DNA of 64,000 nt from Geosiphon pyriformis uo1 (GCA_016748015.1 JAAOMT010000608.1:124001-188000); one strand, 5' to 3'. Positions 1 through 64,000 are shown, counted from the first letter of the stretch. Program-made: numbers and translations. The notes: generated by a model from the sequence alone, not told the origin.

Positions 1-473
1 TACAAAAAAATAAGTTTCACTATGAATTAATTATGGGATACAAATTTTTCAGAGAAATTTTTATTATTACATGTTGATTTTTAAAGTTTCGTTAAAAATT
101 TTTACTTTTTTCAGCCATTTATCGAATCTTCTCACATATGATTGCCAAATATTTTTGTCTAGTTTGGAAATATTCATGTTGTGAAAAACTTTTTCTCATT
201 CGCCTACTCTGTTTAATAAAAATCTCCTTTTTCGTTAAAATGTATGGGGAAAGAAAAAAAAAAGGTAACCAGTCAGTTACAATTTTAATTTATAATATTT
301 TTTAGTCTATATTCAAGGTTCTTTATATATATATTGGGAAACCTAGAAACCTTTTCTAGGACAATGTTAAAAAAGTTTTTAAGGGTATATAGCATTTTTG
401 TTCATTGTTCTTTTCTTATTTTAGATAAACTTGTATGATATATTTCTGCATCGCAAAAATTCAATGATTCATG

Positions 474-541
474 ATGTTGTTTATGTTGTTGATGTTGTTT
501 ATGTTGTTTATGTTGTTTATGTTGTTTATGTTGTTTATGTT
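474..541. repeat. 9-bp tandem repeat (ATGTTGTTT)n, about 7 copies
   Basis: Direct reading of repeated atgttgttt units. Confidence 0.9.
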
Positions 542-787
542 GATGATGTGATGAATTTTTTGAAGATATCAACGAGAACTAAAAATTACATGTACATTAA
601 ACAGATTTAGCATGAGAAAATATGCATGGTAACCAATGGTTTTCCAAAATTAGTTTTCATTAATTTTTTCATATTGTTCATTTTCCCCATTTATCCCAAT
701 GTTTATTTTAAAATCACGGGTGAGTACGAAGCTTTGAAAAATGTTTATCTTTATTGTAGGGGATGATGCATGCCAATTATTTGTTGA

Positions 788-802
788 ATTATTATTATTA
801 TA

Positions 803-855
<53 letters not shown>
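788..855. repeat. (TTA)n microsatellite
   Basis: Long run of tta units with one interruption. Confidence 0.95.
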
Positions 856-856
<1 letters not shown>

Positions 857-3800
857 TTTTCAAAAGTAAACAGTGAACATACAAAAAAGTTTGAACAGCA
901 CCCCGGTCAGCTATAATATCAAAAGTATCCCGGGTATTTTATTTTCTCACTAGTTTTTATTGAATTAAAAATATCTTATAATGAAACGAAATGAATTAAA
1001 GTACAATGAGAAAAACTTCCGAAAAAAGCCAATACCCGAATTTTTGGTCAATCACAAAATATGCACAATCAATAAACCGGGAAACGCCAGTGTAACTCCA
1101 GGGATTAAACATTGAGCTAATTATTATTTATTATAAGATAGAAAAGTTTGTATGAGGAATAGGAGGACGACGACAACGATATCTTGGAAAAAAAAAAAGG
1201 TTTCAAGTCACTAAAATTGTACATTTCAAAAGGGACAGCCATGGTCTTTTTGAATCAGACTTTACCCTGCATGGCGACATCTGTGCCAAAAATGGTTCTA
1301 AATTTTATCCCCTAACTAGATTTGATGCTTTAGTAGACCTAAAATTCATTGACTTGTTCTTCAGCTGGTTAAAGCTTATTATCAAGATTGGCAAATTTAA
1401 TAATTACAAATTTGTTTAAAAATTTCCGGTATTCTATTATTGAGCCTTTCATTTTGAAGCTTTCGCGCTTTGGTAACGGTCTGGAACCAAAAAAAATTAA
1501 GGTTTTTCAGGAGGCTGAATTTAAATCAAGGGCGTTATTCAATAACGCGACTATGGGTTTTTAATTTCTTTCAAATGTAATTTCTTTAATGAACATGAAT
1601 TAACCACTTATGATTTTCGTTTAGTTAATTTAAGATAAAATTGAAAATTTACTATTGATTTTGAACTTCTCAACCATCCAAGAAAGGATATATTCCTTTT
1701 CAACCTTTACAAGGCCTAAATTCAAAGAAATTTTGTTATATATATATTATATGGTTTTATTTATCAACCTCTTTGCATTTTAACAACGAATCTATGGTTT
1801 TTTATTACCTAAAAAAAATCTAATCTTCTTCAATATTTTGAAGCTGTTTTTTGTGATAAAAAACTTCTTTTGAAAAAACTTTTGCCGCTACCAAATTTCC
1901 AGATGTGGATGACAAAGGCAAGATTCGATATCAAAGAAAATTTGTGAAATAAAAAGTTTTTCATTATCAGTTAAATTCTCAACTTTTTTTTTTTTTTTTT
2001 TTTTTCTTTTGACATACAGTATAATGCATGATCAGCCAAAAGAAATTATGACCTAAAAGAAAGGTTATACTGATGCAAAAAAGGATTACTTTGCAGTATA
2101 TGCTCCAAAAATTTATTATTCAAAACCAGTAACCACAAAAGATCTCCTCTGTACATTGGCATGGTCAAAAATTATCTCCGACTAATATATAGGGTGTACT
2201 ATAATAAACAGTTACGAGCTTTTTCCGAGAGTATAGAAGCGTTTCTAATATGATTCTGACAGACTCAAACAGAAGTACAAGAAGATGAAGATGAAGTTTC
2301 AGATAACCATATACATGTACCATTAATTTTGAATAATGACAAGTGAAATGATCTACATTGCATTAATTTTCCCACAGATAAAAAATTATGAAATTGATGA
2401 CTAAAAAAACCAATCAAGTCCTTTTATAATCATGAATATTTCCAAAGAAGTAATTTGGATTATCAAATTCCCTCACCACCAACTTCTTTTGATGTCTTAA
2501 AATTGACCAACTGAACAAGGTTTTAATCTTAATAAGTTTAAAAGATATGATATATGTATTCATAACTTCCCAAAAAAAAAAAATTAGAAATGAAACTCAT
2601 TTCATTTTAAAGAGGTTCAAGACAACTCATCATTCCAAATCCAAAAAACAGATTGTTTAAAGTATAGATTGTTTCCTCAATTTATTAAATGAGTGAGCAA
2701 TGCAATATTCATAATTCTTAATAATTCCATTTTAGAGCAACAAGATCTCATGAATATTTTTGCCTTTTTTTAATCTTTTTATCAGTTCACCATTAATAAA
2801 AAAAAAAGATAAGGAAAATTTCACAAATTTAAATTTTTTTTGAATTTTACGTTTTGTGAAAATAATTGCCAAAAAACCCACAATTTTTAAAACCGATGGT
2901 CTTATGTGGTAAACAAATATGCAATGATCGCATGTGCCACATTCCAAAAATGTAACCCCATTAGTCGCTATCAAAGGAATATTCAGAGCGGGATAATTAA
3001 TAAAAGGTAAAGATTCAAAAAAACTTCTCATAACCAAATTCAAACTAGCTTTATTTAAACCACTAGACGACTTATACCCTTTAGGAAAATAACCGTTTTT
3101 TGAAAAATTACACGTATAAAAAAGTTATTTATGTGAGAATCTTTTCCGAAATTATCAATTTACGAAAATCAGGGATTTTTACAATTTTAGCCCCCTAGCA
3201 TTTAAAAGAATTGGGTTACATAATCAATTAATCGAATTTTCGAAAAAGGGAAATTTTGATACGTTTGAAAAAAAAAAAATTCCTTGAAATTGAAAGGATT
3301 TTAAGGTAAACTAATTTGATTTAAATCACATTATAAATTCAATAAATTATGAAATTTTAAAAGATAATTCATATTTAAAACCTTGGGAGAGTGCCCAAGC
3401 AAAAAGTTAATTTTTTTTTTGATTACCTAGAGTGGTTATTGCAAATTTGAATTTATTAAAATTTGAATGATTTAATAAAAATTTGTCCCAAAGCTTTTTA
3501 TAGAAATTTAAAAATCACTTATCATTCTCATTGCATCAAAAAGATTTTATTTTTAGCTGTTCTTATAAAAACATTTGAGATACTAATAATTGAACAATAC
3601 TATATTCTAGATATTTTTTTGAAGCAGTACTTAAAATTGAAATCCTTGCTTAAAACATTATAACTATAATTGAAATTTATGCAATATGAAAATTTAATTA
3701 AAAATGAATCACTTTAGTTGATTATTTATCCTCTTTTTAAATTTAGCAACTTGATTTTGTTCCTTATCCAGAAACTAATTCTTATTATTTATAATAATAA

Positions 3801-4678
3801 TATTTAATCCATGCAGCCTGAGTCAATCTAAAGTATTTCACTTCTTTAAAAAGAAATTTTAAAATTTTTCAGAAGCAAAAGCATCAAAATTTAATAGATC
3901 GAATAAATATGTTTATCAGATAGAAGCAGTTTAAATCTACAAAAATTTTTCCAAGAAATTTCCAGCTTTTTGAAACGGAAAAAAATATCCACTTGAATTT
4001 CAGATGCTGATATTTTAGATTGTACTTATCATCTTGAATACCAGCACTAAAAAAAAATACTTGCCTTACGTATTCGTGTTGGGAAGTGATAAAATCAAAG
4101 GAATACTGATCTACTATCAGATTTTTAAACTAAAGGAACTTTTAGGATTCAAAACTTTTTTTGGATGGAATATTGTCGAAATAGGCCTACTTATAAAAAC
4201 GCGTGATCAAAATAAACTTTAGGATAATGAATTTTAAAACAATGTAAAATTTTTTGAATAGATTTTCAAAATATTTTTAATGTCAAAGAAAATTTTATAT
4301 ATTCAAAAGGATAAAATTTCATTCGAATCGGATGGATCCTCGTATTAATTGGTTTGATTTTGAAAACTTTCTTTCACACATGAGAAAAACATTTATCAAG
4401 CAATGATAATATATGTATTTCCAAATTAATATAGACTCCCGTAAATTCAAGTTTCATATCAAGGTGAATGTAGAATTATTTTCTTGTTTCAATCCAGTTT
4501 TTTTTTTGGTCGTGAACAATCTTTGAAATCTTGACAATTTTTTTTTGAAAGCCCCCTTTACATTAAAAAAACGCAAGCGTTGAAACTTTTTTACTTTGCG
4601 GAAAATACTATATTTAAATGTGAATAATCAACATGATTTCCCACATTTTTACGAATTAAAAATTCATTAATTAAGCAA

Positions 4679-6200
4679 ATGAAGGGAATCATCTCAATTT
4701 ACAAATTTAAATTCGTGGTCTTGCTGAAAGTTGTAATATCGCTCTGCATACTTCATCAAAGTTATTTGAATCGGTATTTCAAACATCATGAGCAGCTAAG
4801 AGTACATTTAAAAAACCTTCTAGAAGGTATGGACTCTAATGCTATTTTTAATGTTTCAAATTGTAAAAATGGATTGATGACTTTCAAAAGGGTGTGCCAT
4901 TAAGTCACTCCAAAATCCAGATATTGATTTCAAAAGATCTCAAATTTTTATAAAGTTGCTAAAGAACTTTCTAAAGTGTCATGCATTTTTTTATAGACAT
5001 CGAACCTCTCAATCATAGCGGCTCTTTAAATAAATTGCTTTTGTTTCCACGAAGCACCTCTAAAGAAAAAGAAGAACAATTTCTCCCGAAAGAAATCATT
5101 AGAGATCAAGGGTTTTTGAAAGAATTAGCAAAATACGCTGATATGGCAAACATGGGCAACTGTCTCCCAAATAATGAAGTTGGCTCAGTGATTCCTGAAA
5201 TGCGTGTTACAGGTATAGTAAAAACACGAAACTTTGGTTTTTTGAAGTTTGATCTTTATTTTCAAAAGATTTTCCTTATAGGTGGGGTTTTTGTTGATGA
5301 AAGTACACAAGAGATTGTCGCATTTTTTAGAGGAAGTCATCTAAGTAAAGGAGATTGGTTCAAAAGAAATTCATCAATGATACCTTATGAATACCCGGGA
5401 ATGGAACCTAATTTATTAATTCAAGTAGATAAAGAATGGTACGAGAATGTTAACAAAATGAAGGAAAAATTGTTTCAAAAAATAACAGAAGCAATAGATT
5501 CGCTTGATTCCGATCATAAAAAGATTCGGTTTGTGGGTCATGGCGTTGGTGGTGGTAGGTGTTATATTTTTGGTATAAATTTTGATTTTTCCGAATAAAA
5601 TTGCCCGAAATCTTGAATAACTCTTAGAAATTTCTTTTTTCAAGCTTATGCCGTTTTGTCAGCTTTAGCGTTTCATCTTGAATCACGAATGATGAGAAAT
5701 CGACAAAATTCAATTTTCTTGGGATTTGAAAACATTGTTTACACATACGGAGAGCCTCGAATTGGAAACATGATGTTCGCAAGAGTTATCAACGAATTGT
5801 TAAGGGTGCGACGTGTTACTCATACCAATGATTACTTTCCACATTTTCCCAAATTTGAAGAAAATCGAAATCTTTGGCAACATCATGGAAGAGAATATTG
5901 GATTGCAAAACCACCCTGTGATTGTATTCAGGAAGATTTATTTGATTTTATTTCTATAGTTGGAGGCGGTTATGTAGTGTATAGCTGTCAAGCAATTGGA
6001 GAACACCCGGTAATACGAATTGAATCTATTTTGAAAATTCTAATCGTGATAGGAAATTTTAACTCGTTGTTTTTTTTTAGGATTGTAACACAAGTCAAAC
6101 TGTTTCAGAATATAACCCAGATATACCACATTTTGGCCCATATTTCCGGGTAATCATGGGTAACTGTGAACCAATAATTGATAGAATCCTGAGTTTATGA
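4679..6200 (+). CDS. Lipase class 3 (alpha/beta hydrolase) family protein, multi-exon, nucleophile Ser replaced by Gly
   Basis: Spliced ORFs give FFRGS, RFVGHGVGG|AYAVLSAL (intron 5555-5644), YTYGEPRIGN, RVTHTNDYFPHFP, WQHHGREYWI and, after intron 6010-6080, PHFGPYFRVIMGNC ending TGA 6198-6200. Hydrophobic N-terminus from ATG 4679; the 5' exon structure is uncertain. Confidence 0.85.
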
Positions 6201-8336
6201 AAATCCTAGAAAATAGGTTGTTTTTAAATAAAAATTGAGGATAAAATTGATGATTGCTAAAAAGCAAAAAATTTTGTGAAACACAGCAAACCAATTCCAA
6301 TATAATAAAATATTAATCATTAAAATGAAATTATTATAGATTGTTTTAATGGTTACATGTAAATCAGTGTTATAACTTATCGGTTAAATTCAAAAAAAAA
6401 AAACAGAAAAACAAAAGAATAAAAAAATCACTTGGTAATTTCAAAATATTTAGCTTGTCTAATATTAAGATTGATAATATATGAAAAATGATTTTTTTAT
6501 TTAAAAATTTAAAAAAATGAAAAAAGATATTTATTCAAAAAGCTTTCTTTTAGCTACTTCACCTGTTTAAATAAATAAATAATATTTTTCTTCGTAATTT
6601 CAGAATTCCAAGGAAAAGTTTATTTTAGTCACGAGTGATGTGACAAAACTTGATTTTTCCAGTTAGGTATATAGTAATTTTTCAAAAGTAAGCAACTCAC
6701 CTCCTATATCATCAATTTTTGAAGAGGTTTGCTTATTTTCTGTGGTAATTGTTTTCTTTTGTCATAAATCTTTATTGAATTACCTTAATTCACAAAAAAC
6801 TTGTTTTATCAAAATTAAACATATAAGTGATCACCAATAATTATGCCTAATCAGGTGAATGATTTTCATTTCTTACATTTGTGTACAACAAAGCCTTATC
6901 TACAATTCTGAAATTGAAAATTTTTGATTCATTAACACTTGCTATATGTTTTAAATGTATATATATATTTCAAAAACAATAAGCATCTTTTTTTCTTTTT
7001 TGCTATTACATTAAATATTTTTATTTATTATTATTATTTTTATTTAAACTTTTTATTTATATTTAATTAATTATTAATTTTGATTATTAAACAAATTTAG
7101 TTTGAAAATAAAAAGATTTGTTTTTGTAATTTATTAAATAAAATAAATAATTATTGAATTTTAAAAATTATTAATTAAAACATAAAATTATAACAATTAT
7201 ATGATATTTTTTATTAATAATTACAAACTAATTTTTTTTATTTTTTTATTTTTTTAAAATTATATTACTTTTGATTTTTTGTTATTTTTTAACATATTAT
7301 TTTAACTTGTAATATTATTAATTAATCTTTTTTTTATATATTTACAATATTTTAAAAAAAAAGCATAATTTAATTTAATTCAATTGATCTCATATTTATT
7401 TTTTAAAATTCAAAACAAAGCTTGAATTGAGAAATTGTTGTTGTTTTTCAAGATTTGCATTTTATTTTGTATTTAATTATTTGCATATACATATTATCTT
7501 TTAGATTTGGCAACAACAAGTAAAAGAAAAAAAAAATAAAAAAAAAATTAGATCTCAAAATATTGAAAATATCATAATGATAAACACCATTTTAATTTCA
7601 GAAAATGATAAAGATTGCAAGAAAAAACTCTCAAATTTAAAAAAAAAATGCCTGAATAGCAATGGAAAAAGCATTAATATGAAAAAAAGGAAAGCAAGAG
7701 CTCATCTTTATACAGTAAATATCCTAGAAAACCTTGATTTTTCACAAAAGATTTTTGACAATTTAATCTTAAGTTTAAATTACTATATACCTAAATTCAT
7801 TCCTGCGTGAAAAAATTCTCATCAATGAATTTGGTAAATTTCGCGACAAATGAGAAATGACACATAAATCGCATCATGATGAGTCAAACCTATCCCATTT
7901 GAGGATGATTTCTAAATATCTCAGTGCCTATACGATATTATTGCCAATTGTGTCCCATGTGATCAGCGTCAACAATATTATCTTGATGATCCGAGGGGGG
8001 AAAGCATGGGACATGCACGTTAGTTTGCGCCACAATGCGAGACTTGTTAAATTTAGCAATTCATCGACTATTTGCAAGCGATGATATAAGAATAGATAGG
8101 GGGGTCGGACAATCAATTCCTCAATACAAATAGTGGCCCATTTATTCTATAACTCCCCCCCCAAAAAAACCACTTTTTTGTTCTGGAAAAACAACCCTAC
8201 TGTGGCTTTCCAAATTCCCCAAGGTAACTAAATTTTGGGTTTTTCAAGATTCTATAGCGAAAGAAAAATATTGGAGTTTTGATGTCAAATGTTCCGCCTT
8301 ATTTATGATATTTGTATTGTGAAGAATCATACAAAC

Positions 8337-10100
8337 ATGACATCAACCGAAAATACCGAAAATATCTCGCCTTCGTCGATCAAAATTGAAGATTCTGTAT
8401 CTTCAAGGGCGACACCCACGAAACCAGATTGGTGGTCTAGACAAGTTAACGCATATAAAGCAGTAGCTCTCAAAGAAAAATGGTTTAATCCTGATGGAAA
8501 TGTACTTCCAGTAACTGTAGAAAATCTATGCAGATTTATGGAAGTTAAATCATACACAAATAATCCAACCAGCATCAATTGGTATGTCAAAGGAATAGCT
8601 AAATATCATACTGAATTGAATATCGGAAATGGGGAAGCCATACAAAATCATCCAGATGTAATAAAGTTAAAGGAGAAAATAAAAAAAGAATACGAAGATT
8701 TGGTGGCTGAAATTGGTGGTGATCCAAAGAAAATAAAAAATCTGGAGAAAAAAGTCCTCTTACAACAAGTAGCAGCTAAAAAAGCTGGCGAGGTTCCAAC
8801 TTTAAACCTTGAAGTATCCAAGCCTTTATCTCAATCAAGATCAATGGAAAGCGACATTTTTGAAGAAACTTATGCTCCATTGGATTTGCGAAATGAGCAA
8901 CATCCAGCAAGAGGAGTTTTGATATATCTTGGTTGTTGGACAGGTGCGTGCAATTTTTCAAAAATCCTTCGGAATCATGATAGATATTTGAGAATCAATC
9001 TCAATTAAAGCCTTATCAACCCCATATATAACAGCTGCGGACGAACAAGAATTTCAACATGAACTTTACATGTCAAAACTACACCAAAAGAATATGACAT
9101 TTTTGCAAGATCGAGCTATTTGGGGCCGTAAGTCAGAATGTAGTCATAATTTAAATGTGATACAATTTTATTTGGACTTTTAATAATCACACCTTCATTT
9201 AAAAGATATGAGAGACGACGAAAATTACCAAGTGCCTCTATCTAGTAAGCAATTGGAAATAATTTGAATTTCAACGTACGAAACATTCAAGATTTTTTCT
9301 TATAGACGAATCTGATCCCTCTGCTACTCAAAAGCGCGAGCCATTACTTATCACGGCAAATCAACAACTTCATTTCGAAATGCCACGACCCAGTATGCTC
9401 TTAAATATGTTCACATTAATTCTTTTTAGTTGCACTTTATCTAACCTTTTCATTACTATTCAAGCATTAGTACCTGTTACTCTACCGAAGAAGAAAGAGC
9501 AATCACGTACTCCACAGGAACATGACTATCACTATAATGCGATTCAGTTGGCTTCATGTATTTAAATTTCCTATTCGACCGCTTAAAATTCCCTTTCAAA
9601 TCTTAAAAAAGGCCACTTTCCAATTAGCAGACACACCCATGGCATACACCAAAAAGCCAGTTTGGCGAGTAACTCCACATTATAAATTTAAAGCTCAAAA
9701 TATTGCCACCTCTCCCTCAAGTAAGCTTTTTGATATTGGATATAATTTCCTTATGGTTTTATACATTTCATATTTTACAAAAAGGTAAAGAATCGACCCC
9801 TAGTCAATACGAACAGCTCATGACCACTGACACTTTGAAAAATCGTTTTAATGGGGCTAATCCATTTCCCGGAAACTTCGTCTTCGTTCAACAGGTGCGT
9901 TATAATGCCCTATTAAGCAATTTCATTTAAATTTTTATCTTTACTTCATATCCCAAGACCTTGCTTAGGAGGATGACTTTCAGGTTGTACCCATAACCCC
10001 TCACTTGAATTGTGGAAACAAGTCTAGCGAAATGATACTTGCCAAATCGAAAGATAATTCACATAAACTTGTCGAATCCGAAGAAAGCATTGATGAATAA
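8337..10100 (+). CDS. Multi-exon protein with N-terminal tyrosine-recombinase core-binding (SAM-like)-type domain; paralogue A
   Basis: Exon 1 encodes LPVTVENLCRFMEVKS...SINWYVKGIAKYHTELNIG...HPDVIKL; GT-AG introns from 8944 onward; last exon ends GAT GAA TAA at 10100. Colinear with the gene at 11910-13557. Confidence 0.65.
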
Positions 10101-11909
10101 ATTAGTTCCGATTAGATTATTCCAAGAATTCACAATGTGGTAGGTCTCGAACAGTGAAAGATGTCTATGAAAGTTCCAGAGCTGTGTGCTTGCTTGCGCT
10201 CAAAGCCTAAAAACTTTGAATCCTTTTCTCATACAGAATTTCATCAATCCAAAAAAAGCTAAATTGAAGCGATTTAGCTACGCTTAGGTATTTAAAGTAA
10301 AAGGATTTACTTTTACCAAATGCAGAGTGATTTCTATCGGTTTATTTCGAAATCAACGCGCCTAAGCTACTGATGACTACAAGAGGAAGGTATTAAATCG
10401 AAAAATAAAATGAAGATAGTTCTGAGGATATTTGGATCTCTGAGCTGATTCAACCATAAAACATAGCTGATGGTAATTGGTCAATCTCTTCGAACTCTCC
10501 CAAATATTTTTCAACGAGGGGTAGATCTTATCATTTTTTAAATTAGCAGCACGGCCAATAGTAAATGTAAATAAGAGTTATTAAAGTGGAAATTTTCCTT
10601 TGCCGTCCTACATTATTTGTTATGCGTTTCTTGCATGAAAAATAGCGATATGTCTCTAAATTGAAAGGCAAAGGTGTAAAGTTTTCTAGAAGATGGCTCC
10701 TAATTATGGAAAATTACACTCAACAAGTAACAGGAACAACTCTCCAATAGTAAACCTTTTTCCCAAAAAACCTTAAATGACCTGGAATTAACTTAAAATG
10801 AATAAGAGAAAGCAATGAAGTTAGCCTAAGGAAAAAAAGAAAGTTCCTTGATTGCTTGCATTTTAGGATAAATGCCTGGAAGGATTAATTGTAGATCGTA
10901 TTATTTCATTTTGAGTTATTGCTTTCGACACAAATAGTTGTGCTTAGCAATATTTATTAGAGGCCTTCTCCCTAGGATCTAAATCTAATTGAATTAAAAA
11001 CATGCATTTCGCACAACATTGGGAAATTTCAGATTGGCTTTTCCCTTTTTCCACCCTACAAAGTTTATCCTATATTTGGTACCAAGTACATAAACTTTGC
11101 ACGAAAATTTATTTCTTAGACTGAAGGTTTTTCAATCTATGTTACGTGCAAAAGGATTCTGCTATCGGATTGGAGTTTTTAAAATAACCATTTTGTTTTA
11201 GAATTAGTGAGAAAACCTTATCTTTCGGAGTGCATGTGTGAATGCCTTCCTTTAATTTTAATATTTACATTTATATATTATTATTTTTCTTTTTTAACAA
11301 TGAAAAAAAGGGCTATGATAAGTTTTTCATTTTCACTGCTCAAAGCTTACCATTTCCATCCTCTTCTATGAGGCGCAACTTACTTGGAAGACTTGCACCG
11401 TGGATAATTTCGAACAAGTTTTTTTTGAACTTAATGAAGTTGTACATAACTAATTTTTTAACGAACGCCTATCTAGTTCTTGTATCTTTGAAAAATCCGA
11501 GAATTTGAACTGAATATTTGTTTTTGTGAAGATTAAATTGGTAGAGGGAATCTAAAATTCTGCAAAAGAAATCTTGAAAATTTTAACTGAAAGAATATTG
11601 TAATCCTAATTTTGGGGAGGGAATATTACTTAAATTTCCAATTTTAATATTGCTAGGTTTGAAGCAGGGAGATTCTGATTATTGTTGATTGCTAGGCTTC
11701 AAAATTAAATCGATTTATTTAATTACTAGATAGTGAATATCATTTATTATTGAAAGCTCTGTAAAAAAAAAAAAGCTGACAAAAATTAAAGTATTATAAA
11801 TTCATAAAAATTCTAGAGACAAAAACTGTCGATCGAATTTTTATAAAAATTATCAGTACCTAAAAATTATTATTTACGAAATTGATTCAAAAGGTTTATT
11901 AGATACGAA

Positions 11910-13557
11910 CTAATATTGCGAAGTCTTATCGGTCAGAGTTAAATGATGATGCTCGCCAATCTCAATTCGAACATAAGGTTCAGGATACATACTAGCAATC
12001 GAGGTGTGAATAGGTTTGCCTGATTCTTCTTTGAAAGATTCATTCTGAAAATTTTATTGAGCATTAGCTAGAAATTGCTTAAAATTTACTTACAGCTAAG
12101 GAACTGACCTCTTTGAGCGCAGTAACGTTCGCATGAAATGTGGATGGAGAATTTTGAAAGAAGCCAGTAGGTATGAACCTTTCATGATGCTCAAATCCTT
12201 CCCCAGTTCCTGGATTTAAAAAATATCGGCTTAGTATTCTTTATTAGCTGGGAAAACTAAAATTTGTACTCACGAGATAATTTGATGCTTTTGCTTGGGC
12301 GTTGTTCATCTTGAAATGATTGTTCCCGTTTTTTTGGAATTTCGTAAGACATTGCAGCTGGCAACCATTAAATAAAAATTAAATATAATTGTGGAGACAA
12401 ATTAATTTGGCAAAGAAGGATATATTACTTTTCATTGGTGTCTCAGTGTTGAATACTTGACTAGCAGTGGTTACCAAAGGCTCTCTTAGTTTTTGCGGAA
12501 CAGAATACGATTCTACTATAAGGCCCCCCAATAAAAAATCGCGATGTGAGATGAAGCATCATTAATAGATGTTTTTATAATGAAAACTCACTCGGGAAAG
12601 TAACACCATCATTATAATTTTCTTCATCTTGAAGATCTAAACAAGTTTTTTGTGAATGGTGGTTGAGTTTTTTATTTAAATTTTAATTGAAACTTTGGTA
12701 CCTTCAGACCTCCTGAACCAAACGCCGCTTCCCTGTGAAAGAATCATTGTGTGTTGTTGTTGTTGTTGTTGTTGTCGTGGGTTTTGAAATTCAATTTGGA
12801 ATTCGAGTTCCTCTAGGACTAAATTTAAATGATAAGCTTTTTCATTTGAAAATTCTCAAAGAAAAATGTTTTACTTACCAGTCCAACAACCCAGATATAT
12901 TAGTACAGCCCGCGCTGGACATTCTTCATTTTCAAGGTATAGCGGCTCATATTCGTCATAAATGGGATACACCTGATCAAGATGTGGCTGCAAATAAACT
13001 TCTCGACTCGAAATATTATTACTATAAATATTATTATTATTACTATTGTTGTTGTTGTTGTTGTTGTTGACATTATAATGACTCGGTATACGATATGAAT
13101 TTGGACTATGCAAATGCTCTTGTGATGAAAGAGCCCTTTTCTTCTCGAATTTTCTCATTTTTTTTAATTTCTTTGGATCCCCTCCTTTTTCAGAAACCAT
13201 TGCTTTATAATCTTCTCTCATTCTGGTTCTTGTGGTTGTAACGTCAGGGTGATACTTAACGCGATCAGGATTCTCGAACCCCAATTCAAATTGATACTTC
13301 ATCAAGCCATTTACATACCAATCCACACTTTGTGGATTGTTAGTACGCGATTTAAAACGAATGAATTTGCATAGACTTTCAGGTGAGACTGGAAAAACAC
13401 TTCCATCCAGATTAATCCAATTTTCTACGCGCGCAATTTTTTCATAAGATAAAGCTTGTCTTGTCCACCAGTTCAACTTCTTTGATGATAACGATGGCGA
13501 AATGTCATCATGAATAATAATCGGACTAGAACTACTTTGACCAGGAATGGTTGCCAT
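11910..13557 (-). CDS. Multi-exon protein with N-terminal tyrosine-recombinase core-binding-type domain; paralogue B (poly-N and poly-Q tracts)
   Basis: FPVSPESLCKFIRFKS...SVDWYVNGLMKYQFELG...HPDV; shares PARxVLIYLGCWT with paralogue A with an intron at the same position; later exons align (EFQxE, W..D(E/D)ENY, REPL, PKKxEQS); stop TAG at 11912-11910. Confidence 0.65.
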
Positions 13558-16500
13558 TTTTATTGGTTAATCGATTTTTTAATTGCTTGGTAAAATATTC
13601 AGCTACTTGACGTGATTGATGCTAAATTTGGTTGTTCAAGAAATTTTCCGCTTGATTACGAGGAGCTTATGCTTGAAAAATTTTTCGATAAAAATTTCAC
13701 CTTTGCAGATGACAAGCAGGGCTCATTCGTGGATTTGAGATCTGTTTGTATCAAATGTAGTTATGTTTTATAAACAGGAATGTGATACAAGCTTCATTAT
13801 TTATAAGTTTGATCGTCACCCAAAATCGATCAAACTAATTCTAAAAATGATGAACATATAGATATCATATGATTAAATGATTAAATACAATTTAAGAGAT
13901 GAAATATCTTTATGACAAATCACAATTTTGAATCTTAAAATTCTAAAATATATTTTTTTAAATATTTAAACTAAAAAATTGGCATAAAATTTTTTATTTA
14001 TTTAAAATTCCATTTTGAACTTGAAGCCATTTTAAAAAAATATATTAAATTATAAAAAAATTTATCATCATTAAAATTTGCAACTATATTATTTTTAAAT
14101 CTTTTAATTATAATATTATTGTATTTTTTAATTAGAGTTTTATTATAATTATATTATAGTTAATTAAATTAAATTATTTTATCCAATTTAAAGTTTCCTA
14201 TCATGTTTTCTGGCTAAAAAATCAAAAAATTTTCTAATACGCAATATAACTACTGAATTTGTCTTATATCGATTATAATAAAAGTTAATGAGGTTCCCAA
14301 ATAGTTGACTCTTGAATCAGATTTTGAGTTTCGAATCCTATCGATCACCAGCAGCACATGATTCAGAATTGAAACGCAAGCCGCGGATGCAAACAACGGC
14401 TTGTATTTGCTTAACCCGATCAAATATAAATACACCACATTTTCTTCATTTTAGAAATATCACTAAAATTTACTTTCCTAAACACTCCATTTTTGTGGAA
14501 TTACATTTTTATTCTAATTTCATATATGACATGGCCTATGATACAAGGTCAAATGCAAGATTAAGAAAAGGGATGATGGACAATAAAAAGTTATTTGCTT
14601 CACAGGTGAATATAATTTTTTCTATTGATTTTCTGAAAGAAAAAAAAAGATATATATGGATATACATATTTCAATTTAGATTATAATATTAGACAAAAAC
14701 TGGTGAACCATCAAGTTTCAAATTGCGATATGAGACATCACTTGCAAAGCTCTTCTCGCGATATGTTGGCACATGTGATCAACACCCGGAAGGTTGCTAC
14801 CATATTGAAACGCACCATTTACCCTTAACAAATAAAATGTTTCGGCATTGGGCTTCTTTGGCAGTGAGTAGTTGAATTCTAATTTCATTTTTTCATTTCC
14901 AATAAAAAATTCAAGGCGTTTTTTAAATTTATTTTTTTTCGGAATACACAAATATTTTCACTTTGGGAAATTTCTGCTTCAAAAATTTTTAGGCATCTGG
15001 TGATGATGTTGATGAAAGGACTCTCCCAAACCTTTCTGAGCTGCCTGAGTTTACTTTTACCCATACAAATGGATGTCAGAATTGAAGTGGAGGATATTTT
15101 TGCGAATGAGGTGTGAAATCAAAGAATACATGTAAAAATATGAAATTTTTTCGTCAAGTTAAAAAATAAAAGTTTCTTAGATAGATTTAGAAATAGAAAG
15201 ATTTTTTCATTTTTCTTAGCGGCCAACTTATGTTGCTATGTAATTAAAAAAGATATAGATGTATTATGTATATATATATATATGTCGAACGAAAAAAATA
15301 TTTTGCAGATTAATTCCTAACACTATATCCCTCAAACTCAACTGTGTCAATATCGTTCTCAGTGAAATCAGCGTTGGTAACTTTTGACAAAGGTGAACCT
15401 TCTTCTCGCAACCACTTTTTGCTTTATGAAAAAAAAAAGATTTATTAGGCAATTGTGTTTTTCCCTTTTTCGGAAATGTACCCACTTACAATTTTTCAAT
15501 TTTTGTTTCTTCTCCTTGAGAAACGCCTTTTACAGTTCCCGTTTCTAGGAAATAATCCAAATTAATGTGGCGTATGTGAAATTTCGAGAACTTTATGTTA
15601 ATAATCAATAATAGAATCAAAGATGATTTGATAGAAATGCAAATTCTGCGTAGGACACCTGAGTTGCAAACCCATCCAACAAGATTCAATTCAACGGCTT
15701 TGTTCTTGGTATATTTTCTAAACCATACTCCTAAATTTATTGAGTTTAAAAGAATAATGAACACTCATTAAGAAACCACGCCATTGGGATATTTTATAAT
15801 TGGGCCAAATTAGCTGTTTACCTTGTACAGTTCCAGCCACCTCAAAAGTAAGGTTTTTTAGTTTTCCCATGATGGATTGTTGTTTTTCGAAAAACTGGGA
15901 TTAAAACATTTAAAAAACAGGACAAAAATCATTTCTCAATTGCAAGGGTTTGGTCACACGAGCGCCGCTCCATATAGGGAAAAAAATGATGGCGTGGGAA
16001 CTTTTGAAATAATCAATTTCGTTAATTATTTCTTCATTATCAGAGCTAACCAGAAACAGTTGCTGCTCTCCTTTTTGGATCATCCCATCAATGTGAAGAG
16101 AAAAAATACAAACAATAATAAGAAAGATGTTTCAGTTTAGTCATTGCTCAAGAACCAGAATGAAGGTAGAAATGATGAAGGAACCTAAAAGAATAGGATA
16201 ATATAGACCTTAACAAAATAGGGGAAGTGCCAATGCAATATAATGCACAAATAATGTTTCCCCTGTAAAAAATTATGTCACTGCTCTTTTAGCAAGGCAA
16301 CACAATTAACCTATTCAGAATAGTAAAGCAATTCTTCAGGACATTCTGCATTTTAATATATATTTATAATCATATTAAGTCAGAGAAAATACATATAAGA
16401 AGGAATTTATTAATTGTCTATTTGAGAATGCAAATATTTTTATTTCACTTATTATATTCAAACGAAAATATTGCACAAGAAAATAAAGTTTTATATTTAA

Positions 16501-17217
16501 AACACACCAAAAATTTGAAAAGAAAATTTGTCAAACCGTATTTATAAAATAATTATATTTATCATTAAAATTTTAACATTGAAAATTCTTATAATTCTAA
16601 AGTTATTTTGCCAAACTTAAATTATTATTGAATTTAATAAAATTATATTTAAGACATTTTAAATTAAAATAAAAATTTACATAAAAAATATAATTATCAA
16701 ATCATAAAGAAATTGTAAATTTAAAAAATCAAATTCAATTATTGCTTTATTTTAATAAAAAGAATATATTATTTATATTATTTAATAATAATAAAACTTA
16801 AAATTAAAATTTAGAATTTAGAATTTATTTTAAGAAAATTGATTTAATATTTTAAATAATATATATTTTTACAATCCAATAATTTTTTATCCAAAAATGA
16901 TTTAAATGATTAATACCAAATAAGAAATTTCAAGTGCTAAAAATGTCATAATTTTATTTACTCAAATGCATTAAAATGCCAAAAAAAGCTGCATAAGAAA
17001 TAAATCATGTCCACAAATACATGCAGGAAAAAATTATTGTGATTATACAATTTTTACATCAAAATATATTTTGGATAAATTTGTGACCTATTCATTATAC
17101 AGTCATGACGGAATAGCTAATAAATAATATTAGTAATTATTTCACATGTTTAAAATGCCGAGTCTACTTAATGAATTACTTTCATAAAAAAGATTATGCG
17201 AATTCAAAGAGCAAAAA

Positions 17218-18172
17218 ATGGCTTCAAAAATTTTATGCGAACGACAAATTATGACGATGACTGATTCCTCAACCTCGAATCAGCCCTTGACGGCTTCTGA
17301 ATCTCCTAACAACAATCCTATTCGCTCTACTCAACATTTGGAGAATTACTTAAATTCTTTAAACGATGAATTATCTCATGAGGCAGAGTATCAAACTAGC
17401 GAAGAGAAAATTGTACTCAATGTAGGAGGAGTAAAAGTAATGAACCAATTCTATCTTCCTTTTTTGATATATTAGTTTAATTGATATGGTTCCTAAATCA
17501 CTCTTCATAATTTTCTTACAGTATGAAACATATCCCTCAACGTTTATCCGATACCCTGACACATTTCTAGGTTTAATGTTTCACCCACGCAATAAATCTT
17601 TATTAAGGCCTAAAAATGGCAACGAATACTTCTTTGATCGAAATGGTCATGCTTTTCATTACATATTGGAATTTTATCGAACAGGGAAAATCCCATGGCA
17701 TCGGTGGAATAGCTTTGCGCGCAAGCGCACTTTTAGTGAAACTACCCAAAAAGAGCTCCAAGAAGAACTCGATTACTTTCAGATCAAAGTTGATGATAAT
17801 AGAGTAGAGATGGCTGAAATCGCTGCTGCTGCTGTGTTGAATGATTTCATTTGTGCATTGGAGGACTTGATCCTCAAAGGAATTTCCCAAATGGTGGGGG
17901 AGATTAGAATGAAATTTTTTAAAAATGGAGACCCACCTATTATCAACTTGAGTTCAATTCTTGAGGATTACAGCCTTTTAACCGAGTTTTCCCAGAATGG
18001 TTATTATATAATTGCAATCTTTTGGAAGAAGATTGATCTTCATTTGCCTTCTCTATTTCCCAGTATCATTTCCGTCGGTACAAACGACACTGGGATAGGT
18101 GTCATCAATCTTACAATTAATGGCTATTTAAATGAGGAATCAATTATCAAGCATTCATCTTTTCTAAAGTAA
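17218..18172 (+). CDS. BTB/POZ (KCTD/T1-type) domain protein
   Basis: EEKIVLNVGGVK|YETYPSTFIRYPDTFLGLMF...NEYFFDRNGHAFHYILEFYRTGKI...EELDYFQI; intron 17437-17521. Confidence 0.93.
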
Positions 18173-18498
18173 ATTTTACAACACAAAGCTTGATCGCTTA
18201 AACAACTAATAGCCAACAAATTATTTTGGTTTGGAACAGCAGCAAACTTTTTGGACACCAGTTTGCTTACATTTTATTCACAAATTAAAGAGGCAATAAA
18301 TATCAAAGTTTATAATTTTCTTTCTTCTCATGTTAAAGCTCTTTATTTTCATTAAACTTTTATAAAATAAAAGCCTAAAATATGACAGTTATCGAATCAT
18401 TCAATTTCAAGAACTTTATAGCTTGACTAAATTGTCCTTTGGATAAAGTTTTTGAATTGAAAATTGTGTAAGTGTCAATGAATAATAATAATAATATT

Positions 18499-18515
18499 AT
18501 TGTTGTTGTTTTTGT

Positions 18516-18546
<31 letters not shown>
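18499..18546. repeat. (TTG)n microsatellite
   Basis: Direct reading. Confidence 0.85.
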
Positions 18547-19057
18547 TTTAAAAATTAATTTTATTTAAAAATAATAAACTCAAGAAAATATTTTGAATTT
18601 ATAAGAATCAAAATTCTTAAAATAATAAAGACTTTTTTGAATAAATATCATGTTTTTCATGTACATAAGATAAAACAATTAACATTATTAAAAAAAACAC
18701 TGATGCAAATGAGCTGAATTAATAAAATATTATCCAAGTATTATAAAGTTATTTGTTTTTTATAATCTTTGATTAAAAAATATATGTGCAATTATTTATT
18801 TTGGATACTTGAAATTTTGTCAAAAGAATACTTATGAACAACTTGTTCTTTTATGTATTATTTTCAGTAGAATTATTATTGTGAAAGTTGAGAAATGGAT
18901 TTCCCAGAAATCAAGATCATACAGTAGTATAAGTGAATGACGTTTTATCAAGTCAGAAATGTGAATAGCGCTTTATAATTTTTTTTGCGCTTTCGACGAT
19001 CAATTTATCGATTATAAAATAAAAAGATCCCATTAATTGTCACATGATTGTTTTTTA

Positions 19058-19068
19058 ATATATATAAA
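19058..19068 (+). promoter_or_regulatory. TATA box of the U6 (Pol III) gene
   Basis: ATATATATAAA about 22-32 nt upstream of the predicted U6 start at 19090. Confidence 0.65.
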
Positions 19069-19089
19069 GGCATCAAAAATCTATATTAT

Positions 19090-19112
19090 GTCCTCTTCGG
19101 AGTGACACTTAT

Positions 19113-19144
<32 letters not shown>

Positions 19145-19210
19145 GGCCCCTGCACAAGGATGACACGTTTAATCTTGAGCGGATAGTTGCCTTCGGGTAA
19201 CAAAGTTTTT
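19090..19210 (+). ncRNA. U6: U6 spliceosomal snRNA
   Basis: 5' hairpin GTCCTC-TTCG-GAGTGAC, core AAAATTGGAACGATACAGAGAAGATTAGCATGGCCCCTGCACAAGGATGACACG with ACAGAGA box and AGC triad, T8 Pol III terminator 19206-19213. Confidence 0.97.
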
Positions 19211-21906
19211 TTTAGATGCGATCTTTTTTACGTTATATCATATTTATATATAGCTCTCACTAAAAGAGATTAATTGAATGTAATAAAAGTTGATTTACAG
19301 ACTTAATATTAAATTGAAAATTGCCAATCTTCAACTTTAGCGAAGATTATCTATTAGTGAAATAGCTTTTCTATCTATTTTACACTTTAAAACAGAAATT
19401 TCAAACAGTTTGAGAATTTACCTTCGCAAGAAAACGACAAGCGGAAGTGCATTATATCTGCCATAAGTTAGAATAGGTTGAAATTTCTATTATGATAGAA
19501 GATCAATCTTACTTTTTTTCATTTGTAAAAAATTAGTGTTTCAGTTTATGAAGTAATATCTCATTTTTTGGAAAATTATTAAATATTTTAATAAAATTGC
19601 AACTTTTTGCGACTTTTGAAAAATCAAAAATGTCATCTTTACTTAAAAGATATCGCAGTAATTTTTATTAATTTTTTATTATAATTTTAAATTGGAAACA
19701 TTTCATCAATTTAGCATGCTTTATAGTAAAATAAACAGAAAATATTTTTTATTTATGATTGAATAAATATGAATTTCATAAAATTTTTTTACAATTATAT
19801 ATATATTATTGAATAAAATTATGAAAAGTTTTATTTAACAACAATTTAATAACAAAACATAATTTAATTTAATAATTATCTTTAAAAAAATCATTAATTT
19901 AAGTGTTTGATTTGACTATTGTGCTAAATAAAAGTATAAAACAATATAAAATATAAATTTTATGTTGAAACAACTTTTTCAAATAGGTTAAAAAATTATA
20001 AATCTATTTTATTATAAAATTGTGGTTTGAAATAAATATTATTAATTGTTTTTTGTTTATAACTTACTAATCCAATTTTTTAAACTTGAATTTCTTTAAT
20101 ATATATTTCAGAATAAAAAGTTTGCTTAAAAAAAGTGTTAAATTATATTAATTAAAAAAATTTCAAATTAATATTACTTATAAATAAAGTCATTTATCTA
20201 TTCATTATTTTTAACTGTAAGTTGGATCCCGCAAAACAAGATGAATTACTCTCAAATTGGCCTGTTTAATTCTCAGGCCTCAAAATTATTGAACACTTTT
20301 TAAAAGAATTGAAAAATCATACTCAAAAGACCAAGAATTATTTTGGTATTAGAAAAAAATTTTCGCCAATTGATTTTCTGGGTTGCAAAAATCAGAGCTG
20401 CTATATTGTGATTTGGTTTAAAATTCATTAAATCAGTAAATTAATAACCATCTTTAGATAAATACAATGGTAAAAAGTTGATGCAGAATCCAATTGGTCT
20501 GCTAAAAAAAGACAGGGGTATGCAAAACCTAATATACCTTCCGAAAAAGGGTTTTCATGACCACGCATCAATTACGTTGTAACCAACAAGGAGACAGTGG
20601 AAAAGATTTTATTCTTCAAATTCATTTTCGAGCTGTTTTTAAATCGGGGTATTCTGCAATTGCGTTTATGGTTAACCTATTTCCCAATGTGCTGCATCAG
20701 GTATGCATGGGATTTTAGGTAATTTGGTCTGTTACATTATTCCCTAAACCTAAACTTCCTTGTATCTCCCAATCAGATTTTTGTGCGCATCCACATTCAG
20801 CTAATTTGCCCTAGATTGATCTTTCCATCAAAATGCAATATTTGTCGTTATTCGAACTTGGTAAACTTTTATTGAACCTTTACGGAATGATAAATTTTCC
20901 CAACAAAAATCTTAATAGGCTTGATTGATAATATATCTTTGTCTTTTGAAGAGGCAAGGAAAATACTCTCACCCTTTTAGAAATTGAAATGCTGACCCAA
21001 TATCTATTTCTCACCGATTTGAAGTGGTTAAAAGATTTGAATAAGAAACCTGATCACTCACATGAACGTATGAAAACATATCGAATTGAAACTCTCTCAT
21101 GGACAGAATCTTTTTTCAATTTTTCAGAGTTATATTGTCCAAATTTAGATTCACTCTTTTTAAATTCTCAACTTTTCATCAAGTTATAATTATCTGTTTA
21201 ATATGTGATTTTGAGATTCTAGTTGAAATAGACAATATTTACCAAATAAGACGGTTTTATTCAAACTCTAGGTAAAAGTCTGTTATCTTTAATGGGACAA
21301 AGCTTCGAACATTGTATATAGGTGTCACAAGTTTCAGCTCATTTACTGGAAAATTTTCAGTCTTGAAATTTTAATACCAAGATTACTTTAAAAGGGGTAA
21401 TAAAGTCCTCAATCTTAAGGGACGTGTTTGCATTCTATTATTCTGAATTAAAAAACAATTTCGCGATAAAAATTCCCAATATTGGAAGCGCAAGTGCACA
21501 ATTGGGCAGGAAACAGGGGTGCGTCGGCGGACGCCAAATTTAGGATTAGCATGACTTATGATATCTGTGGATGAGTCATGCATTGCTTATAAATGCATCA
21601 ATGTTGCCCCTGTGCACATGGTGCGCAATTGTTTGCACTCTTTTCTATTCCACAAACGCCTCGATATTGTCTTAAAAACTAAAAATTTTATTTTAAAACA
21701 CACCCACAAGGAAAGAACTTCAATATTTTTCCTGGAATCAGAGAGCCACGACAACTCACTAGTTCCCTGACTTCACCTTTTCTTTATAGGACACCTTTAA
21801 GTAGATATAATATTAAGAGTTTCATAAATTTATTATTCGATCATCTAATTTTGATCGCTTCTTATAACACACATAAGTTTTAACTTGTTGGTGCACATTG
21901 CACAAT

Positions 21907-24254
21907 ATGGAAATCGATCATAGTGAAGCCAGCAATAATCAGATGGTTTCTTCTACATGGCCAGCTGCAATTGATCAAGAAACTGGAGAAACTTCCTCTA
22001 ATCCATCACTGCAATCTCAACCATTGCAACAATTAGAAACATCCACAGTTATTCCAACCACGACTTCTCCCACCGCAACGGAGACTATCATTGCTGGTGA
22101 AACGCAAAGAAGAGCACGAAGATTGACGAAAGAAAGTCTTCGATTCAATCCGATCTGGAAAAAGAGATATCCTTGGGTAGTGCACGAAACAGCTGAAAGT
22201 AAAGAACGAATTTTTTGCAGCTGGTGTCGTGCTGCTAATTGTAATAACAAATTTGCAACGGATGGCTGTGAATGGATCAAGGAAGATTCACTTGTGAGGC
22301 ATCAAAAGGTTAAAGAACATGTGAACATCGTTAAAGGTCGAACCATTATCCCTGATAACCTATTACCTGTTCGCTTCACACAATACTATGATGTGGGAAA
22401 GGCCAAAGTTATTGAAAATATGAGAATCGCTTATTTCATGATTAAACAGAATATGCCATTGAATGGATATCAAGATTTTTGTAATTTTGTGACCTTTCAA
22501 TTTCAAAATCAAACTGGAATTACGCTTGAGGCACCACCAACCTCTCTTTCTCCGCTCATTCTCAAGCAAAATGCTAATAGATCTAGTTCGGCCTCTGTTT
22601 CAGGTTCCTCAACAAACGCGGTTGTTGGTATTCCCACTGCGACAACGCCTTTTCAAATTTCAATTAATGAAGCAGCATATGTAAATCCGGTTTCAATAAC
22701 AGAAATTATAAAAGCAATGTCTCGACTTACAGAAGATGCCGTTTTGACAGAATTGTCTGAATCTTCATGTTGGAGTTTAATTCTTGATCACACTACATTC
22801 AAAAATGGAGCAAAGTCAATTGCTGTTTATTCGAAACATTTATCGAGTGACTATTCTCCCGGTATTCGCTTCCTAGGTACGTTAAGAGTTCCGATCACTG
22901 ATCCTTCGACTGCTTCAAATTTGGTTCAAGTATTTTGTACTTCAAAACGCGTTCCACTTTCAAAACTTGTCCATATTGGCAGCGATGGTGTTATTGCCAA
23001 CTTAGGTATCTACTTTAGGTTTTTTTTCAAGTCTTAGATCATATCTCAGAGAAATTAGTCTTAACTAAAAATCTTTCAAATTACTCATAATTATTAGATA
23101 AACTAAATGAAGTTGAATCTCATATTAAAGCGAAACAGCCTTTCCTTATATCAATTCATTCACTAGGACAAAGTCTTCATTTGGCCATGAAAGACGCAGC
23201 GGATCAAATTCCGTACTTTGCCGAATATCAATTAATCATGAATGAAACACTTGATTATCTAGCTAGCGTTCCTGATGCCCCTTTGAATCTAAAATCAATC
23301 TTCGACTACAATTTTGGGAACCCAGAATCTCGTTTCTTATCTTGGTGTCAAGCAATTTCAGTTAATATTCAATTATTGGATGAAATAAGAGTTGCCCTGT
23401 CTTTAAGTCAAACAAAAAGTGCTAATATGCTTTACGAAAAGATTGGTCAAGACTTCACTTTAGCCAGTAAACTTTTGAACGATGTCTATCTCATACTCGA
23501 AGATCTCGGCTTGTTTTTCAAAGGTGATCCTATTTCAATTGCTAATCTTCAACCTCTAGTTACCCAAACGGTTCTCAAATTAAGGACAGCTTTTATTGGC
23601 ACAAAGGAAACTCGGGCGACTTATGGAACCTTGTTACGTCATTTTATGGAACAGTTAAACCTAAATTCGAGTGAAACTCTGCCAAGATTTATTGCTGAAT
23701 ACGCGTCGGCCACAATTACGGCTATTCAAAATAGATTTCCAGGACTAGAAATCTACCATGCAATGCGAATATTTGATCCATATTTTTTACCGAATGAACG
23801 TCGGGCAATGAATTTATATGGCAAGGAGGAAATAGAAATGTTGAATAGAATTTTCGGCAATCCAATTCTCCAAAATGGAATCAGATTTCCGTCAATTGTC
23901 GACTCTCAGGCATTGACCAAAGAATGGGCTCAGGCAAAGTATTTGCTGGCCGGTTATCGAGAGTTAGCATTTGCCGATGCTTGGAAAAAAACTTTTGAGA
24001 CATCAGATTTTAGGCAAGAGTTTCCAAATGTGACTAAAGTCGTAAGTATAGCATTGACAGTTCCATTCTCCACTACTACCGTTGAAAACCTTCTAATGCA
24101 ACAGAAAAGAGTTATTTCACAACATTTTGGCACTATGGATCCCGAATTACTTCAATCTTATATGATGATAACATTGAATGGTCCTGGTTATGACAAATTT
24201 GATTATGAAAAAGCTTATGATCTTTGGGCCCGTTCAGGCTTTCGGGTGAATTAA
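21907..24254 (+). CDS. hAT-transposase-derived protein (ZNF862/C17orf113-like zinc finger plus hAT C-terminal dimerisation domain), probably domesticated
   Basis: RFNPIWKKRYPWV...IFCSWC...LVRHQKVKEH zinc finger; WSLILDHTT; IGSDG; intron 23006-23097 joins in frame (751 aa); C-terminal FPNVTKVVSIALTVPFSTTTVE...LLQSYMMITLNGP. Confidence 0.85.
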
Positions 24255-25764
24255 ATTAATAAGTTGATAAATGTAAATGAACACTATTTGACGTTTAAGG
24301 ATTGTAAAAAATTTTCTGATTCTAATACTTTTTTTTTGAACTTTGAGGCAAAATATGACCTAATCCCACCCAAAGTATTAAGCTATATAAGAACATTTTA
24401 TGACGAATAAAGTTAATTTCATTGTGAAAAATTTACTCTACTGGAAATATTTAATCTATCCTTTTATTATATTGATTCCTGACTTGATAAAATACTATTC
24501 ATGTACTCTATTTGTTGAGGAATTATTAGTTCAAAATATGGAGATCAATCATTGAAAAATATGATTTAGTCTGGTTTACCTGAGATCAAAATCAAGGGTT
24601 TTCAAACCTATAACCTATGTAATAACCGAATTTAGAAAAGAGCATATGAAATTCCTTTAAAGTCTAGGGTCTTGTGAATTTAGAATTATGGGTCTTATCA
24701 AATTAATACGTATTGGATATCAAGGCAGAAAGGAAAGATTTATTTTTATTTTGGGTATTGCTATATATAGATAATTTTTAAATTAGAAATCTTGGGTTAA
24801 AAAATCCCGAGAGTAAATTTCTTTCTGATGTCATAATTTCCACAAATGAAAATTCTTGGCATCACTAGATTTCGATCATGAGAATTTAATCTAGATATAC
24901 TTTATTCATGTCTCGGATGGTTTTAAACCTTTTCTTATCAAATTACATAGTTTTTAATAAATTGAGGTGGACGAAACAATTTCTTTTGAAATGACAGATC
25001 TTTCTGATGTGTGATAGTATCGCAGAATTTTATTGATGGTACCCGAATTTTTGTATAATTTTAAACGGTCTTAGTCACTGATTCGAATAATTAAAGCTCT
25101 TGTGCTAAATTTTGGAAAGTTACACGTATGTGTCATTTCCAAATTAAATGAGAGAAATTCGATCTAGATTTTCTTTTTAATGGAAATCGAAAAATAATAA
25201 ATGGGAGGATCAATGCGAGTATGACGAATTGTTTGATGGAAATCATAGACTTTATTATTTTTAGGCATATCAATGTGACAAATTTCCCATTAGATAAATT
25301 TAGCAATTGCGAACGTAATTTCTCATAAACCTAGACCTCATGTTAAATTCATTTTTAAAAGATCAATCAGAGCTAAAAAAAATGAGCAAGAGTACTAGAA
25401 ATCAAGAAAAAATTATCGTATCGGGGTGCTCACTAAACTATTCACAATTGAAATTTTATATGCTAATAAGTAGTTATCTTTCTAAGGCTCTTTTCCAAAT
25501 AGAATTTGTTCATTATGTGGATATTGAGTAGAAAACATAACGTATTTAAAAGCAGAACAAAGTCTTTAATACCTTGTTATCAATTAAACTCGTATTTGCT
25601 CATTTGCAAATAAAAATAGTATCATAATCTTTAATTAAACCGGATTATCAAATTAAAATAAAGACGTGAAAAATATAAAACTTCAGAGGTTGAAATATAA
25701 ATTTTAAAAATTTCTACTTTTACCAAAAAATTTCAATCTATTTGAAAGCAGCCAAAATAAAGCA

Positions 25765-27362
25765 ATGGACGAATATAATGAATGCAAAAGAGAGAATGAT
25801 AACGACTCAATAATTGAAATAGCAGAAAAAATTCCAGATATTATTATGCCAAATTCCCCGATCAAAGCTATAAAACCCAAGTCAATATTTATCTTTTTTC
25901 ATGGCTCAATTTATGCTAAAATAAAAGGGCCCAGGCATGGAGATATTAAAGGTTCAATTTGCTTTTGGCCAATAGTTATTATAATTACATGGATCGTTTT
26001 TTTAGCATTATCTTATGGCGTAGTAGAGGTATGTTATTGAACAAACACTTTTATGTGTGAAGTGATAAAAAATTCACTATTTACTCGCAATAAAAGTTGG
26101 TCTCACTAAGCAACCCAAGCAGAGATGAATGCCAATTGATGAATTTCCAGAAAGTTGAACCCACTTGGTTAGAGTATGATCCGTTCGAATTCACTCAATT
26201 GAACATTTCAACAAGTGGACTTTTCAAAGTAAGTTGTCAACAAAATTTTTAGTTATTTTCAAGCGTATATAAATTACAATTTTTTCATTTTATTGCATCA
26301 CATATCAGCAACGCCAAGTTCACATTTTTCCCAATAATAGCACAACACAAAATGTTGTTGTCGGGATTCGCCTTAATTCCTTTGAGAAAGAAGCAGGCTT
26401 ATTCACATTTGAATCGACAGGGTCAACCAAAATACTGACAATTGTAAGAATTCTAACTTTCCTTCAATGATATTTAAATTTTAACATGAAAAAAATTATT
26501 TTTATTTTTATTTCAGATTGAAAAGAAAGTAGAATTAAGATTTTGGAATCGAGAATTCTGGCATCCAACGAAGTGTGCTATCACAGAGATTGATATTCTC
26601 CTTCCAAAAAATCTCCCTGAAACGGCCATGACAGCATTTAACCTAGAGTCCTTTGATGTCACAGTATTTCCCAACAAAATACCTTATTCACAACAATCTT
26701 TAAATATTTCAGTAGACAATGGGAATATTGATTTAATGGTTCGTCTATATTGTCTAAATCTTTTGTAAATTCACTCAGATTAATATTTTTTTCTTCTTCT
26801 GGATTTTTTAGAATTTCTCAGCAAAATCGATTTCCCTTTCTACGTATAATGGTGGACACATATTTGGCATCGTAAACTCTATTGAAAATTTTTTTTCAGC
26901 CAAAACTCAAGCGCAAGATATCAATTTAACTATTAACATAGCCCCGGGAGCAGTACAGCCTAAAATTGAGCTTTCTACGGTTTCAGGAGATATGTTTCTT
27001 GCAATGGTATTTAGTTCTTTCGTTTTATATTACAACCAAATTTTATGTACTTTAATGCTTGTACTAATAAAGTTTAATTATAGAATAACACATTCTCTGG
27101 AAATTTTATTACTCAATCCAAAAATGGCATAGTAAAAATTCTCAACTCGACATATCATAAAGCCCAATATAATGCTGGAACATATATTGGAGGAAGAACT
27201 AGTTGTTTAGAGGGAAGTTTGTCAATCACATCTATTTCTGGAGATGCCGAGATAGAATTTCATGAAGGATTGATTTCTCTTGCAGTAACTCTAACTTCAT
27301 CACATTTCATTATAAATTTACTTGTCTCTTTATGTTTGGCATTATCTTGGTATTTATTATAA
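25765..27362 (+). CDS. Multi-exon membrane protein with DUF4097/adhesin-like beta-repeat region and hydrophobic C-terminus
   Basis: TM segment WPIVIIITWIVFLALSYGVVE; later exons give repeats ISVDNGNIDL, ISLSTYNGGHI, IELSTVSGDM, ITQSKNGIV, LSITSISGDAEI; ends LLVSLCLALSWYLL TAA 27360-27362. Confidence 0.6.
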
Positions 27363-28824
27363 TAGTTAGTTTTTAGCTTGAAATATAATTGATATCTTAT
27401 TTGGAAAATTTAATCTTTGACTTCAAATGATATTATTTTTGCTTTATGATATGAAAATGAAAAAGAGAAAAAACAAAATTTTTATTTCTAACTATTTAGT
27501 CATGAGCCATTTTTTAGCTAATTTATTTATGATGTTGAAAATTGTTTTTGATTAAATTGAAAGTTTTCATATCTGAAGATTTGGAAACTGATACTGAAAT
27601 TTAGAAATGTCTTGTACCTAAATAACTTGGATAATCTAAATTCAATTATTTATTTGGAAGCAATAAAAAAACATAAAATTAAAATTTATAATCGAAAATT
27701 TTGAATTGAAAAATAATAGCAAAAATAAATTTAATTATAAAAATTAAGTATTTTGTGTATCAATTGTAAAAAGTTTTTTGTATAGCCATAAATTTATATT
27801 AATTAATATATTTTGCTATATTATACAATATACAGTTAAAATTTTTTAAATTCATTTTATAAAAATTAACTAAATTACTGTTTTAAGATCATAAATAAGT
27901 TTTTAAATATTGAAACATTAAGCACCGTAGAATAATTTATACAAATAAAAAACGAGTATTATTAACTAAATAATTAATAGTAAAAAAAATAAAAGTTTTT
28001 GAATATAATTAAAAAACAATATAATGTTTTCAAAAAACTGATGTTATCAAAATGAAAATGGAACAATTTAAAACAGATTCAAAAAAATAACTCAATAAAC
28101 AAACAAGTAATTAAAAGCACCATTGCTAATTTCAAAATTTTTACAAGTTGTTATAAATAAAAAAATTAATTTATTAATTTATTAATGCAATCAAAAATTT
28201 TTTTATATTAAATATAAAAATTTATTACTTAAATACTAGATTTTTTTTTTTTTTTTAAACTGATTTTATTTTTACCAATTAAAATAATAATATATGATAA
28301 AAAATTATTAAAATTGTAATAGTGTAAAAGATTCTGAAAATATTTGTTTAAATAATCTATTTACATATGTTGAAAGCAACCAACATGAAAAAAGATAATT
28401 TCTTAATTTAAATATCTTATATACTATTTTTTTTACCCATTTTAATTGTTGCATTAATTATGACGTGCATTAATAACCTGTATTAACGAGGGTCACAATT
28501 GGTGCCACTGTGTATCAAGACTACAATGGTAAATGTGGATATTTCAAGTTTTCAAGACTTTAAAAAAAGTTGTGAAGGTCGCTTAATAATTAAAGTTATG
28601 GTTTCTCAAAATAAGATTAAATAAAATAAGATGAATGCTTAAAAAGTGTAACGTTTCGATGATACCCATTCAAAAATAGGTCATCTTTGTGGCGTGAATG
28701 ACTAAATTTAAAAGGAAATAACGAACTCATCAATCAATAAGGTTTTGGAACGTAATGACCTACAATATAAAAGTCAGTTAAATCAAGCTTCATTGAGAAA
28801 TAATTTCGAAAAAAAAATATTAAC

Positions 28825-30577
28825 ATGTCATTCATTTACGATATTAATTACTTCGATTTGGCTCTTTGTTTAATAACCATTTATGTTTTCCATTACTATT
28901 ACAATTATTTCACAAGAGAAAATCCACTCCCTGGTCCCCTTCCACTTCCAATAATTGGTAATCTTCATCAAATGGGGGATCCTGGAAAACTCGGCAAGAA
29001 ATTATACGCAAAATATGGTGACATTTTTGAAGTCTATATGGGCTCGGAACGACAAATATGGGTCTCAAAAAAAGACATAGTTGACAAGATCCTTGCTCCT
29101 TCGGCAAAAACTAACTTTTTTAATAAGGTATTTAAAATGAGTTTAAACCCTTCCTAAACCATTAATTGTTAATGAGAAAAATGTTCTATTAGGGAGCTTA
29201 CTCGGATGGTTTGAATGAAATTGGTGTACATTCGAATGGTATATTATTCAATCGAAACATTAATAGTTGGAGATTCAATAGAAAGTTTGCTGTTCAGGCC
29301 TTGACATCGATCCCATATCTCAAGGAAATCCACGAAACTTCTCAACAGCAATTTACCCAAGTGACAAACTATTGGGAGAAAATTGGTTCAAAAACACCCA
29401 TCAATATTGTCGAATGGCTTGAATGTTTTACTGCAGAAATTGTTATAAAAAACACAGCCAATCATGTAGTACATTTATTGGAAGCTTATTATACTAAACA
29501 CTTTCCAAATTTCAGTCAAAACACTCTTGAGATTTCTTTAGTGAAGGAATCTCAGAAATTAGTTGATCTTTTGTGTGCAATCCTGGGAATTGTTACATAT
29601 CTGATGGTTTTTCCTCATTGGGTACGACATTACATTCCTGGCTTCAAACAATACAATGATCACTGTTTAAAAACGAAGGCTGATTTGGATGAAAGAATCC
29701 TAAAATTGATCGCAAAACGAAGAGCTGAAATTGCCAAATTAAATCCAGATCAAGATAGAGGCCTTGATCTGCTTTCAGTCTTGGCAACAACGAATACAAC
29801 TCTTGATACCAATCAGATTTCAAAGAGTGAATTTGAACGAACTTTGACGGATGACGAAATACGAGCAATCATGATTGAAATGTTTGTTGGTGCAACAGAT
29901 TCAGTAAGATCATTAAGATTTCCCAATTAAAACTTATTTTCGTTGAAGACGAATAGACCAATAATAAAATTTTACTGACCTGAACTGTTTTTTAGACCGC
30001 TTTTTCGATTTGCTATATAATTTATTACCTCAACAAATATCCTCATGTCCTTGAAAAACTTCGTCACGAAATTTTTACAATCCTTGATAAAGACCCTGAT
30101 TCACCAATACCTTACGAAAAACTTGAAAAATTCGTTTACTGTGAAGCAGTTATTTTTGAGGTGAATCGTCTGATTACTGTTGTTCCTGTCATCCCCAAAC
30201 AATCTAACGAGGCAGATGAAATTGGTGGATACAATTGGAAAGCTGGAACTGTATTTTATATGAATCTTCAAATTATCAACGAGAACCCTTTATTATTCCC
30301 GGATCCAACAAAATTCGACCCCGAAAGGTATTTGATCAACAATGAAGAAGTTCCTGGTGAATTTAAGATCGATCAGAAAAAAGTTAACATGTTTAGTCAT
30401 GGGGTACATGTTTGTCCAGGTAGGCATATGGCGATGGTATTGATGAAATCCTTTATTGTAGCACTTTATAGGAAATACAATGCAAGACTAGTCGATGAGA
30501 ATGCTCCTTTAGATATATATTGTGATCTTTTGAATAAGTGTAAACCGTTTAATGTTTTTATCTCACCTAGAGTTTAA
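28825..30577 (+). CDS. Cytochrome P450, membrane-anchored
   Basis: N-terminal TM plus PGPLPLPIIGNLHQ; I-helix FVGATDS|T; EVNR; FDPERY; heme motif FSHGVHVCPG; introns 29128-29192 and 29904-29995. Confidence 0.95.
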
Positions 30578-32735
30578 TGATTTTTAGATTTTTACTTAAC
30601 ATCCAATATAATAGTTTTAAAATTTATGTAATCATCTCTTTGAATTAGTAGTTCTAATAAAATTTCAATCAATCAAAAGTTCTGTACAGTTAAGAAAGGA
30701 AAAGTATCATAAAATCAAAAGGAGCTTTTTTCAGGGTTAAAAGATTTTTTTAATTTTAAGATTAAATTACAAAAATAATGTACAGTATATTGTTAGCCAA
30801 TAGAATTGAGCCAAATAAAAAAGAATTACCGTTTCCCAATAAACAATTTTAAATCCATTGAGCACACGAAAAAGTCTAATCGATTTTTCTGCTGTGAAAA
30901 TGTGAATAATTTAATAGAGTATATGTACGAAAACTGTTTTAGTGAAAAAGGCTTTTACCAACTGTTTTTTTTTTATTTTAATTTGAGATTTTGAATATTT
31001 ATTTTTATTATAATACACAAGACTATCTTTTAAAATTCAATTTTATTTAATTCATGGTTGGCTTGACAGTACATTATTTAGTTTAAAAACTACAACAATT
31101 TGTTTACAAATGTAAGTATGTGTGTCTTTTTTAATACCACACATTTTATTGATAAATTTCAAATATTTTTACCGATTGTATGCAATTGTGTTTTTAAAAA
31201 AATTGGTAAATTTGGCTTTAAAACAATTTTATTGTCTTAAATATGTTTGTTTTTGCCATACACACAGAATTTCTCTTAAGAAAAAATGACTATTAATTGA
31301 TAATTTTATTACTTTGATTTACTTTGGTATACTTAAAACTGAGTTGTATTTTAATTGTCAAATTAAAAATAACTATTTTATAATTTGTACAATGTTTTGA
31401 CTGAACATCTTTTAATACTTTTTTTATTTAAACACATCTAATTCAATTTTAATTTGCTATTTACTATAATGTTCATCTTGTTAGCCTTTTTAATAACCGC
31501 AAGTTTTCTGATTTAGTAGTAAATTACATTTCTAAATTTTTGGAAAATAGAAAGCTTTTTTTTTTTTGCTTTATTGAGTGTAATCCAACCACAATACACA
31601 TTTTTTAAAATAAAAGTGGTTTAGGCGCTTTCTACACACGAATTAATTTATTCTTTTTTAATATGCTTTATTGAATGTAACTCAACTGCTATTTACTTAC
31701 CAAAATTTATTCTTAAAATATTTTTTAAAATAAAAAAATTACTGTTTTTTATTAATTAAATTACCAAAATCAAATATAATATAAAGTGTGCATATAATTT
31801 AATAGGTACATAATAATAATGTAATATAAAAATAATATTAGACATTGCGATCTAAAATATAAGTAAAAAATATAGGAACAAAATATTAAGATTATTAGAA
31901 ATAATAATAATAATAATAATAATGTGGCTGGAGATAATAAAAATAAAATAATAATAATAATTATTATTAAGTGTGGTCAAAGGTTGTATATAGTGATACT
32001 TGGTTCTTGGAGCAAGTTGGAACTTTTACATTTTTAGTAATATTTAAGCAGTTTGATTTTGGTTGCAATTATAAATAATTCAAAATTGATAAAACTAACA
32101 ATTGTAATAGTACAATACATGGGTATATTTGGAGGGAAAAAATAGTAATTAATTAATGAAATACATGAGAAACTTTAGAGACTACTTTCTAAACAATAAA
32201 TTTTTCATTTTAAAATAATAAATAGAGTTATTAAGATTTTATATCTCTTTCAAGTAGAAACATAGGTGACAAGATGAAATCACATATTTTAGATTCTCTG
32301 ATTACTGAATTGCTTGATTATGTTTTATGACTTCAAAAGAATTATTCAAGATAAACATACTCTAGTTTTTGTGAGAATACATGGAATTATATAAACAAAG
32401 ATTGGCACATATTTTAAATCGCAAACTATCTAGCTATTTTTGCATCATATTAATCAAGCAACAAAGAATTTTTGTATTATTTTTTTAATAATATTCAATT
32501 TCTTTCGAGCAAAATTAGTTTTATTTAAATTTTTGATTATTAAATATGGAAACGGTCGATAAAAATATCAATTTGTCATATTAAAATTATTTAACTATTT
32601 CCCTTACTTCAAAACAAAAAAAAAGGTTTAATTTTTTCCTACATTATTGAAGAACTTAATGCATGATACATGCCCCTTGCAAATCTCAATTAGGATATTG
32701 TACAAAAGTCTGCCATTATATTTTCGCCACCTTAA

Positions 32736-33194
32736 ATGAATATTGACCTAAACTCCTTTTCCCAAGTTTTTTACCCTCTAAAGAGTTCAGTAGTTGAAGA
32801 TGAAGACCTTATTACCCGTCTTCGGACATGGCTTCATGATAATAAAACAACCTTCCAAAGTGTTCGTGAAAGATTAAAACTCGATAGTGAATCGAGTCAT
32901 TTGAAAGAATATGCATGCATTTTAGGCTTTTTTTATCGTCATGGTTTGGGGATGAACGAACCGAACCTGGAAAAAGCTTTCAAATATTACCGAATTGCCG
33001 CCGAAAATGACAACCCTTTTGGGCAAAGACAATGGGCTCAGGTTCGAATTGCTGATTTGTATTTTCAAGGAATCGGGACTAGGGAAGACATTCATAAAAG
33101 TCTTCAATGGTACAGGAAAGCTATGGAAAATCACTCAATCGATGTTTATCACGAAATATCAGCAATTTTCACTTCACATTGGTATAGGGTTTAA
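32736..33194 (+). CDS. Short Sel1-like repeat protein
   Basis: ILGFFYRHGLGMNEPNLEKAFKYYRIAAEND and AQVRIADLYFQGIGTREDIHKSLQWYRKA. Confidence 0.85.
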   Translation: MNIDLNSFSQVFYPLKSSVVEDEDLITRLRTWLHDNKTTFQSVRERLKLDSESSHLKEYACILGFFYRHGLGMNEPNLEKAFKYYRIAAENDNPFGQRQWAQVRIADLYFQGIGTREDIHKSLQWYRKAMENHSIDVYHEISAIFTSHWYRV

Positions 33195-35017
33195 CACAGT
33201 ATATTAGATTTTTATTTATTAAAAAACTAAGGATTATAGAAGAAAGATTCAAATATTCATTTTGAAATAGAATTTGCCATCTCAACAAAAAACTTTAGCC
33301 ATTTTCAGGAAAAAGAAAGACTGCCTCAGATATAATTTTACAGGGGATTATCAAGCTCAAGTTTATTTCAAAGGAAACCATTTACAGACGGCAAATTTAC
33401 CCTTTGGTGGGGGTTGAATTATGCTTAGAATTATTCACTTATTGGTGCAAATCTAAGAATCAAATTTTTCTATCAAAAATCAGACATTTCAGATTTCCAA
33501 TTGATTCTTTCACATGTGAAAGACTTAATTTAAGGATTAATAAGTACTGATTAAATTTTTATTTAAGATCGTGGGTGCATTCATTGTTGAGATCAAGCTT
33601 TACCCAAAATGTAATACAAACCTTTAATAAATTCTTGTCATAGGTTTAATAAGATAAAATTTATTACGAACTCGAGAGATTCAGTTTTGTTAAAAAAATA
33701 AGTTGATAATCAAGTAAATAAATAAATACACCTTATTAATTTCATTTAAAGTTGTTCTTTCTATTATATATTAGCCATTAAAGTTATAATTAAAAATGGA
33801 TGCTCAGATCGTGGTAATTTATGTAGTATTTATTTAACAAATAATTATATGTATAAATATAATCAATTAACTTGTATAATAGTTATTTATCTTTACATTT
33901 TCATTTTTAGTTCTAATTATGTGATAAATAAATATCATATAATTTAAATAATTAGTTTAATATTTATTTTCAAAATCAATTATTGATTTAATTATTGACC
34001 TAATCATTAATTTTTTGACCAAATTGTATGAAAAAATACTTTAAACTTATAAAAAAAATATCTTTTTTATTTTCTATTTTGTTGTACTTAATAATAAAAA
34101 GCTAATGAAATTCGAAAATTTACATAGATAATATTGATATCAAAATTTTAAACTTATCTTAATTAAATAAGATTTACAAACTATTTTTAAATTTCTAAAT
34201 CTTTTTGTTAAAAAATAATATCTCAAAAGATATTTTTTTATTAAACAACTTATAATATTTAAATTGTAATAATAAGTTAAAATATTTAATATATTGTAAC
34301 AAAAATTATTATTATTTTATTAAGTAATTCTTAATATAGGGTGTTATCTTTAAAAGTTTAATTAATTTTCAAAGCAGATTTTAGAATTCATTTATTATAG
34401 TAAAAAAAATGTTTACAATGTTTAATATTATATTTTTTATGAGTTTTTACAAAAACAGTTTTAAGTCTATTTTTAGTTATTATATTTATTAAAAAGTTAT
34501 TTTATTTGATAAGTATTAAAAAAAATCTAATTCATATTTTTTGAGTTTCAATATTTTTTTGCATCAATGAATTTAAATTATAAGTTATATGTAAGTAAAA
34601 ATAATAATAAAAATGAAAATAACTTAAAAAGATAGTTTCAAACATTAATCAATATTTTTCACAATATAAAAATATAAAGCTAAAATTAAATTTTTGTGCC
34701 AAATTCAAATACATATTTTAAAACTGGTTTTATAAATATAATTTAAAGAAAATTGACAATATATAGCAATTAAGCATTATAATCATAATTATAATTAATT
34801 TAGAATTTATTATTTTAAAATTAAATATTAAACATTTAATTACAAATAATTAATTAATATAAATTTTTTAAATAATTTCCTTCATAAATAATGATTGTTC
34901 TTTAACCTATTTTTATATGCAAAAAATAATATTAGATTATTGTCTTTATTTAAAGTATATTTTTTTGAATAAAGTTTTTGTTATAAAATTATGTGATTGG
35001 GCCACACTCGGGATTGC

Positions 35018-35018
<1 letters not shown>

Positions 35019-35053
<35 letters not shown>
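35019..35053. repeat. (TAA)n microsatellite
   Basis: Direct reading. Confidence 0.9.
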
Positions 35054-35056
<3 letters not shown>

Positions 35057-35875
35057 TTATAACATATGTTTTTAAATGAAAAATATTGTTTTTTACAAAA
35101 ATTATAAGAAATAAATTATTTATATATTTTGTATTTTTGTATTATTAAATAACCAATTTTTAATAAAAATAATATTAATTATAATTTAAATTTAATAAAC
35201 AAATTTTTCATTTGATAATTTAAAAAAAAAATTTTTTTCAACAGTTTTATATATACTAATATTTACTAAGAAATAATTGATTTAATTAATAAAACAATAA
35301 TGATTTTTTATCATAAAAATTTGCAAACATGTTGGAAAGAAACAACGCTTTTAAAAGAATAACGATTCAAAGCATGTAAAAAATTACGTATGAAATTTTA
35401 TGTCAATAAAATCTGTTGCTTTGTATATATCATATAATTCTATAATTAATCTTGCAAAATTAGTTTTTGTAGATAGCATGAAAAATTATGATGAAATAGA
35501 ATGTAAAAGAAAAAAACTAATTCGAAGGAAGAAGGGTGGGAAAAGAAAGTAGCAATAAAATTGGTAAAGATATCTTGGCAGAAGAGTGATAAATTTTTTC
35601 GATAAATTAGAGGTCGCATGGGTAATTTCTTAGATAATCGATATTGGGTAGGAATTTATAACTTTGAATTAAGTTAACGAGTAAACAATAAAATATCAAA
35701 CTTAGAATAATATTCTTTAGGTGTGAGAGAATACCTTTTAAAAAGCTAACTATTTTAACATATTGAAATGAATATAATAAACTTGATAATTTATGTTTTA
35801 TAATGTGATAAAGGTTATCTGGAATTCTTCCGTTATGAAAATTAAAATGACAAGTACCGATCACGATTAGATCTA

Positions 35876-37135
35876 TTAAGAGTTATCTAAATATAATAGA
35901 TAGCATAAATAATGTAGTGTTAAAGAAGAGCATAAACTTTATTAATGATTAATGATAGATGTAATATCTTACCTTCAGGCAAATAGACTAATTCTTTTAA
36001 AAGTAAAGTAATTTGATGTAAATTTGTAATACACTGTATATTAAATTAATGAATCAATATAAAATAGATAAACTAACCTTCAGAAAAATTAACCATCTGT
36101 GCAGTTAAAAGACGACTTGTATAAACTGCTCCTGGATGAATGCGCGTTGGCGTTGTCGAGGATTTTGTTATTTCGTCGTGTTTCTTAGTTTTTTTCAGAT
36201 ATTGAATATATTTTGAAAATCTTCCTAAAGGTTTTGTTGTCATCACGCATTTATCTGATTCTAAAAATTGTAAAATTAACATTTCTGCACCGCATTTAGC
36301 TGATTCTACAAACTGTAGAATTTCATCTTTAGACTTCTCATTTTTGAACCGCCTGTACATCTCCATAAGGCTCCACAACTTATCCGCAACTTTATAGGCA
36401 GTAGGACGATTCTTAGGATTAACATCCCAACACTTTTTCATTATTTTAGCAATTGAAGGTGGGATAAGTGGGGAGGTAATCGTAGGTCTAGCCCCATTTA
36501 AAATAGCCATTATAAGAATTTGATCATGTTCACAATCATGAAAGGGAGGCTTTCCTGTTGCTAATTCCCATAATAGCATGGCAAAACTATAAATATCACC
36601 AGCCGAAGTAAACTTTTCTCCTCTTAAAACTTCTGGTGGAATGTACGGAATCGATCCATATATCTTTTTTTCCGATGCCACTGTTGTTACTTCATTGTTT
36701 ACTGGTTGACATAATCCGAGGTCCCCAATTTGTGTGTTAGCGAAACTAGATTCATATTGTAGGATGTTGCCCGAGTGTAGGTCACGATGAACCATACCAG
36801 AAGAATGAATTGAAAAAAGTCCTTGGGCTATAGAATGCGCGATCCCTAATTTATCAGACCAACTCGTAGAATGAAAATTTGTTGATAAATATTTTCGCAT
36901 GTCTCCATGTTCAGCAAACTCCATCACAATTCCATACTCGAGTGTTTCAGCGTTTTGCGTAATCCCAAATATTGAAGAGATATAATCTAAGTCTTTACCG
37001 TTTTTATTGATAAACATAGCTCTTTGAATATTTAACTATAAACACAGTGTAAAAAGTAAATAATTAATATAAATAATTAAACAATAATATACAGTAAATA
37101 AATAAATAAATAATAGTAAATATGAATTTTATATA

Positions 37136-37172
<37 letters not shown>

Positions 37173-37635
37173 TAATTACCTCTTTAAACACTTCTGAACT
37201 GCTCGTTTTTATAATTTTTATTGCTACTTGCATCCCTTTGCTATGTTCCCATCTTTTATATTCCATTTCACCATGATGTTTTATAGTTGCTACATCAATT
37301 AATCCATCAATTAGGGTTGCTTTATAAATTATACCGAATCCTCCTTTAGCAATTTTATTGATATTCGACAAACGGTCCCATGGAATCCAAGAATAGTAAT
37401 TCAATCTAGCATATTCATTATAATACTTAATAGGTGGAAGATAGATTGGATTCTTAATGATTTCATCAACTACTTTATTGCCGCTTGAAAAGTTGTGATA
37501 AAGTTTTTCAAAAAATAGGAACCAGCATGTAGCGCAGTGATTCGGTTTATTTTTTAGAATACTCTCTTGACAAAGTTTACATTCGTTGCAATTATGAACT
37601 TCTGGACGAGTTCTTTTAACTTCTTTATTTTCCAT
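35876..37635 (-). CDS. Tyrosine-kinase-like protein kinase (type expanded in Glomeromycotina)
   Basis: Cys-rich N-terminus, SSGNKVVDEII, WIPWDRL, AKGGFGIIYKA, VAIK, HRDLHSGNIL, GDLG, GSIPYIPPE, DIYSFAMLLWE, IHPGAVYTSRLL; intron 37036-37179 and two short 3' exons ending at TAA 35878-35876. Confidence 0.95.
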
Positions 37636-40600
37636 GATTAACTTTATGTAAATAAAAATAAAATTGAATAGGCTATTTTTCGAATAGGTTTTTTAAAAAG
37701 AACAAGGTTTTGTTTAGAAACTAATTTTTTAAAGGTAGTTAGTATTTATGTTATTTCCCTGTGTTCACATTAATTTATTCATCAAACTATGATTCGCTAC
37801 AAATCATACTGTCTCATTTGTAGAACCACAACAAAAGTAATACCGATTAAAACTATTTAGATTTTGTGTCATGCATGAAAAAATATCATACTGCTGAAAT
37901 TCTTTATCGTGTTTCTAAATTTCAAAAAAGACCAACAGATTAATGTTATTTTTGTTTACCTTTGATCTTCTATTTATTCTCTCCGCCACCCTTTTATTTA
38001 TCCACCGTTATATTACCATTCTGCCGAAACTTATTCATCTATTCACTAAAAACTTTAAGAAGAAGTACTTCCAATAAGTGCATGTCCATCGCCATTATAA
38101 CTAGGACTGTAATATATATTTGTTATAATTAAGGCAATTATGAATTATAAAAAAAAATATAAATTTGAAGAAATATATTTTAATTTAATATTCTTTTTAA
38201 TTAAGCTTTATTTCAATTACTAACAAATAGTTTATTTTAATAACATAAAAAAAACCACTTTTTATTAATCAATAACCAATCTTTATTATAAATTTAAATT
38301 TAAATATTACTTTAATATCGCTTGAAATTGTATTATAATATTATTTTATATATATAATGAATTTTTTCAATTTTTGATGGATTAAAATGATTTGAACGTT
38401 AATCAAAAATTAATGTGAATTTTCTTAACTGAAAATCACAAAAAACAACAAGTTTTATGATATTATGCAAAAAATTAAATATATTCATTATTTAGGAAAA
38501 AAATTTATAATAATTTACTATATAAAAATTATTTGCCATTTTTAATAAAATTAGTGAGATAAAATAATTAAAATATTAATATTAATTTTTCCAAAAAAAA
38601 AAGTTTTAAATAACAAATAGCAATAAAATTATAAAATCGTTTTTTTAAGAAAATTCAAATTAGAATATATTTAAAATTTAATATTTGTTTATCTTTCATT
38701 ACCTTTTTTCATTAATTAAACTTGAATTAAAATAATTTCGCTGAATTTTTACAAGGTAAAAAGAAATATATAATATATTGAATGATAGCTATTAAACCTT
38801 TATATCATTTTCAAAAATAATCTATTAAGTATAAATTAGAAAAAATAATTCAATTAATTAATTACTTGTCATGGACTATAATCGAAGGGAAATTAGTTTT
38901 AAATAATTACACATATTCAAAGTTTAGCATATTAATTAAATCAAAAATTATTCAATATGCTTTGAAGTTAATTACTAGAATTAAATATAATTAGTTTATA
39001 TGCTATTTGAAATTCTGAAAACTAAATATATAATAAATATTTCCATGTTTTGATAAACTCTATTACAATCTCATAATTATGTGTTTTATAATCATTTTTA
39101 TTAAAGAAATATATAATAAATTTCCAAATTAGCTTTTGAGAAATTATTTTTGAACAAGAAAAAACCAATAAAATAAAAATATAATAAATAAAACATTTGA
39201 AATCGAATGAATATTCTCATTATTTATTTCATGAATCTTATTACAAAATCTTTTATATTTTAACTTCAAACGATATATAGTATCTGAGTTGCTTTTATGA
39301 TAAATTTAAATTGGAGAATTTTATCAAGATCTTTTATTCTACACTTTGACTTTAGTTATTCTTTTAGTAGGGGAAAACCTTCTATTACTTAAAACTCTAA
39401 CACAAAATGGTAATTATAAACCCTTAAAAGGATTTCACAATGAGGTGAACAATTTTAATTTTTAAAAAAGTATTGATCACTGAAATAAATACAAAGAATA
39501 ACCATTTTTATTTGCAAAAATGTCTTTTTTTTTATACATAACAGAACTTAGAAAATCTGAAATTTTTTATCATATACTTTTTTTATATAATAAAACACAC
39601 TTTAAAAAAGTTAAAATAAATAATTTTTTAATATTTCAAGTAATTTTTTTAGTGTTATAACTAGTTGTATTATATTAAAACTTTTGAAAAAAAATTTGAA
39701 CAAATATATTTAGATTGTACTTATTAAAAAAACTTTGATTATTTATTGTTGTCAATTCAATTAAATTGAAAACAATTTATAAAACACAAAACATTTATTA
39801 TATATTGTATACTAAGAAAACTTTTTTTTTAGGTTTAATTAAAGCAAATATTAAAAAAATATTCTTAATTTTTTTATAATAATTAAGAAAACAAAAACTT
39901 AAAAAGTTTTTTTAATTATAAAAGTGGGTTTTAAATCAGAAAATTAAAGATTTTTATAAAACATCTTTTTTGGCTAAAGTTAAACATACTTTATTCATTA
40001 TTTTCTTGATTATATGTTTAACAAAATATCTAATTATTATTTTTAAATTTAAAGAAGTTTTAAATACAGCTGTTGTCAAAACTGGAATTTTGAAAAAATG
40101 TTTTATTGGTAAAAACATAACGCTAATCTAATTTATTAAATCTGTGTTATATGTCCGAGTTTTTATTTATTTTAATATATTTTTATTGAAAAACTAAAAA
40201 AAAACCTTGTATTTTTAAAAACTCAAATTTAGAGTTTTGTTTTAAATCTTTTGTAATATTGTGGGTTCTTTAATACAAAATATGGATTCTTTGAAACAAA
40301 TGTGATTAAACCTAATAATGTTTCTTTGAAAAAACCTGTGTGAATATTGTTAATGATCTGTATATATTTTCTTAAAAAAATGATTGAATTATTTACTTCA
40401 AAGTTGGTACATGTTTGTGCTATATTGAATGTATTGGCTTGTACGCAGACTGAGTACCTTGTGAATTCTGATGAAGCTCCTGTTTATTGGTATGGTAAAA
40501 AAAAAAATTTATAATCTTTAAAGTTTAGTTGTCTCAAGTATTGATCAGTTGAGGTGGCTGGTCCTGTGTAAAAAGTGCATGAGCTGACTTTAATATGGAG

Positions 40601-40836
40601 CATGTAGATTTTGGATGTATTTAAATAGCAGTTGGATCACACCATGTTAAAGCAATTAAAATAAATAAATAAATAAATAGATCAAGTAATTTTTAATGAT
40701 CAACATATAAAACGATCACTTTCAGGCTTGGCAAAAATTTTATTAGTGTGCGAGAAATCACACAATTTCGAACTTTGCGAAATATCTCCAAGTAAAATAA
40801 GTGAATTTACATCTGAAAGATCATCAATCTGGAAAT

Positions 40837-42286
40837 ATGGAGAAAAATTATATTGACATAAATGAGAATTTCAAAAAAGATACGATTGATACACCAATTG
40901 TTATTGTTGACGATTTGACCTTTTCCTGGCCTTCGAAGACAGAACAAAAGCTCAAGTCGGTTCCTTTTTACGTTACTCAGGAAACAGTAATGCCCGTCGT
41001 TTTTATTGACGACTTGGCTTTTCAAAAGAGGAAAGAATATCAGAGACCACGAGTTATTTCATCTTTATATGAAAATTCCAGCATTTATGATATTGACTCA
41101 ATTTACAAAGGGAACCAACATTTTTCGAGCGATTCGAATTTTTCGCATGTGCAACAAAACGACAATTCAACCAATCCTTCGGATGAGGAAAATTCTGCAG
41201 CATCACCCGATCCAGAATCGGCTGATGATATACCGATTTTGTTTATCGATGATTTATCATACTTTCAACAAATAGATGCTAAGAAATCATCTTTTCATTC
41301 GAAAAGAAATCCACAAAACTATAACAGTGCATTCAGGTTCGCTGCAAAGAAATTAAGAGACATTAACCCAAAAGTGTTCTCAGCTAGAAAATTTAAACAC
41401 CCGAACCGACGAAATTATGAACTCGTAAATGAATTGGCATACTTCATCAATGAACGTCAAAGAATATTTTTAAAGAAATCTCGAGGGGAAAAGCCACCAT
41501 TCACAAATGACTTTGCTTTAGCAACTTATCGCTTTACGAATGTGAGTCAATTCTTTTATTCGTGCCTCATTTAAGCAATTCAAATTCTATAGTTTTATCA
41601 AAATCTAGGTTTTCCGTGAAGACGATCGAGCCTCGAGGATTATATTCAACCTACTTTCCAAAAACACCCTAGATGATCTAAACTACATTCCAAATCTCAT
41701 TCTTCACCGATTAGTCTCTAGACCAATTATTAATGAAAGCTTAGGTTATGTGACCAATATAAAAAAGGCATGGAAAGCTATGGAGAGGCGCCAAAAGAGA
41801 GGGCTCCCAATTAGCACTTCTGCTTTCCAATCCACCTTATCATGGAAAGAAAGATATGAACAATGGCTGAAAGTCTTTGAGAATGGAAATGATCTTTTTC
41901 AAGCCATAATTGAAAGGAATCCAAAGCCGACTCTTGCAGATGCGTATATAGTATTACTTGATGACAAACGTATACCACAAATCGGGACATTTACAGCATG
42001 GCAGATAGCTGCTGACATGTATATGATGAACTTAATCACTTATGGGGAAAATAAAGATTATGCTGTATTAGGTCCAGGGGCACGGCAAGGGCTCAAATTA
42101 TTTGGTAATATTTCTCTTAGTTGCCTTCTTAAAAAGGTGAATCAAAAGCTTGGTAATCACTTTCAAGGGCGGAAGCTTAAGGGGTTGGATTTAGAGCATA
42201 TGCTGTGTGAATTCCAAAAGTACAAGAAAGTAATAAATGGCGAGTTTTCTGGATTACGTTTGTTGGAAACTGTGGATCGAAAGTAA
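40837..42286 (+). CDS. aGPT-Pplase1 / 5-hmdU DNA kinase helical-domain homologue (phage thymine-hypermodification family, HhH-glycosylase-like fold), 460 aa
   Basis: FINERQRIFLKKSRGEKPPFTNDFALATYRFTN|VFREDDRASR (intron 41542-41608, GTGAGT...CTAG), IGTFTAWQIAADM, LGPGARQGL, DLEHMLCEFQKY. Confidence 0.85.
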
Positions 42287-43159
42287 TTTGATCTCATATG
42301 GAAAGTTTCAGTTCTGCTTTAAAAATTATACTAGTTTAATTTCATTTAGTAGGTTTTCACAATTAATAATTACAAAGAATTTTGGTTGTATATAGTAATT
42401 TGAAAGATTCCTATTCCCAATTTTCTTTCAATTCATTTTCATATTTTTAATTTGATTATTGATGTCAATTAAGCTTAATTAGGATTATAAATCTTGCAAT
42501 TTAGGTTATTGGATAAGTTAGCATTATGAAAAGATCATATTACACGTTAACAAAAAAACCAATCACACTACCCAAATTTGATGATCAATACTTATAAAAG
42601 TTAAAAATTAATACTATTGGTGATGGTAATCTTACAACATTTTTGGGAATATTTTTAATTCTTTTAAATCAGGCTTCTTTCTTTCCATCATTTTTTTAAT
42701 TTTCTGAAAAATTTCAACATAATTAATTATCTATCGAAAACAAAACCAAGATGTTCATTTTTATTAAAAATCTACCCTATACAAAAACCTTCCTCCGATC
42801 CTTTGGCATGTGGGAAATTTGTCTTTCACCACAATACCAGTGTTCAAAGTATTAAAAACAACTCCCAGCCATTTGATCAGTGAATTCTAATTATCATTTT
42901 GGGGTATTTTTGAATCATTTTTCTTATAGACATTTCGTTTTCTGTGTTCTATCCTCAATTTTGGATATTATCCTATATAGTTTAGATCCCGAATGGACTT
43001 CATCCAATAACGTAATAAAACGTATCCTTGGAATGATGGAATGATGGAATGGAGATCATATTCAATTGGGAAAGTGATACACAACGAAATCTCCTATTGT
43101 GCGCCATCTTTTAAGCACTCACCAATCCCTATGGAAAATTTATCCGTTCCATTTTTAAA

Positions 43160-45014
43160 ATGACTGAACCACCACAAAGCGGTTTACATAAACCAATAAT
43201 TGGCGATACTTTAGAATTTATCAAATCAGTAGGTTCTTGGTCAAGGGCAGTGGCTAAACAAGGGGATGTAATACGAGCAGATATTCGTTTTCTTAATGGC
43301 ATCCAAAGTGACACGGTCTATCATCTTTGCGGAGCCGAAGCCTTAAAAGCCTTCTATGATGAAGAAAATGTTGAACGCGGGAAAATACGTTCACCTTTTG
43401 ATGCGTACATGTTTAACAATTCACTCAATATCGTGCCTAAATTGAATGGAGAGGCTCATAAAGTTCGCAAAGGTTGAAATCCATGAAGAATGTCGAGCTT
43501 TTTCTTTCTGCAGAATGTAAGAGCTAAATTCATTACTCAATTAATTTTGATCCATCGAAAAACTTAGGAATCATATTGCAAGTTATCCATTCCCCAGAAA
43601 GTATTGATAGATTTCTTCAAACTGTGAGCGCTTTGAGTGATGGTTTGATCGAAGAACTAAGATCGAAAATTGTGGAAGAAACACCATCCAAGATTTTATT
43701 TAATGATTTTATTCGAAAGTTCGTTGCTCGATTCACAGTAAGATTTCTCTTCAGTTGGGAAGAAGACGAAGAATTTATTCGGAAACAATTCGAAGTGATT
43801 ACGGATATATCATGTGATATTTTCATTGTCTATAATTTAAGTTAACTGCATGCTTTTTTAATCTTTAAAAATACCAAGCATATTTATATATCAAAATTTG
43901 CAGCAACTCCAATTGATATTCCTTTCACGCGATTCCATGATGGAATTAAAATTGTCAAATGGTTCTTAGAGTTTTCAAAAGCACGTTTAAAGGAACACCG
44001 TCAGAATCCTGAAGACTATAAAGATACAATGAAGCTTCTGGCCACGGCGAAGCCAGAGCTTACTGATGAAGAAGTGATAATAGAAACCCAGCATCTGATT
44101 TTTGCGCTAAATGGGATTTCTTCAGTTATCAGCGGGGCTATTATGTTACTTTCTCGTGAGGAAAATCAAGGTATTTCATATTTAACTGACTTGAAATAGA
44201 AGATTATTTATATTAATTTGGCTTTTAATATTTAAGGGCAATTTGCTAAATTTTTACAAGAGGTTCAAGAAAACCTATCCTTCTTGAAACATGTTGATAA
44301 ACTCTCGTTTACAGGAAAATATATCGAACAAAAACTTCCATATACACGTTTTGTGGTTCAAGAAACATTGCGCTTTTATCCTGTTGTTCTACTACAAATT
44401 GGTAAAGTTTTGTTCATTTTAAAGACCATGATGCACAATTATTTATGAACTGATCTTCCCGAATAATTTTAGGAAATGCTGTAAGAGATTTTACAGTAAA
44501 AGGCTACAAAATTCCAAAAGATAGTATAGTTATTGCAGCGTTATGGGCAAATGGTATTCGACCAAATTTCAAATCGAACTCGTTTCTTTGATTATCAGAC
44601 TTCGGAACTCAAACCTTGACAACTTTGTAACATTGTAGGATTCGATGAAAAAATATACAATAATCCGATGGTATTTCGGCCTGAACGATATGAAAGTGAA
44701 ATAAAAAATACTACATCTGGTTACGAGTGGACTAGCTTTGGTGGTGGGGATCCATTTAAAACTCATAAATGGTAAAGAAAATTTCCTTTGTCCATTTTTC
44801 TTTTGGCTAAATGTTTCTCATTTACATTAATCCTGGTTTATGATCAATTAGCGCGGCTCAACCTGCAGTACTTGATATGTGTTCATACATTGTAGCTCGT
44901 CTATTCGCAGAATTCGAGTTTGAGCTTATCGACAAATTTCAGGAATTCGATTTATCGAGTACCTTCCCTAGACCAAAAGAAGAACTTCCTATTTTGGTCA
45001 GGAACAGAAAATAA
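43160..45014 (+). CDS. Soluble cytochrome P450 resembling bacterial CYP152-type enzymes, six introns
   Basis: No TM anchor; GAEALKAFYDEENVER, LNGEAHKVRK, VQETLRFYP, FRPERY, FGGGDPFKTHK|CAAQ with the heme Cys codon split TG|C by intron 44772-44851; stop TAA 45012-45014. Confidence 0.85.
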
Positions 45015-46104
45015 ATAAAATTTCTAACAGTTGGCTGATTTTCAAACATTCCAGAATAAAATGCATATCTCGTATTATTAAATATAATTGAAGGCTAATG
45101 CTTTTAATTTTCCCCTCAACGTTTTAAACTCGACATAAAGGAAAAGTAAGTTTGACAAATACCGCTTCCTCTTCGACAAAAAACAATCTAGCTCAGAACA
45201 AGATTCAACAAACATATGATGTTTCAGTTAAAACATTGGGGTGATGGGCTGTTTTCCGAAAGGTGGTTATTGTTAAAACAATGAAAGGAAATTAATTCTA
45301 TTCAATGAAAAATGGACACAAAACTTTTGAAAATGATCAACAGCCACAATTCACGCAAAAGGCCAACAAGGTTTGTCAGTTTAGAAGATCAAAGTAATTT
45401 TGAATCTTTGATAGTGTTATCTAAGACACAAAATTATCCGTGACAATGATACAGAATTCATTTGTAAATAGCAAAGTTTTACTACTTTTTTGAATAAATA
45501 TATGTTAAAAAGATTGATAAAGTGGTAATAATTTGAGAAAGTCATTTGTGTTATTTTGAATTTAAACATGTAAATTTTTGAAAAAACAAAATAGTTCAAA
45601 TAGAACATTTTGACATTAGTCATAAAAAACATATAATAAGATGAAAATTTCGAAAAAATAAAATTTTAATAATTTCATATTAAATAGCTTAATAGACTTT
45701 TAATTTTAAGAATGATTGTAGTGAATTTTAAATAAAATAAAAAAACCAAAAAAATTTATAATATATCTTAAATACTAAAAAAAAATTTACCATAAATTTT
45801 AATATTTCTGTAAAAAAATAAAAACAATTAAGCCTCAATATAATAATTGCTTTATTATTACAATATATAAAAAATAAATTTAATAAATTTACCAAATAAT
45901 AAATTTTTGGACTTAATGCTAATTATTAACAATTTTTATAAAAATAAATTTAAAGTTAAATACAATAATAATTAATCTTAAAATTAAAAATAAATAAATA
46001 AATAAATACAGCAATTATTTTTAAAAACAAAACATTTATTAGAAAAAGATTTAAAATATGAATCGATTAATCTATAAACATTATAATTTTAATATATACA
46101 ATTA

Positions 46105-47423
46105 CAGTCCTCCCGAAAAGTAATGGCGGGGTATTTTTTTTATTTTTATTTTTTTTATACATAATAATTTCTGTTTAAATTTTAATATTTAATAGATATA
46201 TAAGTAAATAATATATATGCAGAAAATTAATATTTAGTATGTCCTCCTTTTACACTAATACAATCTTGAATTCGATTTTGCATACTAGTAATACAGTTAA
46301 GAATGGCCTCATTAGACAGATTATTCCATTCTTCTTCTACTATTGTAATAAAAATCGCTTGAGAGATATTTTTTTGTGTGCTATTATTGCTTTGACTTTT
46401 TTCTCAACATTTCGTTTAAGAATAGCCCAAATATTCTCAATTGGATTGAGATCTGGACTATATGATGGCCAAGACAAAACGCGATTTGGCAGTTGCATCT
46501 CAAGATCTGCGCGAACATCTTTTGAAGTATGCTTTGGATCGTTATCATGCTGGAAAATTCAACGTTGTCGTCCATATATGCTAGTTGCATTGTAATATAA
46601 ATTCTCATTGAGAATTTTACGATAAAGATGTCGGTCCATATTTTCTGTAAAGATGCACATTCCAACTTTTCCATATGCACAAATTGCTCCCCACATATGA
46701 AGTTTAAATGGATGTTTTACCATTGGTGCAATAGGTTTACCCGAATGAGACCAAGCTAAGCAAAGTATTTCGAAACATTTGTAAAGTTGTTTCATCTGAA
46801 AATACTACTTTGTGCTAATTATAATTAGAATGTTCTTGAGCCCATACTAATCGGTTTTGTTTGACTTGTTCGGTGAGTAGAGGTACACGTCTTGGTAAAA
46901 CAGCTGTATAACCAAGCCTAGAAAGTTCATCGCGAATAGTCTGTTCACTTATTTCAATCTCAAAATATGTTTTTGCAAGTTGTGCCTTGATTTCAATTGC
47001 TGTAGTAAAGTGATTTCGATTTACGATTTTCCAATCTGGCGACGCATTTTTGGTAAAGTTTTTCGTGGACGACCTGCACGATGAATTGCTCGAATTTGAC
47101 CATTTTTACGAAGTTGTCCTATATATCGTTCACAAGAGCGAAGAGGAACATTTGTTTTTCGAGATATTTCGGTTGGACTTCGATAACCTTGTTGCCAAAA
47201 TCTCTTAACGACTTCACGATTGAATTTTACAGGATTATATTTCATTACAAGAAATAAAACGCGTTATTGATCAAAACAATTTTGTTTTAAAAAATAAAAA
47301 TAGTAGCATGGAATGTATGCGCGTACAAATTATTACTTAAAATGTCTTAACAATAGCTGATCGGACCATAATAAGAATTACGCGCCGCAAGAGTTACCCC
47401 GCCATTACTTTTCGGGGGTACTG
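46105..47423 (-). mobile_element. Tc1/mariner-IS630 superfamily DNA transposon, 1319 bp, full length with inactivated transposase
   Basis: 29-bp TIRs CAGT(C/A)C(T/C)CCCGAAAAGTAATGGCGGGGTA (27/29 match) at 46105-46133 and 47395-47423, flanked by TA at 46103-46104 and 47424-47425. Confidence 0.95.
46240..47245 (-). pseudogene. Tc1-like transposase pseudogene (DD35E)
   Basis: HTH N-terminus with GRPRK, VVFSDET, HMWGAI, FQHDNDPKHTS, WPSYSPDLNPIENIW; two Trp codons mutated to stops (TAG, TGA) and frameshifts. 3' end approximate. Confidence 0.9.
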
Positions 47424-47674
47424 TAATATTACAAAATGAACTGAAAAAGAAAAGCTTTAAATAATACTTGTAAACATTGTTTGATTAAAAAAGCCAATTT
47501 TTGATTATTCAGCAGATTCAGTAAACCCTATCAATACTAAATTCTGAAAAATTAAAAAGTCACTCTTTTTCTTTGTCTTTGTAGACTTTTATTATAGATA
47601 AAAATTTACTGGTTTCAATTCATAATTTTTAAAGAAATCAAATATGAAACTTGATAATTCATTTGTTTGGGTAT

Positions 47675-49823
47675 CTAAAGATTAGGTTTAACCTTCCAAA
47701 ACTCATCATGCGCCTTCTGATAAAACTCATCATCAACCAAGGCGTCTAATGCAGTTAAAGCCAAACATTTAGCAGCTCGAACAGTTCTGATGTGTGCTTC
47801 TTCGGTCTTTGCATCTTTCGCAAACTCAGGGGTGTGAATCATGTTCTCCGTTCCGATGTTATACCTATGAGGGAAAAATAAAGATTGAATCAAAGAAATA
47901 AAATCATTTGATACTTCTGCCTGTTGCAATTTTCATACTACATACCGTGCATGAAATCCTGGTACCTCATAACTGACATTCCCCTTTAAAAATAAGTAAT
48001 CAGATGAAAGGGATATGATTTTTCGAAAATGAAGGGTGCAAAGAAAATACCATATCAGTTGATCCTCCAGAAGTAGGTACATTAGGATATTCGACACCTC
48101 TTTCTATCATGTATTTTTTGAACCGATCGGCTAGGGTGTGGTTTACCAAAACATCTGGTGAAGTAATAATCAATAGGTACAGTTTTTTTGAGGAACCAAC
48201 AAAACCAATTCCATTTTTGGCTTACCAAAACATTCTGACTCCCATTTAATGCTGATATCACAACTTGTTGCGCTAGCTGCAGCTGTAAAACAGGCTTCTA
48301 CTCTTGGCCGAAGTTCGCGGAGCTGCGAAATATACTTGGATCGAATCATGTATTGGACAGTGGTACGAGCTGGGATAACTTTTACAAGGAAATTGGTTCA
48401 GTTTGCCATCATCAAACTTTGAGAACTTAAAAAGAAGTCTTATTGCTTACTATTTGCAGCTTGACCTCCATTTTTGATGATTCCATGAATTCTTAGACAC
48501 GTTTATCAGAGTATAAGATAAGCAAAAGATAATAAAAGATAAAATATTAATATATGTTCCAAGATATTGGTGAAGCTAAACTCAATAAAGTATTTTTCAA
48601 ATAAACCCAAGGACCTGTCAGTTGGTAAGATCTGTTGTCTGAGCAATGAGAGAGCATTGTAAGCTAAAACCGCAGCATCAAGAGCATTTTTCCCTATATT
48701 GATAAGAGAATAATTATTAAAAAATAACCCAAGATACGCGAAATGGGATATTTTTTTATACACCTTGCCATGGAGAGGCTGTCGATGAATGCAAAATAAA
48801 AAAATGATCCAAATGAGTATTCAAGTAAATTGATTTAGATACATGTCAAATAAAATCTACCTGCAGCATGGGCAGGCTTTCCCACATATTCAACCCAAAG
48901 AATTTGACATGCTACATAAACTGGGTCCAAGGTATCGACCCATCTTACGATAAAAAGCGACTATTAGTTATATGAGCCAATTATAAGGTAAATTCATTAT
49001 TCAATAGACATTACCCTGGGTGCAACATTATGCAAATATCCACATCTTTGTAGGCTCCAGCTTGGATTAATTTGGATTTTCCCCTGGCTATCTCTGAATG
49101 GACATTTTCAAAAGCGTCACCTTGGAAAATTCAAAGATTAGCAAAAAAAATGGTCATTCTCACCCACCTTCAGCTGGAGTTCCAAAAAGTACCACTTTTC
49201 CAGCAATATTTTTAGATTTTATAACTGACATTACACCTGCAAAACATTATAATAAATTAGGTATTTCCCGGCCTAAAATTAGAGAATACGTCACTTGAAA
49301 TCTCAATAGAAACACCATAAGCAGCTGCAACGCCAGAAATTGCAATCAAGTTATGCCCGCATCCATGTCCGATTCCAGGAAGAGCATCATATCTATCATT
49401 AATAATTCTCAATATTAAAGATTTAAAAATCAATTCAAAAATAACATGAAATAGAAACGTACTCAGAATTAAAAGAAACAACCGGCCGTTTTCGGCTTAT
49501 ATGGGGGTCCTGATCTAACTCGTTTACAAATTCTGCACGAAAGGCAGTTTCGAGGTTATAAGCGTGCCTTGTTATGGTAAAGCCTTTAGATTGCAAATAA
49601 TCGGTGAGAATCTTATGAGCAAATCGTTCTTGGCTGCTTATTTCGGGGTGCGAGTGGATCTTAAAAGCATGGAATCATTAATATTGACGCCAAAAATTTG
49701 TTTAATTCATTGCAAATTTCCTTTCAACTATACCTGCAAACTGAGATCCCGTAATTCTTTGGAAATCTCTTCTATCGCTGAGTCCACGATTTGGCTGAAT
49801 TCGCTTCGTAAAATTTCTGCCAT
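47675..49823 (-). CDS. Peptidase M20 family amidohydrolase (PM20D2/ACY1L2-like), about 13 exons
   Basis: IHSHPE, E|YDALPGIGHGCGHNLIA, LFGTPAE|E, MLHP, GKPAHAA|ASPWQ|GKNALDA, GGSTDM|GNVS, HTPEF. Confidence 0.93.
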
Positions 49824-51169
49824 GGTTTGTTCTTGATTTATGTTGACAAGGATGTTGACCAGGATCATCAAATGGAATAAAATGGCAAAAAGGCTTAAAT
49901 GAGCATTTCCTTATTGAGATCTTTATTAAAATTATTCCTTAATTTCCGGTTATTATTGTTGTATACAAAATAATATTCAGTAGAAAAAAATAACAAGATA
50001 TATCAATGTTTAAAATATGGTTAAAAAAAAATTAAGATTAATGAGAGTTTAAAAATATTAAATTTGATAAATAAAATAATAAATCAAATGGTTTATTAAA
50101 TGTTTTCTAATGTATATGTTGAACAAAGATTTTTTTTTAAAAATATTTTTTGAAATCAAAGCCATTTAATTAACAGTTCAAATTTTAAATAAAAAAAATA
50201 AGTTTCTTAAAATCTTGATAATCTTTTATATTCTCATATATTTGCATAAATTTGACTAAAACTTATGTATTAAAATTATTATAAAAATTATTATAAACTA
50301 AATATTTTTTTCTGATAACAACAAATAGCTTAAAAACAAATGTTACAAGATTGAATAACATTTATGTAATAGTTTGTAAAAAACTAATTTTAAAAACAAA
50401 AAGAATTTAAAATAGTCAGAAAAGCAAGATAGGTAATGAATAAATTGGAAAAAAAGTGGTTAAATATAAAATATGTTAATAATATTTGGATTTTTATTAA
50501 ACAGCGATAAAATGACAGTCGATAACAATATCTAACAGTGCGTACTTGAGTTTAATTGAAGCCATCTAAAATTTTTTAAGTAATATATATTAAGATTTCA
50601 ATATAGACTTGAGAAATTGCAAATAGAATCGAGACTTTTAAAAGTCTTTAAAGTCGGATATCGAAGTTACTATGAAATAGTTTAATAGGGAATATAAATT
50701 TTAAATTTACAAGATATAGTAATTAATTATAAGAGTTTGTCAACTATTCAATGAGTTGTTTTTGAAAATTAATAAGCAAAAAGGAGGGATAAATAATAAT
50801 TAATATGAATTAAAAAAAATATATTTTCAACTTATAATATATTTAAGGCTAGGAATGATGTTGGAAATTTTAAGAGTTTATAAACCTTTTAAAATAAGGT
50901 GTAGGGAGTTTAACAAAATTCGAATAAATAAAATAAAGTAAAATATTTCAAGGCATTTTTAGTGAGGCATATGTTAAGGGTATTTTTTTTCAGAGATCTC
51001 TCCTTAAACTTTTATTTATTTATAAAGTATAGATCTGTAAATAAAAAAATTATCGTTAGTTAAGAAATTCATAGAAAGTAATATTTGATTCGCCAATAAA
51101 AATAAAACCTCATTGATTTGCCAACTTTGTCTTTTTTCTCACATTTTGTTTGATTCTCATCTCTTTTAA

Positions 51170-52580
51170 ATCCCATCTACCTCTTGTGAATTGTGGTTCA
51201 GTCGAAGGTATTATAGATGATATTAGAGGCGAAGCTAAATTGCTTATTAATAATGATGGCCTCATCTATAAGCCGATATGAAATGGTAAAGTACTTTTAT
51301 AAGAAACTTCAGATAAATTAATCTTGAGAATTCATTTATAAAAATTGTCTCAAGTAAGAATTTCAATTAAAGGAAATTTAAATTTTTGAAAACTGAAAAT
51401 TATCAAAGATTTTATGGTCAAGACAAGATTCAAATTCTAGGTGAGAAACCTGAATTGCTACTATAAAGCTCTAAGTTTTAAAATGATTTTGAAATAAGAG
51501 GTTAGATTTAGTATTTAAAATAAAAAGGTGAGTTTTTTGAATTTGCAACATCCCTATTAATTCTATATATTATATTAAGTATTAATTTCGAGATAGATAA
51601 TATTTTTATAATCGCATCATTATGAAACAAGATAGTATCACGCAAAGAGTGGTTAAAACCTATAAAGTTTCAATAAAAAGCATAGTTTGGCTATCTGAGG
51701 TGAAAAAGAATTTTGCAGAGCCATCTTCCGTTTTAGCATGCTCTTAAGAGGTTACTTAGGCTCAGCTCCTTCCAAAATCACAGACGAAGTGATTGATCAA
51801 GCATTGGTTATGCGAAAGTAAGTTATTAAACATAATGCATAGAGAGTAAAGTGTATCAAACACATAAATATCCTATTCAATCTCGTAAGACACTGTATCA
51901 TACCATAACAATTCGTGCTCAGAATTTTGCAAAGTTACCTTGGAATCGCTATTACGTATCTTACCCTCAGACTCTAGCAATCTATTTCATATTTATATTG
52001 ACACAAGGTAAAGATAATAATTTTTACGTCTTTGTATTTTTTTAAATTGTTTTTAAATTATTATTTATGTCTTTATTTTTAAGGATAAACATGCACTATG
52101 GCCTCTCCATTTTTGGAAAAAAAAATTGAAAAATAACAAGTGGCCCAATCCACACACAAAAAAAAAAAAATGTGATGGCAAGCCCACTCAATATTTCAAA
52201 ACTAATTAATGAAAGTTTGCCAGAGTATACGAGACGCAAAAAAAAGCTTTACAAATGGCTCTGTTAATGTAGCCTCCATAGATTTTGTGATTCGTACACC
52301 ATTCACCTGGTATTCTCCCTTTAAAGGTGTGGATAAAATTGGGAAACATGATATTGGAAGCATTGTTCGTCTTTGCACCTATATAGATGATTTAATCTCA
52401 CAAAAAGAAAATTCTCTCAATCAACTTCCAAACGCTCGAAGGAAAAGGCTGTCTGAAGAGTACAAATGTCCGGAATTATAGGATTTTAACAAATTGAGAC
52501 GAAAATGGCGAATCTATCTCCGGGTATTGTTTATGGAGCCTTTATTCTTTCCGGAAATCAAGTAGGAAATAGTAACGATA
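51170..52580 (+). pseudogene. Decayed Fanzor2 (IS607 TnpB-derived) RNA-guided nuclease gene with internal deletion
   Basis: Ordered motif remnants across stops and frameshifts: KPI*NGK...ETSDKL (~51270), KR*VF*ICNIP...KY*FRDR*YFYNR (~51525-51615), YLGSAPSKITDEVIDQAL, SRKTLYHTITIRAQN, CDGK...KTN**KFARVYE, RuvC-I VASIDFVIRTPFTWYSPFKGVDKIGKHDIGSIVRLCTYIDDLISQK (D at 52281), EYKCPE, RuvC-III N*DENG..IYLRVLF (52492-52532). Boundaries approximate. Confidence 0.8.
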
Positions 52581-52823
52581 TATTATAATTAAAACAAAGC
52601 TTAATTCTTTCAAGAAAAACAATGAATGGGATGATGCTCCAAGAATTTGTGCAAATATTTTGTCCATGCTTAACAGTCACATTTATGGAAATTTAATAAG
52701 TCGGTGATAGAATACACCGATATGAAAAAGACTAGAGAACCACAATTTTTTAATAAACATTAAACATTTTAAACAATTAATTTTATTAAAACGTTAGAAT
52801 TCATTTACATCAATGTTTATTTG

Positions 52824-52855
<32 letters not shown>
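52824..52855. repeat. (GAT)n microsatellite
   Basis: Direct reading. Confidence 0.9.
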
Positions 52856-52856
<1 letters not shown>

Positions 52857-53507
52857 GAGACAATATAAGATAAATTTTATGTTCTCTACAATTTACAAAA
52901 TTTTTTCAATCCTGAGCTAATTGAATTATTATGTCGCTTCAATATGACCAAGTGTAAAATTTCATGCAAAAAAAGGGTTTATTTTCACTGAAATTTAGAT
53001 TAAGCTGATTTTTGAACTATTGTTTGGTTTGAAAAGGAAATTTGAATCGGAATCTCCAGTAAAATATTTGTTCAAACATTTGAACCTATTCATGAACAAA
53101 GAAAAATTAATCAGGTTTGTCAATTTTTGTCCATATTAATTGAGTAAACTCAAAAGCAAAATTTTCACACACTATATCAATCATCAATAATATATCAAGA
53201 ATACGATATTTTATTACTAATAATTGCGAGATTAATGAATACATAATAATTCGAGTAAAGATTGAAGAAAATGTATTAAAAGAAAGGAAAGAAAGACTTG
53301 TCATCTCTTGAAATTGCCCCATAAATAAAGATGCGTCCTTTCAACTAACTGGGTAATCATAAAATTCAAGGAAAAAAAATATTCTGGCCACAACTTTTAA
53401 CAATATTAAAAAATATCCAGCCCGGTTATCAAATTATGATTTGATATTACTTTTGAGCAAGCGTTGGATTAGATTGCAAGCCTATTTTGAACCCTTTAAA
53501 AGTCGAG

Positions 53508-53693
53508 TTACATAAAGCCAACTTGACTATAAGCCTGTGAATAGTCCTGTTTGGCGTTCTGAACTTCTTGATTTATGAAGGATGATAATTTTGGGATTAA
53601 TCTTAGGCCAGGTGCTGGTGCCGAAAGAGCAAAAAGCGTTAAGAAAACGGTTAATAAGACAAAGGGAAGGAAGAGGGATGATGATTTGGCCAT
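53508..53693 (-). CDS. Small secreted protein candidate (61 aa)
   Basis: AAAATG start context; signal-peptide-like MAKSSSLFLPFVLLTVFLTLFALSAP; higher GC than flanks; no introns needed. Confidence 0.6.
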   Translation of the reverse strand: MAKSSSLFLPFVLLTVFLTLFALSAPAPGLRLIPKLSSFINQEVQNAKQDYSQAYSQVGFM

Positions 53694-56600
53694 TTTGAAA
53701 TTTCAATTTAGTAGAGAGAATAGATGAAATCTTTTGGTGAATAAGGAAATAAATGTGATTTTTCGGGTGGTGATTTCAAATGTGAAAATTTTCTCAACAA
53801 AAATCCTGTTTTGTTGGTTCTTAAAGAGAATAATTCCAAGAAATAAATGCCAATTGAAAGGAGAGGCAGTAGAGACTTTAACAAGTTTTAAATGAATGAG
53901 TGATTGTTGTGAATGTTGGGGTATTTATTAAAGAGAGAATTTTAAGGTCTTTAAATACCAAAGAGAGCCATAACTTATGATCCTGTTTGGTATTCTGATT
54001 AGTACAGGTTGTCATGTGTACACAATGAAGAATTGGTATATTTTTCCGAAAATAATTTATCAAATTCTTTTTCATATACATTACAATTCACCGATCGATT
54101 GAGCATTTAATAATAAAATTTTCAACTTCGGAGTAATTCAAAAGAATGTGTGATCGGGAATTTTCGAAGTTTGTGCTTCAATGTGTGAATTTAATGATAA
54201 TTTTTGATGACACCAAAGGTCAGAATTTTCCGAGATGTGAAGCTATTTAATCCAGTTTTAGTCTAGATTGAGTAAAATTAAATTATTCAATAAGGGGTTT
54301 TAACAGGAATAAAATTGAACCCTTTATCAGTTAAAAATTTATTCCTCTAAAATATTTTACTTTCACAATCAAAGATTTAAATCATTCTTTAATGATCGAT
54401 TTGGTTTATGCGGTAAAAGCATAATATAAATAACCGATTTGTTAGATAATTTTTCCTGTTTTAAATCAGGAATTTTACAAAAATTTTTTAGGTTTGATCA
54501 AATTCTTACGTTTAAAATCTTTTAAAGATTAAACGTGGGTTGAATGATGAACATATATTTTGGTAGAAATCAAAATTAATTGATTATTTCAAGCTTTGAT
54601 TTTCAATGTTATTTTTCATCAAGGCTAGATCTACTTCTATTGGAAAAAAGTTAGAATTTGATTAGTAAAAATTATTTTGATGAATAAATTAAACTGTGAA
54701 AAATTAATTTTATTAATTGTATATGAAAAAGCGTTGAAAATGAACATTTTTAGTAAATTTTAAAGTTTAATTTCTTTTTCTTTTTTCTTTTTTTTTTTAC
54801 TAAGGCTTATATGAATCTTGAATTTATTTTATTGAACTGATGTCATAAACCTTTTTTTTTTTTTTAAAAAAAAAAAACCTCCTAATTTAAAAGTTCAATT
54901 TATTATGGACAATTTTTTTTTTTTGAATACCCACTTTTTTTTTGATCTTTATTGATATATTTGATAAATATTCCAGAGAAAAATATATGTAAAAAAAATA
55001 AAAAAAATAGTTATTTTTGGAACTAAACCTTTACAATAATTTAAGTCAAAAAGTAACCTTTGGTATTTTTTAATTTTTAAACCTAATTAATTTAGACGCG
55101 ATTCATTTTAATGACAGTTCCATACTGATAGGGAAATCCCAAGAAAATCTTTGTTGTAAAGGTTTATAACACGAGATATTATTTAATTAAATGATCATCA
55201 CATTCAAAAGAATTTCCGACACTTTAAATATTGAATAAAAACCCTTGAACCAATAAATTAATGCTTTTAGAAACTTTTATATTTTTATGAATAATGTCAA
55301 TTAAAAGCACTATTGTACTATTAAAATTTTCATACCATGTTTCAGCAATATAATTTACAGCAGTAGTATTATTCTTTTACTCAATGATATGAATAATGAG
55401 ATGATATCGATATAAAAATCGGATAAATTATTTATCAAATATTCCCGGTTTTGAAAAATCTTTGTTCGACTTTTGAAGTTTAATTTAGTAATTCAAGAAA
55501 AACTCAATTAATTGTTCAAGAGTTCGTTACTCTTTTAAAAGAATTTTTTCTTCAAAGTAATTGTGAATTTTATCAAAGCCTACTATTTCGAAAGGAATCA
55601 AGGAGCTCTAGGAAAAGGTTGAAATAATATTTAAACAAATTCAAATTTATTTGCTTTATAGAAATATAAAAATATAGTTTTCAAGACACTATTCAAAGTG
55701 AAAAAGAAAATAAAAACTTTGAAAATTAAAAAGAAATTACTTCTCCTCACAAGTAATAGTGAACCCAAACATTTTAAATTTATTAATCTTAATATCAGGA
55801 AACAATTTAAATTTCTTTAAAGTATTTATTTCCTTTTAAACAAAAGTTCAGCTTCATTTGTTTCTTTCATACCTATGACCCTGATCAGGAAGATTTTATT
55901 AACTTTAATCCGAAAATTGGGCTAATACATGTTTCACAAACTGAATTACTCTTTTAGATCCCACAATTGAAAAACCCAAAATACATTGATCGTCTCAACG
56001 TTTTTTCAATCTACTCATCATCAAGTTGAAATCTATTTTGATTTTTGCATCCATCCATTACTTTTGAATTCATCGATGAACCAGTCCATCAAAAAAGTTC
56101 CTAGCAATCATCAATCAAATCTTGAAAGAGTCATTTCGAGTAGAAAATATTGTTAATAATTCCAAAAATTAATAGCGAGGTATATTTCCAATTCTGTAAA
56201 ATCATTAAACCCTTTTGATTGGTTCGTTCTAAAAGAAATAGTTTTGCAATTGACCTAAATATGAAGGCATAAATAATTTTGTGGTATAAATAATTAACTC
56301 CGAAAATTTAAAATTATTAATCAGTATTTTGTTAAGAAATAAAAAAAAATTCACGAAAAAAAAATACGTAAATGGTTAGAATTTTGATATTTTAATTAGA
56401 TTCACAAATAAAAAATAACAATTATAAAAATATTTTACAAAAATTGGTAGCTGAACAAATCAAATAGCTAGAGATCTTATTTACATTCTGATGATGAAAG
56501 CTATTTAAAACTCACGGGGCTAGCCTAATAGAGTTTTATGGTCAGCCAGGTGAGCTAAGCCTTTATAGCATCTTATAGACAAGAAATGTTTACATGAATC

Positions 56601-56775
56601 CCGTTCATTACAGTTCGTCTATAATCGATTTTCTGATAAATTTATGATATAGTGGTTAGATGGAACGAAAGGTAATTTTGAAAGATATTGAAAATGTCCC
56701 ATCGAAAAAGTTTTGTAAACTTTAAGATATTATTTAATTTTAATTTGTTTTTATACAAGTCAAAGTCCAGAAGCA

Positions 56776-56982
56776 TCAACAATCCCACCAAGTGCATTGA
56801 GCAACTGTCTCCAGAAGAGCATGTTTCGATTGCTTTGATTTAAAACTTCCCCTGACAGGTGATGGTAATGATAAAAAATTGAAAGATTCATACATCCATT
56901 CATGAGAGAGTATAGGCAAAGCAATTGTGTTATCAAAAAAAATTGTGATAATGATGAATAATATGAAAATTTTGTAATTCAT
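56776..56982 (-). CDS. Small secreted protein candidate (3' structure uncertain)
   Basis: AAAATG start; MNYKIFILFIIITIFFDNTIA-LP signal-peptide-like; TATA-like TATAAAA upstream; may be spliced or decayed. Confidence 0.4.
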   Translation of the reverse strand: MNYKIFILFIIITIFFDNTIALPILSHEWMYESFNFLSLPSPVRGSFKSKQSKHALLETVAQCTWWDC

Positions 56983-59426
56983 TTTGTATTTAAGTTAAGG
57001 AATTTAATTGATTTAGAAGTAACTTTAAAAAAAATTTTCAGCTATAAATAATTCAAGCTTTGAAAAATTTTTATCTGCTATCTAAAAGAAAAACCAGACT
57101 ATTTTATATGATTTTAAAATTATTTGAAACATGTATTCCCTGGATAGTTTCTCCCAAATAAACTACTTTTAGTCAATAGAAATCTTTATTTTAGCTAAGA
57201 CGTCAATTTACCTTTTTTTGTTTTGTGTGAATTATTAATTTCTATTTTTGTAATGAATACCAGAACTGCATAAAAATTTGTTGTGAATTGTTAACTAAAT
57301 TACGTTCTTTGTTATCTCCTTTGTTTCTTGACATATAATGTAATCAATAGAATAAGATGATAGGATACCATAGCGTTGGGAAGATCGCTTTGAGTTACTC
57401 GAGAACCTTAAGTTGTGATACTGTTGTATCCCATTAAATTGCTCATTATTTATTTAAAAGATTCATTCAATTTATTTCCTAGACAAAGGTATCAAATTTT
57501 ATTCTCATATCAAGAGATTAAAGTTTTTTCAAATAATAGGGCAAAGTAGTCAAGTGAGAAAAATATTTTAAGGTACAACGTTTAATTCATTACTCCTTGT
57601 CCAAAAAAAAAAAAATTACATACGTAGCAACGAACAAAGATTTAATCTCTTTGATTTCGGATTGAGAAACCAATTTTAAACTCTTCAATAGGATCCTTTC
57701 TACACACCTAATATTTGTTTACTAGTACTTTTGATTTTGAATTTGCTTATAAACCATTTTCAAATAGAAGCTCATAAAAATTAGGGAACAATCTTTTATG
57801 ATTTTGAAACCCCAAAAAGGTTATTTTTTGGTTTCTTGACTCGAAATATTTATTTTAGTAAGAAAACATTATATGATGATAATAAAACCACTATTTTCCT
57901 GCAATAAATTCAAGACAAACTAATTTTAAGGGTGAGCATTTTTGTTTTACAAACTTTTTTGTCACCCTGCATAAATAAATGCCATCATATGAGCCTAATT
58001 TTTCCTTTGCTGCTAATCCAAATAATAATCAGAATTGTTATTTCTTTTGCAAATTGTTTTGGATTATGTATATCATTATGTAAAAAAAAAATAATTTCGC
58101 CAAGCTTTTTGAGCTAATTCCTTTTCAATTAAAATTTTTAAAATTGAAATCCGAATCTTTTTTATCAATAATAAAATCACGAAACATATGTCAGAAGAGT
58201 TTTTTTTGATTTTTTGATTGGTGAAAGCGCATTAAATTTAACCAATTTTAAACGATGAAACTGACAGGATATCCCGATACTTTCTTAAAAGGGAACAGGT
58301 TTGAAATTATGTACTATCTGACAAATAGATATCATATGTTAAACGAGAAAAATTCAATTCAATTAAATTCAATTCAATTCAATTCAAAGATTCTCAAGCT
58401 AGTAAAAGAGATATATTTTGATCATCACATTCGTAAGCAGAGTATCCTTTTCATCGGACTAATCAGAAATGGCCATATTCAAATAAATAATCAAGGAATA
58501 ATTTGGTAAAAAAAAAAAAATAATAACACTTTGAATTTTCATATGATATTCTTCTTCACATTTAATGGTTTAACTAAATAAAGCTTTTAAAATTAAAATA
58601 ATGTAAAATATAGGTATAAAACTAATTCAATCTTTTAAACTTAATTTTTTGACCACTTTTCTTAATATGACATTATAAACACAATCAAATATTAATTTTT
58701 ATTTTCAAATACAATTATTTAATAATATATATATATATATTAATATATTTTTTTTCACTCAATATGTATAAATCTAAAAATTTTACAAAACATAAAATAA
58801 AAAGCTAAAATTTTATTAATTTGGAAAAAACCCTTTTTTTTCACAAATTGTAAAAGAAATTACAATATAAAACAATTCTGAGTGACATGCGTGTCATGAT
58901 ATTTTTGCTTACTAATATGTATTTTTCATCTTATTTATGAAAAGAAATCTTGTTAAAATTCTTTTCTTTGTCTTTTGAACGTAAACACTACTTTATGAAA
59001 AAGCCAAAGCTTCATGATATATATAAAAATTCAACCACACAAAATCACTCCGAGCATTAATTGGTCAAAGAAGCCATGATTTTTAAACTCAGCTATGATT
59101 TGATTGACAATATGATCATGGTTAAAATTAAAATTCTTCACGGATGTGTGAGGAACTTTCCTTTTTTTTTGCTTCCCCCAACGCCCCAGTATCTGGGAAA
59201 TAGTCGGTGGGTCATCATTGAGATAAACAAATAAAGACTAAACAAAAGTTTCTTTTCAAAATACACTATCCCAATGATCAACCAATCAGCCACGCTTTTA
59301 ATGTCCCATGAACGAAATTATTTGTTAGCAAAAAATCTATATTTGGTTCAAATATAATAATAAAAATCGAATGCCAAAAATATTCATTCCTCACTTTTCA
59401 CTTCCCCTATTTACTTAAATAGCAAA

Positions 59427-61386
59427 ATGTTTTTTTTAATAATTATCGTTTTAATAACCACCATAGTTGCTTGTCTTACTCTTCTCATATCTGATCAAAA
59501 AAATAAAAGACCTTTATCAAATGGTGCATTAACTCTTCCTGGACCACCACCCCTGCCAATTATTGGAAATGTTCATCAGTTAAAACCGATGATACATAAA
59601 CAGTTTTCAGATTGGGCGAGGCGATATGGACCAATTTTTCAAGTACGAGTCGGCAATAAAGTTTGGGTCATTTTGAATGATCATGAGTCCATCAAAGATC
59701 TGTTTAAAACTCGTGGAATGATCTATTCGTCTAGATTTGTAAGTCGTTTTTTAACTTTACGAACATACTTTTTTTTTTGATATTCCAAACGGTCTTGATG
59801 ATTTTTTTTTAAAAATTATTTCTTTAGAAAAGTCACTTAATTAGCGATGTCTGGTCAAACAACTCAAAAAGTCTTGCTTTTGCTCCGGTACATTGAAAAT
59901 TTCAATGGAGGGTTTTCTTTTTCTAGATCTCATAATAAATTTTTCTTCAATTTACATGGTAACTGTATTTTGGAAAAAGTACGGCAATTGGTGGAACACG
60001 ATGCATTCAGTTTTTGTACTATTAAGTCGCGAAGAAAATATTGATAATTTATATCAACCAATTATCAATCATGAAGCCAGGCAATTTCTTCGAGGAATAT
60101 ATCAACAAGCTAAAAATAAGATTGCGATCGATCCAAGTGATGAAATTGAGATTTTATTGTTCAAAATCATGTTAACCATTGTCTATGGCAAAACTAGTGG
60201 CCTAGATTCTTTAAAAACACAATATCAGCGAATAGTAAATGATGTTTATGACAGTTTGACCACAGCAAATCTTCCCGATATTTTTCCGTGGTTACGATAC
60301 CTTCCGATGATGACAAGGCTTGAAAAAAAAATTTCAAAGCTTCATTGCGATAGGGTTAATCTCGATGTGAAACTTTTGAGAGAAGTCAAATCCCGTATGC
60401 AAAAAAATGGTGATATCAGCGAAACCTGTGTAGCTTCACAAATCCTAAAAAATGTGAAAATCGATCCATATTTGACGACTTCACCCTACAGTCATATATT
60501 CACAAAGGATAAGGATGGCAAGTACACTTTTGATGAATACGATGTATACAGTTTGTGCGCGAATTTTATTATTGGTGGAACTCAGTCTACGCTGCAATCC
60601 CTACGCTGGTTTTTTGCAATTTTGGCCACCTATCCTGACGTTCAACAAAGAGTTCAGGACGAATTAGATAAAGTAGTTGGCAGGGGTAAACTTTTCACTC
60701 TCAAACATGAACCTCATCTACATTATTTAAAAGCGACAATAAAGGAAGCATTCCGTTACAGGTACTGAAAAAATATATTCTTCTTTCTCTTTTCGTTTAT
60801 TTCGTTTTCTGAATTTTAATTGTCTAGTTTCTCACCTATAATAGACCAACTAACTTAATGGGTTGTGCACCACATCAAGTTGATCGAGATGATACTTATC
60901 GTGGTTATCATATCCCCGCTAAAAGCGTAATAGTTAGTAATTCTTATCCAATAATAACCAGTCCCTTGCTTTTCGAAAACCCATCAAAATTCAAACCGGA
61001 ACGATATCTTGACCGTGATGGTCACCTAAAACCTTTCGATGAAATTCGTGAATCTTGGGTATGTAAATGTCTATTAAATTTTATAATCATATTGGGATTT
61101 TAAAACTAAAAAATTATATTTAAAAACATTATTCAAGATATTTGGAAGGGGCAGACGCTCCTGTCCTGGAATTGATCTAGCAAACAAAAATATACTTACG
61201 CCACTTGGATATACCCTTGCTCTATTTAATTTTGAAGTACCAAAAAATCCTATTACTGGGAAAAATAAATCTATCGATTTCGAAAAAGGATTTCAAAACA
61301 GTTTTGATTATAGGGTGGAAAAGTATGATTTAATCTTCAGACCTCGAAGAGGTATTGATATCGAGGCCATTTTACAAGATCGATGA
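59427..61386 (+). CDS. Cytochrome P450, membrane-anchored
   Basis: TM anchor, PGPPPLPIIGNVHQL, I-helix IGGTQST, KEAFR, FKPERY, IFGRGRRSCPG; four GT-AG introns; stop TGA 61384-61386. Confidence 0.95.
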
Positions 61387-64000
61387 TAGTTTAACTTTTT
61401 CATTAAATAACTTAATTGGTATATACTTTAATTAGATTTTCGTAAAAATTTTTGTTTACAAACAATTACAGTTAAAATTAATTTCAAAAACAGGATATTT
61501 AGCCACTGTCACTTTAACCTGCAATTAATTTCCAATATTAAATGAAAATTCTAGCGACCGTAAAGTTAATAAAGGACTGGCATCAAATTTTTAATACTTA
61601 AAGAGTGCTGTAGTTTAATTTTTTGGATGTTATATTTTATCAAAGAAAAGGAGATTGTTATCAAACCTCGTTCAGTGAGAAATAAAAAGTTCTGTCTTAA
61701 ATTTGAAATGAATTGTTATTTTTTAATCAAAATGAAATATTTTTAAATATATTTAATAATTAATTAAGTTAAAAAATAGATTTCCCAATAATTAAAATAA
61801 ATAATCGAAATAAATAAATAAAAATTTGAATTAAAAAATAAATATACATGTAAATTTTAATCCGAAGTTGAATGTGCTTCGGATTAATTGTGAAGCACGT
61901 GATAAAAAGTACAACAAATAAAAATGGGTATAATGTAAGAAACTCTCATCTTTTAGTTTTTATTTAAACAAAAAAACACATAACTAAAGTAAAAAGATAT
62001 TAATTAGTGTAATTAAGCTTGATAAAATTAATAATAAATATAACTATTAAAGATATTTAAAATTATTTAAATCAAGAAATTTATTTATTTATCTCTTTTT
62101 AAAATTATTTACTTTTAAAACTAAGAATTTTTTGTAAGCATAGCATCTAAACCAACATTTTCAACCTCTTTAGAATCTTTTATACTATAAAATATTTTGA
62201 TCTAATAATATGTTTTCAACTGGTAAAGTAAAACAATTTTAAAGCTATGTCTATGTAAATAAAGATTCATTAATTGAAAATTAATTAAAAATATATTTAA
62301 AAATGTACAGAATAAGCATTTTATAGGTTATCATTAATTACATTTAGATTATTTGGAACTAAAACTATGTAATAATTAAAAATTATATTTTTAAAATATT
62401 ATCTTTTATTGAAATAAAGTATGAGTGTTTTATTTACAATAGCTTTATTAAAAGTATTTAATATATAATATTAATAAAAAATGTAAATGTAATACATTTT
62501 TATTCAAAACAATAAAAATTTTTTGAAAATTTGTTTTTCAATGTTAAAATTTAATAATTAATATAAAAAAAAACTTAATTACATTATGTATTATTATTTT
62601 AAATTGTTTATAGTATTTTAAAAAAATATCTTTTATGATTATAATTTAATTGTTATTTATTATTTCTGTTAATTTCATTTTGAAAAGTATTTAAATATTT
62701 TTCAATAGCAATTGAGATCAAACTTAATTAATACTTAAATATAAATAAAATTTAAATTAAATTTTAAAACTTATTATAAATAGTATTTTGTATATAAAAC
62801 TGTTAAAATTAACTCTGTATTAATAAATAATAAGAAAATAGATTACACCTTTTATTTTTTATATAAAAACAAATAATTGTAAATGTCACAATATTTAAAA
62901 AATAAAATAAAATAAAATAAAATTTTTAACTATTTGTGTTAATAAATATTATATTTTTTATAATATTTATTTTAATACAATTTATTGTTACAATAACTAA
63001 TTTCAAATATTGACATAACTCTTTTTTTGGTTAATAATTTTTACATTTTTTTTATTGCTTTGAAAGTGTATAGTAATGTGCTTTCTACAAGTGACTAGTA
63101 ATCCATTTACATTTTTTATTATATTTCAAATTAATTTGTATTTTTCAAAATTATTTATTTAATTAAAACTTTTCAACATTTAAAAAACCACTAAACTATT
63201 ACGAAATCAATTTTCTCAATTAAATTTGCTATTGATTATTTTTTTATTTTTTCTATTTTTTTTATTGGAGTGTAATTTATAGCATTGTTCATTTAACAAT
63301 TATAAATATGGCATAATTATTAAACAAATAAAACAAAAAAAACCTATTTAAAAAATTAAACTTTAACTTTAAATGATTAATTTAAAAATAATAAAACATG
63401 AAAATTTGGTATCATTTGCATAAAAAACGAAATTAAGGTAAAATGGATATGTTTATAACTTGTTAAAAAAATTGAAATAGTTTTGTTTCGTATTTTTAAA
63501 TAGTTGTTTGAAAATAAAGTAATATAAAATTGTTTTTGTAATAAGTTGTAAGTTTAAAATAATTATATACCGAGTAACAGTTTTTAATTGCTGTTTTAAT
63601 TTACAACTCAATTTAAATGTTTATTTTTATGTTTCTAATATTTGAACATGCATTAATATTAAATTGTGAAATATAAAGTTTTGAACACATTAGATTATTA
63701 TTATTATTATTTTAATTATAAACTTGCTTTAATTTTAAATTTATGGTTGCTATCTTTCTATTATGTCCATTTTTTTTATAAAATACAATCACTAATTTTT
63801 GTATTTATTTTGCTTGTTTTATATTAAAAAATTTCTAATTGTTAAAAATAAAAAAAATAAAAATTTTGTCCTTGAAAATTTTTTATATTTATTCTATATT
63901 TGTTTTTTATGATATTTTTCAAAATAGGATTTAGTTTTAAAACTGTATTTGGAAATATTATTTAATTTAAAATAAGTATTTAGATTGAGATATTAAGTAG

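Follow-up and report, generated by a model that had tools for sequence, protein, structure and literature searches.

The symbiotic fungus Geosiphon pyriformis codes for a genuine and conserved fungal member of the protein family PF18723, an assignment that is secure. The clade of the gene is an old one, made up of early-diverging fungi (Archaeosporales, Basidiobolus, and chytrids), and has its closest kin among phage proteins. Pfam lists the family as HMUDK_hel ("5-hmdU DNA kinase, helical domain"), and its former name is aGPT-Pplase clade 1. The gene is nuclear, intact, and under purifying selection, and we give about an even chance to its product being a chromatin-directed, cysteine-dependent enzyme that works on a 5-substituted pyrimidine in DNA independently of the phage kinase, with bases oxidised by TET/JBP dioxygenases as the likeliest substrate.

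The gene lies on the forward strand of the window, a stretch of 64,000 nucleotides, where two open frames in different phases occupy the interval from 40837 to 42286. Removal of a 67-nt intron (41542 to 41608) joins them across the sequence YRFTN|VFREDDR into a single uninterrupted frame of 460 amino acids. The intron is spliceosomal (GTGAGT...TAG) and sits in phase 0 between the Asn and Val codons of FTN|VFRE. Exon 1 (40837 to 41541; 235 codons) codes for a low-complexity segment (residues 1 to 195) and then for the helix with which the PF18723 domain opens (residues 196 to 235), and exon 2 (41609 to 42286; 225 codons and the stop) codes for most of the domain. The exons were searched against Pfam separately, the spliced product being represented by the database record P0002, and each matches its own part of the PF18723 profile above the gathering cut-off of 25 bits: residues 196 to 235 of exon 1 cover profile positions 3 to 42 (31.2 bits), and residues 1 to 213 of exon 2 cover positions 43 to 279 (70.9 bits). 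PHROG 2396 matches are split across the two exons in the same manner, and a six-frame search of the genome agrees with the per-exon Pfam scores. Because the profile is contiguous across the junction, which is not expected by chance, the splice at 41542 to 41608 is strongly supported.

Public records give the same structure. P0002, the G. pyriformis hypothetical protein G9A89_002329 (504 aa), is 100% identical over residues 45 to 504 to exon 1 plus exon 2, which identifies the window as G. pyriformis DNA, and the public gene model has the same intron. A word search with exon 2 recovers an orthologue from Ambispora leptoticha (P0001, 311 aa, 58% identity), which runs FRFTNVFREDDK without a break over the Geosiphon splice site. 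The intact, spliced 460-aa frame with its 67-nt intron, as originally predicted from the DNA, is thus borne out by the continuity of the profile, by P0002, and by the Ambispora protein. P0002 also carries an N-terminal extension of 44 residues, of which 38 hydrophobic ones, together with a single base of a split codon, are supplied by an extra forward-strand exon (40380 to 40494) that is found only in the public model. An open frame at 40347 to 40514 matches P0002 residues 1 to 39, and the Ambispora orthologue has no counterpart of this exon; it is doubtful that it is a real part of the gene.

The 128-Mb G. pyriformis assembly contains one copy of the gene, and a multi-copy, transposon-borne gene was rejected. 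Flanking genes are AT-rich and of ordinary fungal kinds (a TKL-type protein kinase, a Sel1-repeat protein, and P450 genes, together with transposon relics), and none of the Geosiphon neighbours is a plausible functional partner. Each locus fetched for a fungal orthologue has housekeeping eukaryotic surroundings, with Med31, gamma-tubulin complex proteins, TAF4, an RNA polymerase subunit, a Prp19-like WD40 protein, PUS7, and Myb/Cef1 among the neighbours; comparison of the fungal loci with one another revealed no conservation of neighbouring genes. Mapping of the proteins onto their DNA places the phase-0 FTN|VFRE intron, between Asn and Val or Ile, at the same position in Geosiphon (67 nt), Ambispora (88 nt), and Basidiobolus (71 nt). 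The argument from a shared intron is limited to these three fungi and leaves the chytrid orthologues outside it: the Spizellomyces intron lies 5 nt downstream of the FTN|V position, the introns of Rhizophlyctis and Powellomyces are elsewhere, and the Gaertneriomyces orthologue has none. Between Geosiphon and Ambispora, exon 2 has a pN of 0.30 versus a pS of 0.84, quantities given in place of dN/dS because synonymous sites are saturated; change at replacement sites is held in check.

These observations bear on an alternative reading, in which the gene would be a non-functional remnant of horizontal transfer, a contaminant, or an artefact of annotation. By far the greater part of the family is phage or bacterial (2174 relatives in the exhaustive search, and 71 records in a search of phages), and Geosiphon hosts bacteria, both of which would fit such an origin; against it stand a contig of typical AT-rich fungal genes, a spliceosomal intron common to two other fungi, and an intact frame in which every invariant residue is kept and pN is far below pS. 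We consider this reading extremely improbable, and already largely refuted. Contamination, a recent relic, and a pseudogene are excluded because the neighbourhoods are housekeeping ones, the intron is shared, and pN is far below pS. The proposal that the gene is intact and domesticated is supported by its single copy, by the ordinary fungal neighbourhoods, by an intron shared by two phyla, and by the excess of pS over pN.

Relatives are numerous. An exhaustive, profile-free search found 2174 at E≤1e-3, four of them at E≤1e-30, and word-index searches, which are limited by a length window and by sensitivity, returned one protein with exon 2 and three with P0001, including P0002. The best matches include Basidiobolus ranarum, and matches in chytrids come from Spizellomyces, Gaertneriomyces, Powellomyces, Thoreauomyces, Rhizophlyctis, Borealophlyctis (two proteins), and Quaeritorhiza; two further relatives are about 900 aa long, and one of them, P0006, is on a eukaryotic metagenomic contig. 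A word search of annotated proteins, which is weaker than a genome search, returned no orthologue from Glomerales or Diversisporales. The closest non-fungal match, P0004 (38% identity), is on a 99-kb phage contig, and a tblastn search of cultured phages gave 71 records at 23 to 29% identity, among them the known thymidine hypermodifiers of the SP10 type in Bacillus and of the M6/YuA/PaMx11 type in Pseudomonas. In a tree of 149 rows, 13 fungal and other eukaryotic proteins group with four phage-type proteins (SH-aLRT 99), and the same clade has an SH-aLRT of 94 in a quick, reduced tree. Monophyly of the 13 eukaryotic rows is not rejected (AU test p 0.49; log-likelihood difference 0.74). A second eukaryotic clade, which contains the pelagophyte alga Chrysophaeum taylorii, is apart from the fungal one.

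An alignment of 105 family sequences (A1) identifies the residues that characterize the domain. Seven are invariant in all 105 (R58, D61, F183, D191, G212, C255, and E256, numbered along P0002:225-504; adding 180 gives the 460-aa numbering), and all seven are present in the Geosiphon protein and in every fungal member. The invariant Arg and Asp, R58 and D61, fall within REDD (41615 to 41626), just past the splice junction. GTFTAWQIAAD (41984 to 42016) holds the invariant Phe and Asp that align with Trp146 and Asp153 of the clade-2 protein PUGT; GPGARQGL (42071 to 42094) is a conserved block with a hairpin of the helix-hairpin-helix type that presumably contacts the DNA backbone; and EHMLCE (42194 to 42211) provides a Glu, a His, and a Cys that align with PUGT Glu243, Thr244, and Cys247. 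The column of E251, aligned to Glu243, is Glu in 88 of the 105 sequences and Gln in 16. The motifs listed when the gene was first described from the DNA are all there (GTFTAWQIAAD, GPGARQGL, and DLEHMLCEFQKY) and correspond to conserved blocks of this alignment.

The AlphaFold2 model computed from alignment A1 is all-helical, with 12 helices (pLDDT 94.3, pTM 0.90). An exhaustive structural aligner ranks PUGT, a crystallised clade-2 transferase, first (8z2m; Z 10.0, rmsd 3.9 Å over 207 residues), with the DNA glycosylases Ogg, AGOG, AlkA, Mag1, NTHL1, and EndoIII below it at Z 6.5 to 8.3 over 160 to 215 residues, a range that the aligner's own note treats as only suggestive for helical proteins. 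Third and fourth places go to two structures of the queuosine hydrolase QNG1, 7u07 (Z 8.3) and 7ugk (Z 7.9). A Foldseek search of the PDB had no match at E≤0.001, and its weak rows, for AlkA, MutY, and EndoIII, are of the same themes. In this model the domain has the helix-hairpin-helix, glycosylase-like fold of PUGT. The structural check suggested at the outset thus leads to PUGT and then to the helix-hairpin-helix glycosylases, and the predicted homology to the aGPT-Pplase1/HMUDK helical domain is upheld by the Pfam profile, the fold, and the invariant residues.

In sequence searches of the PDB neither exon 2 nor the family profile had a match; the link to PUGT was made by fold comparison only, and hhalign against the single PUGT sequence is too weak (probability 1%). 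A clade-2 profile assembled from phage records (10 sequences, namely PUGT and nine more clade-2 proteins) aligns with the clade-1 profile of A1 over 115 columns at E 4.8e-5 and a probability of 68%. In this profile alignment, which together with the fold rank is the basis of the equivalences, the fungal residues G181, F183, Q187, D191, E251, H252, and C255 pair with PUGT G144, W146, K150, D153, E243, T244, and C247, respectively. PUGT clamps a flipped thymine between Trp146, which stacks on the base, and Cys247, the proposed C6 nucleophile, and holds its metal with Glu243 and Thr244; alanine mutants probing the enzyme include W146, K150, E243, and C247 (PMC11472151). The related proteins M6 gp51 and ViI gp247 lose their activity when Ala replaces either the conserved Cys or a Glu close to it (PMC8989533). 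Judged from the alignment, the fungal domain appears to keep counterparts of the base-stacking aromatic, the metal-binding Glu, and the nucleophilic Cys of PUGT.

The likeness to clade 2, the amino-acid:DNA transferases of the ADDT family (PUGT, which is PaMx11 gp46 [PDB 8Z2M/8Z2N], M6 gp51, and ViI gp247), is one of arrangement. The fungal GxFxxxQxxxD resembles GPWxxFKxxD, and ExxLC resembles ETILC with identical spacing, such that base clamp, metal ligand, and Cys nucleophile would be laid out alike. Identity is only 8 to 11%, however, clade 1 has the GPGA hairpin where PUGT has FKDP, and the pocket for the amino acid or amine donor is not recognisably conserved in clade 1. The Geosiphon protein has no PF18724 (ADDT, clade 2) match at E≤1 in a Pfam search, but it does have a clade-2-style Glu four residues before a Cys and an aromatic base clamp (E251, C255, and F183), a layout that supports a protein that works like a PF18724 enzyme, not membership of that family.

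The glycosylases and QNG1/DUF2419 share the all-alpha, two-lobe hairpin fold with clade 1, and this raises two alternatives. The first is an eraser or repair enzyme, glycosylase-like or removing the C5 side chain, that would clear oxidised or foreign hypermodified pyrimidines from fungal DNA and build no new mark. The HhH-GPD fold matches (Z 6.5 to 8.3, with AlkA, MutY, and EndoIII in the Foldseek rows) are consistent with it, and TET/JBP copies borne on mobile elements would make oxidised bases that need processing; but the best structural and profile match is a transferase, PUGT, and not a glycosylase, and clade 1 conserves a Cys as its nucleophile, in the manner of enzymes of C5 chemistry, whereas the glycosylases use a catalytic Asp/Lys and have no sequence-level match to clade 1. 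No counterpart of the HhH-GPD catalytic Asp/Lys was identified, in a comparison that covers fold scores and the GPG hairpin, which is present. We think an eraser rather unlikely. The second alternative, that the protein acts on a free nucleotide or on RNA in the way of the queuosine-salvage enzyme QNG1 whose fold it shares, would account for the third and fourth ranks of 7u07 and 7ugk and for a genome in which the DNA-pathway partners were not found. PUGT ranks above QNG1, though, and its DNA-contact and active-site residues align with the fungal ones; the GPG hairpin is conserved; and relatives with chromodomain or PHD fusions point to chromatin. This second alternative is very unlikely.

The phage relatives provide the context against which the Geosiphon gene is to be read. 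Phage clade-1 proteins (PaMx11 gp50, M6 gp55, ViI gp160, and the C-terminal half of SP10 gp186) share PF18723/PHROG 2396 and the same invariants with the Geosiphon protein, at about 24 to 29% identity over the whole domain for those of cultured phages and 38% for P0004. Their genes adjoin or are fused to a 5-hmdU kinase, and nearby are a dUMP hydroxymethylase-type ThyA and often a clade-2 transferase. The PaMx11 clade-1 gene, gp50 (141 bits to PF18723), begins where the kinase gene gp49 ends; SP10-type proteins have PF18723 fused to the 5-hmdU DNA kinase; some metagenomic proteins, P0065 among them, have a thymidylate-kinase-like domain fused to PF18723; and the P0004 gene lies between a primase gene and a small P-loop kinase gene, which directly follows it, on a contig with a ThyA-type gene, PolA, DnaB, and RecA nearby. 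The Geosiphon gene, unlike these, is solitary, contains an intron, codes for a 195-residue N-terminal extension, and has no detected kinase or transferase.

The lack of a kinase in the window, pointed out in the original prediction, extends to the whole genome. Neither the PF18748 kinase nor the PF18724 transferase was found in an exon-wise, six-frame search of the 128-Mb draft assembly, and the kinase half of a fusion protein, used as the query against the same draft exon by exon, has no match either; the exon-wise design and the draft state of the assembly limit the weight of this absence. The phage pathway context of a 5-hmdU kinase and a clade-2 transferase was not found for the Geosiphon gene, such association with partners being a property of the pathway and not of the PF18723 domain itself. 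Clade-2 enzymes act on a phospho-activated substrate and require a kinase, but none was found in Geosiphon, so that the activated phospho-intermediate of the phage type may be absent from this fungus. A search of the genome for TET/JBP dioxygenases (PF12851) gave at least 10 exon-level matches, the best at 33.7 bits against a cut-off of 34.9. The copies read belong to a multi-copy and partly decayed family that has the HxD iron motif and falls below the Pfam cut-off per exon. Among the partners proposed for the gene, TET/JBP-like sequences are present, at scores below the cut-off, and the P-loop kinase PF18748 was not found in the exon-wise search.

The tie to the phage kinase could also mean that the clade-1 domain has a helper role and not a catalytic one. 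It might then serve as a reader or adaptor without catalysis of its own, recognising and flipping a modified pyrimidine and, in fungi, recruiting other chromatin factors to such bases. The present Pfam name describes the family as a helical part of the 5-hmdU DNA kinase, to which phages keep the domain closely linked or fused; reader modules are attached to some relatives; and the Geosiphon protein has peptide motifs of its own. The in vitro reconstitution of the M6 pathway points the same way, in that clade 1 is dispensable for it: the reconstitution paper reports that gp55 is not needed and assigns no activity to gp55 or to ViI gp160. A literature search found no demonstrated activity for any clade-1 protein, those of phages included. 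Against a reader stands the conservation of the Cys-Glu pair in 105 of 105 sequences and of the metal-ligand Glu in 88 of 105, which is stricter than would be expected of a protein that only binds, and we regard a reader as unlikely.

A connection to chromatin is suggested by modules attached to the domain. The Gaertneriomyces orthologue has a C-terminal chromodomain (PF00385, 44.7 bits), and the algal relative from Chrysophaeum has a C-terminal PHD finger (30.2 bits); the C termini of the Powellomyces and Thoreauomyces proteins are Cys-rich and have no Pfam match. In the 460-aa Geosiphon model, the 195 residues that precede the PF18723 domain are disordered and contain three linear repeats on the forward strand, PIVIVDDLTF (40894 to 40923), PVVFIDDLAF (40993 to 41022), and PILFIDDLSY (41233 to 41262), with the consensus P-[IV]-[IVL]-[IF]-[IV]-D-D-L-[TAS]-[FY]. 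We take these to resemble SUMO-interaction motifs (SIM) or the HP1-binding PxVxL motif.

For the chromatin-directed, kinase-independent enzyme that we favour, the following sequence of events would apply. The GPG hairpin would bind the DNA, and a 5-substituted pyrimidine would be flipped into the protein pocket, where the invariant Cys may attack C6 and so permit chemistry at the C5 substituent, with a group being either transferred or removed. The substrate would most likely be 5-hydroxymethyl-uracil or -cytosine made by the TET/JBP dioxygenases of the genome, and action on chromatin would not need the phage kinase. Targeting could be provided by the fused chromo or PHD-like modules in chytrids and perhaps, in Geosiphon, by the three SIM/PxVxL-like motifs.

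Earlier work had already noted homologues of these phage domains in eukaryotes. Iyer et al. reportedly described them in 2013 from basidiomycetes and from chlorophyte and stramenopile algae. Lee et al. (2018) mention the basidiomycete homologues (PMC5889632), and the earlier remark that fungal homologues had already been predicted is correct in this respect. Those homologues embody the same idea of recruited phage thymine-hypermodification domains, some with chromatin modules, and the tree keeps the fungal clade described here (Archaeosporales, Basidiobolus, and seven chytrid genera) apart from the algal clade with the PHD fusion. The searchable literature has no mention of an early-diverging fungal clade with a phage sister group, and in that literature an intron shared across phyla, a full catalytic signature kept without the kinase, and a chromodomain fusion of a clade-1 protein all appear unreported.

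Thymine hypermodification has, to our knowledge, been demonstrated in phages only. A fungal clade that bears introns, does without the kinase, and retains the full catalytic signature, with fusions to chromatin readers in some members, suggests recruitment in early fungi for work on nuclear DNA, and since the phage partner genes were not found in Geosiphon, a DNA base modification that has so far escaped discovery may exist in early fungi. A more specific version, which we offer as a speculation that is unlikely to hold, is that Archaeosporales, Basidiobolus, Spizellomycetales, and Rhizophlyctidales carry a previously unknown, chromatin-targeted, hypermodified pyrimidine in their nuclear DNA, made or removed by a kinase-independent clade-1 enzyme acting on TET/JBP-oxidised bases. 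If true, this would be a new eukaryotic epigenetic mark that has its origin in a phage anti-restriction pathway. Spizellomyces punctatus, a chytrid amenable to transformation, carries the gene as SPPG_03006. In UniRef, the proteins of Basidiobolus and Spizellomyces already bear the Pfam family name.

In the chytrid Gaertneriomyces sp. JEL0708, the orthologue (P0009, at L016:3001-4191) is encoded without an intron and has a C-terminal chromodomain (PF00385, 44.7 bits), and the Powellomyces (P0090) and Thoreauomyces (P0098) orthologues have Cys-rich, PHD-like C termini with no Pfam match. Two other eukaryotic relatives, P0006 from a metagenomic eukaryote (L011:2557-5283) and P0007, are each ∼900 aa long and carry the PF18723 domain C-terminally, preceded by ∼600 conserved residues of unassigned fold; P0007 also has a sub-threshold match to SET (13.4 bits). 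In a separate eukaryotic clade, composed of P0094 from the pelagophyte alga Chrysophaeum taylorii and the P0016 cluster of short metagenomic contigs, PF18723 precedes a PHD finger.

The N-terminal region of the Geosiphon protein is of low complexity apart from three copies of a 10-residue motif (40894-40923, 40993-41022, and 41233-41262) with the consensus P-[IV]-[IVL]-[IF]-[IV]-DDL-[TAS]-[FY]; no more than a single weak copy is present in Ambispora. We presume these repeats to be similar to SUMO-interaction or HP1 PxVxL motifs. The public gene model alone has an additional upstream exon (40380-40494, joined at 40820) coding for 38 hydrophobic residues that look like a signal peptide, but because it has no counterpart in any orthologue, this exon may be an artefact of gene prediction.

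The closest phage relative, P0004, is encoded on a 99-kb phage contig (ENA ERZ27247789; L008:1-16780), where its gene is flanked by a primase and a small P-loop kinase, with a ThyA-like gene, PolA, RuvC, Vsr, and RecA in the vicinity; the contig likely belongs to an uncultured thymidine-hypermodifying phage. The Geosiphon genome itself codes for a multicopy TET/JBP-like family with an FHRD iron motif (loci L003 to L007; C727, C692, C551, and C657), which looks transposon-borne and has in-frame stops in some copies.

Elsewhere in the window, a hAT transposase relic is indicated by two neighbouring ORFs (21898-24254) that code for a C17orf113-type zinc finger and a hAT dimerisation domain, and leftward-transcribed ORFs at 46559-47245 look like the helix-turn-helix and DDE remnant of a Tc1/mariner-type transposase. 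There are also a leftward-transcribed TKL-type protein kinase (36073-37635), a Sel1-repeat ORF (32736-33194), and two cytochrome P450 fragments (29211-29930 and 59893-60768), all members of expanded families typical of Glomeromycotina. Extremely AT-rich blocks (34001-36000, 38001-40000, and 62001-64000; 14 to 17% GC) lie on the flanks of the gene islands.
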